Below, one piece after another: positions 1 to 64,000 of a stretch of 64,000 nucleotides of DNA. The notes under the pieces were generated by a model that saw only the letters and a program-made list of their open reading frames with translations, was not told where the DNA came from and made no database searches. The position numbers and the translations under genes were made by a program. Every line of letters starts with the position of its first letter. The first letter of the stretch is position 1. Location: contig CBDCJO010000002.1 of assembly GCA_965217865.1 (NCBI GenBank), forward strand, positions 1,344,001 to 1,408,000. The letters are read 5' to 3'. Source of the DNA: Candidatus Latescibacterota bacterium (lineage in GTDB: Bacteria > Latescibacterota > UBA2968 > SICM01).

Positions 1-1108
1 CACGGGCGTACCTGTGACCACTGAGATCAACCTTTTTTTCGAGCGCTGCCGAGGCCGCATCATGGGCATCACGGGGAGCAGCGGGAAGACCACCACGACA
101 CTGCTGGCAGGCGAGATCCTTCGCAGGGCTTACCCGGAAACGCACGTGGGAGGAAACCTGGGCCGCCCCCTGATCGAGGAGGTCGACGGGATCTCCCCTG
201 ATGCCCCGGTGATCCTGGAGCTCTCCAGTTTCCAGCTTGACCGTCTGCGCGACCTGGACCGGAGTCCCAACATCTCCATCATCACCAATTTTTCCCCGAA
301 CCACATCGATATACACGGATCCCTCGAGGCTTATCGTACCGCAAAGCAGGGAATCCTTGAACACCAGCTGCAGGAGGACTTGGCCATCTTGAACGCCGAC
401 GATCCAGAAGTGGCCGGTTGGACGGATCTCTGTCGCGGGAGTATTCACCGATTCAGCGGAATTGCCCCAGTGGAACGGGGCGTGTTTCTTCGAGATGGAC
501 AGATCCAGGGGGCGACGGACAATGGGATCGTTCCGATCTGTCAGGCAGATGAGCTCCAGCTTCCCGGGGCGCACAACCTTTCAAACGCCCTCGCAGCGAC
601 GACTGCAGGGATCGCGATGCACGTTGACCTCGATCTTCTGGCCGACACCCTTCGGACCTTCGAAGGGGCGGAACATCGCCTCGAATTCGTAACGGAAATC
701 GACGGGGTTCACTTTGTCAACGACTCCATTGCGACCTCTCCAGACCGATCCGTCGCTGCCCTCCTGGCCTTTGATCAACCGATCCTCCTGATCGCCGGGG
801 GATACGATAAGAAGATCCCCTTTGATGCCCTCGGTCCCATCGTTGCTGAAAGAGTCAGAAGCGTTTTCCTGATCGGTGCGACCACAGAGCAGATTGCCGG
901 AGTCATCGAGGGGCAAAGGGGGCCCACAACCATCCATCGATGTGGCTCCCTTGAGGAGGCCATCGATGCGGCTGCCGGAGAGGCTCGTTCGGGAGAGGTC
1001 GTCCTCCTCTCCCCCGCCTGCGCCAGCTACGGTATGTTCCGAAATTTCGAAGAGCGGGGAAAGAGATTCAAGGAACGGGTGAAGGAAATCGGAAAAACCA
1101 GGAGATAG
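1..1108 (+). CDS. murD: UDP-N-acetylmuramoyl-L-alanine--D-glutamate ligase (5' end outside the window)
   Basis: Motifs GITGSSGKTTT, LELSSFQL, NFSPNHID, EHRLE, NDSIATS and LSPACASYGMFRNFEERG; the frame is open to the window edge. Confidence 0.93.
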   Translation, partial: TGVPVTTEINLFFERCRGRIMGITGSSGKTTTTLLAGEILRRAYPETHVGGNLGRPLIEEVDGISPDAPVILELSSFQLDRLRDLDRSPNISIITNFSPNHIDIHGSLEAYRTAKQGILEHQLQEDLAILNADDPEVAGWTDLCRGSIHRFSGIAPVERGVFLRDGQIQGATDNGIVPICQADELQLPGAHNLSNALAATTAGIAMHVDLDLLADTLRTFEGAEHRLEFVTEIDGVHFVNDSIATSPDRSVAALLAFDQPILLIAGGYDKKIPFDALGPIVAERVRSVFLIGATTEQIAGVIEGQRGPTTIHRCGSLEEAIDAAAGEARSGEVVLLSPACASYGMFRNFEERGKRFKERVKEIGKTRR

Positions 1109-1197
1109 GAACCAGAATCGAGAATGAAGTCTGAAGTCCAGCGTCCGAAGTCGAAGGTGAAAACCAAATCTTTTGACACAAGACTCCGGAAGGTACC

Positions 1198-3090
1198 ATG
1201 CATACGATCATCGGCACGGCGGGTCATATCGACCACGGAAAGACAGCCCTCATTCGTGCACTGACGGGTCGCGACACCGACACCCTCCCGGAGGAAAAGG
1301 CGCGAGAAATCACGATCGACATCGGTTTCGCCTATTGGAAAGAGGGGCTGACCGTCATCGATGTCCCGGGCCACGAGCGTTTCGTCAAGAACATGGTGGC
1401 CGGCGTCAGCGCGATCGACCTGGCCCTGTTTGTCGTTGCGGCCGACGATGGTCCCATGCCCCAGAGCCGGGAGCATCTCGATATCCTGGACCTCCTGGGT
1501 ATCCGGAGGGGGGTTGTGGCCTTAACGAAAACCGACCTCGTGGATTCAGAATGGCTCGAACTCGTGACGGAGGAGGTGCGAAAGCTCACGCGCGGTTCCT
1601 TCCTGGAAAATGCGCCCATCCACGCGGTCTCTTCCGCGACGGGGGAGGGAATTCCGGACCTGGAGCGCGGCATCATGGAGGCCGTCGAACTCCCTGTACC
1701 GAAACCAGACCGGGGAATCTTCCGGCTCCCGATCGATCGTTCGTTTTCGATCCGGGGTTTCGGGACCGTGGTCACCGGGACCGTAATTTCGGGTCGCGTT
1801 CATCCAGAGGACGAGGTGGAGCTTCATCCAGCCGGAAGACGGCTCCGGGTACGGGGGGTCCAGCACCACGAACAGGACGTGGAGGCTGCTTCAATCGGTG
1901 ATCGTGCAGCCCTCAACCTGGCGGACGTCGAGAAGGAGGAGGTGACTCGAGGGGATATCCTCGGAGAGCCAGGATGGTTCACTCCGACCGTGCGGTTCGA
2001 TGCCCGCCTCCGGTTACTTTCATCCTGTCCCGTCCCGTTGAAGAATCGAACACGCATCCGCCTCCACGTGGGTACGGCCGAAGTGATGGCCCGAATCGTG
2101 TTTCTGGATCACGAGACCCTTCACCCGGGAGAATCCGTGCTTGGACAGCTCCGCCTGGAGGCCCCGGCTGTGGTTTCCCCCGGCGACCGATTGGTATTTC
2201 GACGTTATTCTCCAGCCATCACACTCGGCGGGGGCGTGGTGCTGGATGCCCATCCCCCCCGCCACAAGACCGGGGATGCGACCGCACGCCTTGCACTCCA
2301 GGGGATGGAATCGGACGATTTTGAGGAAGTCCTGAAGGCCCGTCTGACCCTTTCGAGAACAGACGCCAGGTCCGCGCAGATGCTCGCCGTCGAGGTCGGT
2401 TCCGAGAAATCTCAGATCGTTGATGCCCTGGATCGGCTGGTCGAATCCCAAAAGGCGGTCCGCCTTGACCACGGGGATGGATGGTTCCTGTCCTCTGAGA
2501 ATTGGGAGAAAGTCCTTCTTGGAATTACCGATGCCCTCTCAAAGTTCCACCAAAACAAACCCCTCAAAGGAGGATTGAATCGGGACGAACTCAGACAGGC
2601 CGTCCCCGAAAACCTGGATCATGATCTGTTCGAGATCGCCCTTCGGGGCCTGATCCGGGATGGTAAACTCAAAGCAACCGGACCCATCCTCAGTCTCTCT
2701 GCCCACCGGATCAGCCTCTCCCCGGCGCAGGAGGTCATCCGTTCTGCTGTCGGAAACCTGCTCGCGGCCGGGCTTGCGACTCCGCCTGTTCTTGACGAGA
2801 TCCTCAGGAATCTCTCCGAGAAACCCGGGGCAGTCCACGATGTCATCGAAGCGATGCAGGATCTGGGAGAAGTGGTCCGTGCGGATTCGGATATCGTGTT
2901 CCATTGTTCGGTCATCGACGACCTCAGAGACAGACTCGTGGCCTATCTCCGCGAAAACGGGGAGATCACCGTCGCGAATTTTCGTACACTGGCCAAAACC
3001 ACCCGGAAATACGCGCTGCCCTTGATCAACCTGTTCGACAACGAAGGACTCACCATACGCAAAGGCGACGTACGCATCCTCGCGAAATAA
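1198..3090 (+). CDS. selB: Selenocysteine-specific translation elongation factor
   Basis: [28 protein letters not shown] and TKTD G-motifs; 630 aa ending in a winged-helix C-terminus ([14 protein letters not shown]). Confidence 0.95.
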
Positions 3091-3148
3091 AGCAGCAGCA
3101 TCACTTTCATTTGCACTTTGTTTTTTTGCATTTCCTCAGGAGCTTCCC

Positions 3149-4240
3149 ATGCCATCCCCACGCGTCACCATCCTCGGCGGAGGGAACACCGCCTTCTCCG
3201 CAGCAGCCAATCTGACCCTTCACGGCGTGGAGGTAACCCTCTGCGAGATTGCGGGCTTCGAATCGGCGGTCGCCCCCATTCGACAGTCCCGGGAGATCCA
3301 TCTGGATGGCGTGGCCTCAAAAGGCCTCGCCAAACTCCATAGCGTCACGTCGGACTTCGGCCAGGCCCTGGCCTTCAGCGATCTCATCCTGCTCATCGTC
3401 CCGGCCTATGCCCACAAACCGTTTGCCGAGGCGTGCGCTCCCCACCTCAAGGCGGGTCAGACCGTGGTCCTGATGCCCGGCACCCTGGGCGCTCTGGAAT
3501 TCGCACGAATCATTCGGGAGAAGGGATGTTCCGGAGTCACGGTCGGAGAGGTCGATACGGCACCCTATGTCTGCCGTAAAGTCGGCCCCGACCGGGGCCA
3601 CATCTGGGGCGTGGTCAACGGTCTGGGCCTTGGGGTCCTCCCTTCGAAAGAAACGGACCGCATCCTTGAGATGCTCTCTCCGCTCTTTCCCGGGATCACA
3701 GCGTACCCCAACGTCATGGCCTCAGGCCTAGGGGCTATGAACCCCGTCGTCCATCCGGCGGGCGTTTTGATGAATGCAGGTCGAATTGAATACTCAAAGG
3801 GTGAGTTCTATTTCTACGAGGAGGGCGTCACACCGGGTGTCGTTTCTGTGATCATGCAGGTCGATTTCGAACGGCGGGAAATCGGAAAGGGCTTCGGTCT
3901 GGACCTGTGTCCGGTGGACGAGGGCTTTTACAGGGCGGGATTCGGCCCCAAAGGGGACCTCTGGGCGACGATCAACGGAAGCCGAATGTTGACCCAACTG
4001 AAGGCCCCCGGCAGCCTGGAAAGCCGGTGGCTGACCGAAGACGTCCCCTACGGCCTGGCGGCCTGGACTTCCGTGGCCGAACAATATGATGTGGAGGCCC
4101 CCACGATGTCTGCCCTGGTGGACATCGGATCGATCGTGATCGGATTCGATGCTAGGGAAAAAGGACGCGGCGTGAGAGACCTTGGGATCGAAGGAATGAA
4201 CCCGGACGAATTGGCGACCTATCTGAAGGAGGGAAAATGA
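3149..4240 (+). CDS. NAD/NADP octopine/nopaline (opine) dehydrogenase family protein
   Basis: Rossmann GGGNTA, then NPVVHP, FYFYEEG and RWLTEDVPYGL motifs. Confidence 0.85.
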   Translation: MPSPRVTILGGGNTAFSAAANLTLHGVEVTLCEIAGFESAVAPIRQSREIHLDGVASKGLAKLHSVTSDFGQALAFSDLILLIVPAYAHKPFAEACAPHLKAGQTVVLMPGTLGALEFARIIREKGCSGVTVGEVDTAPYVCRKVGPDRGHIWGVVNGLGLGVLPSKETDRILEMLSPLFPGITAYPNVMASGLGAMNPVVHPAGVLMNAGRIEYSKGEFYFYEEGVTPGVVSVIMQVDFERREIGKGFGLDLCPVDEGFYRAGFGPKGDLWATINGSRMLTQLKAPGSLESRWLTEDVPYGLAAWTSVAEQYDVEAPTMSALVDIGSIVIGFDAREKGRGVRDLGIEGMNPDELATYLKEGK

Positions 4241-4746
4241 ATCCCGTCGATTCTGATCCTCTTGCAAGGATAGAAAAGGCGATCGCCTCCCTGCCCCGCT
4301 GGAGGCGCTGGTGGGCAGAGAAGTCTTTTCAAAAACGGCGGGACGGCTGGCTGACCATCCTGAACGCATACTCCAATGTCGAAATGGTGGTTTGCGGACG
4401 CTTTCAGACCCCCACCGCCGACTGGCAACCGGGACTCCTTGTCGCTACGGACCGGAGCCTCCTTTTCTTCTGGTTCTACTTGAGCGCGATGGACGTTCAA
4501 CCGGAATACGTCGACACGGGAACGGAGGCCGGGGACGTCGCCGTCCCGGATCTGGGCACCTGGGAAACCTCCTATGCCAGCATAACGTCTGTCACGGCTG
4601 AACGGGGCTGGTTCGACGCAACGCGCATCTTGCTTCAGATCGGACCCACCAAACGTCCGGTGATGGCCATCTCTCCCCGGTCAGGCGCAATGCCCTTCTA
4701 CCATCTGATCCGGTCCCGTCTGACGGACCAGGCTGACAAAACATAG
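4237..4746 (+). CDS. Hypothetical protein, bacterial PH-domain-like
   Basis: ATGA overlap with the upstream gene; GLLVATDRSLLFF...SYASITSV pattern. Confidence 0.55.
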   Translation: MNPVDSDPLARIEKAIASLPRWRRWWAEKSFQKRRDGWLTILNAYSNVEMVVCGRFQTPTADWQPGLLVATDRSLLFFWFYLSAMDVQPEYVDTGTEAGDVAVPDLGTWETSYASITSVTAERGWFDATRILLQIGPTKRPVMAISPRSGAMPFYHLIRSRLTDQADKT

Positions 4747-4824
4747 ACATCTCCCGCAGATCCACATCAGAATCCCGTGCGACCCGGGACTCGCCCCATA
4801 CACGCTAATATGGAGTTTTCAATT

Positions 4825-5613
4825 TCATTTTGCATTTTGCTCTTTCCCCGATCCCCCGCTCTTCCTCACTCTATTGATCGCACTCGCGGCCATGCCGGCT
4901 CCAAACCCGTTGTCGATATTCACCACCGTGACGCCCGCAGCACAGGTGTTGAGCATGCCCAGAAGGGCAGCTATCCCGCCAAAGCTCGCACCATAACCCA
5001 CGCTGGTCGGCACCGCGATCACCGGAACATCCACCAGCCCCCCCACCACACTGGGCAGCGCGCCTTCCATCCCCGCAACGACCACGATCACATTCGCCAA
5101 AGACAGAGCCTCCCTGTGGGCGAGAAGCCGGTGAATGCCCGCCACCCCAACGTCGTAGAGCCGTTCGACCCGGTTGCCCATGGCATCCGCAGTGACTGCC
5201 GCCTCTTCAGCAACGGGAAGGTCAGAAGTGCCTGCGGAGATCACAAGGACCGTCCCGGAGGTCTGCGGGAGGGCCTCCTTCGATCGGATCAGGACGGTCC
5301 GACCCATCTCGTTCACCTCCGCCTCGGGTAAGGCCGCTTTCAGGGTCTCCCGTGCCTCTTGATCCGCCCGGGTCGCGAGCATCGTCACACCCGCGCCGGC
5401 GATCCTGGCTGCGATCTCCACGATCTGGTCGATCGATTTGCCCTCACAGAACACGACCTCAGGGAAACCCTGTCGGAGGGACCGGTGATGGTCCAGGGTG
5501 GCGAACCCCAGGTCCTCGAACGGCATCGCCTTAAGCGACGCGACCCCTTCCTCGACGCTGATCTGCCCGTCCTTGATCTGTTGTAAAAGATCTTTTATGC
5601 GTTCGGGGGACAA
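4825..5613 (-). CDS. larB: Nickel pincer cofactor biosynthesis protein LarB
   Basis: DHHRSLRQGFPEVVFCEGK, SAGTSDLPVAEEA, DVGVAGIHR, VPTSVGYG, NIDNGFGA. Confidence 0.92.
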   Translation of the reverse strand: MSPERIKDLLQQIKDGQISVEEGVASLKAMPFEDLGFATLDHHRSLRQGFPEVVFCEGKSIDQIVEIAARIAGAGVTMLATRADQEARETLKAALPEAEVNEMGRTVLIRSKEALPQTSGTVLVISAGTSDLPVAEEAAVTADAMGNRVERLYDVGVAGIHRLLAHREALSLANVIVVVAGMEGALPSVVGGLVDVPVIAVPTSVGYGASFGGIAALLGMLNTCAAGVTVVNIDNGFGAGMAASAINRVRKSGGSGKEQNAK

Positions 5614-5684
5614 GGAAACCTCACCAAAGAAAAAAGCTAAATCCGAACCCAGGAACCAAACTTCAGAGTGAAATCACATATGCC

Positions 5685-6689
5685 TTAAGCGTGTCGATTT
5701 GTTTCAACTTTTAATTCCCCCTTCTCTTCCTGTTTTTCGGCCACCTCCCAAAGCATCCTTTCCACCACGTCCGGATCTTCCACCTTCATCATCGCCGCCC
5801 GGATATCCGTGGCGTGCGCCATCCCCTTAATGTAGGCGGAGATATGGCGCCGCATCTCCCGCACCCCGATATGGACCCCCTTCTCCTCGATGCAGAGCCG
5901 GAGATGCCGCACCGCCAGGGCGATTCTGTCCCGGACACCAGGTTCGGGCGGGGCCTCCCGCCCGGCCAATACGGCCTCCGCTCCGCTGAAGATCCAGGGT
6001 TTTCCGATGGCCCCCCGTCCGAGCATTACCATGTCGCATCCAGTCTGTTCGACCATCCGAAGGGCGTCTTCGGCCTTTCTGATGTCACCGTTTCCGACCA
6101 CCGGGATCGAGACAGCCTCCTTCACCCGACGGATGACCTCCCAATCCGCCTCTCCGGAGAAACCCATTGCCCGCGTCCTCCCGTGGACCGCAATCGCCGA
6201 GGCACCGACCTCCTCGGCTGCGCGAGCCACCTCCGTGGCGGAGCTGGAATCATCCCAGCCGCTCCTGATCTTCAAAGTGATCGGTATATCCACCGCTTTC
6301 ACCATAGCGCTGATGATTTGCTTCAGGTGTGGGACATCCTTCAGGAGCGCCGACCCCGCAGACCGGTTGACGATTTTTCGGACCGGGCATCCGCAGTTGA
6401 TGTCGATAACGTCCGGCCGTCGCTCGGCGATCACCTCTGCCCCACCTGCCATGATCTCGGGATCGGAGCCGAATACCTGAACAGCGATCGGGTGTTCGTC
6501 CTCCTTGAAATCCAGGTAGCGGCTCGTGCGCTCCCCCCCCCGGATGAGCCCGTCGGCGCTGACCATCTCCGTCGTGGCATATCCGGCGCCGTATTCCCGA
6601 CAAATCAACCGAAAAGCCCGATCCGTCACCCCGGCTAGCGGCGCAAGGGCGGTAAGGCCTGGAATTTCGACGTTTCCGATTCTAATCAT
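5685..6689 (-). CDS. dusB: tRNA-dihydrouridine synthase B
   Basis: LAPLAGVTD, DINCGCP, KIRSGW, VHGRT, GNGDI, GRGAIGKPW. Confidence 0.92.
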   Translation of the reverse strand: MIRIGNVEIPGLTALAPLAGVTDRAFRLICREYGAGYATTEMVSADGLIRGGERTSRYLDFKEDEHPIAVQVFGSDPEIMAGGAEVIAERRPDVIDINCGCPVRKIVNRSAGSALLKDVPHLKQIISAMVKAVDIPITLKIRSGWDDSSSATEVARAAEEVGASAIAVHGRTRAMGFSGEADWEVIRRVKEAVSIPVVGNGDIRKAEDALRMVEQTGCDMVMLGRGAIGKPWIFSGAEAVLAGREAPPEPGVRDRIALAVRHLRLCIEEKGVHIGVREMRRHISAYIKGMAHATDIRAAMMKVEDPDVVERMLWEVAEKQEEKGELKVETNRHA

Positions 6690-6780
6690 AGGATAAGGAA
6701 GTCTGTTCTAAAGTCCGGAGTCCGAGGTCACCCGACCTCTGACCCCTGACTTTTGCATTTTCCATTTTGCATTTCAATTT

Positions 6781-7515
6781 TCACTTTGCGATTTCTTTCC
6801 TGTAGTACTTACATCCCCGCATGAGCGGACACGACTCGCATCGCGGTTTCGGTTTGCAGGTGTTCTTCCCAAGGGCAACGATAAGCGCATGGTATTCATT
6901 GAACAGGCCAAGATCCCTAGGCAAAGCGGATTCGAACATACCCTGGAGATCGTCGTAGCTCGCATCAGCAGAAGACAGACCGAGGCGATGGAAAATTCGG
7001 CGCGTGTAAGCATCGACCACAAAGATCGGTTTCTGAAGGGCGTAGAGGAGGATGCTGTCCGCCGTCTCGGGGCCGATTCCATTCACCGCCAGCAATTCTT
7101 CCCGTAGGGCGCCGATTCCTCTCCGCCCCATCAGGTCCAGACTTCCCCCGTAGGTGTTCATGAAAAACGTCAGAAATGACCGGAGACGTCGGGTCTTCAC
7201 ATTAAAGAATCCCGACGGACGGAGATGCCCGGCGAGTTGGCCTGGATCGAGGCTCGCCAGCCTCTCCGGGTGTATCAGATCTCTCTCCTTCAGGTTTGCG
7301 ATGGCCTTCTCGACGTTCGTCCACGCAGTGTTTTGTGTGAGGATGGCCCCGACCACCACCTCGAAGGGGGTCTCCGCGGGCCACCAGTGCCTGGGTCCGA
7401 ACGTTTTGAAGAGTTCTTCATATATATTCAGGAGCCGGCGTCTTATCTGAGATTTCGGCACGGGCAACGGTTCTAACCTCCTTCCCTTGAGGGAAGGGGG
7501 AATCAAATTGACCAA
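6781..7515 (-). CDS. Endonuclease III-related HhH-GPD protein
   Basis: WWPAETPFEV, GAILTQNT, GIGPETADSI, VVDAY and a C-terminal C-x6-C-x2-C-x5-C Fe-S motif. Confidence 0.88.
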   Translation of the reverse strand: MVNLIPPSLKGRRLEPLPVPKSQIRRRLLNIYEELFKTFGPRHWWPAETPFEVVVGAILTQNTAWTNVEKAIANLKERDLIHPERLASLDPGQLAGHLRPSGFFNVKTRRLRSFLTFFMNTYGGSLDLMGRRGIGALREELLAVNGIGPETADSILLYALQKPIFVVDAYTRRIFHRLGLSSADASYDDLQGMFESALPRDLGLFNEYHALIVALGKNTCKPKPRCESCPLMRGCKYYRKEIAK

Positions 7516-7530
7516 ACATCGGCACCCTGA

Positions 7531-9132
7531 TCAACCCGGGGAAGCCTTTGAGGCCGGAGCTTCGTCGGAGTCCTGAGCAGTCCCTGAATCGGATACTCCC
7601 CCCTGGGTGCCTTCAAGCTCCGTTGCCCGAGAGACATCCGTGGCGGGTTGCGCGGGCCCTGACGAAGACGGCATCTCACATCCTTTATTCGATTCGGAGG
7701 GACCTTTCTGGGATCGGGCGGGAACCAGATCCCCATTCACGCGGAGAAGGAGGTTCTCGTCTATGGGAAAGTATTTATCCGCCGCCTGGCTCAGGTCGCG
7801 TGCGGTATTGTGAAGGAACGAGTAGACCTCCACCTTGGGCCCGATGGTTTTTACAAGGTTCACCAGAGAAACAAAATCACCGTCACCGCTCACCAGGACC
7901 ACCACGTCGAGTTTTTCTGCCAGGTCCATGATGTCGATCGCCATGCCCATGTCCCAGTCCCCTTTGGCAGACCCATCGCTCCTGAGGCGAAGGTTCTTCC
8001 GTTTGACCTCATAGCTCTTCTGCTGAAGCATGGTGATGAAACCGCTCTGGTCGACCTCGGGAGATTGAACGACATATGCGATCGCTCGGATCAACCGACG
8101 CTTTTCCGTAGCCGAACGCAGGATTTTCTCGAAGTCGAGTCGGGCGTTAAACTGCTTTGCTGCGTAGAAAATGTTTTGAACATCGACGAAGATGCCCACC
8201 CTTTCGCCGTCTCCGTCCAAACGACGAGGTCTCTTTCCAGTCTCAACGAAATTTTGAATCGCCGATGGGAGCACGCGAACGGCCTCCCGTAAGTCCTCCA
8301 TGGCCTTCTTCACCTCGTTGCGTTCTCGACCGGTTTCAATAATCTCGCGTGTGACGAGGGATTTGATCTCCACGACCGTTTCGCTGAGGGCTTCCACAAA
8401 TCGATCGGGGCTTTCTTTTGATTGGGGGAAAGCCTCCAGCTTCTTTTCCAATTTTTCCAGGGAACCCTGGATCCTTCGATTTTCCCTGGCCAGCTGTTTA
8501 ATCGAAACGGATGTTGCATCCGGGCTTTCTGTGTTCTGTTGGACGGCATTTGCTTTTTTAAGGTCATCTGCTTGCTTTCTCTTCTCCGCTTCAACGACCT
8601 CCAATCGCTCGTGCCACGATTCGATTTCACGTTCCAATTTATCGTTTCTCTGGGCAAGTTCATCGATTCGCGCTTTTAAACAGACTTCCGTCAAGTTCGG
8701 GGCCGTCTTTTTGTCTTCTAAGGATTTTAATAGGGTCTGAGCGGATCGATTGACCTCCATTCGGCCGTCCGTCGCGAGCGCGTACAATATACGACCGGGC
8801 TTCTTTTCACGGATGAGTCGATCCCTGTCCGCAACCAGAGTTGTGATATGAGGGATGGTGTCCTCCCTGCAGTCCTTTACGACATCCCGGTTCGCAGCCT
8901 CGAGCGCTTCTGCAATTTTCAGGGCATTCTTTTCGTTTTTATAGAACGCTTCTACCAAATCCATAATCAAGCGTACTTTCTGCACGTTAACTTTGTCTTT
9001 CTTCTCGATTATGATCGAGCACGCCTTGCACAGCGCCACGGCAGATGTCTGATCCAGGGAATCATCGAGGACCCACATCATCATTTCAGGATTAATCGCC
9101 TTTGCGATATTTTCGTGCAGCGGTAGTTTCAT
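7531..9132 (-). CDS. NYN (LabA/DUF88) domain protein with long N-terminal helical/coiled-coil region
   Basis: C-terminal FVDVQN, KGDWDMGMAID and VSGDGDF motifs; about 300 aa of E/K-rich heptad-like sequence before them. Confidence 0.85.
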   Translation of the reverse strand: MKLPLHENIAKAINPEMMMWVLDDSLDQTSAVALCKACSIIIEKKDKVNVQKVRLIMDLVEAFYKNEKNALKIAEALEAANRDVVKDCREDTIPHITTLVADRDRLIREKKPGRILYALATDGRMEVNRSAQTLLKSLEDKKTAPNLTEVCLKARIDELAQRNDKLEREIESWHERLEVVEAEKRKQADDLKKANAVQQNTESPDATSVSIKQLARENRRIQGSLEKLEKKLEAFPQSKESPDRFVEALSETVVEIKSLVTREIIETGRERNEVKKAMEDLREAVRVLPSAIQNFVETGKRPRRLDGDGERVGIFVDVQNIFYAAKQFNARLDFEKILRSATEKRRLIRAIAYVVQSPEVDQSGFITMLQQKSYEVKRKNLRLRSDGSAKGDWDMGMAIDIMDLAEKLDVVVLVSGDGDFVSLVNLVKTIGPKVEVYSFLHNTARDLSQAADKYFPIDENLLLRVNGDLVPARSQKGPSESNKGCEMPSSSGPAQPATDVSRATELEGTQGGVSDSGTAQDSDEAPASKASPG

Positions 9133-9137
9133 AAACT

Positions 9138-9656
9138 TTACCCCTCCGGTTTTGATAGGAATTTTTCTTTAAGTTTTCTGGCAATGTAGGGTGGGACAAA
9201 TTGGTCAACCGACCCGCCGAATTGTGCTACCTGCCTGACGATCGTTGCGCTCAGATAGGCGTAATCGTTCCGGGTCATGAAAAAGACCGACTCGAATTCG
9301 TGATCGAGTTGCCGGTTGGTAAGTGCCATCTGGAATTCATATTCAAAATCGGTAACCGCCCTTAAGCCCCGGACCACAGTATGGACGCTGCGACGTCGGG
9401 CGTAATCCACCAGCAACCCATCGAAGTGGTCGACCTCGACCCCGGGCATTGTTTGGGTGACCTCCCGAATCATGCCCATTCTTTCCTCGACCGTGAAAAG
9501 CATCTGTTTCTGTTTGTTGGAAAGGATCGCCACGATCAGCCGGTCAAAAATCCGGCTTGCCCGTTCGATGATGTCGATATGCCCGTTGGTGACCGGGTCG
9601 AAACTCCCCGGATAAAGTGCGACATTCATAAAAATCTCCGTCACAAGGGAAGCCAT
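9138..9656 (-). CDS. coaD: Phosphopantetheine adenylyltransferase (true start probably ATG at 9629)
   Basis: YPGSFDPVTNGH, VRGLRAVTDFEYE. Confidence 0.96.
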   Translation of the reverse strand: MASLVTEIFMNVALYPGSFDPVTNGHIDIIERASRIFDRLIVAILSNKQKQMLFTVEERMGMIREVTQTMPGVEVDHFDGLLVDYARRRSVHTVVRGLRAVTDFEYEFQMALTNRQLDHEFESVFFMTRNDYAYLSATIVRQVAQFGGSVDQFVPPYIARKLKEKFLSKPEG

Positions 9657-9699
9657 CGGAATGACATCCGGTTTACAAGTAAAGGGTTTGGCCTTGATC

Positions 9700-10335
9700 T
9701 CATAAAACGCGATTCATCCAAAAATTAAGTTTTGTATCCCCGTATACGCGCTCGTCGATCCGGTCCAAACCCTCAATTTCAGGTGTCTGAAAATCCGACT
9801 CCGACTCCGCAACAACCAATCCGTCCACCGCGATCATTCCCATTTCAACGGCAAACAAAAGTGCGTCAAAGAGGAGCCCGGCTTTCCGGTATGGCGGGTC
9901 CATCAGGATCAGGTCGAAAGTCCGCCCCTCCGAATTAAGCTGTTTCGCCGCCTTCCGGTAGCCCAGCTTCCAGACCTCGGCGCGATTCCCCCTCCATGAT
10001 CTGGAAATACGATTACGGGAAGCGTGGGACCCTATGTCCCGGTCTTCCTTGCCCATCTCGCCTGGATCTTCAATCTCCCCGAGGTCGGCCAGATTCCTCA
10101 CCAGAGTGCGAACGGAACGGGGATCATCATCGACGAAAAGAACAGAAAGGGCTCCACGGCTCAAGGCCTCGATGCCGAGCGTCCCGGAGCCTGCGAACAG
10201 ATCAAGGACGCTGCTGCCGGTTACCTGTCGGCCGATGATATCGAAGAGAGACTTTCGTACCCGCTCCAAAGTCGGCCGTACCCCCTTCGCCGTGCGCAGG
10301 TTGCGGCCTCGGAACCGGCCAGATATCACACGCAT
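9700..10335 (-). CDS. rsmD: 16S rRNA m2G966 methyltransferase
   Basis: MRVISG..RGR, RPT, LDLFAGSG, DPPY; adjacent to coaD as commonly seen. Confidence 0.9.
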   Translation of the reverse strand: MRVISGRFRGRNLRTAKGVRPTLERVRKSLFDIIGRQVTGSSVLDLFAGSGTLGIEALSRGALSVLFVDDDPRSVRTLVRNLADLGEIEDPGEMGKEDRDIGSHASRNRISRSWRGNRAEVWKLGYRKAAKQLNSEGRTFDLILMDPPYRKAGLLFDALLFAVEMGMIAVDGLVVAESESDFQTPEIEGLDRIDERVYGDTKLNFWMNRVL

Positions 10336-11390
10336 AGTTGCCTGTACGCCGCCCCTGCACTGATCGCAAATCCTGTATTCCAGTCCAGGGTGGGGCGCTG
10401 ATCAAGCGGAAGGGATTGCGTATCCGCGCACGCAAACGAGTCGATAAACGCCACCGAAAAGCGATCCATCTCTTTCCAACACAGACTGATCTCTTCAACA
10501 ATCCTGGGGTCGCCCGAGAGCAGGACACGCCTGGACCGTGATCCACCTTCATTGCGTCGTTCCGGGACCAGTCCGAATGCGATTCGTCGTCCAAGGGTTC
10601 TGGCTGAGGCCTCAACGGTGCCTCCCTCGACCGGGTCCTTCCTGTCCTCGCTTTCCCCTTGCCGCAATTTCCACCCCCCTTGATCCAACCGGATCATTTC
10701 AACCCCGACCAAATCCGCACCGGAAACAGAAATGCACGTTGCCCACCGATCCCCGATGTGAACGGCAATCGTGGACATGGGGTGACTGCCCTCAAGCTGA
10801 TCGCCTCCCGCAGATGAAGGGGATGTCGGATTCGCTTCGCGTTTTCCGATAGCGTCCCCCCCCGGCTGAAGGTTCCCATTCGACGTCATCATACACGCAT
10901 AAAACAGAGTCAACGCATCGACTTCGAGGGATTTAATTCCAATATCAGCGGAATCGCAGACCTGACGAATGACCTCCACGACCCGTGTGCGAATGGCGAC
11001 AAGGAATGCCGTCCTCCCGAAAGGGTGATAATCGATCTTGAAATCACCCGGGGAATCCAGGAGATGCTGACCCGCTTCCCACATAACCTGTTCCCGTCTT
11101 TCATCCTCGGACGCCAATTCAAGAGGAATTCTCTTGATCACCGCGAAGTCTCCGCCCAGGGAGATTGAAACAGATTGGGGGTCAATGTCCGAACTTTCAA
11201 ACAACGCCTTCAGGGCTGCTCTGCTCTTCGACTGGGTTTCCTCATTCAGGAGCGCTTCGGCGCTCAGTTCTACGGGTAGGGGGGCCATCCCAATTCGCCA
11301 AAGCCGAATCAGTTCCTCGTCGCATCGAACCTCTACGGCGGTCAGGTTTCGCTCCCCAATGTGTAACCCGACTGATTTTGAGTTTTTCAT
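10326..11390 (-). CDS. PilM-like actin-fold pilus assembly protein
   Basis: N-terminal VGLHIG..LTAVE, WEAGQH..DFKIDY, VLLSGD and AISAGAA pattern of the PilM family; divergent. Confidence 0.6.
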   Translation of the reverse strand: MKNSKSVGLHIGERNLTAVEVRCDEELIRLWRIGMAPLPVELSAEALLNEETQSKSRAALKALFESSDIDPQSVSISLGGDFAVIKRIPLELASEDERREQVMWEAGQHLLDSPGDFKIDYHPFGRTAFLVAIRTRVVEVIRQVCDSADIGIKSLEVDALTLFYACMMTSNGNLQPGGDAIGKREANPTSPSSAGGDQLEGSHPMSTIAVHIGDRWATCISVSGADLVGVEMIRLDQGGWKLRQGESEDRKDPVEGGTVEASARTLGRRIAFGLVPERRNEGGSRSRRVLLSGDPRIVEEISLCWKEMDRFSVAFIDSFACADTQSLPLDQRPTLDWNTGFAISAGAAYRQLCV

Positions 11391-11466
11391 GGCATTCGGC
11401 CGAACCCCATCCGAGACGGAGCCATGGGGAAGGATTAAAGATCCAGGTGTGGGTTCCCAGGGTCAT

Positions 11467-11886
11467 TCATCTTCTTTTCTCAACCCTTACGAAAGGCTTT
11501 AGTTTCTCCAGGGTCTTCTTCCCGATTCCCTTCACCTTTTCGAGTTCTTCAACGCGATCGAAGGGGCCGTTCTTCAGTCTGAATTCCACAATTCGTCCCG
11601 CAAGATGTGGACCGATCCCTGGAAGGCGCTCAAAATCCTCGGCAGAGGCGATGTTGAGTTCGATCGGGCTCCCCCCCGTGCGGCCCGAATCCGGGGTGGC
11701 GCCCTTCGTGTCGCCCCGCCCACGTCCCGCCGATTCTACATCCGGTGGGCTCACGGCATCTTTGACGACCCCGAAATCCTCTATACGATCCGGGTAGCGG
11801 TTCTTCAGGTAAGAGACAGCGGCTCCAACGCCCAGAGTCCCACACAGGATCAATACGATGATCTGTTCTTTACGATTTAAAAACAT
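11467..11886 (-). CDS. comEA: ComEA family helix-hairpin-helix DNA-binding protein
   Basis: N-terminal TM segment; LNIASAEDFERLPGIGP..LAGRI and VKGIGKK tandem HhH motifs. Confidence 0.85.
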   Translation of the reverse strand: MFLNRKEQIIVLILCGTLGVGAAVSYLKNRYPDRIEDFGVVKDAVSPPDVESAGRGRGDTKGATPDSGRTGGSPIELNIASAEDFERLPGIGPHLAGRIVEFRLKNGPFDRVEELEKVKGIGKKTLEKLKPFVRVEKRR

Positions 11887-11977
11887 ACCGTCATATCCCC
11901 TCGACAGACACGATATCCCGGCCAGTCAATCACTACCCCTTGGCCATCAATCTTCAATCTTCAATTATCTTCAATCT

Positions 11978-14900
11978 TCAATTGAACACGATATCCCCCT
12001 TAAAACCGAAATCCCAGACCTTCCGCGTTTGCTGTCGCAATTTGTCTTCCTGATTTTCGTGCCGGAGACGCATAGAGCCGGTGAAATTCTGGTTGAATCG
12101 GTAACTGGAGCTCAGACCGATGCTCCATTGATTGTCATCCTGCTGAACCGAAAACTTTTCGGATCCGGGAGGTGTCCGTTTGTTGAGGTTGGATCGCTGT
12201 GAGAATTCAAGCGTCAAATCGATGTTGCTCTTGAGGTTAAAGCGTTTCAGCAGACCTGCAGTTGGGCTGAAAGAGTACCGAAGGCTGGCTGTCATGTTGC
12301 GACCCTCTAACTGGGAGTTGCCCAAGACGGCTCGTACGGTGTCTCCCTCATTCGATTGAAAATCTACCTCCCTGGAAATTCGATCCGTTCGCTGGATGTT
12401 CATGTTGACCCGACCTTTCCACTGAAGATTCAAGGCGAACGGTTTAAAGTTCGTTTCCTCCTGGCGCTTCAAAACATTCCGGGGGCCGGTCCCACCTTCC
12501 CCTCGCCTGGTTTTATTCCGCTCGTAGCTCGCATCGGCGCTGGCGCTGGTGAAGATCCACCTCACCACCGGCATCCGGCCCAATGCCCCCCACGACGCAT
12601 TAACCGAAGGGAAGCGAGTCGTGATGTTGTGCAACTCGGGGCTGTTTGCTGAGTTGCCCGTACGTTTCTCCCGGGTATATTCATACCGGGAATTGACGCT
12701 CATTCCAAACGGCAGATTGACCCCCCCATCGCTCCTCATCTGATCGGTCGTGGAAAAAGCATCTATCCGCGTGACCCCTCGCGCCTCGGTTCGATCGACA
12801 TCGGTCGTGTCTGAAAAACCCAGTTGGTAGATGAGTCCCGGCCGACCCACCAGCCCGAAGAGGTTTGCCGTCTTTTTTCGGGAAGCCTGAAGCGAGACGT
12901 TCCTGAGGTTGCCCCCCATCTGACCAATCCAGCCGAGCACCGGGAATCCGCCTCCCCCCCGATCCTTTGACCGGTTGTTCGAAAGACCGGTTTTTGAATA
13001 ATACCGTCGACTGGACTTGCTCAGCTTTCGGAAAAGCGATGGCAGGTTCAGGTTGTAGCGAGCGCTGAGCTGGGAGTTCGTGTTGGCATCGCGGCCTCGT
13101 CGGCCCTGCACGCCCCGGGAAAATCCCGCCCCCCGGGGATCGTTGCTCTCGGCATATCGCGCATTGTAGGAGTAGCTCTGGTTAAACCACTTGATCTGGG
13201 TGATCGACAGGGATATGTCGGCGTTCTGTGTTCTGCCGACCTCCTTCCCGAATTGAAGGCCCTCCGGTTTGAACGCCCCCTGGAGATCCCGACGGATGCC
13301 GAGATTGTAACCGGTGGAGAGACTCCGGAAAGGGTTGAGCTTGGCCGTATAGGTCTCGCTCATATCGAAAGTCTCGGAGTTCGTGATGATCTGATTCGTG
13401 GTGTCCTTGCCCACGGCAGAGAAGGAGTTGGAATTACTGATATTCTGGTTGACGGTTGCGGAGTAACGGAGGACATTCGGAAGGTATTTGAATTCCAGCT
13501 TCTTGAGAGACTTCAGGGGCATCCAAGCCATGGGTCGGAAGGAACGCGGCTTTTTTGGTGCCAGGTTGTAATCGAACGAACCGCTGATGGACCGGTTATC
13601 CCCGTGTCTCCTCTGCGTAACGGCACCGCTCCGGCGGTCCTGTGTGTTGATCGACATCCGGCTCGTGACCCGGTCGAAGAAGAGGCGGGAGAGCAGACGG
13701 GGATTCTCCCTCGCCGGCTGTTTTCGGAAGGAGATACTCGTCTGCATACGGGATGAAATATCTGATTCATCCCTACGCTGTTCGGTGGTCAGGACGATGT
13801 CGGACCCCCTTCGGATGCGCGGCGTTTGGGTATTTCGATCGATCGATAAGGAGAAAGGCACGTTCAGTCCCCAGGAGGTCGGGAAAAAGCGTTCCAGATT
13901 GAACGTGTTCGACAGGGATACAGCGGTCTTGGCAACCCCGGTAGCTCGGGAGCGGAGATCCTGAAAGTCCCCGCCCTGATGTGAAAGGCCCAACCTCATA
14001 CGTCCGAAATCGGAAAGCTGCATGTCCACGTCAAGGTCCCCGGAGAAGGCACGCCTTTTCCGAATGTTGTCGACCCGCAGTTCGTCCACCCAGATTTCGT
14101 TCTGTCCGTTGCTGCCCGAAATGACCGTCTCTCCGCCGTTCCGAATCCCGATCGTAAAGGTTCGGATTCCCGAGAAGGCTGGGTTTCCCCGAACAATGTA
14201 GGTTTTTCGATTTGCTCCCAGGCCGACGGCCGCTTCCACTTCGTTCAATTCAGGTCGGTAGGTGAAATCGGACACCCCGGGAGGGACATCGCTCGAATCG
14301 ACCGCGACCGACCCCGCACTGTCCCTGGGCGCCGACCGGAGCCCAAACAGAACTCCCTTGATCTGTGACATCAGGGTCATGCTCACGTCGACTTCGTTCA
14401 GGGGATCCCAACCTTGATAGACCCGGGTTCGGTATTCGTAAAAATTGGACGTGTCCTGGGACCCCGTAGAAAACCTGAGGAACAGTTCGATCGGGCTCGG
14501 TCCGTTAAGGGTGTCCAAGGAAGCCGGAAACGTCAGAAAATTCGCGTTATTGTTCGGGTCCCCGTTTCCCCCGTGGACGTACATCTGCATCCTGGAGTAA
14601 TCAGTGTAGGTTTCCCCGGACGGGAAGACGCGGGTCGTCGAAACACCCTCCCCGAGGTGCAGCGCTCCGAACTGAAGGGCGAGTGAGGTTTCCGGAACCT
14701 TGATGCTGGGATTATCCACGTTTCGCTCCAGCTCCAATCCCGGCGGAGGATCGTAGAAAGCATCTCGTGCGGTATTTCGGGATGTGACCTTGATCGGATC
14801 CGAGCTCTGGGACTCGGAGAGCGGATTCTCCTGCCAGTCCGTGAGCGTGGCATAGACCTGGTAGATCTCCACTGTCGTCGTATCATCGTGTTCGACCCAG

Positions 14901-17900
14901 ATCCGGGCGAAGTCGATGGCAGTCGAAAGGTTGGGTTCCGGGCTGCCCACCTTTGTTCGGAAACGATCGTCCCGTAAGGGGATCCGGATAAGACGCCAGG
15001 GCCTGAGAGAGCCGTCCGATTCGGTCCCTTCCGCACGAAGCCCTTCCTCGAAATCGCTCGATAGATCAACCGAATATCGCCAGAAATCATTCCGCGTGTC
15101 CAGGATGCTGTTCCCGTTGATGTCCTCCGTGTCCGGAATCCCCGCCCGCTCCCCGTCTCGCAAACCGTTCCCCTCCAGCCCATTGATCCTTTCGTAGTCC
15201 GTACTCCGGCTCTCGTAAAACCAGTTGTCCCCGGATGGGTCGTCGGGTGTATCCAGGTCCGGGAAGGCCTCGGAGAACCTGGCCTGCTCTTCCGCATCGG
15301 TCATACCGTCCAGACCAATATCCTCTGACTCAGCCAGGATGTTGTCCCCGGTGGGAAATCCTTCAATCGGTATATCTTCGGTGTTGAGCCTCCCGTTGGG
15401 GCCTTCATCGAAAGGAAGCGTGAGGTCCTCAGAAATTTCCCCGATCTCCACGTTGAGCAGACCTTCATTCCCTCGCACCCAGATCTCGAGGAACTTGGAC
15501 CTCGAGAGGTCAAGCCCCCCCCGGGTGGACGTCTGGATGCCCCCCCACGACCTCCTGGGTTCGCCATCTTCCCATTGGGGCTCGTAACCCCTCGGTAGAT
15601 CTTCCAAAAATCCCGTCCGGCTCGGGGAGAATTTCAGGACCAGGATGTCGTCGATGTTCTGTTCGACCGTTATGTTTTCGGCACGATGCGGCTGAATATC
15701 GGTTATACGGACCCTCTCGAAGGGGTTATACCACACCAGTCTGGCCGGCGGGAGGTCTTTCCCAGGGTCGGAAGCCGTTGTCCAGGCCGCCCGGAAGATA
15801 GAAAGGGGAATGGTGTTGGCGCTCCCCTCGAAGTCGTCGATGTAGGCGGCCCCTCTTGTGTTGGGGTTCGGAAGGCTCTGGGCGATTTCGGTGTTGATCC
15901 GGAGTGCCGACGGGGTGTGGGCTTCAACGAGGGGTAAGCTGTTCACCAGGTCCGTCAGAAACTGCGGTCGGAACTCGAGCCTTGCGTTGGCATCCAGCAC
16001 CATGCTGCGGGAAGGCTCCTGTCCGACGCGCACCCGGCGGGAGGGGGTTGTCTGGTTGCTGTAGAGAAAAGTCAACCCCAGATAAGACTGCCCCTCCCCA
16101 CCCGATAGTTTGTGCTCCGCGCGAAAACCCAACAGACTCTTTTTCTGAGCCGCGAATCCAAACAGCGATTGGGAATCCCAGGAGATATCCAGGCTCGCGG
16201 AGGGGTTTGAGACCTCCGTGGCGACGGCCGGCTGGAAAGAGAGAGACCCGGTGACATAGTCTACCGTGTAATCCTGGAACCGCTTGAGAAGCCGTCCGTT
16301 CAACCGAACCTGCTCGCTGTTCGGGATCACGTCTCCAAAACCCAGGTTGAACTGGGTTTGCCTGCTCTGCGATTGGACCTCGAGAGAATACTGACTTTTT
16401 TCAGACCGGGTCGTTGGGTTCACCTCATCGTAGATCTCAGGGACCCGATTCTCCAGTTCGGGGCTCCCCACTCCCCGATCCCCGAACGGTTCGAGAAAAG
16501 GAAAAATCAGCTCCCCCCGAAGCAGGTCGACGATGTCCTCATCCAGGTCGATCAGGTTATCCGGCGGCGAGGAGGCGGTCTGTCCGTGCCGATCGATGCC
16601 CAGGATCTGAAGATAGGACTTGCCGTTCTGATGGTCCAGGGGCTCTTGCCCGGCCACGTCCCGGAATACTTTGATCGAGAAACCCGCCCGTTCCACATTC
16701 CTGCCCCCCAGGCTATAGACATTCTTCCACATCAGCCTCCACGTGGGAAAGGCGTTGGGATTGGCCGGAGTGGGGGGGCGCTGATTTCGGGCTTTGATAA
16801 GCTTAAACAGGGCGGCTTTGTCCCCCTGCACGACGAAGTTGACGTCGCCGAAGGTCTCACGGCCTTGGGTCTTATAAGCCACCCCGAGGGCCCAGAAGTC
16901 GCTGATCCGCTGTTTTAAGATGATATATCCATTCTGGAAAGCCTGAAACTCAGTCCGGTCGAGCTTGTGAAAAAGACCCGACTCCCGTCCACCCGTCTGG
17001 CCCGAGGTTTGGAGGGTATCTGCGGGGAAATTTTTCTGAGCATACGCATTGGCCACAGCCGAGATGGCTCGCCGCTCGATGTCGTTTCTCGGGTTGAAAT
17101 CATTGACGAAAACCTCTACGGATTCGTCGATGACGAGATCTCCGGGCGAAATCGTGCCCGATTGAAAAGCATCGCGGTAGGTATCATCCAGGAAGAAATA
17201 GGTGTTTTGGATATACTGGAAGTCCCGAATCCGATTAGAGCTCTCCTGAGACTGACCCCGGAATGTCTTCCGATTGGCCGAGCCCTTATCCTGACTCGTG
17301 ATGACCGTGAAGTCCAGCCCGCCTAGGGTCCCTTTCCCCCGAATTCCAAAGAGGCCCCCACGACCCTGGGAAAAACCCACGAGCCGGGTTCCAGGAAGGG
17401 AAAGTTGGGTGTTACCCGCTTCGATTTCCTGAATGATCGCGTCCTCCGGTCCTTTGTAAGAGAGCCTGAGTGAAGAAGCCAGGTCGTTGGGATTTCTGCT
17501 GTCCTGCTCCAGGTCTATCGTAATCCGGTCTCCGATCTGTCCTCGGACCTTGAACTCCGACTCCTGTTCGAAGTTGATCGTCGGAAATCGGGACCTCTGG
17601 TTTGCGACGGACTGGACCTGACCCACGATGTAGTCGCTCCTGCCCGAAAAGATGATCGACCTCCTGCCCGTAATCTCGATCTGCGTCGCCCCTTCACCCG
17701 TGATTGCGCTCAAGCCCTTTGGAATCGAGACGGGGATCGTGACATTCAGCAGGCCCCCGGTCTGTCCGGTCAGGTCCGCTTCATGTTTAACGAAGTAATC
17801 CACGAAAGCTTCTTTTCGATTCTCTTTCAACTTCACGGTAATAAAATCACCCATATCGATCATGATGGGCAGGCCGTAGCGTTCACCCGCAAGGGTTGAG

Positions 17901-18148
17901 TATAACAGGAGCTTTCGGGGTTTCGTGCCGAATACAGACCCGTCCCTGCGGATCGGATTGAATCGCCGGTTGAAAAGTCCAGCCGAAGAAATCGAAAGGG
18001 AATAGCCGGGCTTCGAGGCCGGGGTCAAGAAATCGGCCAGGGGGTCTCCGCCTTCTTGATGGATCGCTGCCGAACCCTCTGAAGGGACGAAGCTGTGACC
18101 GATGGCCAAAAGAAAACAGAGTGAATAGAGGCGTGTGGGGGCCGACAT
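11978..18148 (-). CDS. sprA: SprA (type IX secretion translocon) homologue
   Basis: About 2050 aa with a signal peptide. Motifs include YKGPEDAIIQEIEAGN..LSLP, GLFGI, MWKNVYSLG, VRLNGRLLKR..DYTVDY, AYIDDFEGS, PDTEDINGN and WVDELRV, with a C-terminal aromatic beta strand. Start set at MSAPT (RBS AAGGGG). Confidence 0.88.
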   Translation of the reverse strand: MSAPTRLYSLCFLLAIGHSFVPSEGSAAIHQEGGDPLADFLTPASKPGYSLSISSAGLFNRRFNPIRRDGSVFGTKPRKLLLYSTLAGERYGLPIMIDMGDFITVKLKENRKEAFVDYFVKHEADLTGQTGGLLNVTIPVSIPKGLSAITGEGATQIEITGRRSIIFSGRSDYIVGQVQSVANQRSRFPTINFEQESEFKVRGQIGDRITIDLEQDSRNPNDLASSLRLSYKGPEDAIIQEIEAGNTQLSLPGTRLVGFSQGRGGLFGIRGKGTLGGLDFTVITSQDKGSANRKTFRGQSQESSNRIRDFQYIQNTYFFLDDTYRDAFQSGTISPGDLVIDESVEVFVNDFNPRNDIERRAISAVANAYAQKNFPADTLQTSGQTGGRESGLFHKLDRTEFQAFQNGYIILKQRISDFWALGVAYKTQGRETFGDVNFVVQGDKAALFKLIKARNQRPPTPANPNAFPTWRLMWKNVYSLGGRNVERAGFSIKVFRDVAGQEPLDHQNGKSYLQILGIDRHGQTASSPPDNLIDLDEDIVDLLRGELIFPFLEPFGDRGVGSPELENRVPEIYDEVNPTTRSEKSQYSLEVQSQSRQTQFNLGFGDVIPNSEQVRLNGRLLKRFQDYTVDYVTGSLSFQPAVATEVSNPSASLDISWDSQSLFGFAAQKKSLLGFRAEHKLSGGEGQSYLGLTFLYSNQTTPSRRVRVGQEPSRSMVLDANARLEFRPQFLTDLVNSLPLVEAHTPSALRINTEIAQSLPNPNTRGAAYIDDFEGSANTIPLSIFRAAWTTASDPGKDLPPARLVWYNPFERVRITDIQPHRAENITVEQNIDDILVLKFSPSRTGFLEDLPRGYEPQWEDGEPRRSWGGIQTSTRGGLDLSRSKFLEIWVRGNEGLLNVEIGEISEDLTLPFDEGPNGRLNTEDIPIEGFPTGDNILAESEDIGLDGMTDAEEQARFSEAFPDLDTPDDPSGDNWFYESRSTDYERINGLEGNGLRDGERAGIPDTEDINGNSILDTRNDFWRYSVDLSSDFEEGLRAEGTESDGSLRPWRLIRIPLRDDRFRTKVGSPEPNLSTAIDFARIWVEHDDTTTVEIYQVYATLTDWQENPLSESQSSDPIKVTSRNTARDAFYDPPPGLELERNVDNPSIKVPETSLALQFGALHLGEGVSTTRVFPSGETYTDYSRMQMYVHGGNGDPNNNANFLTFPASLDTLNGPSPIELFLRFSTGSQDTSNFYEYRTRVYQGWDPLNEVDVSMTLMSQIKGVLFGLRSAPRDSAGSVAVDSSDVPPGVSDFTYRPELNEVEAAVGLGANRKTYIVRGNPAFSGIRTFTIGIRNGGETVISGSNGQNEIWVDELRVDNIRKRRAFSGDLDVDMQLSDFGRMRLGLSHQGGDFQDLRSRATGVAKTAVSLSNTFNLERFFPTSWGLNVPFSLSIDRNTQTPRIRRGSDIVLTTEQRRDESDISSRMQTSISFRKQPARENPRLLSRLFFDRVTSRMSINTQDRRSGAVTQRRHGDNRSISGSFDYNLAPKKPRSFRPMAWMPLKSLKKLEFKYLPNVLRYSATVNQNISNSNSFSAVGKDTTNQIITNSETFDMSETYTAKLNPFRSLSTGYNLGIRRDLQGAFKPEGLQFGKEVGRTQNADISLSITQIKWFNQSYSYNARYAESNDPRGAGFSRGVQGRRGRDANTNSQLSARYNLNLPSLFRKLSKSSRRYYSKTGLSNNRSKDRGGGGFPVLGWIGQMGGNLRNVSLQASRKKTANLFGLVGRPGLIYQLGFSDTTDVDRTEARGVTRIDAFSTTDQMRSDGGVNLPFGMSVNSRYEYTREKRTGNSANSPELHNITTRFPSVNASWGALGRMPVVRWIFTSASADASYERNKTRRGEGGTGPRNVLKRQEETNFKPFALNLQWKGRVNMNIQRTDRISREVDFQSNEGDTVRAVLGNSQLEGRNMTASLRYSFSPTAGLLKRFNLKSNIDLTLEFSQRSNLNKRTPPGSEKFSVQQDDNQWSIGLSSSYRFNQNFTGSMRLRHENQEDKLRQQTRKVWDFGFKGDIVFN

Positions 18149-18204
18149 GAAAAACCCCTTTGCGCAGTACGTCACTTTGAACATGGAATCGAGGGTAATC
18201 CTAG

Positions 18205-19731
18205 CAGCCTGTTGAAAAAGTGCGTTTATGCCAAGATGACTGTTGTCTTTCCTTGTGGTTTGGTCCTATGATATATCAGGTTCAAACTGAGAAGGGAGGA
18301 CGAGCAAATGGCAATGGGAAAACGAGGACGACAGAGACAGGAAAACCTGTTCATCGCATCGAACACTTTGGTGAAATCTCCGGGTCATCCGTTCTACGAG
18401 AAGCTGAATCAGGTATTGGGGGCGAACGGCTTCGACGAGTTCGTCGAGGGGCTTTGCCAGCGGTATTACGCTCCTCATATGGGTCGCAAGGGCATTCCGC
18501 CCGGGGTTTATTTTCGGATGCTTTTGATTGGGTATTTCGAGGGACTTGATTCGGAACGTGGGATCGAATGGCGTGTATCTGACTCGCTGACGTTGCGCCG
18601 GTTTTTGGGGTATGCCCTTGACGAACAGACCCCGGATCATTCCAGCCTGTCTCGCATCCGGCATCGGCTTCCCTTGGAAGTTCACGAAGCGGTTTTCAAG
18701 TGGATCCTGAGGGTCTTGTGCAAAGCGGGTCTGGTGAAGGGGAAGACGTTGGGCGTGGATGCTACGACACTGGAGGCCAACGCCGCGATGCGCAGCATTG
18801 TACGCCGTGACACGGGTGAAGGCTACCAGGCATTCCTTGAGAATCTGGCCAAGGCCTCGGGCATTGAAACGCCTACCCGCGAGGACTTGTCCAAGATCGA
18901 TAAGAAGCGACCGAAGAAGGGATCGAACCAGGACTGGGAGCACCCGCACGACCCGGATGCCAAGATCGCTAAGATGAAGGACGGTCGCACGCACATGGCG
19001 CACAAGGTGGAGCACGCGGTGGATCTGGACACCAATGCCATTGTGGCAGTGGCGTTGTCGGGAGCAGATGAAGGAGATACCGAGTCGTTGTCCTGGACGC
19101 TGCTCGAGGCGCAGCTCAATCTCAAGCAGGTCGCGAAGGACGAAAAAGCTGCCAAACGTTTGCACAGACAGCGTATACGGGAGGTGGTTGCGGACAAAGG
19201 ATATCATAGCAACGATGTATTGACCAGTCTGAAGCAAGGCGGCATCCGGAGTTACATTTCAGAACCGGATCGGGGACGCCGCAAGTGGAACGGCCGACGA
19301 GATGAGCAGGCCGCGGTATATGCGAATCGACGCCGGATCAAGGGAGATCGCGGCAAGGCCTTGCGCCGAAGTCGTGCAGAACGGGTGGAAAGAACCATCG
19401 CTCACACATATGATACCGGTGGCATGCGCAGGTTGCACTTGAGAGACCGCGGCAATATCCTCAAGCGTTTGCTGATCCACATCGGGGGCTGCAACCTGGC
19501 TCTGCTCATGCGCAAAGTGATGGGCGTAGGTACTCCGAAGGCCCTCCAGGACCTGGCCAAGGCCTTGCAGCGTCTACTGCTCGTCCTACAATCACGCTTT
19601 GCTGCCCTCGGTCACCTTTTTAACCTCTTATCAGCGTCTCCTGCTCAATCTCCTTACCTTGATTTATCCGACCCGCACTCCAGGCGTCTTTTCCGTTTAT
19701 GTGTGTTGAAAGGTAGTTCTTCAACGGGCTG
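18205..19731 (+). mobile_element. IS1182/IS5-like insertion sequence, copy 1 (1527 bp)
   Basis: TIRs CAGCCTGTTGAA / TTCAACGGGCTG; CTAG on both sides (18201-18204, 19732-19735); near-identical copies at 33851 and 43917. Confidence 0.92.
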
Positions 19732-19735
19732 CTAG
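18308..19735 (+). CDS. DDE transposase (DUF772-type N-terminus)
   Basis: GRKGIPP, SERGI, PDHSSLSR, GVDATT, VADKGY, RVERTIAH. Confidence 0.9.
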   Translation: MAMGKRGRQRQENLFIASNTLVKSPGHPFYEKLNQVLGANGFDEFVEGLCQRYYAPHMGRKGIPPGVYFRMLLIGYFEGLDSERGIEWRVSDSLTLRRFLGYALDEQTPDHSSLSRIRHRLPLEVHEAVFKWILRVLCKAGLVKGKTLGVDATTLEANAAMRSIVRRDTGEGYQAFLENLAKASGIETPTREDLSKIDKKRPKKGSNQDWEHPHDPDAKIAKMKDGRTHMAHKVEHAVDLDTNAIVAVALSGADEGDTESLSWTLLEAQLNLKQVAKDEKAAKRLHRQRIREVVADKGYHSNDVLTSLKQGGIRSYISEPDRGRRKWNGRRDEQAAVYANRRRIKGDRGKALRRSRAERVERTIAHTYDTGGMRRLHLRDRGNILKRLLIHIGGCNLALLMRKVMGVGTPKALQDLAKALQRLLLVLQSRFAALGHLFNLLSASPAQSPYLDLSDPHSRRLFRLCVLKGSSSTGC

Positions 19736-19931
19736 TGTCGTGTCCCAGAAGTTCCTTACAAAAGAAAGTCTCCAAAAACGTAGCGGTGGCTGTCATTTTG
19801 ATCGAGAGCGAGCGAGCGAAGAACGCACCAACTGTCTGATAGTTCGGGACATAGAGATCCTTCGCTCCGTTCAGGGTTTACAGACCGCTATCCGAGAAAT
19901 TATTGAAGGAATTTCCGGGACACGACACTAG
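19732..19931. mobile_element. MITE (~200 bp) with 26-bp imperfect TIRs
   Basis: CTAGTGTCGTGTCCCAGAAGTTCCTT ... AAGGAATTTCCGGGACACGACACTAG; GGTAATC direct repeat at 18194-18200 and 19932-19938. Confidence 0.8.
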
Positions 19932-20166
19932 GGTAATCTTAAAAAAAGCGACCGTCCATTCGGGCAGACTTTGGGATTTCTGAACCCGGTAAAAACCGGG
20001 CCGTGATGCAGCCAAGATCGTACGGACCATGGGGGAGAAGAAAGGGAGGGCAGGGTGCGTGAGGATTCTAATCAGAGGAAGGTTTGAATGTCTTCAAGTC
20101 GAAACGATGATGTATAGACCGGCCCCTTCCCGCTTCCCCTTCGGAAGAATGTCTCAACTGATTATT

Positions 20167-20204
20167 TATCATATATGATACGATTATTGCTGGCTTGGAG
20201 TCAA
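20167..20204 (-). promoter_or_regulatory. Putative sigma70 promoter facing sprA with an overlapping palindromic operator
   Basis: Minus-strand TTGACT-N18-TATCAT; perfect 14-bp palindrome TATCATATATGATA at 20167-20180. Confidence 0.5.
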
Positions 20205-20277
20205 GTGAAAAGTGGGGACCGCGAATTTCCGTTTCAGGCCATCCAATGCCTGCGATCGCAGCTCAAAGGGTCAACCC

Positions 20278-21318
20278 CTACTCACCGGGATATGTCACGC
20301 CCAGTTTAACGGACTCCTGGGGGGATATGTCGATCCTCCGGTATGCCTCTGCGGATTCTTCGAACGGGACGACCGGAAAAATCACGCCGTCCACGGAAAC
20401 CCGGCCGAATCTGAGCAGGTCAAAGGCGGTCCATTGAATCCTCTCGTGATCCCACATCGGATGGTCTCGGTTGGGGTCGCTGGCCGATCTGGAAGATCGC
20501 ATGGAGATACGATTCATGTGCCATTCTTCCCCCAGACGTAACCCCTTGGCCTCCCCTGAGTAGAAAGCCAGGGGAACGACCAGTCCCCCGAAATGGACCG
20601 ACCGGATCGCTTGATGAAGGGCCTCATAACTGCCGCTTGCCTCGATGGCCACATCCACACCATTTTTATCCGTAAGGTGTCTGATCTCACGGGCCACATC
20701 GCAATTCGCCGGATCCATGGCGTGGTCGGATCCGAGCCGGAATGATCGTAAGCGCCGTATGTATACCGGTTCAACCGCAATAACGGTGGTTGCCCCGGAA
20801 AGACGGGCCATCTGAATCGTCAAGAGGCCGATGGCTCCCATTCCGAACACCGCAGCGCGGTCACCGAGCCGGATGCCTGCGTCTCGGACCGCCCCCAAGG
20901 CAAACCGAGCGGGATCCCAGCAGACGATCGCCTCCGGGGACATTCCATCGGGAACACGATGCAGGGACTCTTCGGAGACCGTGTGGGTCTGGCGAATCGG
21001 GAGATATCCAAAGACCCGGTCACCCACCTTAAATGAACCGACGGAGATGCCCACCTCGATCACGGTCCCGACGCTAATATTCCCTACGGACATAGGGAAC
21101 CCGCTCAGCGGGTTCTCCTCGGGAAAAAACAGGCCAAGCTCCTGGTCGTAGCGATTCAGGTTGAAAGGGGACCGGCCACGGTAGTTGGCGAGTTCGGTCC
21201 CGTGCTTCGGCGAGCTGAACTCGCTCCTCACCCGAACCTGTTTGGGCCCTAACTTCGGCTCACGATATTCTCGGAGGATCGCCTCACGCGGAGCTATGGC
21301 AATCAGTTCTCGAGGCAA
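20278..21318 (-). CDS. Zinc-binding alcohol dehydrogenase (MDR) family protein
   Basis: GroES-like N-terminus with KHGTE, GMGAIG Rossmann motif, DVAIEASG. Confidence 0.85.
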   Translation of the reverse strand: MPRELIAIAPREAILREYREPKLGPKQVRVRSEFSSPKHGTELANYRGRSPFNLNRYDQELGLFFPEENPLSGFPMSVGNISVGTVIEVGISVGSFKVGDRVFGYLPIRQTHTVSEESLHRVPDGMSPEAIVCWDPARFALGAVRDAGIRLGDRAAVFGMGAIGLLTIQMARLSGATTVIAVEPVYIRRLRSFRLGSDHAMDPANCDVAREIRHLTDKNGVDVAIEASGSYEALHQAIRSVHFGGLVVPLAFYSGEAKGLRLGEEWHMNRISMRSSRSASDPNRDHPMWDHERIQWTAFDLLRFGRVSVDGVIFPVVPFEESAEAYRRIDISPQESVKLGVTYPGE

Positions 21319-21435
21319 AACATTTCCATGCCAGCAAAGCTGGCGGTTTTATACGTAGTTAAGGACGTCAGCGGCAACTAACCTCCCCCAGATCGGATTG
21401 TCAAGGCCAATTTGGATTGTTCCCTCGAATCGTCG

Positions 21436-21464
21436 TTGACTTTTTTTCGAGAATCATTTATGTT
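21436..21464 (+). promoter_or_regulatory. Putative sigma70 promoter
   Basis: TTGACT-N17-TATGTT upstream of the CorC/HlyC gene. Confidence 0.5.
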
Positions 21465-21580
21465 ACATCCAAATCGTTATGAACGCCCTGGGGGGAGAGA
21501 TATGGGATATTTAAAGGTGTGGATCACTTTTCTCCTCCGGAAGGAAATGATCAGGCAGGGGGTTCAAAACAGAGCACTAT

Positions 21581-22885
21581 ATGAGTGATCCTGACAGACC
21601 CGATTTCCTGCTCTTTTTAATTCTGGTTGTCCTTTCCGCGATATTTTCCGGGACAGAGACAGCTCTGGCGTCTCTGAATAAGGGCGCCATCCATAAAATC
21701 TCCGAGCAAGGACGGCTCCGGTCCCGATTTATGTCCCTTTGGGCGGAACAACCGGAGCGGGTTACCACCACGTTGATCTTTTGTAACCTGGCGGCAATCG
21801 TTGTCGCTTCGATCCTCGCCTCGGAAATAGCCTTCGGTTTGACCGAGGGGGCGGGGAAAAGCAGGGGTTGGACCATAGCGATCACTGCGGGAATTGTGAC
21901 CCTGACCCTTCTGTTGATCGGTGCTGTCGCCCCGAAAATTTTTGCCAGATGGAAAGCAGAGTCTGTCGTTTCCAAGGTCGCCGTACCGGTTTTTATCCTC
22001 AGCTGGTTAATCTCTCCCATCTCCTGTGCCGCCTCCAAAATCGCCTTCGGTATCATTCGTACACTCGGGAAAACAGAACCTGTTTCCCTGCCTCCCACGG
22101 TGACTGATGAAGAAGTCCGCGCTCTGGTGGAAACAGGGGTGGAAGAAGGAGGGATCGAACAGGAAAAACAGGAGCTGATCCACGGGATCTTCGAGTTCGC
22201 CGAAGCCACGGTCCGCGAGGTCATGGTCCCACGAGTGGACATGGTGTGTGTAGAAGCCTCCACACCGATGGAGGAGATCCTTGAAGTCTTCGCGGAAAAG
22301 AAATTCTCCAGGATGCCCGTTTACGATGAGGTGGTGGACAATGTCGTCGGCATTATCCATATAAAGAATATTCTGAACTTCTGGCGCAAAAAAATCACGA
22401 AGATGACGGCCATGGAGTTCGTCGCCCATCCTTATTTTGTACCCAAGACAAAGAAGATCATCGAACTCCTGGAGGAGTTCCGACAGCAGCACCTCCACAT
22501 AGCCATTGTGGTAGACGAATACGGCGGGACGGCGGGTCTGGTGACGATGGAGGACATGATCGAGGAGATTGTCGGAGAGATCGAGGACGAACACGTTCGG
22601 GCAACCCAACCGATCAAGAAAACGCACGACGGCAGCTATCTGATCGACGCTCGGGTCGAGATCGACCACTTGAATGAAACGCTATCTCTTGACTTGCCCA
22701 AAGGGGAATTTGAGACCGTAGGCGGGCTCCTCTACCAGCAGTTCGGAAAGATTCCCGTGCGGGGAGAGGAGATGGAACTGAATGGGCTACGGATCACGGT
22801 TCTGGAAGGTGATGTCAAGCGGATCCGGCGGGTGAAGCTTGAGGTGGTCAAACAGGAGAATCTGGAGAACTTGCCGCAGAAGTAG
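21581..22885 (+). CDS. Hemolysin/CorC-HlyC family (CNNM-CBS-CorC) Mg/Co transporter-associated protein
   Basis: [10 protein letters not shown] region, [36 protein letters not shown]. Confidence 0.92.
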
Positions 22886-23388
22886 GCCCCTCTGTTGAAC
22901 CTGACGGGTTTGAAGCGGGTTGGGACGGTTCCAGTTGGACGGGGGTCTCCCCCTCCTCCTTTGGAGTGTCCCCCGGAGCTTCGCCCTTGCTTTCCGGCTC
23001 ACGGGCATGTTCCTCCTGTGATTCCGTCCCCCCCACTTTCTCTAAGGCCTCCCCCTCTGGCGGTTCCGAAATTCCCTCCTCATCCGGGACCTCTCCTTCC
23101 ACCTCCATTTCGCCCTTTTCTTTCAATTCCTGTAATTTGTCCCTGATTTCGGCGATCAACTCGTCGCCACTTCCCTGCTTCTCCAGATCGATGAGGCTGC
23201 TGATTGCGCCCATCACCTTCAATACCTGGGTCTCGTCTTTAAAGCCAGCCTCGAGAAGGGCCGTCCGAACGACCTTCTCCAGCACCACCGCGATCTGTCT
23301 TTGCCGCCCCAGGTCTTCTTCAATCTCCTGAACCTCCACATCCGTGATCTGTTTCTCCAGATTCAAAAGTCGATATTTCAGCGTGGCA
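22848..23388 (-). pseudogene. 5'-truncated hypothetical protein (helical domain plus acidic tail)
   Basis: The frame stays open upstream of TTG 23366 (..ATLKYRLLNLE) and runs into the + strand gene; no RBS or promoter space. Confidence 0.55.
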
Positions 23389-23389
23389 T

Positions 23390-26300
23390 TACTCGACGCC
23401 GAACATCGAGACGGACCTGTTCAGGCTGGGCCGTACTGTTAGAGTGGACGCGGGGACAGGAACCTTGTTGCCGGACGGCCCAGCACTTCCGAGCAATCGG
23501 GCCGAGATCCAGGTGGTCTACACGAACACGTTCCAGCTGCAGCTCGCGACGGTTGATCAGGATGAGGTTGATTTAGGCGTTTTCGGAGGAGGGATTTCAT
23601 CGCAGGGGTTGAACGGAGTGCCTTCACCCTCCAGCTTCTTCGTCTACACGATCGGCGAGGCCCGGTTTGCACTGGGGGCCTTCAACGCGGTCTCTTATAA
23701 TATCCCCAACATCGACACCCTCTACGTCGGTGGTGTTCCCTCCGGACCATATGTTCGGGACGGCCAGACCACGAAGGTGGATGTGAACACGGGGGCCACG
23801 ACATTCAACTCGGATCTGTCGCTAGGTTTTGCCCGGGTTCACTTTGTTTATACGCGTGCCGAGACGCTGACGGTGAAGACACTGGATCAGAACGGAAACA
23901 TTGTGGCCGGCACGATCAGCATGCCCGGGCTCGGTGTCGGCTCCCCGGGTGTGGTGACCGTTCCTCACTACGTATTGGGCCAGGCGTTTTTCCTTACGAC
24001 GACTTTCAGTTCAATCACCTACTCGACACCGAATATCGAAACGGACTTGTTCAGGCTGGGTCGGACGATTCGGGTGGATGCAGCTTCGGGTATTCTATTG
24101 CCGGACGGCCCTGCGCTTGCGAGCAATCGGGCCGAGATCCAGGTGGTCTACTCGAACGTCTTCCAGCTGCAGTTGGCCACGGTGGATCAGGACGATGTTG
24201 ACTTAGGCTCTTTAGGGGGGGCGATTTCATCGCAGGGTTTGAATGGCGTTCCCTCGCCCTCCAGTTTCTTCCTCTACACGCTGGGAGAGGGTCGGTTCGC
24301 AGCAGGGGATTTCAACGGTGTTACCTACAACATCCCCGACATTGACACGCTTCCCCACGTCGTGAACGGTCAGACGGCCAAGGTGAATGTGAATACGGGC
24401 TCGACCACGTTTGTTCCGGATCAGGCCACGGGGTTCACCCGAATCCACTTTGTTTTATACGCGTGCGGAGACGCTGAGGGTGAAGACGGTGGATCAGGAC
24501 AACAACATCCTTCTGGGCCAGATCAGTATGCCAGGGCTTGGCGTTGGTTCCCCAGGTGTGGTGACCGTTCCTAACTACGTTTTGGGACAGGGATTTTTCC
24601 TGAACGCGACTTTCTTCGGGATCACCTACTCGGCGCCGGACATCGACGTCTCCTTGTTCAATCTGGGCCGGACGGTTCGTGTCGATGCCTTGACCGGCGC
24701 CCTGCTTCCGGATGGGCCCACGCTTCCTTCGAATGAAGCGGAGATCTTGGTGGTCTATCAGGTTATCCCGATTACCATTCGGACAGTCGATCAGAACGGT
24801 TCGGACATCGACGGGCTTGTGGCGCTGGGCGGGATCCCGGAGGAACCCCTTCCGTGGAGCATCAACGCGGTCGCAGGGGGGATTTTAGGGGTCCAGGGGG
24901 CGTACCTGGGTGGGAGCTCGGGGGACTTTATCGATGTCACGATCGCGAACGGCGTCACGACGCTGGACGTGATCACCCCCGAAACGGATATCACGACCGC
25001 TGTCGTGAATGTCACGACTGCTCCGGGTCCCGATGAAATCTTGATCAAGTTCCAAACAACGGATGTGACCCTCGGGTTGTTCAACAAGGCGGCGAACCCG
25101 GTAATCCCGTTGTCGGGTGATGTCGAGATGAAGCATATCGACCCCGGTTTCTATCCCCTCACCGCCCCGGCAGGAGCTGTGAACTCCCCACAGGTCTACA
25201 ACGTCCTGGACGGGGGGCGGGTCAAGGTGAAAGGCCAGTCACCACTGGCCGTAGGCACCCAAATTGGGAGCGGTCCCGAGACCTTCGTCGATGTTACAGT
25301 AGCGGCGGGCCAGGTGACCACGGTGGATGGCACGGTGGACCCCCCGACCGTGACGGGTCCGAACCCGGGGGCCGGCACACGGATCGATGTCCTGCTTCAG
25401 ACGAACCAGGCGCTGGTTTTGACGGTTCCCGGTCCTCAAGCGGTGGATGAGGGTGTTCAGTTGAGCTTTACGGTTTCTGCGACGGATCCGGACGACGACG
25501 GGATTGTTTTCTCGATCGACGGGTCGGTTTTGCCCGCGGGCAACAATGCATTGATTGACCCGCAAACCGGCGACTTTACGTGGACGCCCACACTGGACGA
25601 TGCCGGCATATATGATTTGCCGATTATCGCAACAGATGACGGGTCTCCCGCCATCAGTGTGGCAGATACGGTTCAAATTACGGTGAACAACGTCAATCAA
25701 CCCCCTTCCATCTCGGGTCCCGCAGGCAAGCCGGTTGGCGATCCTTCGATGAACGAAGGGGAAGTTCTGGAAGTGATCGTTCTGGGAAGCGATCCGGACG
25801 GTTCGATTCCGATTTTGAGCGTGGCGAATGAGCCCGTATTTGCGACTTTCGTGGATGACGGGAACGGCACCGGAACCCTGACGCTTTCGCCTGACTTCAC
25901 GCAGGCGGGTGTCTATCCCGGCGTTGAAATTATCGCTACGGATTCGGAAGATACGACCGTAACGGTCACCGAGACGATCACGATTACGGTGAACGACGTA
26001 AACCGGCCTCCGGTTTTGACGGTTCCGGGGCCTCAGGAAGTGGACGAGGGTGCGCTCCTGGAATTCACGGTTTCCGCGACGGACCCGGACAGCAACGGGG
26101 TGACCTTCTCGATGGATGATTCAGGGCTGCCGGCTGGTCATAACGCGGTTCTGGACTCCCTGACGGGCGAGTTTTCCTGGACGCCGAATGCCGGGGATGC
26201 GGGCATCTACGAGGTGAAGTTCACGGCCACGGACGACGGAACGCCCCCTGAGAGCAGCCCCGAGGAGTCGGTTTCGATCACTGTGAACGAAGTGAGTGAT

Positions 26301-27626
26301 GGGGAAAACTTTATGTTCCTTGGCGGCCACAGGGCAACCCATAAGATTCAGCTGGCCAGCCACCCGGATCGGCAGAAGGTCCGGAAGGGAGATATCATCA
26401 AGTTCAGCCGGGACGAGTTGGGCAATGCGATTCCTTCCACAGTCGAGCTATTTTTCAAAGGCAGCGAACACTTCAAGAAGAAGAGCCGGGTGAATGCCGC
26501 GTCGGTCCGGGACTTCGACGGAGACGACGAGTTGGAGATGGTCTTCTCGGTGAACCACAAGACGAAGTTGGAGTCGGACGGAACGATAATCGAACGGGAC
26601 GACCTGTTCCTTTACGACCCCAATGGCGTGCCGATGTTTTCGAAATTCCTCGACGGGTCCCAAGTCTTCAAGTTCAAGAAGTCCGGGAAGCATCTGGCCA
26701 AGAGTTCAAAGGATGATGACGACGATGATGGGCATGAAGAAAAGGACGACAATGATGATGATGAGGAAAAGCCCAAACGATCTAAGCGGCACGAGAACAT
26801 CGACGGTGTTTCTGTATACAAGGTGAGCGAAAACCTGTGGCGGGTCAACCTTACGACGAAGAACGAGGCCTGCATCGGGGACCTCGAATTCGACAGGAAC
26901 GACGTTGTGGCATTCGACTTCGATCCGGCAACCCAGACCGCAACGAATCCGAGTATACTGGCGGACCTGGGGTCCCTGTTCAAGGGGAACTCCAACATCG
27001 ACGCCCTGGACGTGGTGGACGACGATCGCAACGGGACATTCGAGAGCATCGTGTTCTCCACGCAGAGTAAGGAGCGGCTGAGGGCGGATAAAAGGACAAA
27101 ACTCCTGTCGACGATCGTATACCTCCGCAACCTGGAAACCGAGACGATCGAGGAGCTTTTCGACCCCAAGGAAGATGGGTTGACGAGGAAGAAGATCAAC
27201 ATCGGGGCGGTGTCCACGCTGGGCGCGCTGAAGCCGTGGGGCGAAGGACCAAAGCCTGAGGAGCAGAAGCCCGCGAAGGGTGCGGCGAAACTGGCTAAGG
27301 TTGGCGATGAGGACGCTGTCGAGGAGGTCGCAGATGTAACCGGGCCCACGACATTCGGTATGGATCAGAACTATCCGAACCCGTTCAACCCGGTCACGAC
27401 GATTCGATATGCCCTTCCAGAGGCCGCGGACGTCAACCTGGTCGTCTACAACATCCTGGGGCAGGCCGTCAAGGTCCTGGTGAATGGGTCTCAGGGGGCC
27501 GGGTATCATACGGCCAGGTGGGACAGCACGGATGAGATCGGCCGCCCTGTCGCAACAGGGGTCTACTTCTACCGCCTGCAGGCCGGATCGTTTGTCCAGG
27601 TCAAGAAGATGCTCCTGACCAAATAA
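23390..27626 (+). pseudogene. Large T9SS cargo protein (tandem ~205-aa repeats, three putative Ig/cadherin-like domains, C-terminal sorting domain); 5'-truncated, +1 frameshift at 24453-24456
   Basis: Repeat units start at about 23390, 24020 and 24627; Ig-like DEG..L.FTVSATDPD..F.WTP..DAG.Y; C-terminus QNYPNPFNPVTTIRYALP..VYNILGQ..GVYFYRL..KKMLLTK. Confidence 0.82.
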
Positions 27627-27653
27627 GATTTTATGAGGGTTGTTCAAACAATG

Positions 27654-27685
27654 AAGCCCGGCGGGGTGCCGCCGGGCTTTTTTTT
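27654..27685 (+). terminator. Rho-independent terminator
   Basis: AAGCCCGGCGG-GGTG-CCGCCGGGCTT followed by a T run. Confidence 0.85.
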
Positions 27686-27819
27686 GCTAAAACCGGATTT
27701 GTTGGGAAGGGAGAAATTTCTTGACAGCCGGAAATCGGATATGTAGATAGGGTGAAATTTGATAGCATGGGAGATGGGACCGACTCATCAACAACTGATC
27801 GTAATAGAGGGGAAGATCC

Positions 27820-29265
27820 TTGGCACAAGGTATGATTTCAGAAACCGCCCTTCATCGGCTCAGCATTCTGATGCCGGTCTATAACGAGCAATACTTTGTG
27901 GAGCAGATCGTAGAAAGAGTCTTATCCGTTCCGCTTCCTCAGGGTATCGAGCGAGAACTTGTGATTGTGGACGACTGCTCCACAGATGGTACGCGGACTA
28001 TACTCGAACGGATTTCGAAAGAACATCCCGATGTTGTCCGGCTTCTCCTCCACGAAACGAACCAGGGAAAGGGTGCTGCCATTCGCACTGCGGTGAAAGA
28101 GGCCACGGGTGATCTCACGATCATCCAGGACGCCGATTTAGAATATGATCCGAAGGACTATGAAAAACTCCTCCAACCCATTTTGATGGGGGATGCAGAC
28201 GTTGTCTATGGATCACGTTTCGCCCCCAGTGAATATCGCCGTGTGATGTTCTTCTGGCATTCACTTGGCAACAGTTTTCTAACGACGCTATCGAATATAT
28301 TCACGGATCTGAATCTGACCGATATGGAGACGTGCTACAAGGCGACCAAAGCCAGCATCCTGAAATCGATTCCGATTCGAAGTGATCGATTCGGGATAGA
28401 ACCTGAGCTCACCGCCAAATTCGCCAAACGCGGTTGTCGTATCTATGAGGTTCCGATCACGTATCGGGGACGAACCTACGAGGAAGGCAAAAAAATCACG
28501 TGGCGGGATGGCTTGAAGGCGCTCTTTACGATCGTGTACTTCTGGGTCAAGGACGATATTTATGAGGAGCTGTACGGACACGCGATTTTATACCAGCTTT
28601 CGCAGACACATCGATTCAACACGTGGATGGCTGAGACGGTTAAACCCTGGATGGGGGATTCCGTTCTGGAGATCGGTGCGGGTCTTGGGAACCTCACCCA
28701 GAAATTAACGCCTCGCAAGTCCTACACCATCAGCGACATGGATCCTCTCCACCTGGAGTATCTGAGAAACCGGTTCAGGTTTTTTCCTTCGATGGAAGTC
28801 AGAAAAGTGGATCTCGAAAATCCGGCCGATTTTGACCCCCTGGAAGGGCGATTCGATTCCATTGTCTGCCTGAACGTTTTGGAACACGTTGAAAAGGAAG
28901 GGCAGGCGCTGGAGAATATGTACCGTTCTTTACGTCCGGGGGGCAGCCCGATCATCCTGGTTCCGCAGGGGCGGTGGCTCTACGGTTCCCTTGATACCGT
29001 TCTGGGACACTATCGGCGATACTCCCGGAAGGCGTTGATCGATCGCTGTGAACGGGCCGGGTTTACCGTTACAAGGGCCTTCTCTTTCAACCGTGTGGGG
29101 CTCTTTCCCTGGTTTTTTAATGGCAGAATCCTTCATCGAAAGAATTTCGGAAAACTCCAGTTGAAAATATACGACAGTTTTATTTGGTTGTGGCGTCTGG
29201 TCGATCGATTTTTGCCGTGGCCGGGGCTTTCAGTCATCGGGATTGCGGAAAAACCTGAGTCTTGA
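27820..29265 (+). CDS. GT2 (DPM1-like) glycosyltransferase fused to a class I SAM methyltransferase
   Basis: SILMPVYNE, VDDCSTDGT, NQGKG, QDADLEYDP, then LEIGAGLG, NVLEHV and GHYRRY; TTGACA-N17-TAGATA at 27721. Confidence 0.88.
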   Translation: MAQGMISETALHRLSILMPVYNEQYFVEQIVERVLSVPLPQGIERELVIVDDCSTDGTRTILERISKEHPDVVRLLLHETNQGKGAAIRTAVKEATGDLTIIQDADLEYDPKDYEKLLQPILMGDADVVYGSRFAPSEYRRVMFFWHSLGNSFLTTLSNIFTDLNLTDMETCYKATKASILKSIPIRSDRFGIEPELTAKFAKRGCRIYEVPITYRGRTYEEGKKITWRDGLKALFTIVYFWVKDDIYEELYGHAILYQLSQTHRFNTWMAETVKPWMGDSVLEIGAGLGNLTQKLTPRKSYTISDMDPLHLEYLRNRFRFFPSMEVRKVDLENPADFDPLEGRFDSIVCLNVLEHVEKEGQALENMYRSLRPGGSPIILVPQGRWLYGSLDTVLGHYRRYSRKALIDRCERAGFTVTRAFSFNRVGLFPWFFNGRILHRKNFGKLQLKIYDSFIWLWRLVDRFLPWPGLSVIGIAEKPES

Positions 29266-29375
29266 TTAAGTGGGGTTCACTATGGTGGTTAAAAGTGGAA
29301 TCCGGCTTTTTGGATTTTCATCATTCTTATTGCTACTGTAGGACAGTTCCTAATCCAATAGATAATGGAGAGTAT

Positions 29376-30477
29376 GTGAAGAATATTTCGACAACAAAAT
29401 ACGAATATATTAATGCCATAAGAGGTTTCGCAATCTTGGGAGTTGTCCTTGTCCATTCCTCACAATGGGTACGACCTGCATCAGATATTCTTTCCAAAAT
29501 AGCATCCGAAGGAGCACGAGGAGTACAACTGTTTTACGTAGCAAGTGCGTTAACATTATTTTTGTCAATGGCTTCACGAAAACAACAAGAAGAAAGACGT
29601 GGCCTCCTTAGTTATTTTATCAGACGTTTCTTTAGGATTGCACCCGCGTTCTACTGTGCAATAATCATTTATACTGCCTATAACGCAATGTCTGCCCATT
29701 ATTGGGCTCCAAATGGCCTTGAATGGTGGTCTATTCTTTTAACAGCATTTTTTATGCACGGGTGGCACCCGGAAACAATTACTTCAGTTGTTCCAGGTGG
29801 CTGGTCAATAGCTGTTGAAATGACTTTCTATTTGTTTACACCGTATCTTTTTTTGAAATTGAATGACATTAAGTCAACATTGATCGCGCTATTTCTATCC
29901 ATAGTTTTAACAACGAATTTTATCAATCGCTGTAATTTACTTGGTATCACCATACTATATAGATGCTCAACAATATTTAGTCAGTTCATTCTCTTATTTT
30001 TGGTTCTTCTCTCAATTGCCTGTCTTTATTTTAGGTATATTGCTCTATCATATAACTATAAAATATCCACATAGTGATAAGCATACGGCTTTCTTTCTGC
30101 TATTTGTATCAGTATTCCTTTTTGCTGCTTTCATGACTGTTGAGACGTACTCCAATTTGTTGCCAAAGCACATTCTGTATGGAGTGGCATTCCTACCCTT
30201 TTCTCTGGCCCTTCGTTACTCACCACATAGATTTCTGGTTAATAAGATCACAGTATTCATCGGCAAACTTAGTTTTAGTATTTATTTGGTTCATTTTATG
30301 GTTTTGAAAATAATGAAAAATGTGTTTTCCAGTGGTTTTGCGTTTGATGGAAACAGCGGATTTATATTGGCATTTCTCCTTGTTCTGTTATCGTCAATTT
30401 GTATTTCCTTTGTAACGCATAGGGCTGTTGAGATTCCTGGTACTAACCTTGGAAAGCATTTCGTGAAAAAGCTCTAA
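29376..30477 (+). pseudogene. Acyltransferase family 3 (OafA-like), frameshifted near 29910, AT-rich
   Basis: AIRGFAILGVVLVH, GVQLFYVAS, RRFFRIAP and WSIAVEMTFY in one frame; GKLSFSIYLVH and VEIP in the next. Confidence 0.82.
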
Positions 30478-30513
30478 CAAGGCAACTGCACTCGGACGGC
30501 AAAAACGTCGCTC
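30472..30513 (+). other. Truncated attC-like half site
   Basis: CTCTAAC overlapping the stop codon, then AAGGCAACTGCACTCGGACGGCAAAAACG; no right arm. Confidence 0.4.
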
Positions 30514-30632
30514 AAAGGATCATATCGATATCTGAAGTCCTTTCAAAAACATCATCTGTTTCTCAGAAACTCATAAATAATAGATGTTATCAGTTCAGAT
30601 TTGGGAATCGGTAAGCTCCAAAGGAAACTCCC

Positions 30633-30661
30633 TTGACAACCCAATCCAGTTGCTATAGATT
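30633..30661 (+). promoter_or_regulatory. Sigma70 promoter upstream of the tRNA fragment/HD gene/tRNA-Val
   Basis: TTGACA-N17-TAGATT. Confidence 0.65.
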
Positions 30662-30700
30662 TTATTCCCCCAATGGGGATTCGAAGTGATTATCTGTATT

Positions 30701-30721
30701 GGCGATTAGCTCAGGTGGTTA
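30701..30721 (+). repeat. 21-bp exact copy of the tRNA-Val 5' end
   Basis: GGCGATTAGCTCAGGTGGTTA is identical to 31382-31402. Confidence 0.9.
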
Positions 30722-30723
30722 TA

Positions 30724-31323
30724 TTGGAGCAACCAGTTAAGTCGATTTCGGAAACATTGCGACAAAAGGTACGGGATGAGCTGCCGGAGGTGAAGGAGAT
30801 TTCGGATTCCATGCTCCGTGAGAAGGTGGTCGAGGCCTGGGCTATGGCTCTGGATGGCAGCAGTTTTGGTGCGATTTCTGAAATTAGGCCTTCGGGAAAT
30901 CCAGATACACCGCCGTTAAAAGAGGGGACACAGACCGACCATATCCGGGGAGTGACACTGATGGCGGTGAGGATGGCAGAAGAACTGGCGGGGTTGATTC
31001 CCAGCCTGAAGGTAAACCGGGACATTCTGATCGCTGGCGCACTGTGTCATGATGTGGGTAAACCCTGGGAGTTCGACCCGAGGAACCAGGCCCGTTGGAA
31101 GGGTTCTCCTCGGGCGGCTGGATGGCCGTCGATTCGGCATCCCGGCTATGGCGTACACATCTGCCTGAGCGTGGGACTGCCCGAGGAGGTGGCACATATT
31201 GCGGGTGGTCACTCAAGAGAGGGGGAGTTGGTGGTTCGGAGCCTGGAAAATACGATTGTGCACTACGCCGATCACGGCTTCTGGCGCATCCTGGACGCTG
31301 GAGGACTTCTGGAGAAGGCATGA
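30724..31323 (+). CDS. HD-domain (HDIG-like) metal-dependent phosphohydrolase
   Basis: DHIRGV, GALCHDVGK, RHPGYG, GHS, HYADH; start uncertain (TTG 30724 or ATG 30673). Confidence 0.82.
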   Translation: MEQPVKSISETLRQKVRDELPEVKEISDSMLREKVVEAWAMALDGSSFGAISEIRPSGNPDTPPLKEGTQTDHIRGVTLMAVRMAEELAGLIPSLKVNRDILIAGALCHDVGKPWEFDPRNQARWKGSPRAAGWPSIRHPGYGVHICLSVGLPEEVAHIAGGHSREGELVVRSLENTIVHYADHGFWRILDAGGLLEKA

Positions 31324-31380
31324 AGAGAATTTGGTGTATTTGGGGTCTTAACTGATTTCTAAACAATAAGAAATAAAGGT

Positions 31381-31457
31381 GGGCGATTAGCTCAGGTGGT
31401 TAGAGTGCTTGCTTGACATGCAAGAGGTCACTGGTTCAAGTCCAGTATCGCCCACCA
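31381..31457 (+). tRNA. tRNA-Val (GAC)
   Basis: 77-nt cloverleaf; anticodon arm CTTGC-TTGACAT-GCAAG; T-loop GGTTCAAGTCC; encoded CCA. Confidence 0.97.
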
Positions 31458-31488
31458 ATTAATGTTCTGACAAAATTATTCATGAAAG

Positions 31489-31521
31489 AAAGGCTTATCC
31501 AGATTAAGGATAAGCCTTTTT
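31489..31521 (+). terminator. Terminator-like hairpin after tRNA-Val
   Basis: AAAGGCTTATCC-N8-GGATAAGCCTTTTT. Confidence 0.65.
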
Positions 31522-31652
31522 GAATTCTATTGGCGTGTAACAGGATAAGCCTTGAACCTAACGAGCGATTCCGGACGTAAAAAGGGACAATCAGTCAGTT
31601 ATCGTAAACCACGAGTTCAATAAGGAAGTGCAACACTTGGCTTTTAAAGACT

Positions 31653-32486
31653 TCAATCAGCTGGATCTGGTTGTCGTTTTCCTATAAAAACGAGTGGATA
31701 AGTGAAGAAGTCATTCCACGGCTTAATATCGCGAGTGTTCCGCGCCATACTGTGCTTTAACGTATCTCTTGCTGCATCGGCCCCTTGGAAGGCCATACTT
31801 TGCAAGCCAAAGACTCGAGGGAGATTTATGATATGATTAAAGAAATCGTTGCGCATCAGTTCACCGCCCTTGATTTGGACGTCAATGAATCCGGCATTCT
31901 TAGCTCGATAAAGGAGTTCTTTTCGCGTAAACGAATCTTCATCCACGGGGCTAACTGGTCTACGGAGAAGCTTCCTTGCGGTGCGTCCAAAATGGAATAG
32001 AAAACCATATTTGTTCGGAATCCATATGATCGTAAGCCCACCCGGTTTTAGTACTTTAGCATGACTATCAAATACACGCTGCCGATCATCCCCCCAAAAA
32101 TGCTCCGCGGTACCAAAGGACATAGACACATCGTATTGACCCCATAATTCCTCAGGCAATTCAAGAAGATTCCCTTCGGTAATAACAGAGTTAACCTCGA
32201 ACTGGTCATGGACATACTTTGCTGCAGTGATCTGTTTTTCGCTGTAATCGAGCAAAGAGGGTTCCGCTCCGAGAAGTGAGAATAGAATTGATACTTTTCC
32301 CAAACCACAGCCCAGTTCAATAGAACGCAAGTTCTCAAAGCTACCGAACTCCTTAATGACGGTGCGCTGGATAAGTGCCCAGCCTGGTGTATTCGCATAG
32401 CCAATGCAGCCTTGAAAAACATCAGATAAGTCTGGAAATGAATCATTTCCCCACTGAGCTGCTTGCTGTGCATTGTCCCTTTCCAT
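31653..32486 (-). CDS. Class I SAM-dependent methyltransferase
   Basis: ELGCGLG, LDYS, SFGTAEHF, VLKPGG; RBS AGGAGG before ATG 32486. Confidence 0.8.
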   Translation of the reverse strand: MERDNAQQAAQWGNDSFPDLSDVFQGCIGYANTPGWALIQRTVIKEFGSFENLRSIELGCGLGKVSILFSLLGAEPSLLDYSEKQITAAKYVHDQFEVNSVITEGNLLELPEELWGQYDVSMSFGTAEHFWGDDRQRVFDSHAKVLKPGGLTIIWIPNKYGFLFHFGRTARKLLRRPVSPVDEDSFTRKELLYRAKNAGFIDVQIKGGELMRNDFFNHIINLPRVFGLQSMAFQGADAARDTLKHSMARNTRDIKPWNDFFTYPLVFIGKRQPDPAD

Positions 32487-32602
32487 CGGGCCTCCTGTTT
32501 GCACGATGCGCTGTCGGTTCGAGAGCGAGCGAGAAAGTCGTGGGGAAGGTTACAGTTTGACTTTCGTAACAATCCAGGTGAATCGAATAAGATCTGTAAA
32601 AA

Positions 32603-33312
32603 TTACAGGACGTCCTTTGAAAAAAGGAGATCCGCGCATTTATCACTATTTCTCAAACCATCCAGAAAAGGCAAAAACTCTTTTCTACTATAGCCCTTTG
32701 CCGGTTCTCCGACGATCCGGACGGATTCAAAGTAATCGGCAAAAACCGAGAGATATTCCTCGTTGGTCACGTTCGAAATATTTTTCAGGTGGTGGGGGAC
32801 GTACTCTAATTGAAGATGTTTACAGGTTTTCAAAGCGTTTTGCATGCCTTGAAATCCATAATATTCGCTCCCCTCAATATCCATAATAATGACATCGAAT
32901 TCGTATTTCCCTCCGGTGTGTTCATCAAGAGAGATCATGTTTGTTTTAATGACCTTTGGATTATCGTAGCTGTAGGCATAACTATCGAATCTGGGTTTAA
33001 TCTTACTGCCTCCTGAATTGACAGTGTTGGCCCTTTTTGCGAGTGGAACTAAAAGGGTGCCTACATGGGCACCGATCAAACAAATATCAGACTCGCTTGT
33101 CACCAATTGATATAATTCACTCAGCGCGTGATCCTCATAATGCCCTTTAAACGCGAGAAGTCTTCCCACGACTCCAAGTCGTCTGCACCGACAACCAGAA
33201 GGCCGTTTTCCGTCGAGCACAGAACGCCTTTCGCGTGCTTGCCAATCACCTTTTTTCTTATGCCGGAGAGTGTCTTTAAGACGAAAAAGGTTATGTTCTG
33301 GAGAAGTTTCAT
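32603..33312 (-). pseudogene. FkbM family methyltransferase, frameshifted and internally deleted
   Basis: IGAHVG, ISLD and MDIEGSE motifs; the N-terminus is in another frame; the segment after motif I is missing. Confidence 0.7.
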
Positions 33313-33358
33313 GCCACCTCTTCTGTTTGGTGCTGTCATTGGGTTTTAATTTTTGATT

Positions 33359-33850
33359 TCAAGCCCGATAGAGGTATTTCTCCCCGAGATGTTCCACAAT
33401 CTTTTCTCGCGCCAGAGATACGTGATCGGGTGAAACGCTCCTCCAGGGAGATAACATTCGGCAGTATACCGGATCGAGAAAACCGGATGCCATTCCCATC
33501 AGGCGATCCATCCGCCCACTTTTATGACCCATGGACCTCATGGGATCCTTGATGTCTTTGTGGATTATCTCGAGTTTCCGTTCCCCATCGGCGATGCCTT
33601 CGGGATCGTTTTTTTCAAGGGAATCCCACAGAGCCCGGATCAGTTCAGGAAAGGCATAACTGATCCACGCAGCAAGGGAACGGGCCCCCTGATGCCACAA
33701 GCTGATAAGATTCGGCTCACCTGCAAGGATGTTGAAATCGGTTCGAACGGCCAAAAGATTTTTGACCAGTTCCGGAGAGGAGGATGTGAGTTTGGCACCG
33801 ACGATCGATGGCACCTTTTCGAGTATCCGCGGCCAGAGGTGATCCCCTAT
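33359..33850 (-). pseudogene. Dihydrodipicolinate synthase-like family C-terminal fragment truncated by an IS
   Basis: PSIVGAK..FNILAGE..GA pattern; the 5' part is replaced by the IS. Confidence 0.5.
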
Positions 33851-35377
33851 CAGCCCGTTGAAGAACTACCTTTCAACACACATAAACGGAAAAGACGCCT
33901 GGAGTGCGGGTCGGATAAATCAAGGTAAGGAGATTGAGCAGGAGACGCTGATAAGAGGTTAAAAAGGTGACCGAGGGCAGCAAAGCGTGATTGTAGGACG
34001 AGCAGTAGACGCTGCAAGGCCTTGGCCAGGTCCTGGAGGGCCTTCGGAGTACCTACGCCCATCACTTTGCGCATGAGCAGAGCCAGGTTGCAGCCCCCGA
34101 TGTGGATCAGCAAACGCTTGAGGATATTGCCGCGGTCTCTCAAGTGCAACCTGCGCATGCCACCGGTATCATATGTGTGAGCGATGGTTCTTTCCACCCG
34201 TTCTGCACGACTTCGGCGCAAGGCCTTGCCGCGATCTCCCTTGATCCGGCGTCGATTCGCATATACCGCGGCCTGCTCATCTCGTCGGCCGTTCCACTTG
34301 CGGCGTCCCCGATCCGGTTCTGAAATGTAACTCCGGATGCCGCCTTGCTTCAGACTGGTCAATACATCGTTGCTATGATATCCTTTGTCCGCAACCACCT
34401 CCCGTATACGCTGTCTGTGCAAACGTTTGGCAGCTTTTTCGTCCTTCGCGACCTGCTTGAGATTGAGCTGCGCCTCGAGCAGCGTCCAGGACAACGACTC
34501 GGTATCTCCTTCATCTGCTCCCGACAACGCCACTGCCACAATGGCATTGGTGTCCAGATCCACCGCGTGCTCCACCTTGTGCGCCATGTGCGTGCGACCG
34601 TCCTTCATCTTAGCGATCTTGGCATCCGGGTCGTGCGGGTGCTCCCAGTCCTGGTTCGATCCCTTCTTCGGTCGCTTCTTATCGATCTTGGACAAGTCCT
34701 CGCGGGTAGGCGTTTCAATGCCCGAGGCCTTGGCCAGATTCTCAAGGAATGCCTGGTAGCCTTCACCCGTGTCACGGCGTACAATGCTGCGCATCGCGGC
34801 GTTGGCCTCCAGTGTCGTAGCATCCACGCCCAACGTCTTCCCCTTCACCAGACCCGCTTTGCACAAGACCCTCAGGATCCACTTGAAAACCGCTTCGTGA
34901 ACTTCCAAGGGAAGCCGATGCCGGATGCGAGACAGGCTGGAATGATCCGGGGTCTGTTCGTCAAGGGCATACCCCAAAAACCGGCGCAACGTCAGCGAGT
35001 CAGATACACGCCATTCGATCCCACGTTCCGAATCAAGTCCCTCGAAATACCCAATCAAAAGCATCCGAAAATAAACCCCGGGCGGAATGCCCTTGCGACC
35101 CATATGAGGAGCGTAATACCGCTGGCAAAGCCCTTCGACGAACTCGTCGAACCCGTTCGCCTCCAATACCTGATTCAGCTTCTCGTAGAACGGATGACCC
35201 GGAGATTTCACCAAAGTGTTCGATGCGATGAACAGGTTTTCCTGTCTCTGTCGTCCTCGTTTTCCCATTGCCATTTGCTCGTCCTCCCTTCTCAGTTTGA
35301 ACCTGATATATCATAGGACCAAACCACAAGGAAAGACAACAGTCATCTTGGCATAAACGCACTTTTTCAACAGGCTG
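33851..35377 (-). mobile_element. IS1182/IS5-like element, copy 2 (transposase 33850-35274)
   Basis: 1527 bp, near-identical to copy 1, inverted; flanks CTAT and CTAG do not match. Confidence 0.92.
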
Positions 35378-35452
35378 CTAGGCGCCCAGCTACGAAAGAT
35401 GTACGAGACTCTCCTGGCCAACCCGTGATTGAGAGAAAGTGCGAAAGATGAA

Positions 35453-35545
35453 ATGTCCTTGGAGGCCCACTCGGCCAATCGCCTGATCCGTTCATCGGTC
35501 GAGAGAGAGTTCACGACCATCGGTGAGGCCCTCACCGCATTGCAG
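35453..35545 (+). pseudogene. HepT/DUF86 (HEPN toxin) fragment
   Basis: NRLIRSSVEREFTTIGEAL. Confidence 0.5.
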
Positions 35546-35607
35546 ATTCCCAGCAGGCGCTGTGCAACACCCAATAGCGTGCAGATCGATTAGCACCCCA
35601 CAATCTT

Positions 35608-37569
35608 ATGTCCAAGACCGTTTCAGAATCAGCTGGATGGAATCCTGAAAAGATGATGGAGATTAAGTCTGTGGACAGCGTGCAGCTTTCGCCTGACAAA
35701 CACCACGTGGTCTTCACGGTGACTGAAGCGGTAATGACCGGAGAGAAAAGTGAATACCTGACACACATCTGTATAGCTGATACAGACGGCTCAGACGTCT
35801 TTCAGTTCTTTCTTGGCGACAAATCGAAGAGCAATCCGCAGTGGTCACCCAATGGAAAGTGGATTGCCTTCACGTCGAGCAATTCGGGAAAGAACAACAT
35901 CTATCTTACATCACAAGAAGGTGGAGAAGCTCAGCAGCTGACGGACGTCCAGACGAGGGTGGATGATTTTAAGTGGTCGCCAGACGGGAATTGGATTGCG
36001 TTTGTCTTGCCTGAAGCTCCTGAAGGATCAGAGGAGAAGGCTAAGAATGAGAAAAATGACCCAAAGATTGTGGATGGAAACCATGGAAGAAATCGGCTGT
36101 GGGTGATCCCTGTCGAGTACCCTTCCAGTGGAAAACGTAAGGCCCGGCCGATCACAAATGGCGAATTCAATATCAGTAGGTGCTTTGGTCGTTCGAGCTT
36201 TGATTGGTCGCCTGATGGAAAAACGATCGTTTTCACACACACACCAACACCTTGTGAGGATGACTGGTCGCTGGCGGATATTTCAGTGGTGAATGTAGCT
36301 ACAGGAAGAATCCGACCTCCGGCTTCCAAAGATGCGGCTGAGCGCTCACCACTCTATTCGCCGGATGGGCGCTGGATCGCATATCAGGCTAGTGATTGTC
36401 CCCCAACCTGGTTCTCTACATTTGATCTGTTTCTCGTGCCTTCCGGAGGGGGACAATCGCGTCTGTTGACTGAGACTTCTGAGCGATGGCCAGAACTCAT
36501 CGGCTGGTCAGCGGACAGCAGGCACATCTACTTCACGGATACGCGTGGTACGATCACAGGGCTTTTTGCAGTGCCGATTGAAGGTGGACCTCCGCGACGA
36601 CTGGACCGCGGCGACCTCATGATATCCTCTGCGAGGCTGAATTCCTCAAGATCGATGGTTGGCTTTGTCGCTCAGACCACCACTCGTTCTCCAGAGGCTT
36701 ACGCTGCACGATTGGATCGCTTTGAGCCCTTTCAAGTGAGCTACACCAATACTCACGTACCCGATTATCCGTTTGGTCACACAGAGATGATTCGCTATGA
36801 GTCGTTCCAGAGTCTAGAGGTCGAAGGGCTACTCACTTATCCGTTTGGATACGAAAGTGGGAAGCGATATCCACTACTGCTCATCGTGCACGGAGGGCCG
36901 ATGGGCATGTTTACACAGACATGCATTGCTGATCTTAATTCAGATGAACCTTACCCAGTAGCTGCTTTTGCTGCACATGGCTATGTGGTGCTTAGGTGCA
37001 ATATTCGGGGTTCGTCCGGCTACGGCAAGAAATTCCTCCAGCTAAACTACAAAGATTGGGGTGGTGGAGACTACGAAGACCTGATGGCAGGTGTGGAGCA
37101 TATAATCCAAATGGGAGTGGCTGATGCCACACGCCTCGGGGTGATGGGCTGGAGCTACGGTGGTTACATGACAGCGTGGATCCTCACGCAAACTAAGCGA
37201 TTCAAGGCGGCCTCTGTTGGCTCAGGTGCGGTCGACCTCATAAGCTCCACGGGCACGACCAGTATCCCCACGTGCATTACCGATTACTTTGGCGCAGAGT
37301 TCTGGGACGAATTAGAGATCTACATCGCACGTTCACCCATATTCCACATTAAAGATGTTTCGACACCGACACTCATCCAACACTTCGAGCAAGATGATGT
37401 CGTACCGATTTCGCAAGCCCATGAGCTCTATCGTGCACTTAAGCGGCAAAGTGTTCCGGCCCGAATGGTTGTCTACCCTCGCACTCCACACGGCCTGAAA
37501 GACCCAAAATTGTTGCTCGACTTTGCGAAACGGAACGTGGAATGGTTCGATCGATACTTGAAACGATGA
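35608..37569 (+). CDS. S9 family (acylaminoacyl/prolyl oligopeptidase-like) peptidase
   Basis: PD40-like WSPDG repeats, VHGGP, RGSSGYG, GWSYGG, D (QDDVVP) and H (TPHG) catalytic residues. Confidence 0.9.
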   Translation: MSKTVSESAGWNPEKMMEIKSVDSVQLSPDKHHVVFTVTEAVMTGEKSEYLTHICIADTDGSDVFQFFLGDKSKSNPQWSPNGKWIAFTSSNSGKNNIYLTSQEGGEAQQLTDVQTRVDDFKWSPDGNWIAFVLPEAPEGSEEKAKNEKNDPKIVDGNHGRNRLWVIPVEYPSSGKRKARPITNGEFNISRCFGRSSFDWSPDGKTIVFTHTPTPCEDDWSLADISVVNVATGRIRPPASKDAAERSPLYSPDGRWIAYQASDCPPTWFSTFDLFLVPSGGGQSRLLTETSERWPELIGWSADSRHIYFTDTRGTITGLFAVPIEGGPPRRLDRGDLMISSARLNSSRSMVGFVAQTTTRSPEAYAARLDRFEPFQVSYTNTHVPDYPFGHTEMIRYESFQSLEVEGLLTYPFGYESGKRYPLLLIVHGGPMGMFTQTCIADLNSDEPYPVAAFAAHGYVVLRCNIRGSSGYGKKFLQLNYKDWGGGDYEDLMAGVEHIIQMGVADATRLGVMGWSYGGYMTAWILTQTKRFKAASVGSGAVDLISSTGTTSIPTCITDYFGAEFWDELEIYIARSPIFHIKDVSTPTLIQHFEQDDVVPISQAHELYRALKRQSVPARMVVYPRTPHGLKDPKLLLDFAKRNVEWFDRYLKR

Positions 37570-37681
37570 GAGATGAAATCTAAACTCAGAAAAGCGTGAA
37601 AAATGATACAAAACAAAAATCAGCAATGGTGCGCGCTCTATGAATGCCCGCAAAGGGCTTCGCCGCGAACGGGCCGTCGGT

Positions 37682-37766
37682 GCGTAACACCAAAGCTGCG
37701 AACCCTCCCAACTCTGCCTGACCCCAAAGCGCCTGTCGGCGCCTTCGCAGCTTCAAACCGTTAGAA
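37682..37766 (+). other. attC-like site
   Basis: GCGTAAC...AAGCTGCGAA...TTCGCAGCTT...GTTAGAA, 85 bp; the next gene starts 42 bp downstream. Confidence 0.5.
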
Positions 37767-37807
37767 GAAAGGCAGCCAAACCTTATAAATCTGGTTCCGT
37801 CTGATAC

Positions 37808-38100
37808 ATGTCCGAATCGTATACACCTGGAAATAGTACGAACGCCACCGACTTCATGGCCAAACGAAGCCTCGATTCGCATGGCTCCTTCTTCATTTCT
37901 TGTTTGGAGCGCGGCGTATCTGTCCTGGATTGTGGGTGCGGACCTGGGTCCATAACCATTGGAATCGCGAAATGTGTTGCACCTGGGGAAGTAGTCGGCA
38001 TTGATTCAGCAGAGTCGCAAGTCGAAGAGGCTACTTGTCGTGCCAAAAGGGAAGAAATCGAAAACGTTCGTTTCAGAACTGCAGATTGCTACTCTCTCGT
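37808..38100 (+). pseudogene. Class I SAM methyltransferase N-terminal fragment
   Basis: VLDCGCGPGSIT..GID..NVRF; similarity is lost after about 38100. Confidence 0.7.
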
Positions 38101-38244
38101 GTTGTCAGACTGGTGGTCGGTGCTTGGTACGGGAGTGGGTCGGCGCAGCGAAGGGTTCCGTTGCAGGACGATGCCGGGATGGCCTGAGGAGCATTTCCGC
38201 TCATGCGTTCCCCTTTCCGGGTCCCCGGCTGTGGTTCTTCCTTG

Positions 38245-38420
38245 AATGCTTCCCTAAAGTCAGATAGGTTCTCCCTTTTCCCTTCGATCCTGTTGACTCC
38301 AGTTGGCAAAGCGTTGGTTTGTTCCCCGTTAAACAAGGCTACTTCGTTGCCCATCTCAGTTAGCCGTTTTACGATAAAGGATCGAATGAACTGCGTTCCA
38401 CCAATGATCAGGATTCGCAT
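38245..38420 (-). pseudogene. NAD-dependent epimerase N-terminal fragment
   Basis: MRILIIGGTQFI..V.LFN. Confidence 0.6.
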
Positions 38421-38434
38421 AAGGCATCCCCTAA

Positions 38435-38596
38435 CAGCCTGTTGAAAAAGTGCGTTTATGCCAAGATGACTGTTGTCTTTCCTTGTGGTTTGGTCCTATG
38501 ATATATCAAGTTCAAACTGAGAAGGGAGGACGAGCAAATGGCAATGGGAAAACGAGGACGACAGAGACAGGAAAACCTGTTCATCGCATCGAACAC
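38435..38596 (+). mobile_element. Left-end fragment of the IS1182/IS5-like element
   Basis: 162 bp nearly identical to 18205-18366, then an abrupt break. Confidence 0.88.
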
Positions 38597-38689
38597 CGAC
38601 CCGCTGTGTTTTTCCTTGCCCGGATCGATCCCAAGGACGAAATTCTGGGAGATGGCCTGTCGTTTAAGGTGGAAGATTTTCGACTTCAT
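38597..38689 (-). mobile_element. IS110 family recombinase N-terminal fragment
   Basis: MKSK..FVLGIDPGKEKH (GID-x2-K-x2-H); RBS GGAGGT. Confidence 0.55.
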
Positions 38690-38809
38690 CGTATACCTCC
38701 AGCGTTGAGGGTTGAGTTTGGTTGCTCTGCTCTTGCCGAATCTTAAGACACCTTGCCTTGCAAGGGAGGATTCAGCCCCTCAACGCTGTTTTTTCCTCCT
38801 TTACTCAAT

Positions 38810-39225
38810 ATAGAAATCGGAACCATGACTTGTTCCAGACTGGCATGAAGTGGTCGGGATCGCCCCCGACAATATCAAGCTGGACATCCTGCCCATGTTG
38901 GCCATCGTTAACCAGGGTTTTGATTCTCCCCTGCCCCTTGACGAAGTGCAGGGTATCGCGCGATCGGTGGAAAGAGCATGGACGCTTCTATTCGATAGAG
39001 GAACGCGAGGCATGGGGCCGTGGCCTGGCTCGGCTATCAACGCAAGCGCGGAGAAAGCGGAAAGCATCCAGGGACGGACAGATTGTTCATGGGGTAATGA
39101 GCGGGCGGTCGATGGTTGGCCTGGCCAGGGAGCATGGGATAGCTGTAAACACAGTCCGGCATGTGATGCTCAGGGACGCTCCATTGTGGAGCGATAAGCG
39201 TACACTTCCCACCCCGGTAGGTTGA
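38810..39225 (+). pseudogene. ColE2-type Rep / PriCT-1 plus HTH remnant
   Basis: RNHDLF..., FDSPLPLDEVQGIARSVER and GRSMVGLAREHGIAVNTVRH spread across frames. Confidence 0.55.
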
Positions 39226-39329
39226 ACGCACATCAAGCCTGAAGAAGGTCTCATAAATGGCTGATAACCTTCCGAAATGTTATCGACACTCCGCGAAAGG
39301 GTAGACCAATGAAAGAGGGAGGTGATAGC

Positions 39330-39479
39330 GTGTGGTGGGTGCTACTGGCTGCGACAGTGATAGTAGGAGCAGTATACCGGGTCTACCTGGCGGAGGTGAT
39401 AGGTATAAATTATGTGTGGGTGGTACTGGCTGCGATAGTAGGAGCAGTAGTATTACTGGCTAGGTGGGCTGCTAAATAA
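39330..39479 (+). CDS. 49-aa two-TM peptide made of a tandem duplication
   Basis: RBS GGAGGTG; VWWVLLAATVIVGAVY / VWVVLAAIVGAVV. Confidence 0.45.
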   Translation: MWWVLLAATVIVGAVYRVYLAEVIGINYVWVVLAAIVGAVVLLARWAAK

Positions 39480-39604
39480 ACCAACCATCCCCTCCTCGGG
39501 CTCCTCGATTGGGCTTGACCTGGTTAAGTCACCCTTGCCAGGTATCGGGGAACTCGAGTACTTTTTGCCCGGTCCGGGCAATTATGATCGGCAATAGGCT
39601 TGGT

Positions 39605-39907
39605 ATGAAATCCTTTCGTGTTCTGATTATGAGATTGTTTGTCTTCTGTTTCATGCTTATCCCGGCCGCGTTACTTGGAATCTACAGCCTCGACTGTCTT
39701 TTTGAGGCTACTGAAACCGGATGGCATGCCTCTAAACGAGATGTAATATACCTTGAACCACAACCACGCTTCAAAAAAGCTTCTACGCTTATACTGGGTA
39801 TTGGGTGTTTTGCAGCGGCCGTGCTTTATGTTTTTTATGAAAGGAAAGTTTTGTTAAAAATTTTAGAAGGTGAACTTGATCCCCCGGAGCGGAGAGCAGG
39901 GCGATAA
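39605..39907 (+). CDS. Hypothetical membrane protein
   Basis: Two hydrophobic segments. Confidence 0.4.
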   Translation: MKSFRVLIMRLFVFCFMLIPAALLGIYSLDCLFEATETGWHASKRDVIYLEPQPRFKKASTLILGIGCFAAAVLYVFYERKVLLKILEGELDPPERRAGR

Positions 39908-40046
39908 CCCCGTAGCCTTGAGAAGGGGACCGGTGATCCTTCCAACGAGTTTAGATTTTAGGAAACGGCGTGAACCCTCTTCCTAACAATACCAGTTTAT
40001 GTCGTCGTGAAGATTCAACTTACGCGTCAGAGGCAAGATAACGGAT

Positions 40047-40529
40047 CTAGCTTCGTCTACTGCATTTTCGGCTTCGGATCGTGTTGGGCTTGTCGCTCTG
40101 TTCCCTCAGTGAGTCGAGCGCTTTCAAGTCACACATAGACGCAACCCGCACTGGTATGCCGAGAACAAACCCTTCTCTTGAGCGGGAGAAGGCTTTGCGG
40201 AAATTAAAGCGCTTAGCAGATGGAGCAAAGATCTCCGCGTTCCCCTCGTGGAATAAACGCATATACTTGCCCCCCTCAACCAGTTCGCGCTCTTTCTCGT
40301 CGGTCAGCTTTGCCAGATCGGCAGCATTCTCCAAAGCCCGCAGAGCAGACAGCATTTTTCCTGCGTTCTCTGGCGTGGGATTAATCATCAGGTCTATATC
40401 GTTCACACGCGGCTGACGACAATAATGCGACTTGGCCATGCTTCCGATGAGCAAGTACTGCACGCCTTGGTTGTTAAAGGCTCTCAGCAGGTCGGCACAG
40501 TTGTCGGTCCAAAGCTCCGGAAACTGCAT
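40047..40529 (-). CDS. Nucleotidyltransferase-like protein
   Basis: YLLIGSMA..H...NDIDL (G-S, DxD) and PVRVAS...L. Confidence 0.6.
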   Translation of the reverse strand: MQFPELWTDNCADLLRAFNNQGVQYLLIGSMAKSHYCRQPRVNDIDLMINPTPENAGKMLSALRALENAADLAKLTDEKERELVEGGKYMRLFHEGNAEIFAPSAKRFNFRKAFSRSREGFVLGIPVRVASMCDLKALDSLREQSDKPNTIRSRKCSRRS

Positions 40530-40572
40530 AGAAGGCCTATTCGACCAGCCGCAGCGGCGGGACTTGCGGCTT

Positions 40573-40632
40573 TGATATGCCCCGGGGAAAGTGGACAGTG
40601 GTTTAAGCCGCTTTCTGCAGCGATAGCCGTTA
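40573..40632 (-). mobile_element. Isolated IS3-family right end
   Basis: Reverse-complement match to the ends at 41890-41945 and 46917-46968. Confidence 0.7.
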
Positions 40633-40659
40633 CGGAGACTTTAAGGGATGGACCGGCAA

Positions 40660-41022
40660 GGGGAAAGGGCTACCGGTGGAAGGGGTTCTTCTCTGCATGG
40701 GAAAGCTACCTGGAGGGCGGCCCGGGCGATGTTCCCAGGCCGAACGCGCGCATGTCCCCCCCTTCAAGCCGTGAGACCGTGACATATGTTGAAAAACAAG
40801 GAGTTGTGCGGCGTTCCAACCCGTGACATGGATGGTACGGTGTCACGGGTTGAAACACCCCCCAAGAGCGACTCCTGCGTAAAGAACACTTGTGACGAAG
40901 ACCAAGAGGCGTTCGAGGAATACGCGGCGATCATGCAATATGATGGCGGAATGACTCGTGAGGAAGCCGAAGCTCGGGCATGCGAGGATGTTCGACCACG
41001 ACCTAAAGGAGATCGAAAATGA
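40660..41022 (+). pseudogene. DUF3631-like replication gene tail with iteron-like repeats (satellite/phage relic 1)
   Basis: KGYRWKGFFSAWESYL, CAACCCGTGACA/TGTCACGGGTTG repeats, FEEYAAIMQYDGGMTREEAE. Confidence 0.5.
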
Positions 41023-41483
41023 GGCGTTCGAAGGAAGCCGAAACTCAAGCTCGTGAGGCGAAGATGCTTGATGATCTCCTGAAGGACCTCCTCATCCTGC
41101 CGGAACTCCCTGAACTCCCCCCATTCGTGTGACTGTCGCACTCCACTGTTGCAACTCCACTGTCCCGCTCCACTATCCCATATACCCCCCCACGGTCGCT
41201 TTTCTGAAGGTTCCGCATCAATTTTTGCCCGGATTCCTGAATAAAGTCGCACACGGAGAGAATCCAATGCCCTGTGGGCGATTCCGGGGCAAGGGGGCCA
41301 TCTCGTTTAAGGATCCCAGCCCATGAGGGGTCGCGGCTCCGCCGGCGGAAACCACATGGGGCCTCCTTCCAAGAAAAAGTGGAGGCAAAAACGTTGCGCG
41401 GGGCTATCCGGTCGGCGGATTCGGAAACTCCGGCCCTGGACGAGGGGTCGATTCGCCGGTTGAAGGATGAGCTTTGCCGCCGC

Positions 41484-41945
41484 GTTGTATTCATTGACCT
41501 GTTTTCACGTCGCGTGGTTGGCTGGTGCGTCAGCACCTCGCTGGCGCACGAAACGGTACTCACGGCCCTGTCACGCGCAGTATGGCAACGCAGACCGCAG
41601 CCGAATCTGATGATTCATTCCGATCGAGGTATTCAGTATTGCTGCGATGGCTTCCGAAAGGCCGTCGACGCGCATCAGTTTGTTCAAAGCATGAGCAAGA
41701 AGGCCGATTGCTGGGACAATGCCGTCTCCGAGTCATTCTTCAAAACCTTGAAGACCGAATGGCTGTATCACGTCGACTTGATCAACCTCGATCATGCAGA
41801 GCGCGAACTCTTCGAGTACATCGAAATGTTTTACAACAATCAGCGGCTGCACGCTTACCTGGACTATGTGTCCCCGGCCCTTTTTGAACGCCTATCGCTG
41901 AAGAAAGCGGCTTAAACCACTGTCCACTTTTCCCGGGTCATAGCA
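41484..41945 (+). mobile_element. IS3 family 3' fragment (rve core plus right end)
   Basis: IDLFSRRVVGW, HSDRG, CWDNAVSESFFKTLK, YNNQRLH. Confidence 0.88.
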
Positions 41946-41967
41946 ATCGAAAGACAACAACTAGGAG

Positions 41968-42231
41968 CTATAGCCAGTTGCTAACGAGTTGAAGAAAAAA
42001 GCCCAAAACAAGAAGGAAGAGCCCCCAATTAGATCTTCTCTTGTAGCGCTTCCACTTCCTCTGCTCTTGCTCACTGTCAGGGTTCCCCCACTCTAGGACT
42101 TTCCCGCCACTCTTACTAGCCTCCGCCGGCAACCCATAGCAAAACAGAAGGATAACGCCGCCGATATCAAAAGCCAGACCTGCGGAATTGATGACGTCAG
42201 GCAACAAGCACACGATGACCTCGATCATTGG
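41968..42231 (-). CDS. Hypothetical membrane protein
   Basis: INSAGLAFDIGGVILL..GLFLLVLGFFLQL; start uncertain. Confidence 0.45.
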   Translation of the reverse strand, partial: PMIEVIVCLLPDVINSAGLAFDIGGVILLFCYGLPAEASKSGGKVLEWGNPDSEQEQRKWKRYKRRSNWGLFLLVLGFFLQLVSNWL

Positions 42232-42345
42232 AAAGACCCCTTTTTGGAGTAAGTCGAAGAGTTCTCGATCACGCTCCCGTTCCAGGAAGCCATCGAGTCC
42301 CTTCATGAGGCGGGTCTTGCGGGCGGACGGTTTATCAGTTGCGAT

Positions 42346-42645
42346 TCAGTCGGCTGCAAGGGCGACATCGCTGGAGGTCTTCTCGAAGTTCATTGGAGAG
42401 AGATATCCGAGTGCTGAGTGTCTCCGATGGAGGTTGTACCAGCCCTCGATGTATTGAAATACGGACATCCGGGCTTCGGCCTGTGTGCGGTAGTTTCGGC
42501 GATCCAGGCGTTCGCATTCAAGCGTGGCGAAGAAGCCCTCGCATAACGCGTTGTCGTAGCAATCACCGGTGGAACCCATAGAGGGCCGGACACCGGCCTT
42601 GCGGCACCGTAGACCGAAGGCAATGGAGGTGTACTGACATCCTTG
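42346..42645 (-). mobile_element. Second IS3 family transposase 3' fragment
   Basis: QYTS.AF, GDCYDNALCEGFFATLE, WYNLHRRHSALGYLSP. Confidence 0.82.
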
Positions 42646-42691
42646 GTATCTCGATTCCCGTATAGAAGGTGTCTGCAATCACAGCACCAGG

Positions 42692-43123
42692 ATGCATTTT
42701 GTCGATGATCTCTACCGCTATTTCTATGCTGCCTGCTTTGCTCAGGCAAAACATCGATCTCCAGTATTAAGAGATTTCCCTGCCGATCTTTTACCCGATC
42801 ATAAGAACGCCACGCGTGCATTGAACGGAAACACTCTTTTCGCTGACCGTTTTCGGGTGCAAGTCAGTAACAGACCAGCGACAACAGTAACTTCGCACAT
42901 TTCCAGAGACGGTCATTACTATATTCACCCCGATCCGACACAGTGCCGGAGCCTCACTGTCCGGGAAGCTGCCAGGCTACAGACTTTCCCGGACAATTAC
43001 ATTTTCTGCGGCTCACGCACATCGCAATACGTTCAGGTTGGCAATGCTGTGCCGCCCTTGCTGGCAAATCAGATTGCAGCCATTGTCTACGATGTATTGG
43101 AGCGGGCTGATGTGAGTCAGTAA
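42692..43123 (+). pseudogene. DNA cytosine-5 methyltransferase C-terminal fragment
   Basis: [39 protein letters not shown] (motifs IX-X); N-terminus lost next to the IS3 fragment. Confidence 0.85.
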
Positions 43124-43124
43124 A

Positions 43125-43790
43125 ATGGACTTCTTCGATAATTTCGGCTTGGTTTCGTTTCGCAAGGACTTGCTTGCCTGGTGGGAAGAGAACAAGCGAC
43201 CATATCCCTGGCGCGAAACCCGAGATCCGTATCAGATCCTTGTTGCTGAAGTGCTCCTGCATCGGACCCGGGCGGACCATGTGGTGTCTGTTTACCATCA
43301 GTTTCTGGATACATACCCGTCAGTAAGCGAGCTGGCAAAGGCATCCGTTGATGAACTCGGAGATCTGATCCAGCCTCTTGGCTTGCACTGGCGTGTTGAA
43401 CTGCTCTTTAACATGGCCCAGGAGTTACATGTCAGATTTGATGACCAGATTCCTACTGAACGCGAGAACCTTGAATCTCTGCCAGGGGTCAGCCACTACA
43501 TTTCAACAGCGGTTCGGTGCTTTGCCTATGGGTATCCCGACGCTCTGCTGGATACCAATACGGTCAGGATATGCGGAAGGATTTTGGATATTCCCGTAAC
43601 AGATGGTTCCCGGCGCAGCAAGAAATTCCGCAACCTGTTGGAAAACCTTGTTGATCCTGACCGTCCGGGCGATTTCAATTTCGCGCTCCTTGACCACGGA
43701 GCTCTCATCTGTCGTAGCCGCACTCCTCTATGTAAAGAGTGCCCGGTAAGGAAGCACTGTTACTATGGTAAAAGCATGTCAGGACAATAA
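43125..43790 (+). CDS. HhH-GPD DNA glycosylase (short MutY/Mig-like, no C-terminal MutT domain)
   Basis: RPYPWR, AEVLLHRT, LPGVSHY, LDTNTVR, C-x6-C-x2-C-x5-C. Confidence 0.85.
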   Translation: MDFFDNFGLVSFRKDLLAWWEENKRPYPWRETRDPYQILVAEVLLHRTRADHVVSVYHQFLDTYPSVSELAKASVDELGDLIQPLGLHWRVELLFNMAQELHVRFDDQIPTERENLESLPGVSHYISTAVRCFAYGYPDALLDTNTVRICGRILDIPVTDGSRRSKKFRNLLENLVDPDRPGDFNFALLDHGALICRSRTPLCKECPVRKHCYYGKSMSGQ

Positions 43791-43916
43791 CCATGTCTGA
43801 CTGGAATGATGTCTTACAGGATATTAAACGCTGGTATCCTTTTCTTACCCGGATGAATGTATGTGGTGCTGAACATCATTCATCCTCACTTCCTGAAGTT
43901 CTTCAGGCTAGCATAG

Positions 43917-45442
43917 CAGCCTGTTGAAAAAGTGCGTTTATGCCAAGATGACTGTTGTCTTTCCTTGTGGTTTGGTCCTATGATATATCAGGTTCAAACT
44001 GAGAAGGGAGGACGAGCAAATGGCAATGGGAAAACGAGGACGACAGAGACAGGAAAACCTGTTCATCGCATCGAACACTTTGGTGAAATCTCCGGGTCAT
44101 CCGTTCTACGAGAAGCTGAATCAGGTATTGGGGGCGAACGGCTTCGACGAGTTCGTCGAGGGGCTTTGCCAGCGGTATTACGCTCCTCATATGGGTCGCA
44201 AGGGCATTCCGCCCGGGGTTTATTTTCGGATGCTTTTGATTGGGTATTTCGAGGGACTTGATTCGGAACGTGGGATCGAATGGCGTGTATCTGACTCGCT
44301 GACGTTGCGCCGGTTTTTGGGGTATGCCCTTGACGAACAGACCCCGGATCATTCCAGCCTGTCTCGCATCCGGCATCGGCTTCCCTTGGAAGTTCACGAA
44401 GCGGTTTTCAAGTGGATCCTGAGGGTCTTGTGCAAAGCGGGTCTGGTGAAGGGGAAGACGTTGGGCGTGGATGCTACGACACTGGAGGCCAACGCCGCGA
44501 TGCGCAGCATTGTACGCCGTGACACGGGTGAAGGCTACCAGGCATTCCTTGAGAATCTGGCCAAGGCCTCGGGCATTGAAACGCCTACCCGCGAGGACTT
44601 GTCCAAGATCGATAAGAAGCGACCGAAGAAGGGATCGAACCAGGACTGGGAGCACCCGCACGACCCGGATGCCAAGATCGCTAAGATGAAGGACGGTCGC
44701 ACGCACATGGCGCACAAGGTGGAGCACGCGGTGGATCTGGACACCAATGCCATTGTGGCAGTGGCGTTGTCGGGAGCAGATGAAGGAGATACCGAGTCGT
44801 TGTCCTGGACGCTGCTCGAGGCGCAGCTCAATCTCAAGCAGGTCGCGAAGGACGAAAAAGCTGCCAAACGTTTGCACAGACAGCGTATACGGGAGGTGGT
44901 TGCGGACAAAGGATATCATAGCAACGATGTATTGACCAGTCTGAAGCAAGGCGGCATCCGGAGTTACATTTCAGAACCGGATCGGGGACGCCGCAAGTGG
45001 AACGGCCGACGAGATGAGCAGGCCGCGGTATATGCGAATCGACGCCGGATCAAGGGAGATCGCGGCAAGGCCTTGCGCCGAAGTCGTGCAGAACGGGTGG
45101 AAAGAACCATCGCTCACACATATGATACCGGTGGCATGCGCAGGTTGCACTTGAGAGACCGCGGCAATATCCTCAAGCGTTTGCTGATCCACATCGGGGG
45201 CTGCAACCTGGCTCTGCTCATGCGCAAAGTGATGGGCGTAGGTACTCCGAAGGCCCTCCAGGACCTGGCCAAGGCCTTGCAGCGTCTACTGCTCGTCCTA
45301 CAATCACGTTTGCTGCCCTCGGTCACCTTTTTAACCTCTTATCAGCGTCTCCTGCTCAATCTCCTTACCTTGATTTATCTGACCCGCACTCCAGGCGTCT
45401 TTTCCGTTTATGTGCGTTGAAAGGTAGTTCTTCAACGGGCTG
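43917..45442 (+). mobile_element. IS1182/IS5-like element, copy 3 (1526 bp; transposase 44020-45420 with altered C-terminus)
   Basis: ATAG duplicated on both sides; 1-bp deletion near 45308 relative to copy 1. Confidence 0.92.
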
Positions 45443-45460
45443 ATAGGCATTGCCGAAAGT

Positions 45461-45802
45461 CTACTTGAGGAGGAGACTGACTTTAAACGATTGGCAATGA
45501 TTTTCCCTCTCCTGCTGTCCTGTCCGGAATGGATCGCTGTTGGCTGTTCCCTTGCAACAATCAAACGGGATTTTCTTCCTGCCATAGAAAGCCTGGAACC
45601 TTTCAGGCCTGGACGAGTAACTCTTTCCAATTACTGTGTCAATTAGGAATCCATTCGCTCGAAGTAAGCTGACGAAGTTAAAGTAATCATCAAGAAGGTG
45701 AATGACACAAAACACACGCTTGTTCTCGAAGAGTTTTCGATGCTGCCCGTATTCACGAGCAACCGATGTCATCACGGGATAATCTAACTGGTCTGACAGC
45801 AT
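45461..45802 (-). pseudogene. Hypothetical fragment, possibly an AdoHcyase-like N-terminus
   Basis: VIHLLDD..F..LL..G..IGKSYS; frameshifted and cut by the IS. Confidence 0.3.
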
Positions 45803-45807
45803 AACAG

Positions 45808-46464
45808 CTAACTCAGTGACATAATCGCTTTTTGAAGCGCGACGCAGTTCGCGTTCAGTTCGAAGACTAAGTTCGTCTTGAGTAGCGCCCCGCTTTCCGT
45901 CATTCGACCAGACAGAAACGATCTAAATTCGAATTGACTCTTTAGTAGATAGTCAAGCCAAACTGACACCATCGCATTCAATTCAACCTCAGTGAGGGGG
46001 TTTGCACTGTGGTATCCACGAACAAACGGAAGGCTCAATTCCAACCTACTCTCAAACAGATAGCTGCACGCTCGAACTACGTCCCAGACACGCGGCGCTA
46101 TCTGCATCGACTCCAAGTCAATTAACGCAATCCGGTCCGACCCGGCATCGTATAGAATGTTCCGCGGTTGAAAGTCCCCATGAACAACCTGACGGCAAAT
46201 GTTGAATACGTCCTTGACGACTCCTTCAGCATCTGTCGCGAGTCCCTCGAGTGAATCGATTTTCCTTTGCATAGCACTGATGATCGAACGTGGGCACCAC
46301 ACCGTTGCTGATGCCTGCTTGCGAAGATCCTTTAGGTCTGAGATGGCCTTACTGCTAGCCTCGTAACGTCGTATCGGTAGCCCCTTAGGAACACAATACC
46401 AGGCAAATACCGCGTGTACGTCACCTAATAGCTTTCCAAGGCGGTAAGGGGACGGAGCGTCCTG
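45808..46464 (-). pseudogene. APH/homoserine-kinase-type phosphotransferase, 5'-truncated by IS3
   Basis: LGKLLGDVH, VHGDFQPRNIL, LIDLE, RVWD. Confidence 0.75.
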
Positions 46465-46968
46465 TGTCGATATCACGTATTTGTCCAGTCGATCGGGATG
46501 GCTGTATCTGGTTGTATTCATTGACCTGTTTTCACGTCGCGTAGTTGGCTGGTGCGTCAGCACCTCGCTGGCGCACGAAACGGTACTCACGCCCCTGTCA
46601 CGCGCAGTATGGCAACGCAGACCGCAGCCGAATCTGATGATTCATTCCGACCGATGTATTCAGTATTGCTGCGATGGATTCCGAAAGGCCGTCGACGCGC
46701 ATCAGTTTGTCCAAAGCATGAGCAAGAAGGCCGATTGCTGGGACAACGCCGTCTCCGAGTCATTCTTCAAAACCTTGAAGACCGAATGGCTGTATCACGT
46801 CGACTTGATCGACCTCGATCATGCAGAGCGCGAACTCTTCGAGTACATCGAAAAGTTTTACAACAATCAGCGGATGCACGCTTACCTGGACTATGTGTCC
46901 CCGGCCCTTTTTGAACGCCTATCGCTGCAGAAAGCGGCTTAAACCACTGTCCACTTTTCCCGGATCAT
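46465..46968 (+). mobile_element. IS3 family 3' fragment (same element as 41484)
   Basis: DITYL..GWLYLVVFIDLFSRR; near-identical to 41484-41940. Confidence 0.88.
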
Positions 46969-47139
46969 GCGCCATTCGAACTAAGTGGAGGAATCTCATA
47001 AACAATCCAAGGAGTTTAAAAATTTATCAGAGGGATTTTGTCTGGATAGTTGAGTAAAAAAAATTAAGGACTTGAACTAATCTTCTTTAGCTCGCCATCC
47101 ATCACCAGTTATTATTTCGCATTTAATTGCAGTGGCACC

Positions 47140-50100
47140 TTGAAAATCCTCAACAACCATCCCCGGTTGTCTGCAACCGACCTGGCCAACCATCTGGCCT
47201 GTCGCCATCTGACCCGGGTGGATCTCTCCGCCGCAAAAGGCGAACTTTCCCTCCCGAAATTCGAGGACCCCTCGCTTAAGGTGCTTCGGAAGCGTGGACT
47301 CCAGCACGAAGAGGCCTACCTGGATCAACTCCGTGCTCAAGGCAGGAAAATCTTTAAGCTGTCGGAGGGTTCCCAATATGAGGAGACATTGGCCGCGATG
47401 CAAGAGGGAGCGGATGTTATCGTGCAGGCAGCGCTGGAGAACGGCCGATGGGTGGGTCGGGCGGATGTGCTTTTGCGAGTGAATGGAGGGAGCGATGTCG
47501 GTGATTGGCACTACGAAGTCGTCGATACGAAACTGGCCCGAGAGACCCGTGCGGGGACGATTCTCCAATTGTGCCTTTATTCCGAGATCGTTGGAATGGC
47601 GCAGGGGCGGAGACCTGAGCGGATGAAAGTCGTGTCACCGGGAAAGGACTTCGAGCCCGAATGTTTTCGAGTAGATCACTACTTCTCCTACTACGGCTTC
47701 GTGAAGCGAAGATTGGAGGAAGCGGTGGACGGGTCGGTGGATAGAAAGACTTATCCGGAACCCGTGCCGCATTGCGATGTGTGTCTCTGGTGGTCCCGGT
47801 GTGACCGCCGACGCCGTGACGACGACCATCTGAGCCTGGTAGCGGGGATGTCCAGTTTTCACCGGGTTGAGCTCGGTGAGTGGGGAATCGGGACTTTGAA
47901 GGCGCTGGGCGAGTCGCCTCTTCAGCCGGAAAGGCGGCCGAAGCGGGGTACGCGAAAAGCGCTTGACCGAATGCAAGACCAGGCGCGGGTCCAGCTTATC
48001 GGCAGGCATCAGGGAAAGCCTTACTATGAGACACTCGAGGTGACCTCAGAGGAGGGATTGTCGCGGCTGCCCGAGCTGGACGAAGGAGACGTATTCTTCG
48101 ACATCGAAGGCGACGCCTTCGTCGGAGAGGGCGGTTTGGAGTACCTCTTCGGATGGATCACAATAGAGCGGAACTGCCCCCAGTATAATGCGTTATGGGC
48201 CCGCGATGGAACGGAAGAGAAGGCGGCTTTCGAAGCGTTCTTAGACGCTATGATGGAGCAACGTCGCCGTTTCCCGAAAATGCACGTCTACCACTTCGCA
48301 TCCTATGAGCCCATGGCCCTGAAGCGGCTTGCGAGCCGCTACGCAACGCGTGAGAACGCCCTGGATGAGCTGCTTCGAGCCCGGGTGTTCGTTGATCTGT
48401 ACGCCGTTGCCCGCCAGGGCGTGAGGGCGAGCGTCGAGAGCTACTCCATAAAAAAACTCGAGGCCTTCTACGGCTATAAACGCGAAGTAGAGCTGCAGGA
48501 GCTGGGAATGAACAAGCGGAAGTTGGAGGCGATGCTGGAACTGGGTGAGGAAGAGAATCTGCCGGTTGATATGCAAGACGTGGTTCAACGCTACAACGAG
48601 GATGATTGCCGGTCAACGTGGAAGCTGCGGGACTGGCTGGAAGGGGTTCGCGCTAAACTGATTTTGGAGGGGAAAGAGGTGCCACGGCCCGAACCGCTGG
48701 AGGGTCAACCCACGGAAGCCTTGAAGGAGCGGGAACAGCGGGTAAACGAAATGCGTGAGCGGCTGATCGCAGGCATCTCGAACCATCGGATGGACCGAAC
48801 GGACGAGGCTCAGGCCCGATGGCTGCTGGCCTACATCCTGGACTGGCACTGGCGCGAGGAGAAAGCGGCATGGTGGGAGTACTTCCGCCTGAAAGACCTG
48901 ACCGACGAGGAACTTTTCGAGGAAAAAGCGGCAATTGCGGACTTGAAATTCGTTGAAGAACTTCCTGTCCCCGGGAAAGAGAAGTCACCCCGACACCGCT
49001 ATCGCTTCCCGAAACAGATCACCGAGATTCGCGAAAATGCCGAACTGAAGGACGGGAACGGGGAGGACTTTGGTTCCGTGGTAGCGATCGACCAGGTGAG
49101 AAGCACGATCGATATCAAAAAGCTGGTCAAAAAGAAGACTCTTCATCCGACCAGCGTCTTCGAGTTCAACCTCGTCCGAAGCCGGGTACTGGCGGACTCG
49201 ATTATGAAAATAGCCGAATGGGTGGCGGAGAACGGTATCGACGCCCCCGGACCTTATCGTCCCGGAAGAGATCTGCTGCTGAATCGGCCTCCGGGACTGG
49301 CAGACGGGTCACCGCAACGGCTTTGTCTGCCAACCGAAGAGCCCGTCGACGCCGCGCGTCGTCTGGCTTTGCAGTTAAATGGGGGTCTCCTCCCCATTCA
49401 AGGGCCCCCCGGATCCGGAAAGACCTATGCGGGGGGAAGGATGGTCACTGATCTGGTGAACGCAGGAAAAAAGGTGGGCGTGACGGCTGCAAGCCACAAA
49501 GTGATCGCCAACCTTTTAGATGAGGTCGTGAAAGCCGCCGGGGAGGAGAAGGTTTCGCTTCAATGTGTGCAGAAGGTGAAACATCAATCCGAAGAGAAGC
49601 CTGACGGCATCCTGGAGGTGACAAAAAACCACGAGCCTTTGGAACTACTGAAGAGCGGCGAAGCCCGGGTGGCCGGCGGCACAGCCTGGTTGTGGGCCCG
49701 GCCGGAGTACGAGGAGGTTGTGGACGTGCTGTTCGTGGACGAGGCAGGCCAGATGTCGCTGGCCAATGTCGTAGCTATTGCCCGATGTGCGAAGAACATC
49801 GTGCTCCTGGGGGATCCGCAGCAGCTGGAACAACCGCAGAAGGGAAGCCACCCGGAAGGGACGGAAGTGGCTGCCCTGCAGCACGTCCTGGGCGATGCGG
49901 AGACGATGCCCGCTGAAAATGGGCTCTTCCTGGAGCAAACGTGGCGTTTGCATCCCGATATCTGCGGGTTTACCTCAACCCTGTTCTACGACGGAAAGCT
50001 GGCGCCCCGCGAAGGGATGGAGGGCCAGGTAATCAGTGGTCCGACTCGATATGCCGGTACGGGATTGTGGCTGGAGCCGGTGGAACACGAAGGGAATCAG

Positions 50101-50544
50101 AGCTCATCGGAGGAGGAGGTAGAGCGGGTTGCTATGGTTGTGGGAGACCTGTTGCAATCCGGTGTGACATGGACGAATCCCAAAGGGGAAGATAGGCCGT
50201 TGACAGAGCGGGATATCCTGGTTGTGGCGCCTTATAACGCGCAGGTCTTTGACCTTCAGAGGGAGCTTGGACCAAGCCTCCGGGTGGGGACCGTGGATAA
50301 GTTCCAGGGCCAGGAGGCCCCAGTGGTAATCTACTCGATGACGACATCATCCCCGGAAGAGGCCCCTCGAGGGATGGAATTCCTGTACAGCCCCAACCGG
50401 CTTAATGTCGCTACCTCGCGGGCGCGGTGTGCCTGCATCCTCGTTGCGAACCCGCGGATATTCGAACCGGAGTGCCGAAGCCCGAGACAGATGCGTTTGG
50501 CCAATGCCTTTTGTCGTTATGTAGAGATGGCGGGGGACGCATGA
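47140..50544 (+). CDS. TM0106-family RecB-like nuclease, RNase H-like domain and SF1 (DNA2/NAM7-like) helicase fusion
   Basis: GRADVL..VVDTK..QLCLY, CDVC..C, FFDIEG..YNEDDC, QGPPGSGKT, DEAGQ, GDPQQL, TVDKFQGQE, NRLNVATSRAR. Confidence 0.9.
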   Translation: MKILNNHPRLSATDLANHLACRHLTRVDLSAAKGELSLPKFEDPSLKVLRKRGLQHEEAYLDQLRAQGRKIFKLSEGSQYEETLAAMQEGADVIVQAALENGRWVGRADVLLRVNGGSDVGDWHYEVVDTKLARETRAGTILQLCLYSEIVGMAQGRRPERMKVVSPGKDFEPECFRVDHYFSYYGFVKRRLEEAVDGSVDRKTYPEPVPHCDVCLWWSRCDRRRRDDDHLSLVAGMSSFHRVELGEWGIGTLKALGESPLQPERRPKRGTRKALDRMQDQARVQLIGRHQGKPYYETLEVTSEEGLSRLPELDEGDVFFDIEGDAFVGEGGLEYLFGWITIERNCPQYNALWARDGTEEKAAFEAFLDAMMEQRRRFPKMHVYHFASYEPMALKRLASRYATRENALDELLRARVFVDLYAVARQGVRASVESYSIKKLEAFYGYKREVELQELGMNKRKLEAMLELGEEENLPVDMQDVVQRYNEDDCRSTWKLRDWLEGVRAKLILEGKEVPRPEPLEGQPTEALKEREQRVNEMRERLIAGISNHRMDRTDEAQARWLLAYILDWHWREEKAAWWEYFRLKDLTDEELFEEKAAIADLKFVEELPVPGKEKSPRHRYRFPKQITEIRENAELKDGNGEDFGSVVAIDQVRSTIDIKKLVKKKTLHPTSVFEFNLVRSRVLADSIMKIAEWVAENGIDAPGPYRPGRDLLLNRPPGLADGSPQRLCLPTEEPVDAARRLALQLNGGLLPIQGPPGSGKTYAGGRMVTDLVNAGKKVGVTAASHKVIANLLDEVVKAAGEEKVSLQCVQKVKHQSEEKPDGILEVTKNHEPLELLKSGEARVAGGTAWLWARPEYEEVVDVLFVDEAGQMSLANVVAIARCAKNIVLLGDPQQLEQPQKGSHPEGTEVAALQHVLGDAETMPAENGLFLEQTWRLHPDICGFTSTLFYDGKLAPREGMEGQVISGPTRYAGTGLWLEPVEHEGNQSSSEEEVERVAMVVGDLLQSGVTWTNPKGEDRPLTERDILVVAPYNAQVFDLQRELGPSLRVGTVDKFQGQEAPVVIYSMTTSSPEEAPRGMEFLYSPNRLNVATSRARCACILVANPRIFEPECRSPRQMRLANAFCRYVEMAGDA

Positions 50545-50767
50545 CATAGATTAACAGAACAAGAAAAAAATGATGGCAACTTGACCAACCCAATCTGGGG
50601 TCGGATTCAGCCCGCTCCGATCCTATAACCACCTCATCATTCAACTTGACATCAGATTTCATTCGACGTACATTTTAAATGAATTCCGCTCTTGGTCTTT
50701 GCTCATTGTCGAGAGGGAGAGCATCTACCTCCTAAAAATTAAGCGTGGGCAACGATAAAAGTCGCAT

Positions 50768-50867
50768 CTAGTACCAACCTGAGAAAATTCGCGTAACCTG
50801 ATTGCCTAGCAAAAACAGGATGTTAAGGGCGGATTTGCACGCATAAACTTGCGCAGCTAAGTACTAG
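50768..50867. mobile_element. Degenerate MITE-like element
   Basis: Imperfect terminal inverted repeats CTAGTAC... / ...GTACTAG with further inner complementarity. Confidence 0.4.
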
Positions 50868-50955
50868 TTTGGTCTTGCTCAGGGGGTGTGGGAGAATGGG
50901 GCAGACGGATTGGGAGGAAGCATGAGCGTTGAGCTAATCAGGAGGCCCGGCTAGC

Positions 50956-51975
50956 GTGCAATTGAGGCATGATCGAATTCGTCGGGCCCAAGAACTGATG
51001 GCCCAACACAAAATGATTGGCATCATGATCATGAATCCCGATGACTACAGATACTTCTTCAGCGAAGTCCGCTCTCAGCCCCGCGCCAACGTCAGAGAAA
51101 CGTTTCGTGAACTCTATGGCGGCCCACCGCCTGGAATTAAGTTGCCGGCGAGCGGCAGGCCACGGGTGGGAATGCAACTGTGGTTTCACACGCCCGCGTT
51201 TCTTGTCGACCTGTTTAGAAAGGTCAACCCTCAGGTCGATCTGGTTTCCTCTGATCCCGTGATGGACGAACTACGCATGGTCAAAGAGCCGGACGAGATC
51301 GAACTGATGAAGCGTGCGCAGGCCATTGCCGCAATCGGGATGGATCGTGTTCGGGAACTCTTGAAACCAGGGGCTACCGGTCATGAAATCGCAACCGAAG
51401 CGCTCTACACCATGATGAAAGCGGGGGCTGACGGAACGAGCACGCCGATCTATATAAACTCGGGGCTTCGCAGCTCCTGGATTCACGGGAAAGTTGACCG
51501 GACACCGATTGAGGCGGGGGACCTCGTCGTCGTAGACTTGACCCCGCTGTTCGAAGGCTACTGCGCAAATCTGGCTCGCACATTTGTCATGGGTGATGCG
51601 GGTGAGCAGGAACAACTGCTGCTCGATACCTACAACGAGATTCGCGAAGCGACGTGGAAGATACTGAAGCCGGGAGTGACGGTCTCCGATCTGGACGCTG
51701 TAGGCGCAGAAGTATGTGTTCGGCATGACCTGGAGCAATATCACATCAACGGGGTTTCTCACGGTATCGGCCTGCGTTTCGAAGAAAATCCGGCGTCGAC
51801 GATTATTCCGGCTCATCGAAAAACGCAGATACGGGCAGATATGACAATGACGATCGGTCACACGATACTGGCGATTCCAGAGATTGGCGGTGTGCGCTTT
51901 GAGGACGTCTACCGGGTAACGGAAGGGGGCGGCGTGATCCTCCACGACTATCCGGTTGACCCGAAGATCAATTGA
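50956..51975 (+). pseudogene. M24 Xaa-Pro peptidase family protein, probably internally deleted and 5'-frameshifted
   Basis: LRMVKEPDEIE, HG, VDLTP..GYCANLART, HGIG, GVRFED; the RBS-ATG at 50922 is out of frame. Confidence 0.75.
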
Positions 51976-52019
51976 TTGAAGATTTACAACCTACTCAGCG
52001 GCGCTCGCCCTCATCCACA

Positions 52020-52260
52020 ACATTTGACAATATCTCGCTTCAGCGTCCGCGCTACCTCGATGACGGGCGGTAGACGACTGTGGGTCGCCCAGAAATACCA
52101 GCGTTGGAAGAAACGACGAGCCCATCCTTGACGTCGGTAATTCCACAGCTGGCGCAGCGTCTCCTTGATCGCCCAGGCACGGCTCACCTGCAGGTCCATG
52201 CGACGCAGTTCATCGAAACGGGGCAACAGATGCTCGGGGATATTGTCGGGGTTGTACGGT
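52020..52260 (-). mobile_element. ISL3 family transposase fragment
   Basis: RAWAIKETLRQLW.Y..WARRFF.RWYFWATHSRLPP. Confidence 0.75.
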
Positions 52261-52384
52261 TGCGGACGAAAGCGCCTCGGGCGAGGCAGACCTCATTACC
52301 CTCTGTTGTTTCTCTGTGTGAAGTGCTCTATGACCGTTCTTGCCAAGACGGGTTGGGAATTTCATAGGTTTCTTGAGCAGCCCA

Positions 52385-52614
52385 ACTGTGGGTGCTGGAT
52401 CAATTCCGCTCGCATTACCGAGACGATACGATTGACAAGTGGGCCATTTTTCCATTATACCTACAGTCTGCTCCACCACCCGGAATACCGCGCGGGAGTT
52501 TCCACGCCTTCCTTATACGCCGGACTTCTGGGCTTTACCCAAGCGGGTCAACGCTTAGCCGATATCCATGTCGGCTATGAAGACCAACTCGAATATCCGC
52601 TCGAATCCTATTGA
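52385..52614 (+). pseudogene. Type ISP restriction-modification enzyme C-terminal fragment
   Basis: FRSHYRDDTIDKWAIF / HYTYSLLHHPEYR / REFPRLPYTPDFW / AGQRLADIHVGYE across frames. Confidence 0.65.
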
Positions 52615-52754
52615 AAGCTCCCTTATCCGGATCGACCTGCCACATCCGGTTCCGGATCGCCTGGGCCGACGGTTATCGGGTCGAAGTCTGGCCGTGGCGC
52701 CTATTGCTCACGCCAGCCGGGTGGGTCGGGGCATCCACATGCCAGTGATCGGGC

Positions 52755-52955
52755 CTCGAAATATTTCTTGATAATGTGAGTTGCACGGTCGATATCTTGT
52801 GTTTTGGTCCCACGGCCCAATCCGAACCGAAATGTGCTACCTATCTCGGCTGCAGTGCGGCGCATTGCTCGCAATACGTGCGAAGTCTCGGTCTTTGTAG
52901 ACTCGCATGCAGAACCCGTGGAAAGTGCGAGCCCAGTGAAGCCGTCCAGCAATGT
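52755..52955 (-). pseudogene. Cysteine desulfurase (IscS/DndA-like) C-terminal fragment
   Basis: LALSTGSAC..SHVLRAM..TFRFGLGR.T..DID. Confidence 0.65.
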
Positions 52956-53158
52956 CTTACTCGCGACCCCGTAGCCCGTCACGCCGCGGCCAGTACGACA
53001 GACCCCATCGAATCCACTAAAGCCGAACCAAACAACCCGATTCCCCCGCCACCTGAGACATGGGCTGCTCGAACTGGTCGCCGCTCCAAATTCAATCTGG
53101 ATAGACAGACGCCCGGAAGAGCAAAGGCGACACCTATCGTTTTCAGCATACTCCAATC

Positions 53159-54445
53159 CTAATCCTTCTTCGCCGCTTGGTCGTTATGGTATGCACACAG
53201 CGACTCATCTCCCCAGCCGCCAATCTCTAATTCAGAGGACCGGATGGCGGTCTCGATCCGCTCGTGTGCATCGTCAGCATCTGCCTCGGAGACTTCATAG
53301 TGTTGCACCGCGGACTCCGCGAACGAGAAAGGCTGGATGATAGTCGTGCTGCATATTGCGCAATCACTCGTTGCCCCAAATATCTGTGCCCACCCTTCGA
53401 AATCTGTCTCACCACTTGGGTCCTCTAGTTCCTCGATGAGATCTTCAATCGTACTCGGCAGCGAGCTGAGCGCTTCGCGCATTGCGAGCGGCTCAAGCTC
53501 GCGCCACTCTCGTTGCGCCTCTTTGCGAACCCACCTAATTGCCTTGTCTTCGCCTTCTGCAGCCGCGTACAGTGCAGCGAGAAAGAAGTCCTCATTATTC
53601 CTGATATTTACCCCAAAGATTGATCGGTAGACTTTCTCGACCCTGTCACGAAATCCTGACCGCATGAGAAGCTTGGGGAATTCCTCAAGATTGGCAATGT
53701 GGAGGCGGTCGCAGAAGTTGAGAGCCCGCCTGACCACGTAGTCGGCTGGCGAACGACCAAAGACCTTCCTGAAGATGTATGCCAGACCCTCCTCCGAAAC
53801 GCTGCCCAAGTCTGGTTGTTGCGCAGGGGAGGCAGTTTCTCGTGTTACCCTTGAGCGAATGTCGCTTGCGATCCTGTCGGCGGCTGCTAATACCTCAGCG
53901 AGGTCTTTGGCCCGAGCGCGGAGGTCCTCAGGAAGATTCGGCTGTTTGTAGATGTTGTCGTGCGAGAGCCCGGCCCAAGCGTGCTGGAGGCGGGAAAGGA
54001 TTTGTACTTCGCAAGGCACGGGGTCCGAAAGGAGATGAGACTCGCCAAGCCACAACTCCAGTCTAAAGTTTACATGGAGCGCCCTGTAGCCCTCTTCATT
54101 GGGCTGCTTGATGAAATCCTGTACATCAAAGTCGCCCCAAAGGGTCGGTAGGACCTCCTTCAAGAGTTCGGAAAATCGGTAGACATCTTCGACATTATTG
54201 CAGACCACTCGCCCTCCGATGAGATCTCCGTAGCGCGACAACGCTTGATCCGCGTCCCATTTGTTTTTCTCGGCCTTTCGCTGTAGGCTGGAAAGATCCT
54301 TAATTCGGAGGCTGTGAATTTCCGCACGCACGAGGTTCTTGTCTTCAATCCTTGCGATGACCGACTTAAGGATCGACCGTAGCCGCTTCTTCGCACGACA
54401 AAGTACTGGGCCCTTACCCTCGTAAATTTCTCGAAGCTCAGCCAT
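53159..54445 (-). CDS. RelA/SpoT nucleotidyltransferase (small alarmone synthetase-like) domain protein with C-terminal extension
   Basis: RIKDLSSL..K, DLIGGRVVC, GYRALH, EVQI.S.LQHAWA..SH..IYK; start set at MAELRE. Confidence 0.78.
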   Translation of the reverse strand: MAELREIYEGKGPVLCRAKKRLRSILKSVIARIEDKNLVRAEIHSLRIKDLSSLQRKAEKNKWDADQALSRYGDLIGGRVVCNNVEDVYRFSELLKEVLPTLWGDFDVQDFIKQPNEEGYRALHVNFRLELWLGESHLLSDPVPCEVQILSRLQHAWAGLSHDNIYKQPNLPEDLRARAKDLAEVLAAADRIASDIRSRVTRETASPAQQPDLGSVSEEGLAYIFRKVFGRSPADYVVRRALNFCDRLHIANLEEFPKLLMRSGFRDRVEKVYRSIFGVNIRNNEDFFLAALYAAAEGEDKAIRWVRKEAQREWRELEPLAMREALSSLPSTIEDLIEELEDPSGETDFEGWAQIFGATSDCAICSTTIIQPFSFAESAVQHYEVSEADADDAHERIETAIRSSELEIGGWGDESLCAYHNDQAAKKD

Positions 54446-54450
54446 ATCTC

Positions 54451-54977
54451 TTAGAACCTGTCCTGTAGTCCTGCGTTTGGAGTCTTCGCGATCAAATCGG
54501 CTTGCGCTTTCTCGGAGATGTCGATGCCTACCCACTGACGGTCCAATGAAACACCCGGCATTTCGTCCAAATATCTTTTGAGTCTTTCTCCTGGACGCTG
54601 TTGAACAATGAGGCCCTGTTCGTAGGCTTCCTGCATTCGTTTTCGTGTCCAACGCCAAACTCTGGTTACTCCGAGGAATTCATAAGTCAAATTGGGGTGG
54701 TCCGTGTTCGGGTTCGCCAGATTGCGCGGCGATAGAGCCGGTCTATAACCTTGTCAAGACATGAGCCTTGCGGAGCTTGGGCGGCATGGCGTCTGTGTCG
54801 TAGAGCGCATTGAGTGCCGAGTTTGAGAACAAGGCGCGCGCATCGCGAACCCCTTGAGATAGCCTTTCGATCTGGTTTGTTTGAGCGGTCGTCATATCCG
54901 GCGGCTCGCTGTTCATGCCCCGGAGGATGGTCCAGGTTGTCGCCTGTCCATACTGTCTTGTCTACGAAGTTGGCCAC
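54451..54977 (-). pseudogene. Site-specific N6/N4 DNA methyltransferase remnant with multiple deletions
   Basis: VWTGDNLD start, YEFLGV..WRW..RM, YLDEMPGV joined directly to RQWVGIDIS. Confidence 0.7.
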
Positions 54978-56639
54978 AGTCTGCCCATTCTCCCACGCCC
55001 CTCAGACAAGAGAACCACAAAGGGACTGGGGGCTGCTCCCCCATGAAAAAATGGGAATTATTAGGATGGCTACCCAAGCCTGTGGTAGTGGCTGGAGAAA
55101 GGGTTGTCGGCAGCGATGTCGGCGACCCTGTCGCCTCGATGAATCAATCCGCTGACGGTCGGGTAATGCGGGTGATTCCAATACTGCGGAATCCTTCGTC
55201 CACATCGAACGACGCTAGTTCGTCCCGCTTGTCGATTGTCGGTAAGGAAAAATCCTTCGGAATCTCCGAAAAGTAATGTTTTCGCCTCCTTTCCCTTGAA
55301 GAGAAGGAGGTCGTGACGACCCTTGTAGTCAGGCCCCCACAGAATTTCGAGCCTGTCAGGAAGTTCGTCCCATCCATCGGAATTCCTCCGAACCGTCAGC
55401 CAGTTGTTGCACTTCCGGTCACGCTTCTATCTCATCCGCCAGCTATGGGTGTATTTTGACGGCTCGAAATTTCGGTTGTGCGTGTACGCGACCATCCGTC
55501 ATCCTCTCATCCGAACGGACTCGAACCGATCTTGCGGTTTCCACAAAGTCGATCACTGAACACTTTTACCCCTCCCGCCTTGCCAGGGTCGCCCGTATTT
55601 CCTGTTGACGGGAGGAACCGACGCGCCTTTTAACAGGCCTTGCGAAAATCGCCACCACCGCTGCTTGAAAGGCATCGCCCGGCCTTCTTCAGCAGCCGTC
55701 TTCGACCAATCTCTCTTCAAGGGAAACCAGACAAACACGATAAAAAATATATGAGAATTGGCGTATCCAGTCAACTCTTAAATCCCGTGTTTCTGGGGCC
55801 GGTGACCGGGGACCCATCGGGTCCGGCTTTACCTACCGGAGGACCTTCCAAAACGTCGAAACCGTCCGCTCGGATGCAACCGGGCTGTTAAACAAGGCCG
55901 ACGGGAAAAACAGAGAATCAGAGAATCCAGAGGAGATATCTCTGCTCAGCGGATGCAGTCCCCACGGTTGTACTCGAATACCGGGGGAACGCTTCGAAAC
56001 AGAGAACCGGCAGAGAGAGGGGGAGGTGGCCCAAGTGTTTGTAAATGCGGCAGAAACGACAAGACCCCGGAGGGTTGCCCCACGGGGTCTTGCGTTAACG
56101 GACGACCGCCGAAGTTGGCGGATTGGAATCTGGCTCCCCATATGATCCTTTCCCAGAAACCATTCTCTGTTCGTCAGACGTAACATGCCGTATTGAAAGG
56201 ATATATCGTAATTACGCCCGCACCGTCGAGGCGGAAACCATATGAAGGACCGGTACAGCCTGGAATGGAGGGCGAAGGCCGAGAAAGTGGAACAGCCTGG
56301 CCGAAGCCGTCCGCCTGGTCAACGGCGCCGGGATCCCCTCGGCCTTCGCTCTGGAAGGCGCACACACCGACAAGAATGGGCACGGTGTAATCATCTCCGA
56401 CTCCGGGGGGTTGTTGTTGGATGCGCCTTCGGGCGATCGGGCCTTTTAGGAGCCGTTTTTGGGATTCGAATTTCCCCAACTGGGGGGAATTTGCAGTCTG
56501 GACCTCGAGGCAGGATTTTGGCCCGGGACCTTCACCGGTCGTAACTGCCTTCGACTGAACACAAAAATCGCACCCGTGGGGGGGTGCGATTCGTGATTGT
56601 CTCGGGTTTTAGATCTCCGCTAGCCGAGTATCTCGCGAA

Positions 56640-56945
56640 CCCGAGCTAACGCCTTTTGGTCTTCGTCACAAGTGTTCTTTACGCAGGAGTCGCTCTTGGG
56701 GGGGGGTTCAACCCGTGGCACCGTGGCATCCTTTTGTTTACGAGGGATTGCGCGATCTTCAACCCGTGGCACCGTACCATCCATGCCACGGGTTGAAACA
56801 CTCACAACTTCTTGTTTTTCAACGCTTGCCACGGTGCCACGGGTTGAGGGGGGGGGATATGTGCGCGTTCGGCTCGGAAACATCGTCTGAGTCGTCCTCC
56901 AGGTAGCTATCCCATGCAGAGAAGAACGCCTTCCACCGATAGCCA
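56640..56945 (-). repeat. DUF3631-like tail with iteron-like repeats (relic 2; inverted homologue of 40670-40915)
   Basis: Shares CCCAAGAGCGACTCCTGCGTAAAGAACACTTGTGACGAAGACCAA with relic 1; four TCAACCCGTGGCA motifs in both orientations. Confidence 0.7.
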
Positions 56946-56994
56946 TTTCCTTTTTCCTGTTCAACCCTTAAAGTCTCCGTTCGAATCTCGTATT

Positions 56995-57090
56995 TATTAC
57001 ATGCCCCTCTACGTGGCCGAAGCCTGCTACAAATACAACAACCGGAAAAACAAGAACGTGTTCGGAACGTTCCTCAAGGGGTGCTTTACA
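56995..57090 (+). mobile_element. IS1595-like transposase C-terminal fragment
   Basis: YMPLYVAEACYKYNNRK. Confidence 0.5.
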
Positions 57091-57144
57091 TGGACAGCGG
57101 TCATTCACTTTTTCCAACTACCCGGTATTCGATTTTCAAGGGAG

Positions 57145-57305
57145 TGGGCATTTTAAAGAGTATTTCGAGCAGCCGGGTCTTCCGAGAACATCCAGAGGTG
57201 AAACGGGAGTTATGGGGTGGAGAATTCTGGGAAGATGGTTATTTTGCCCGCACCGTAGGCGACAAGGTGACTTCTGAAGTGATCGAGCAATATATTCGGT
57301 GTCAT
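57145..57305 (+). mobile_element. IS200/IS605 TnpA (Y1) fragment
   Basis: LKSISS..F.EHPEVKRELWGGEFWEDGYFARTVG..YI. Confidence 0.75.
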
Positions 57306-57608
57306 CCTTGCCCTCTTTTCACGTGATCTCGTCGACCGATCGACTGTGGCGTATGCCGTTTCGGAGCTCTGCCAACTGGCCTAACTTCGGCGACAGGATC
57401 CCCACAAACGGATTCTAAGAAGACAGTGGGCGAAAATATAATACCTTCATCAATTTCTCGATCCTGAAACCGTCCGCGAGATATTGCGGCGGCGCAGCAA
57501 AGAACAGGTCGATTTCATTATCGCATTGAAAGCTGCAAGAACTCGATTGTGACGATGATTTACGACACTCGCAGTACGAACACTTCAAAGCTGACACCCG
57601 GGCTCGAG

Positions 57609-60600
57609 GGTCAAGTCTTAAGCGTCCTGCAAAATGCAAGCCTTCAACTGGAGGTCCAGTGAGGTTCACGCAACGGCTACCATTTCAGCCGGTGGTGCGA
57701 TCTGTCGTTCCTCATAGAGCAGCTGGAGCTGGAGCAGTTCGGTGGACGTGATGTTGATATTCTGCCACCTGGCAGCGGCACGGATGAGAACAGCATAGAC
57801 GAGCTTCAGGCAACTCTTTTCGGAGAAGAATCGCGGCAATGTTTTGGTTCGGCGGCGTTCCTCGACAAAGCTGCGTTCGATCAGGTTGGTAGTGCGGGCG
57901 AACTTCCGGAGTCGCCAGGGAAGCTGGAGGTGTGCGAGGAGAGCTTCGAGGTCCTCCGTGAGACACTTGCACAGACCGGGGAACTCCTTGCTGAACTTCT
58001 CCAGAAACTCTCGCACCGCACTTTGGCCGGCCTGAAGATCCGGGGCGTCACGAATCATCACCAGATACGGCTTGATCTCATGCCAGCGCGCATCGGGCAC
58101 CTTGGCTGCAAAGTTGCGCATCCGATGCACCCAGCAGCGTCCGCGCAGACTCTTCGGCCACATCTGGTCGATGGTCTGGATAAGCCCACCGGCTCCGTCG
58201 GTGGTGACGAACAGGGGTGCCGGTAAACCACGCCGGTCGAGATCCCGGACGAACTCAAGCCATGCTTCGCCGCTTTCTTTGCTGCCCAGACCCAGGGAGA
58301 TCAGAACTTTCCGGCCGTCCAGTGTGATACCCCAGGCGCACAGCACGGCCTCCCGGGTGATGCCGTGGGTACGAAGCGGCTCGTACAGGCCGTCCAGGAA
58401 CAGGCACAGGAGAGGAAAGTCGCTGAGATCGCGTTCCTGGAAGGCCTGGTATTGTTCCCAAAGGACTTCGGTGACTTCGCTGACCTTGCTGCGGCTAAGC
58501 AGGCAACGCCCCTGCTCATCAGTGAAGGCGTCCTCGATGTCCCGGGTAGACAGTCCACGCGCGTACATCCCGGTTGCCAGGCGCTGCACCATCCCTGAGT
58601 CGCCGCGCAGAAGATCGTAAAGGCTGCACCGGTAGGGCTCCTCTGGATCCCTGACCTGAGGAATCGCGACCTCGAGGCGGCCTTCGGCAGTATCCAGATA
58701 GCCCGGCTCATAGCCACTACGGTAGCCTCGACGACCTTCACCGCGTTTATACCGATCGACACCCAGGTGGTCCCGCTGATGCGCTTCAAAACCCTCCTGG
58801 CAGATCAGCCGGGTGGACAACTGAACTAGCCCTAAAATAAGCGAATAGGCTTGTTGAGCGGTGTGTTATACAAGATTTCGGAGCATTTCAGACTTGTGAC
58901 TTGGTGGAGATGATGTCTGGGCTGTTTTTGTGATTGTTTCGGCATGCGATTGTCTAATTAACTGAGTTTGCGGACGTGTTTTAGCCGGGGTGGACGGACT
59001 TGTCCCTGTGATGTTACGACGACAGGTGCCGACATGGCAGTCAGGCCGGTTTGAGTCATCTGATTCTGTTCCAGGCCGGGAAGAAGTCAGTCATCCACCG
59101 GTTGTAGCCCAAGACACGATAGATGATCTGTCTTCCCCGGGTCACGATCTGGCAAGGGATCCAGATCAGATTCTGGAGGAAGGCGCGAAACTCCATTCTC
59201 AGAAGTTGATCGCGACGCTCACGCTTTCGGATCATCAACGCGAACCAGGCTTTGAGGTTCCACGCCAGGGCGGTCATGACCATGTAAGCCCAGTTGCTCA
59301 TCAGGTTGTCGACGGGCATCCGCATGGCGTTGACCCCGTTCTTGAGTTGTTCAATCACGTTTTCCTGATCGCACCGTCGATTGGCCAGCCTCACGATTTC
59401 CGCGGCCGTAAGATCTTTTCGGGTGGTAATGTAGAAGAAATAGCGCTTGTCATCGAACAGGGCGTTTTCGCCGCGTTCGACGCTCAGGTTCTTTTCGAGG
59501 ATCACGAGTCGACAGGTCTTCTTGCATCGAGCAGGACGATACGAAACCCCGGCAACACGTTCACTGGCAAGTCGGATGTTTTTGAAGCCGCGCTCCCGGA
59601 TGATCCGGGCTTTCACGTTCTCGCGTTTCTGTCTCTGGGAGGTCTTGACCTGGTATTTGGGTTGTCGTTCAAAGGGCTCCCAATCGCTCTGTGACAGGGA
59701 TTTGGCGATCTTGACCAATCCCCGGTAAGCATCCATGCCGAAGACGAAGTCGACCTTTTCCGACCAACGATCGAAGTGCCGGGTGAGTGAGAAGCCGGTG
59801 TCTCCGCGCAGGCAGATGCGTTTGGCGAAAGGGGCGACCAGCGCGATGGCGCGATCGATCCACTTTACGGCACCGTCGTGGCTGGGCACATGGCCGGGTC
59901 GATTCACAAGAAACAACACCTCCCTGGTGTTCGCCAGAGAGACCACGAGAGGATGGTATCCCCAGATACCGTTGTATGACAGGGCCATGCCCTGCTTGCG
60001 TTCTCCGAGGGTGGTGGCCAGGGTGCCGTCGATGTCGATGAGGGCTTCTTTGAGTTCGCCCCTGGCGCGCTTTTTCCAGATCCGGGTGCGCACCCGGTTG
60101 ATGCAATCCATCAACGTCTCGATATCCGATGGCCGGAAACGACGTGTAAAGTCGCCTGCTGTGGCCGGATCCGGGAGACGCTGAGCGCCCAAAGCGTTCA
60201 GGAACGTGGCATCCTGCCGGCGCAGCTCAATGTCTTCAAGGCGTTGACCACCAACCAGCGCATTGTAGGCGATGTTCAGAACGTGGTCTGATTCGTGACA
60301 GGGCAAATGCACTTTCAAAAGATGAAGATGACGGTCAATCTCTTTCACCAGCCCAACCCTGCGGACCATGTGGTGAAACGCGCCGATCCCCCCACACGTG
60401 ATCGCCTCGGCCTTCCCACTTATCTCGTAGTGGATGTTTCCCCCAGACATCATAGGCTTGACCTGACTGCACCACTGCTTCCGACGCAAACGACGGACAA
60501 TTCGTGCTTCCCTGTTCCGAAGAATCTTCCTGTATTCTCTCATCTGAAATGCCCCTTTTGATGGCCTCTTTTTGTCTTTCACACTACAACTATAGGCCTG

Positions 60601-60870
60601 AAAACTGGGGCATTTCAACTTTTTTCTACTAAAACCAAGAAAAATTCACGCTTGTATAGGGACTAGCTGAGTCAACGCCTCTTGGGCACTCTCGACATCC
60701 TGGAGTCCTTCGATGAACTCCTTCAATTCCTTGCGCAATCTATCACTCGGAGCTATCTTCTTCATACGGCGTGACTCCTTCCTTTTGCCCACTCGGGGCG
60801 TCGAGGTTTTTGGGGACCTCTGGAAGATAGCTCACGCCGCTTCTTTTTGCAGGAAATCTAAGACATTACC
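57609..60870 (-). mobile_element. IS256 family element interrupted by IS1380
   Basis: TIRs GGTCAAGTCTTA..CCTGCAAAA / GGTAATGTCTTA..CCTGCAAAA; 9-bp TSD GGGCTCGAG; the transposase is split into 60765-60662 and 58829-57666 and rejoins in frame. Confidence 0.9.
58830..60661 (-). mobile_element. IS1380 family element (transposase ~60543-59056)
   Basis: CCCTA.. TIRs; 5-bp TSD ACTAG; DIDGT, GYHPL, LRGDTGF, RCDQENVIEQLK. Confidence 0.9.
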
Positions 60871-61905
60871 GGGCTCGAGGCAGCTCTTGCCGCACGACTT
60901 CAACGAATTGTTCTGTAACGGCATCTGGGTTCGCGGTGTCGTCCCCGACGACTAGTGTGAACTCTTCACGAGTTGCAGCGAGGCGAGTTACTGGGGTGCT
61001 AGTGCCGAGAGTTCTACAAATCAGTTCTGACGCGGGCGGCGTTTTGCTGCGCAAGGCGGAAACACCGCGAGGATTGAGCGGGCGATACGTGTCTATGAGC
61101 ACCGTGAGTACCTTGTCAAGAACGCCTGGATGCGGTTTCTCGCACGGCCCCTCGTGCAGATATCGCCAATTCACGAACACAGGATTAGCCTCGAAGGCTG
61201 AGCGTATCGCGGAAGTGGCCCGCGCCGAGTCTTTAAGCAGCGTCGCGAGCTGCGCCTCAGAGGTTAGTAGGTAGGAATCATCGGGAAACCGCTGCAGACC
61301 GTCGAATAGGCTGCCTTCAACCGATCTGATTGCCGAACTCACCGCTTCCTCGGACACCGTCGGTGCTGTGTCGTCCAAAAGGTCTTCGAGTCTTTTAAGA
61401 CCGACCTTCACGATCGTGTGAAAGGTATACGACCCGCTGATCCGGCCTCGGTGATCGTCGCGTAGGGAACTTGCAATTTGCATGGAATCAGTCGACTTTT
61501 TGTCACTGGCTTCAGGTCGGCGTGACGGCCCTGGAGTTTTTGGAGATCCTGAAAAGGCCGGGGCGAAGCTCAATGTCTCGAACCTCGCCGTCATCCAACG
61601 GGCCGCGACCGTTTCTGATCGCTTGGATCTGAAGCCTCCCTGGTTGACAGCTTCCGGCCAAACGGCTATATTACTGCATTCCGGGGGGAGGGGATTCGAT
61701 CGAAATTTGAGGAACAACCCCATGCAAAGTAGATGCCCATGCACCGGAGCCCGCGCTGCGGTGCCAGGACGAGAAGCGGGATGCCGTGCCGGTCATGACT
61801 CGCCCTATGGGGCCTGAGTCTGGAATTCTGGCAATCTGTCGCGGCTGCTGGCCCGGCAACCATGGTATCGTTGTCGCTGAAGTCGTTCACCTTGGAGGAA
61901 TAGTA

Positions 61906-62130
61906 ATGGCAGAGCAAATAACCGTGTCGGTCGATTCCGATGTAGCCGATCTCTACCGTTCGGCTTCGGATAATGAGCGTCGCAAACTGGATTTGCTTAT
62001 CAACTTGCGTTTGCGTGATGCGAAAGAGTCCGGGAAATCACTTCGGGACACCATGCTGGAGATCAGCCGCAACGCGCAACGTCGCGGGCTGACTCCGGAA
62101 ATATTGCAGTCCATCCTGGACGAAGAATGA
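61906..62130 (+). CDS. Putative antitoxin
   Basis: RBS GGAGGA; 74 aa ending AQRRGLTPEILQSIL; ATGA overlap with the PIN gene. Confidence 0.75.
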   Translation: MAEQITVSVDSDVADLYRSASDNERRKLDLLINLRLRDAKESGKSLRDTMLEISRNAQRRGLTPEILQSILDEE

Positions 62131-62534
62131 CCCGTTTCGTCTTCGATACGAATGTCATTGTCAGCGCGTTACTCTTCAACGGTTCCGTGCCAGGGCGGGC
62201 GTTCATTCGAGCTTTGAATCATGGAACGATTCTGGTTTCCGGATCGTTGGTAAGAGAATTGCGCCGTGTGCTCGGCCGGGACAGTTTCGACCGGTATGTC
62301 TCCCGCGAAGAGCGCGACGAGTATCTTGAATCCCTGATACGGGAATCGGACCTGATCGAAATCACCGAGTCCGTCCGGGCATGCCGAGATCCCGAAGACG
62401 ACCGAGTTTTGGAATTGGCCGTCAACGGCAATGCGACATACATCGTCACAGGCGATTCCGACTTGCTCCTTCTCAACCCGTTTCGCGGCGTAGAGATCGT
62501 AACGCCCGCCGAGTTTCTGAAATCGCCTGCCTGA
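62127..62534 (+). CDS. PIN-domain toxin (putative TA toxin component)
   Basis: VFDTNVIVSAL, CRDPEDD..LELA, IVTGDSDLL. Confidence 0.88.
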   Translation: MTRFVFDTNVIVSALLFNGSVPGRAFIRALNHGTILVSGSLVRELRRVLGRDSFDRYVSREERDEYLESLIRESDLIEITESVRACRDPEDDRVLELAVNGNATYIVTGDSDLLLLNPFRGVEIVTPAEFLKSPA

Positions 62535-62608
62535 CATGGGAACCGTACGCCGGGATGGCGACATCCTTCCTCCAACTAACGGGGTCGCGCTGCTGCCCTT
62601 CGACAGCA

Positions 62609-64000
62609 TGTATCTATTCTGAGATAACAAGAGAAAAGCAGATAAAGGTCCAAGCAAGATTCAGGCAGCCTTGTGGATGGTCTGGGATGTTCTTTGCCGA
62701 TTGATTTCTATGCGGCGCTGCCGAGCCTCCTCCTTTCGACCTTGTCGGTGGTGAAGAATCTTTTGATGCTGGCCTTTATGCCTCTGAAGAGGCGTGACAT
62801 ACTGTATTGCCCCGTGATAGCGTTCGGCGTTGTAGCTGTGAATGAAGGAATCAATCAGGCCTTCCAGTTGATGGAATGTGAAGATGTCCTGGAAGCGCAG
62901 CCAGTCGTATTTGAATGTCCGGAAAAAGGCTTCGATCCAGGCGTTGTCCGTGGGTGTTTGATATCGGGCAAACAGCTGCGAGATGCCCAGGTCCTTGAAG
63001 AATTGGGCCATCGATTTGGCCTTCATCTGAGATCCGTGATCTGAGAGGGCTGTCAAGCTTATGGGCCCAGTGTCCAGGTCCAGCAGTCCTTCGTTGGCAA
63101 GGGCTTGATCCCAGGCCTGTTTGACCTGCTCCACGGTCGCGTTGAAGGAGAGCTTCCATCCTACGATCTTCCTGGAATACACGTCGAGAATGGCGGTAAA
63201 ATACAGGAACAAACCGAAAAATGGGATGTAGGTCAGGTCCCAGCTCCAGACCTGATTAGGACCTTCAGGTTTGACCTGGGGCTTGCTCTGCTTGACCGGC
63301 GTCCTCACCTGTTTCCTGCGTGCCAGACGTTCTTTCCTGGCCTGTCGGTAGAAGCTGGAGGCCGAGGCCTGCACTGCCCCCTTCTCTGAGGCTACCACCG
63401 CCAGCTGATGGGGAGGCAGATCGGCATAGGTCTCATCCCTTAAGAGGGCCGGGATTTGCTCTTTCTCCTCCCTCAGCAATCCGTGTGGGGCCTCATCAGG
63501 GGCGGGCCCGGGCTTCCTCATCCAAAAGCGGGTCCGACACCCCATCCAGCTTCTCTTCTCGATCTCGCCGGCTCCAGGCACAATACCGCTGGAGGGGAAG
63601 CTGTAGGATCTCGCAAGAACGGGTGAGTTTCACCCCTTTCTCCTTGGCCCGATGGACCATTAAGAGGATCTCGCGTTTGACCTCAGCTTGCACCCGGTGG
63701 CCCTTGATCGGGCCTGTCAGATCCCATTCACACTTTTTTTTAGCAGGGAAAGTTCCACAGATTGCTCAATGATCGTTTGCTCCAGGCGTGCCCGCTCTTT
63801 GCGCAGCTGCTCCACCTCCTCAGCCGATACCATCGGCTTGCGGCTCCGGCGACCCTTGAACTCCTTGAGGGCCCCGGACTTGACCGACTCACGAATACGC
63901 TTTAGATCCGAGGAATGAATGCCCCATTTCCGCAGCACCTGTGCAATGGGAACATCTCCCCGGCTGGCTTCAAGGAAAATCTCATACTTCTGTTCCGGGG
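62609..64000 (-). mobile_element. IS3 family element (orfA >64000-63717; orfB ~63693-62661, internally frameshifted)
   Basis: A8G slippery site at 63733-63741; PNQVWSWDLTY, DVYSRKIVGW, SDHGSQ, DNAWIE, YN..RYH. Confidence 0.82.

Follow-up and report, generated by a model that had tools for sequence, protein, structure and literature searches.

The 681-bp segment that lies between a displaced 5' fragment of tRNA-Val(GAC) and the complete gene is probably, if far from certainly, the relic of a tyrosine-integrase island in the 5'-fragment orientation, shrunken by deletion until one cargo gene, encoding an HD phosphohydrolase, was left. A deletion relic fits better than an active minimal element, because neither an integrase nor a recognisable arm site, an empty allele, a circle, or an HD homologue at tRNA-Val was seen. 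Under the proposed course of events, integration would have separated the restored tRNA from its promoter, and a deletion would then have taken the integrase and all cargo except the HD gene, so that nt 22 of the tRNA came to lie 2 nt ahead of the old ribosome-binding site (RBS). The stub seen today may be the trimmed remainder of a longer fragment, such as that in a genome of the same class (G042), or nt 22 may mark the true D-loop crossover. One transcript would now carry the HD gene and the tRNA, with RNase P freeing the latter, and the native promoter would again serve the tRNA, through the HD gene. Finally, the D-loop motif AGGTGGT may have become the Shine-Dalgarno (SD) sequence for a TTG at 30724, and the decay of the old RBS and ATG into five extra codons would have followed, a step that we take seriously without calling it probable. 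Positions refer to the window, i.e., the whole stretch of 64,000 nucleotides that was analysed.

The displaced tRNA fragment and its promoter

The complete tRNA-Val(GAC) occupies 31381–31457 on the plus strand, as do all features of the locus described here; it was identified by a tRNA call and by Rfam, encodes its CCA, and is the sole GAC gene among the 50 tRNAs of the genome. An exact 21-mer at 30701–30721, 681 bp ahead of the full gene, repeats nt 2–22 of this tRNA as an attL-like displaced 5' fragment, and the identity ends at the end of the D-loop. The 21-mer occurs at two places in the whole 6.43-Mb genome, the stub and the full tRNA. In run X8, which comes from a third study and carries a diverged allele, a G at 30700 (among the matches listed) extends the repeat to 22 bp, starting from mature nt 1. 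When 5'-anchored displaced tRNA fragments of at least 16 nt were sought, the stub stood alone among 20 rows, and the next-longest 5'-anchored fragment within 150 kb of any tRNA measured 13 nt (9 same-side and 5 control rows). A Val fragment pattern ending at the D-loop was likewise confined to one of 132 class genomes, namely the genome under study (G000). Between the stub and the full tRNA lies a single enzyme gene, that of the HD protein (30724–31323), followed by a 57-bp AT-rich spacer (31324–31380, 30% GC), and a terminator scan placed an intrinsic terminator-like hairpin at 31487–31521. The promoter, the 21-bp copy, the HD open reading frame, the full tRNA, and the hairpin that a preliminary description had named are all present, and its coordinates hold. 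Contigs from runs X1 (29600–31408) and X3 (29799–31407), which belong to two studies, either of which may be the window's own source, and which extend 27–28 nt into the tRNA, short of the 31 nt set as the rule for bridging, showed 0 differences to the window; thus, an assembly artefact at the locus is unlikely.

A sigma70-type promoter (TTGACA-17-TAGATT, 10/12 match) at 30633–30661 ends 38 nt before the stub and is likely the native tRNA-Val(GAC) promoter; the intervening 38-nt leader (30662–30699) differs between strains. Comparable sites were present 8–74 nt upstream in 20 of the 51 tRNA/tmRNA genes of the genome. The full tRNA, by contrast, had no promoter-like site within 300 nt upstream, and no site anywhere in the insert scored above 7/12. 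Among class relatives, 10 of 11 Val(GAC) loci carried a TTGAC-type promoter, with leaders of 22–36 nt in seven and an identical TAGATT −10 element in three, and the 70 nt ahead of the stub matched the upstream regions of two of the 11 at p < 0.05, a modest similarity. The earlier view of this element as the tRNA promoter is supported by its resemblance to the relatives' native promoters and by the lack of a promoter-like site at the full tRNA. A similar generic promoter was also found at one HD homologue (L003). The scan detected no plus-strand terminator-like site between the promoter and the tRNA, the first one following the tRNA, and we infer that the HD gene and the tRNA are carried on one transcript. 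None of the six RNA runs listed, in which only 0.05 of the words were present, holds the HD gene.

The flanks of the locus are AT-rich on both sides, with several transposase genes downstream. The window holds three DUF772-type transposase genes, as well as a RelA/SpoT-domain open reading frame amid further insertion-sequence (IS) genes (18308–19735, 33850–35274, 44020–45420, and 53159–54658). An AT-rich acyltransferase-3 gene occupies two overlapping frames at 29262–30477, a region where run X8 differs in length by one base (at 29912). Right after its stop, the sequence at 30474–30510, which we take to resemble the start of an integron attC site, is present as a single copy in the genome. At 30542–30577, the window aligns locally with the long tRNA-Val(GAC) leader of genome G022 and shares an exact 14-mer with it (shuffle p 0.0015, first spotted by eye); this similarity is possibly what is left of an earlier event at tRNA-Val(GAC). 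A 31-bp sequence at 31610–31640 recurs exactly at four other places in the genome, and a near copy of it lies just past tRNA-Val(TAC). Elsewhere in the genome, displaced 3' fragments of tRNA-Pro genes (19–42 nt; C2:5245056–5245072 and C2:579128–579144), one of them 4.5 kb after tRNA-Pro(CGG), represent ordinary 3'-type island ends.

The HD gene and its start

The HD frame is unbroken and exceeded the cut-offs of both PF01966 (45.5 bits) and TIGR00277 (34.6 bits). Residues H68, H104, D105, and D178, which we take to be the metal ligands of the HD fold, are invariant across 45 sequences. The structure model (pLDDT 93.3) adopts an HD fold, and the nearest fold was that of YhaM (Foldseek E 8e-4, TM 0.59), with all fold matches distant. 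The protein thus shares the fold and the conserved His/Asp residues of HD/HDIG phosphohydrolases (PF01966, TIGR00277; YhaM fold), from which it differs as a member of a stand-alone 194-aa family in which no solved close relative was found and whose distant members often follow TRAP transporter genes. Such transporter genes adjoined at least 5 of the 14 HD loci with neighbours scanned (on the basis of 32 of the 53 open reading frames listed), which suggests a metabolite or nucleotide hydrolase. A total of 1525 homologues were found, and the named close ones came from Handelsmanbacteria and Latescibacterota records, which points to a host that probably belongs to this phylum. The family is accessory and patchy, occurring in 22 of 132 class genomes and in neither of the two genomes of the same family (91–95% complete). 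With a positive control included, 7 of 48 homologue loci had a tRNA call, none of them Val, and none of 21 class HD loci, a set that partly overlaps with the 48, had a tRNA within 1.5 kb. The preliminary description had proposed looking for HD homologues between tRNA 5' repeats; none of the 48 and none of the 21 loci lay at tRNA-Val, and the two closest homologues (84–86%; L065 and L066) sit downstream of tRNA-Thr(CGT). In one Chloroflexota record without a tRNA call at the locus, a tyrosine recombinase gene directly follows the HD homologue (L051:6745–7758).

Regarding the start of the gene, the first residue of 97 of 120 homologues falls in the K23 column, which corresponds to AAG 30739, and 19 of the 21 class loci carry an ATG or GTG at precisely this place, where all six members of the 90% cluster read VK. 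By these alignments, the ancestral HD ATG corresponds to AAG 30739, and the homologues do not extend N-terminally through the tRNA repeat; such an extension is what the preliminary description had named as refuting its proposal. The same description had called the gene intact, which stands for the open reading frame and needs qualifying for the start, since the ATG of the homologues reads AAG here. An ungapped alignment pairs the 18 nt from 30724 (30724–30741, now LEQPVK) with the RBS and ATG of L065 (11/18, shuffle p 0.0013) and L066 (12/18, p 0.0003), whereas the stub region did not align with either (p 0.62 and 0.12, respectively). This contrast suggests that the foreign DNA likely begins approximately 2 nt after the stub, just ahead of the old RBS, and that the latter likely reads now as the codons LEQPV.

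In the stub, AGGTGG (30713–30718; the candidate SD, AGGTGGT, spans 30713–30719) precedes the in-frame TTG 30724 by 5 nt, and the gene would encode 199 aa from this codon. TTG 30724 is the only standard start common to five of six strain-level relatives; ATG 30673, in the leader, is missing in X8, and GTG 30694 is missing in this genome. ATG 30673 was rejected as the HD start, as it lacks an SD and reads ATT in X8. Gene callers placed the start at four different positions across six near-identical sequences, and annotation is therefore affected. Pairing with the genome's own 16S tail reached −8.2 kcal/mol before TTG 30724, a strength matched by 16 of 300 random 15-mers (0.053), compared with −5.6 before GTT 30736 or AAG 30739, −0.7 before ATG 30673, and −9.8 to −11.7 in four of four homologues. 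A predicted fold pairs the D-loop SD with the leader (z −1.57). Cluster member P0001 has the same VK start and unrelated sequence upstream; its differing N-terminus was considered as an IS end and discarded, as it had no match in G000. A nearly invariant Gly (41 of 44 in its column) is Arg in this HD protein.

Taken together, the lost ATG and the TTG common to five of six relatives lend support, short of proof, to the earlier idea that the D-loop of the stub was reused as an RBS for translation from TTG 30724, and the borderline SD energy, the stem between SD and leader, the upstream sequence of P0001, and the Gly-to-Arg change count against it; we therefore treat this reuse as a possibility only slightly less credible than its contrary. 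It is somewhat unlikely that the HD gene is instead a recent, untranslated pseudogene with an incidental SD-like match, a reading that concerns expression alone and is compatible with any origin. The loss of the ancestral ATG, the erosion of the old RBS, and an SD that is borderline and predicted to be paired would agree with such a pseudogene. The frame, in turn, is unbroken across members of the 90% cluster that are up to 9/188 residues apart, although for the six members this holds partly by construction, as broken copies would escape listing. Also against a pseudogene, the branch to this lineage, part of which may predate the insertion, carried approximately 43 synonymous versus 21 non-synonymous changes on 141 and 435 sites, respectively. 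The dN/dS ratio relative to L065 and L066 was 0.12.

Origin of the segment

We scanned 168 genomes of the phylum for the 5' 14-mer of the tRNA and read 32 loci, chosen mainly from genomes with more matches than the family norm, with most three-hit genomes of families f2 and f10 outside this choice. One displaced Val(GAC) fragment was found among the loci read, in G042. In this genome, the native promoter is followed by Val(GAC) nt 1–42 and, 80 nt later, by a 23-nt arm repeat. A second copy of this repeat lies between the complete tRNA-Val(GAC), 130 nt away, and a 380-aa tyrosine integrase (PF00589), which ends 369 nt ahead of the tRNA. The two halves (L095/L127 and L128; G042:C1:117680 and 3809013, minus strand) are separated by 3.7 Mb, and the site is therefore rearranged or misassembled; contamination of this genome stands at 12%. 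The G042 integrase had matches at E 1e-25 in 7 of the 168 genomes. In G074, a member of the same clade directly adjoins Val(GAC) at its 3' end, and in G007 a broken copy lies upstream of tRNA-Arg(TCT) (L141). As a lead only, G007 also contains, on the opposite strand at a distance of 1.2 Mb, a degenerate Arg(TCT) 5' stub whose end falls close to the D-loop (L150). Judging by the G042 and G074 sites, tRNA-Val(GAC) serves integrases as a target within the class, the 5' orientation included. The preliminary description had regarded duplication of tRNA 5' ends as less common than that of 3' ends; such sites are less unusual than this implied, as 5'-end and D-loop sites are both in print and G042 has a 5'-fragment site at the same tRNA. 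Among other loci, L111 (G059) has a 22-nt tandem copy of the tRNA-Val(GAC) 3' end directly after the gene, and in genus g4 (L013–L024, L081, and L082) the flanks of tRNA-Val(GAC) are mosaics of common modules in varying orders, representing a gene-accretion hotspot.

Signs of present mobility were sought in four runs, none of which contained an empty allele or a circle joint in its contigs, which drop rare variants, among the matches listed. Class relatives carry the promoter and tRNA without the insert, none of these being of the same genus. None of the 18 PF00589 matches of the genome falls in the window, and no orthologue of the G042 integrase was present in G000. The spacer contains one weak direct repeat (8/9), equalled in 73 of 2000 shuffles, and was compared with 11 att arms or leaders, including the arms of G042 and G007, without any significant similarity; it is possibly a remnant of the right end of the island. 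On the left, the 2 nt between the stub and the old RBS leave no room for an arm site. Cluster members of the upstream glycosyltransferase and the downstream methyltransferase apparently occur in the same three assemblies as HD cluster members P0122, P0123, and P0125; this recurrence of the flanking genes suggests that the locus is fixed across strains, including a member that differs by 9/188 residues. In a viral collection, the D-loop pattern had one match, a complete phage tRNA, while the longer fragment pattern had no match and the integrase had one distant match. For the 15 loci tried, no synteny of Val(GAC) neighbours with G000 was detected near the window. The AT-rich leaders of G022, G026, and G059 were dismissed as island arms, as none matches the spacer and the G022 leader is common to the promoter side of G042. 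A tRNA intron (group I or II) was likewise rejected, as Rfam was significant for the tRNA only and the downstream tRNA copy is complete, and so was an integron cassette, proposed from a GTTAAG/CTTAAC inverted pair seen by eye, in which GTTAAG is explained by the ATG-to-AAG start mutation.

A deletion relic is favoured by a fragment on the correct side and strand that begins at mature nt 1 in X8, the contrast between the two promoter regions, the start shift, the accessory nature of the HD family, the integrase sites in G042, G074, and G007, the AT-rich flanks with transposase genes downstream, and an equal stub extent at the arg2 islands of Klebsiella. It is weakened by the fact that no larger ancestral island with this HD gene was found and no empty allele seen, that the D-loop-ending pattern is confined to one of 132 class genomes, that the G042 fragment ends at nt 42 rather than nt 22 and its island is split by 3.7 Mb, that the spacer resembles no att arm among those compared, and that G000 lacks the G042 integrase orthologue. 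A capture in one step without an integrase would need no large intermediate: DNA consisting of HD gene, spacer, and tRNA could have entered by homologous recombination on the right and, at nt 22 on its left side, by illegitimate recombination; alternatively, a small circle with the HD gene could have inserted via the 22-bp identity. The left junction 2 nt before the old RBS and the lack of visible arm sites agree with such a capture, which nevertheless calls for a donor with the HD gene just upstream of tRNA-Val; no such arrangement occurred in the overlapping sets of 48 and 21 loci, the closest homologues lying downstream of tRNA-Thr(CGT) instead, and we consider it unlikely.

Slightly less likely still is that the tRNA gene was duplicated locally in tandem, on either side of the HD gene, and that nt 23–77 of the first copy were then lost. 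A single deletion would yield the same end state, and tandem Val(CAC) genes do exist in G134, but the identity extends no further upstream than mature nt 1, the leader of one copy is unrelated to that of the other, no promoter precedes the second copy, and none of the relatives' loci examined contained a tandem Val(GAC) pair, which the preliminary description had named as evidence against its own reading. The decayed tandem tRNA that it offered as the alternative largely merges with the deletion relic. Its main proposal, a minimal mobile element, fared worse, given the spacer without a known att arm and the four runs in which, among the matches listed, neither the empty allele nor the 681-bp circle that it had suggested seeking was seen in contigs. 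In the corresponding form considered here, a non-autonomous cassette would be moved in trans by an integrase acting at the D-loop and would depend on the tRNA promoter and the D-loop SD for its expression. The near-perfect repeat, the 18 PF00589 matches, and the direct repeat in the spacer could be accommodated by such a cassette. It is nevertheless very improbable: contigs, an insensitive source, gave no joint among the matches listed in four of four runs, three other assemblies seem to have the locus fixed between the same neighbouring genes, 2 nt leave no room for an arm, and no second instance was found in 132 class genomes or the viral collection.

Significance and comparison with known systems

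If a deletion relic, the locus shows with unusual clarity where the decay of an island can end, and its small size and bareness put it beyond the reach of island finders that rely on an integrase. The domestication of a cargo gene may be visible here as well, with the stub providing a promoter link and perhaps an RBS, while the old RBS turns into coding sequence. We give little credence to the broader reading that a D-loop stub is a full expression platform, with host promoter and SD, for sub-kb integrase-less cassettes moved in trans, to which the HD gene would have adapted by giving up its own RBS and ATG; if true, a tRNA gene would have been turned into a capture site comparable to that of an integron. 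As one event in one lineage, the locus carries modest general weight unless more cases are found. The 5'-fragment geometry is already known, and the reuse of a D-loop as an RBS is the one feature for which we found no published case, i.e., no tRNA attachment fragment serving as an RBS, in the open-access literature.

According to the accessible part of the Islander report (PMC4383910), 159 of 3919 islands displace a 5' tRNA fragment, and an integrase and a length of 2–200 kb are required. Our locus shares with these islands a tRNA end fragment upstream of an intact gene on the same strand, with foreign DNA in between, and the fragment lies on the expected side; in contrast, it has no integrase and measures 681 bp. 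Because it fails on integrase and size, it is not filed as a 5'-fragment tDNA island, although it is alike in geometry. The subsites named in that part of the report are the anticodon, T-loop, and junction subsites, a list from which the D-loop is absent. The site in G042 shares the same tRNA, a 5' fragment behind the native promoter, and the full tRNA at the other end of the island, and differs in its fragment (nt 1–42), its integrase, and its 23-nt arm repeats. In Klebsiella pneumoniae, arg2 islands with integrases of clade I.d use the 5' acceptor half, D-stem, and D-loop as their site, as described in the accessible text of the preprint (bioRxiv 10.1101/2020.11.02.365908). The insertion upstream of a tRNA and the repeat of 5' acceptor strand, D-stem, and D-loop (here nt 1/2–22) are common to both, whereas the arg2 islands involve tRNA-Arg, are defined by an integrase, which is lacking here (clade I.d or otherwise), and form a set of 3.5–133 kb for which that text describes no cargo gene translated from the stub. 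Finally, ICEKp1 uses the host tRNA-asn promoter, as reported in the accessible part of its description (PMC13023037), and thus likewise has an island gene transcribed from a host tRNA promoter; its int gene follows an intact tRNA, whereas the HD gene precedes the tRNA and follows the stub, from which it may have borrowed its SD as well.
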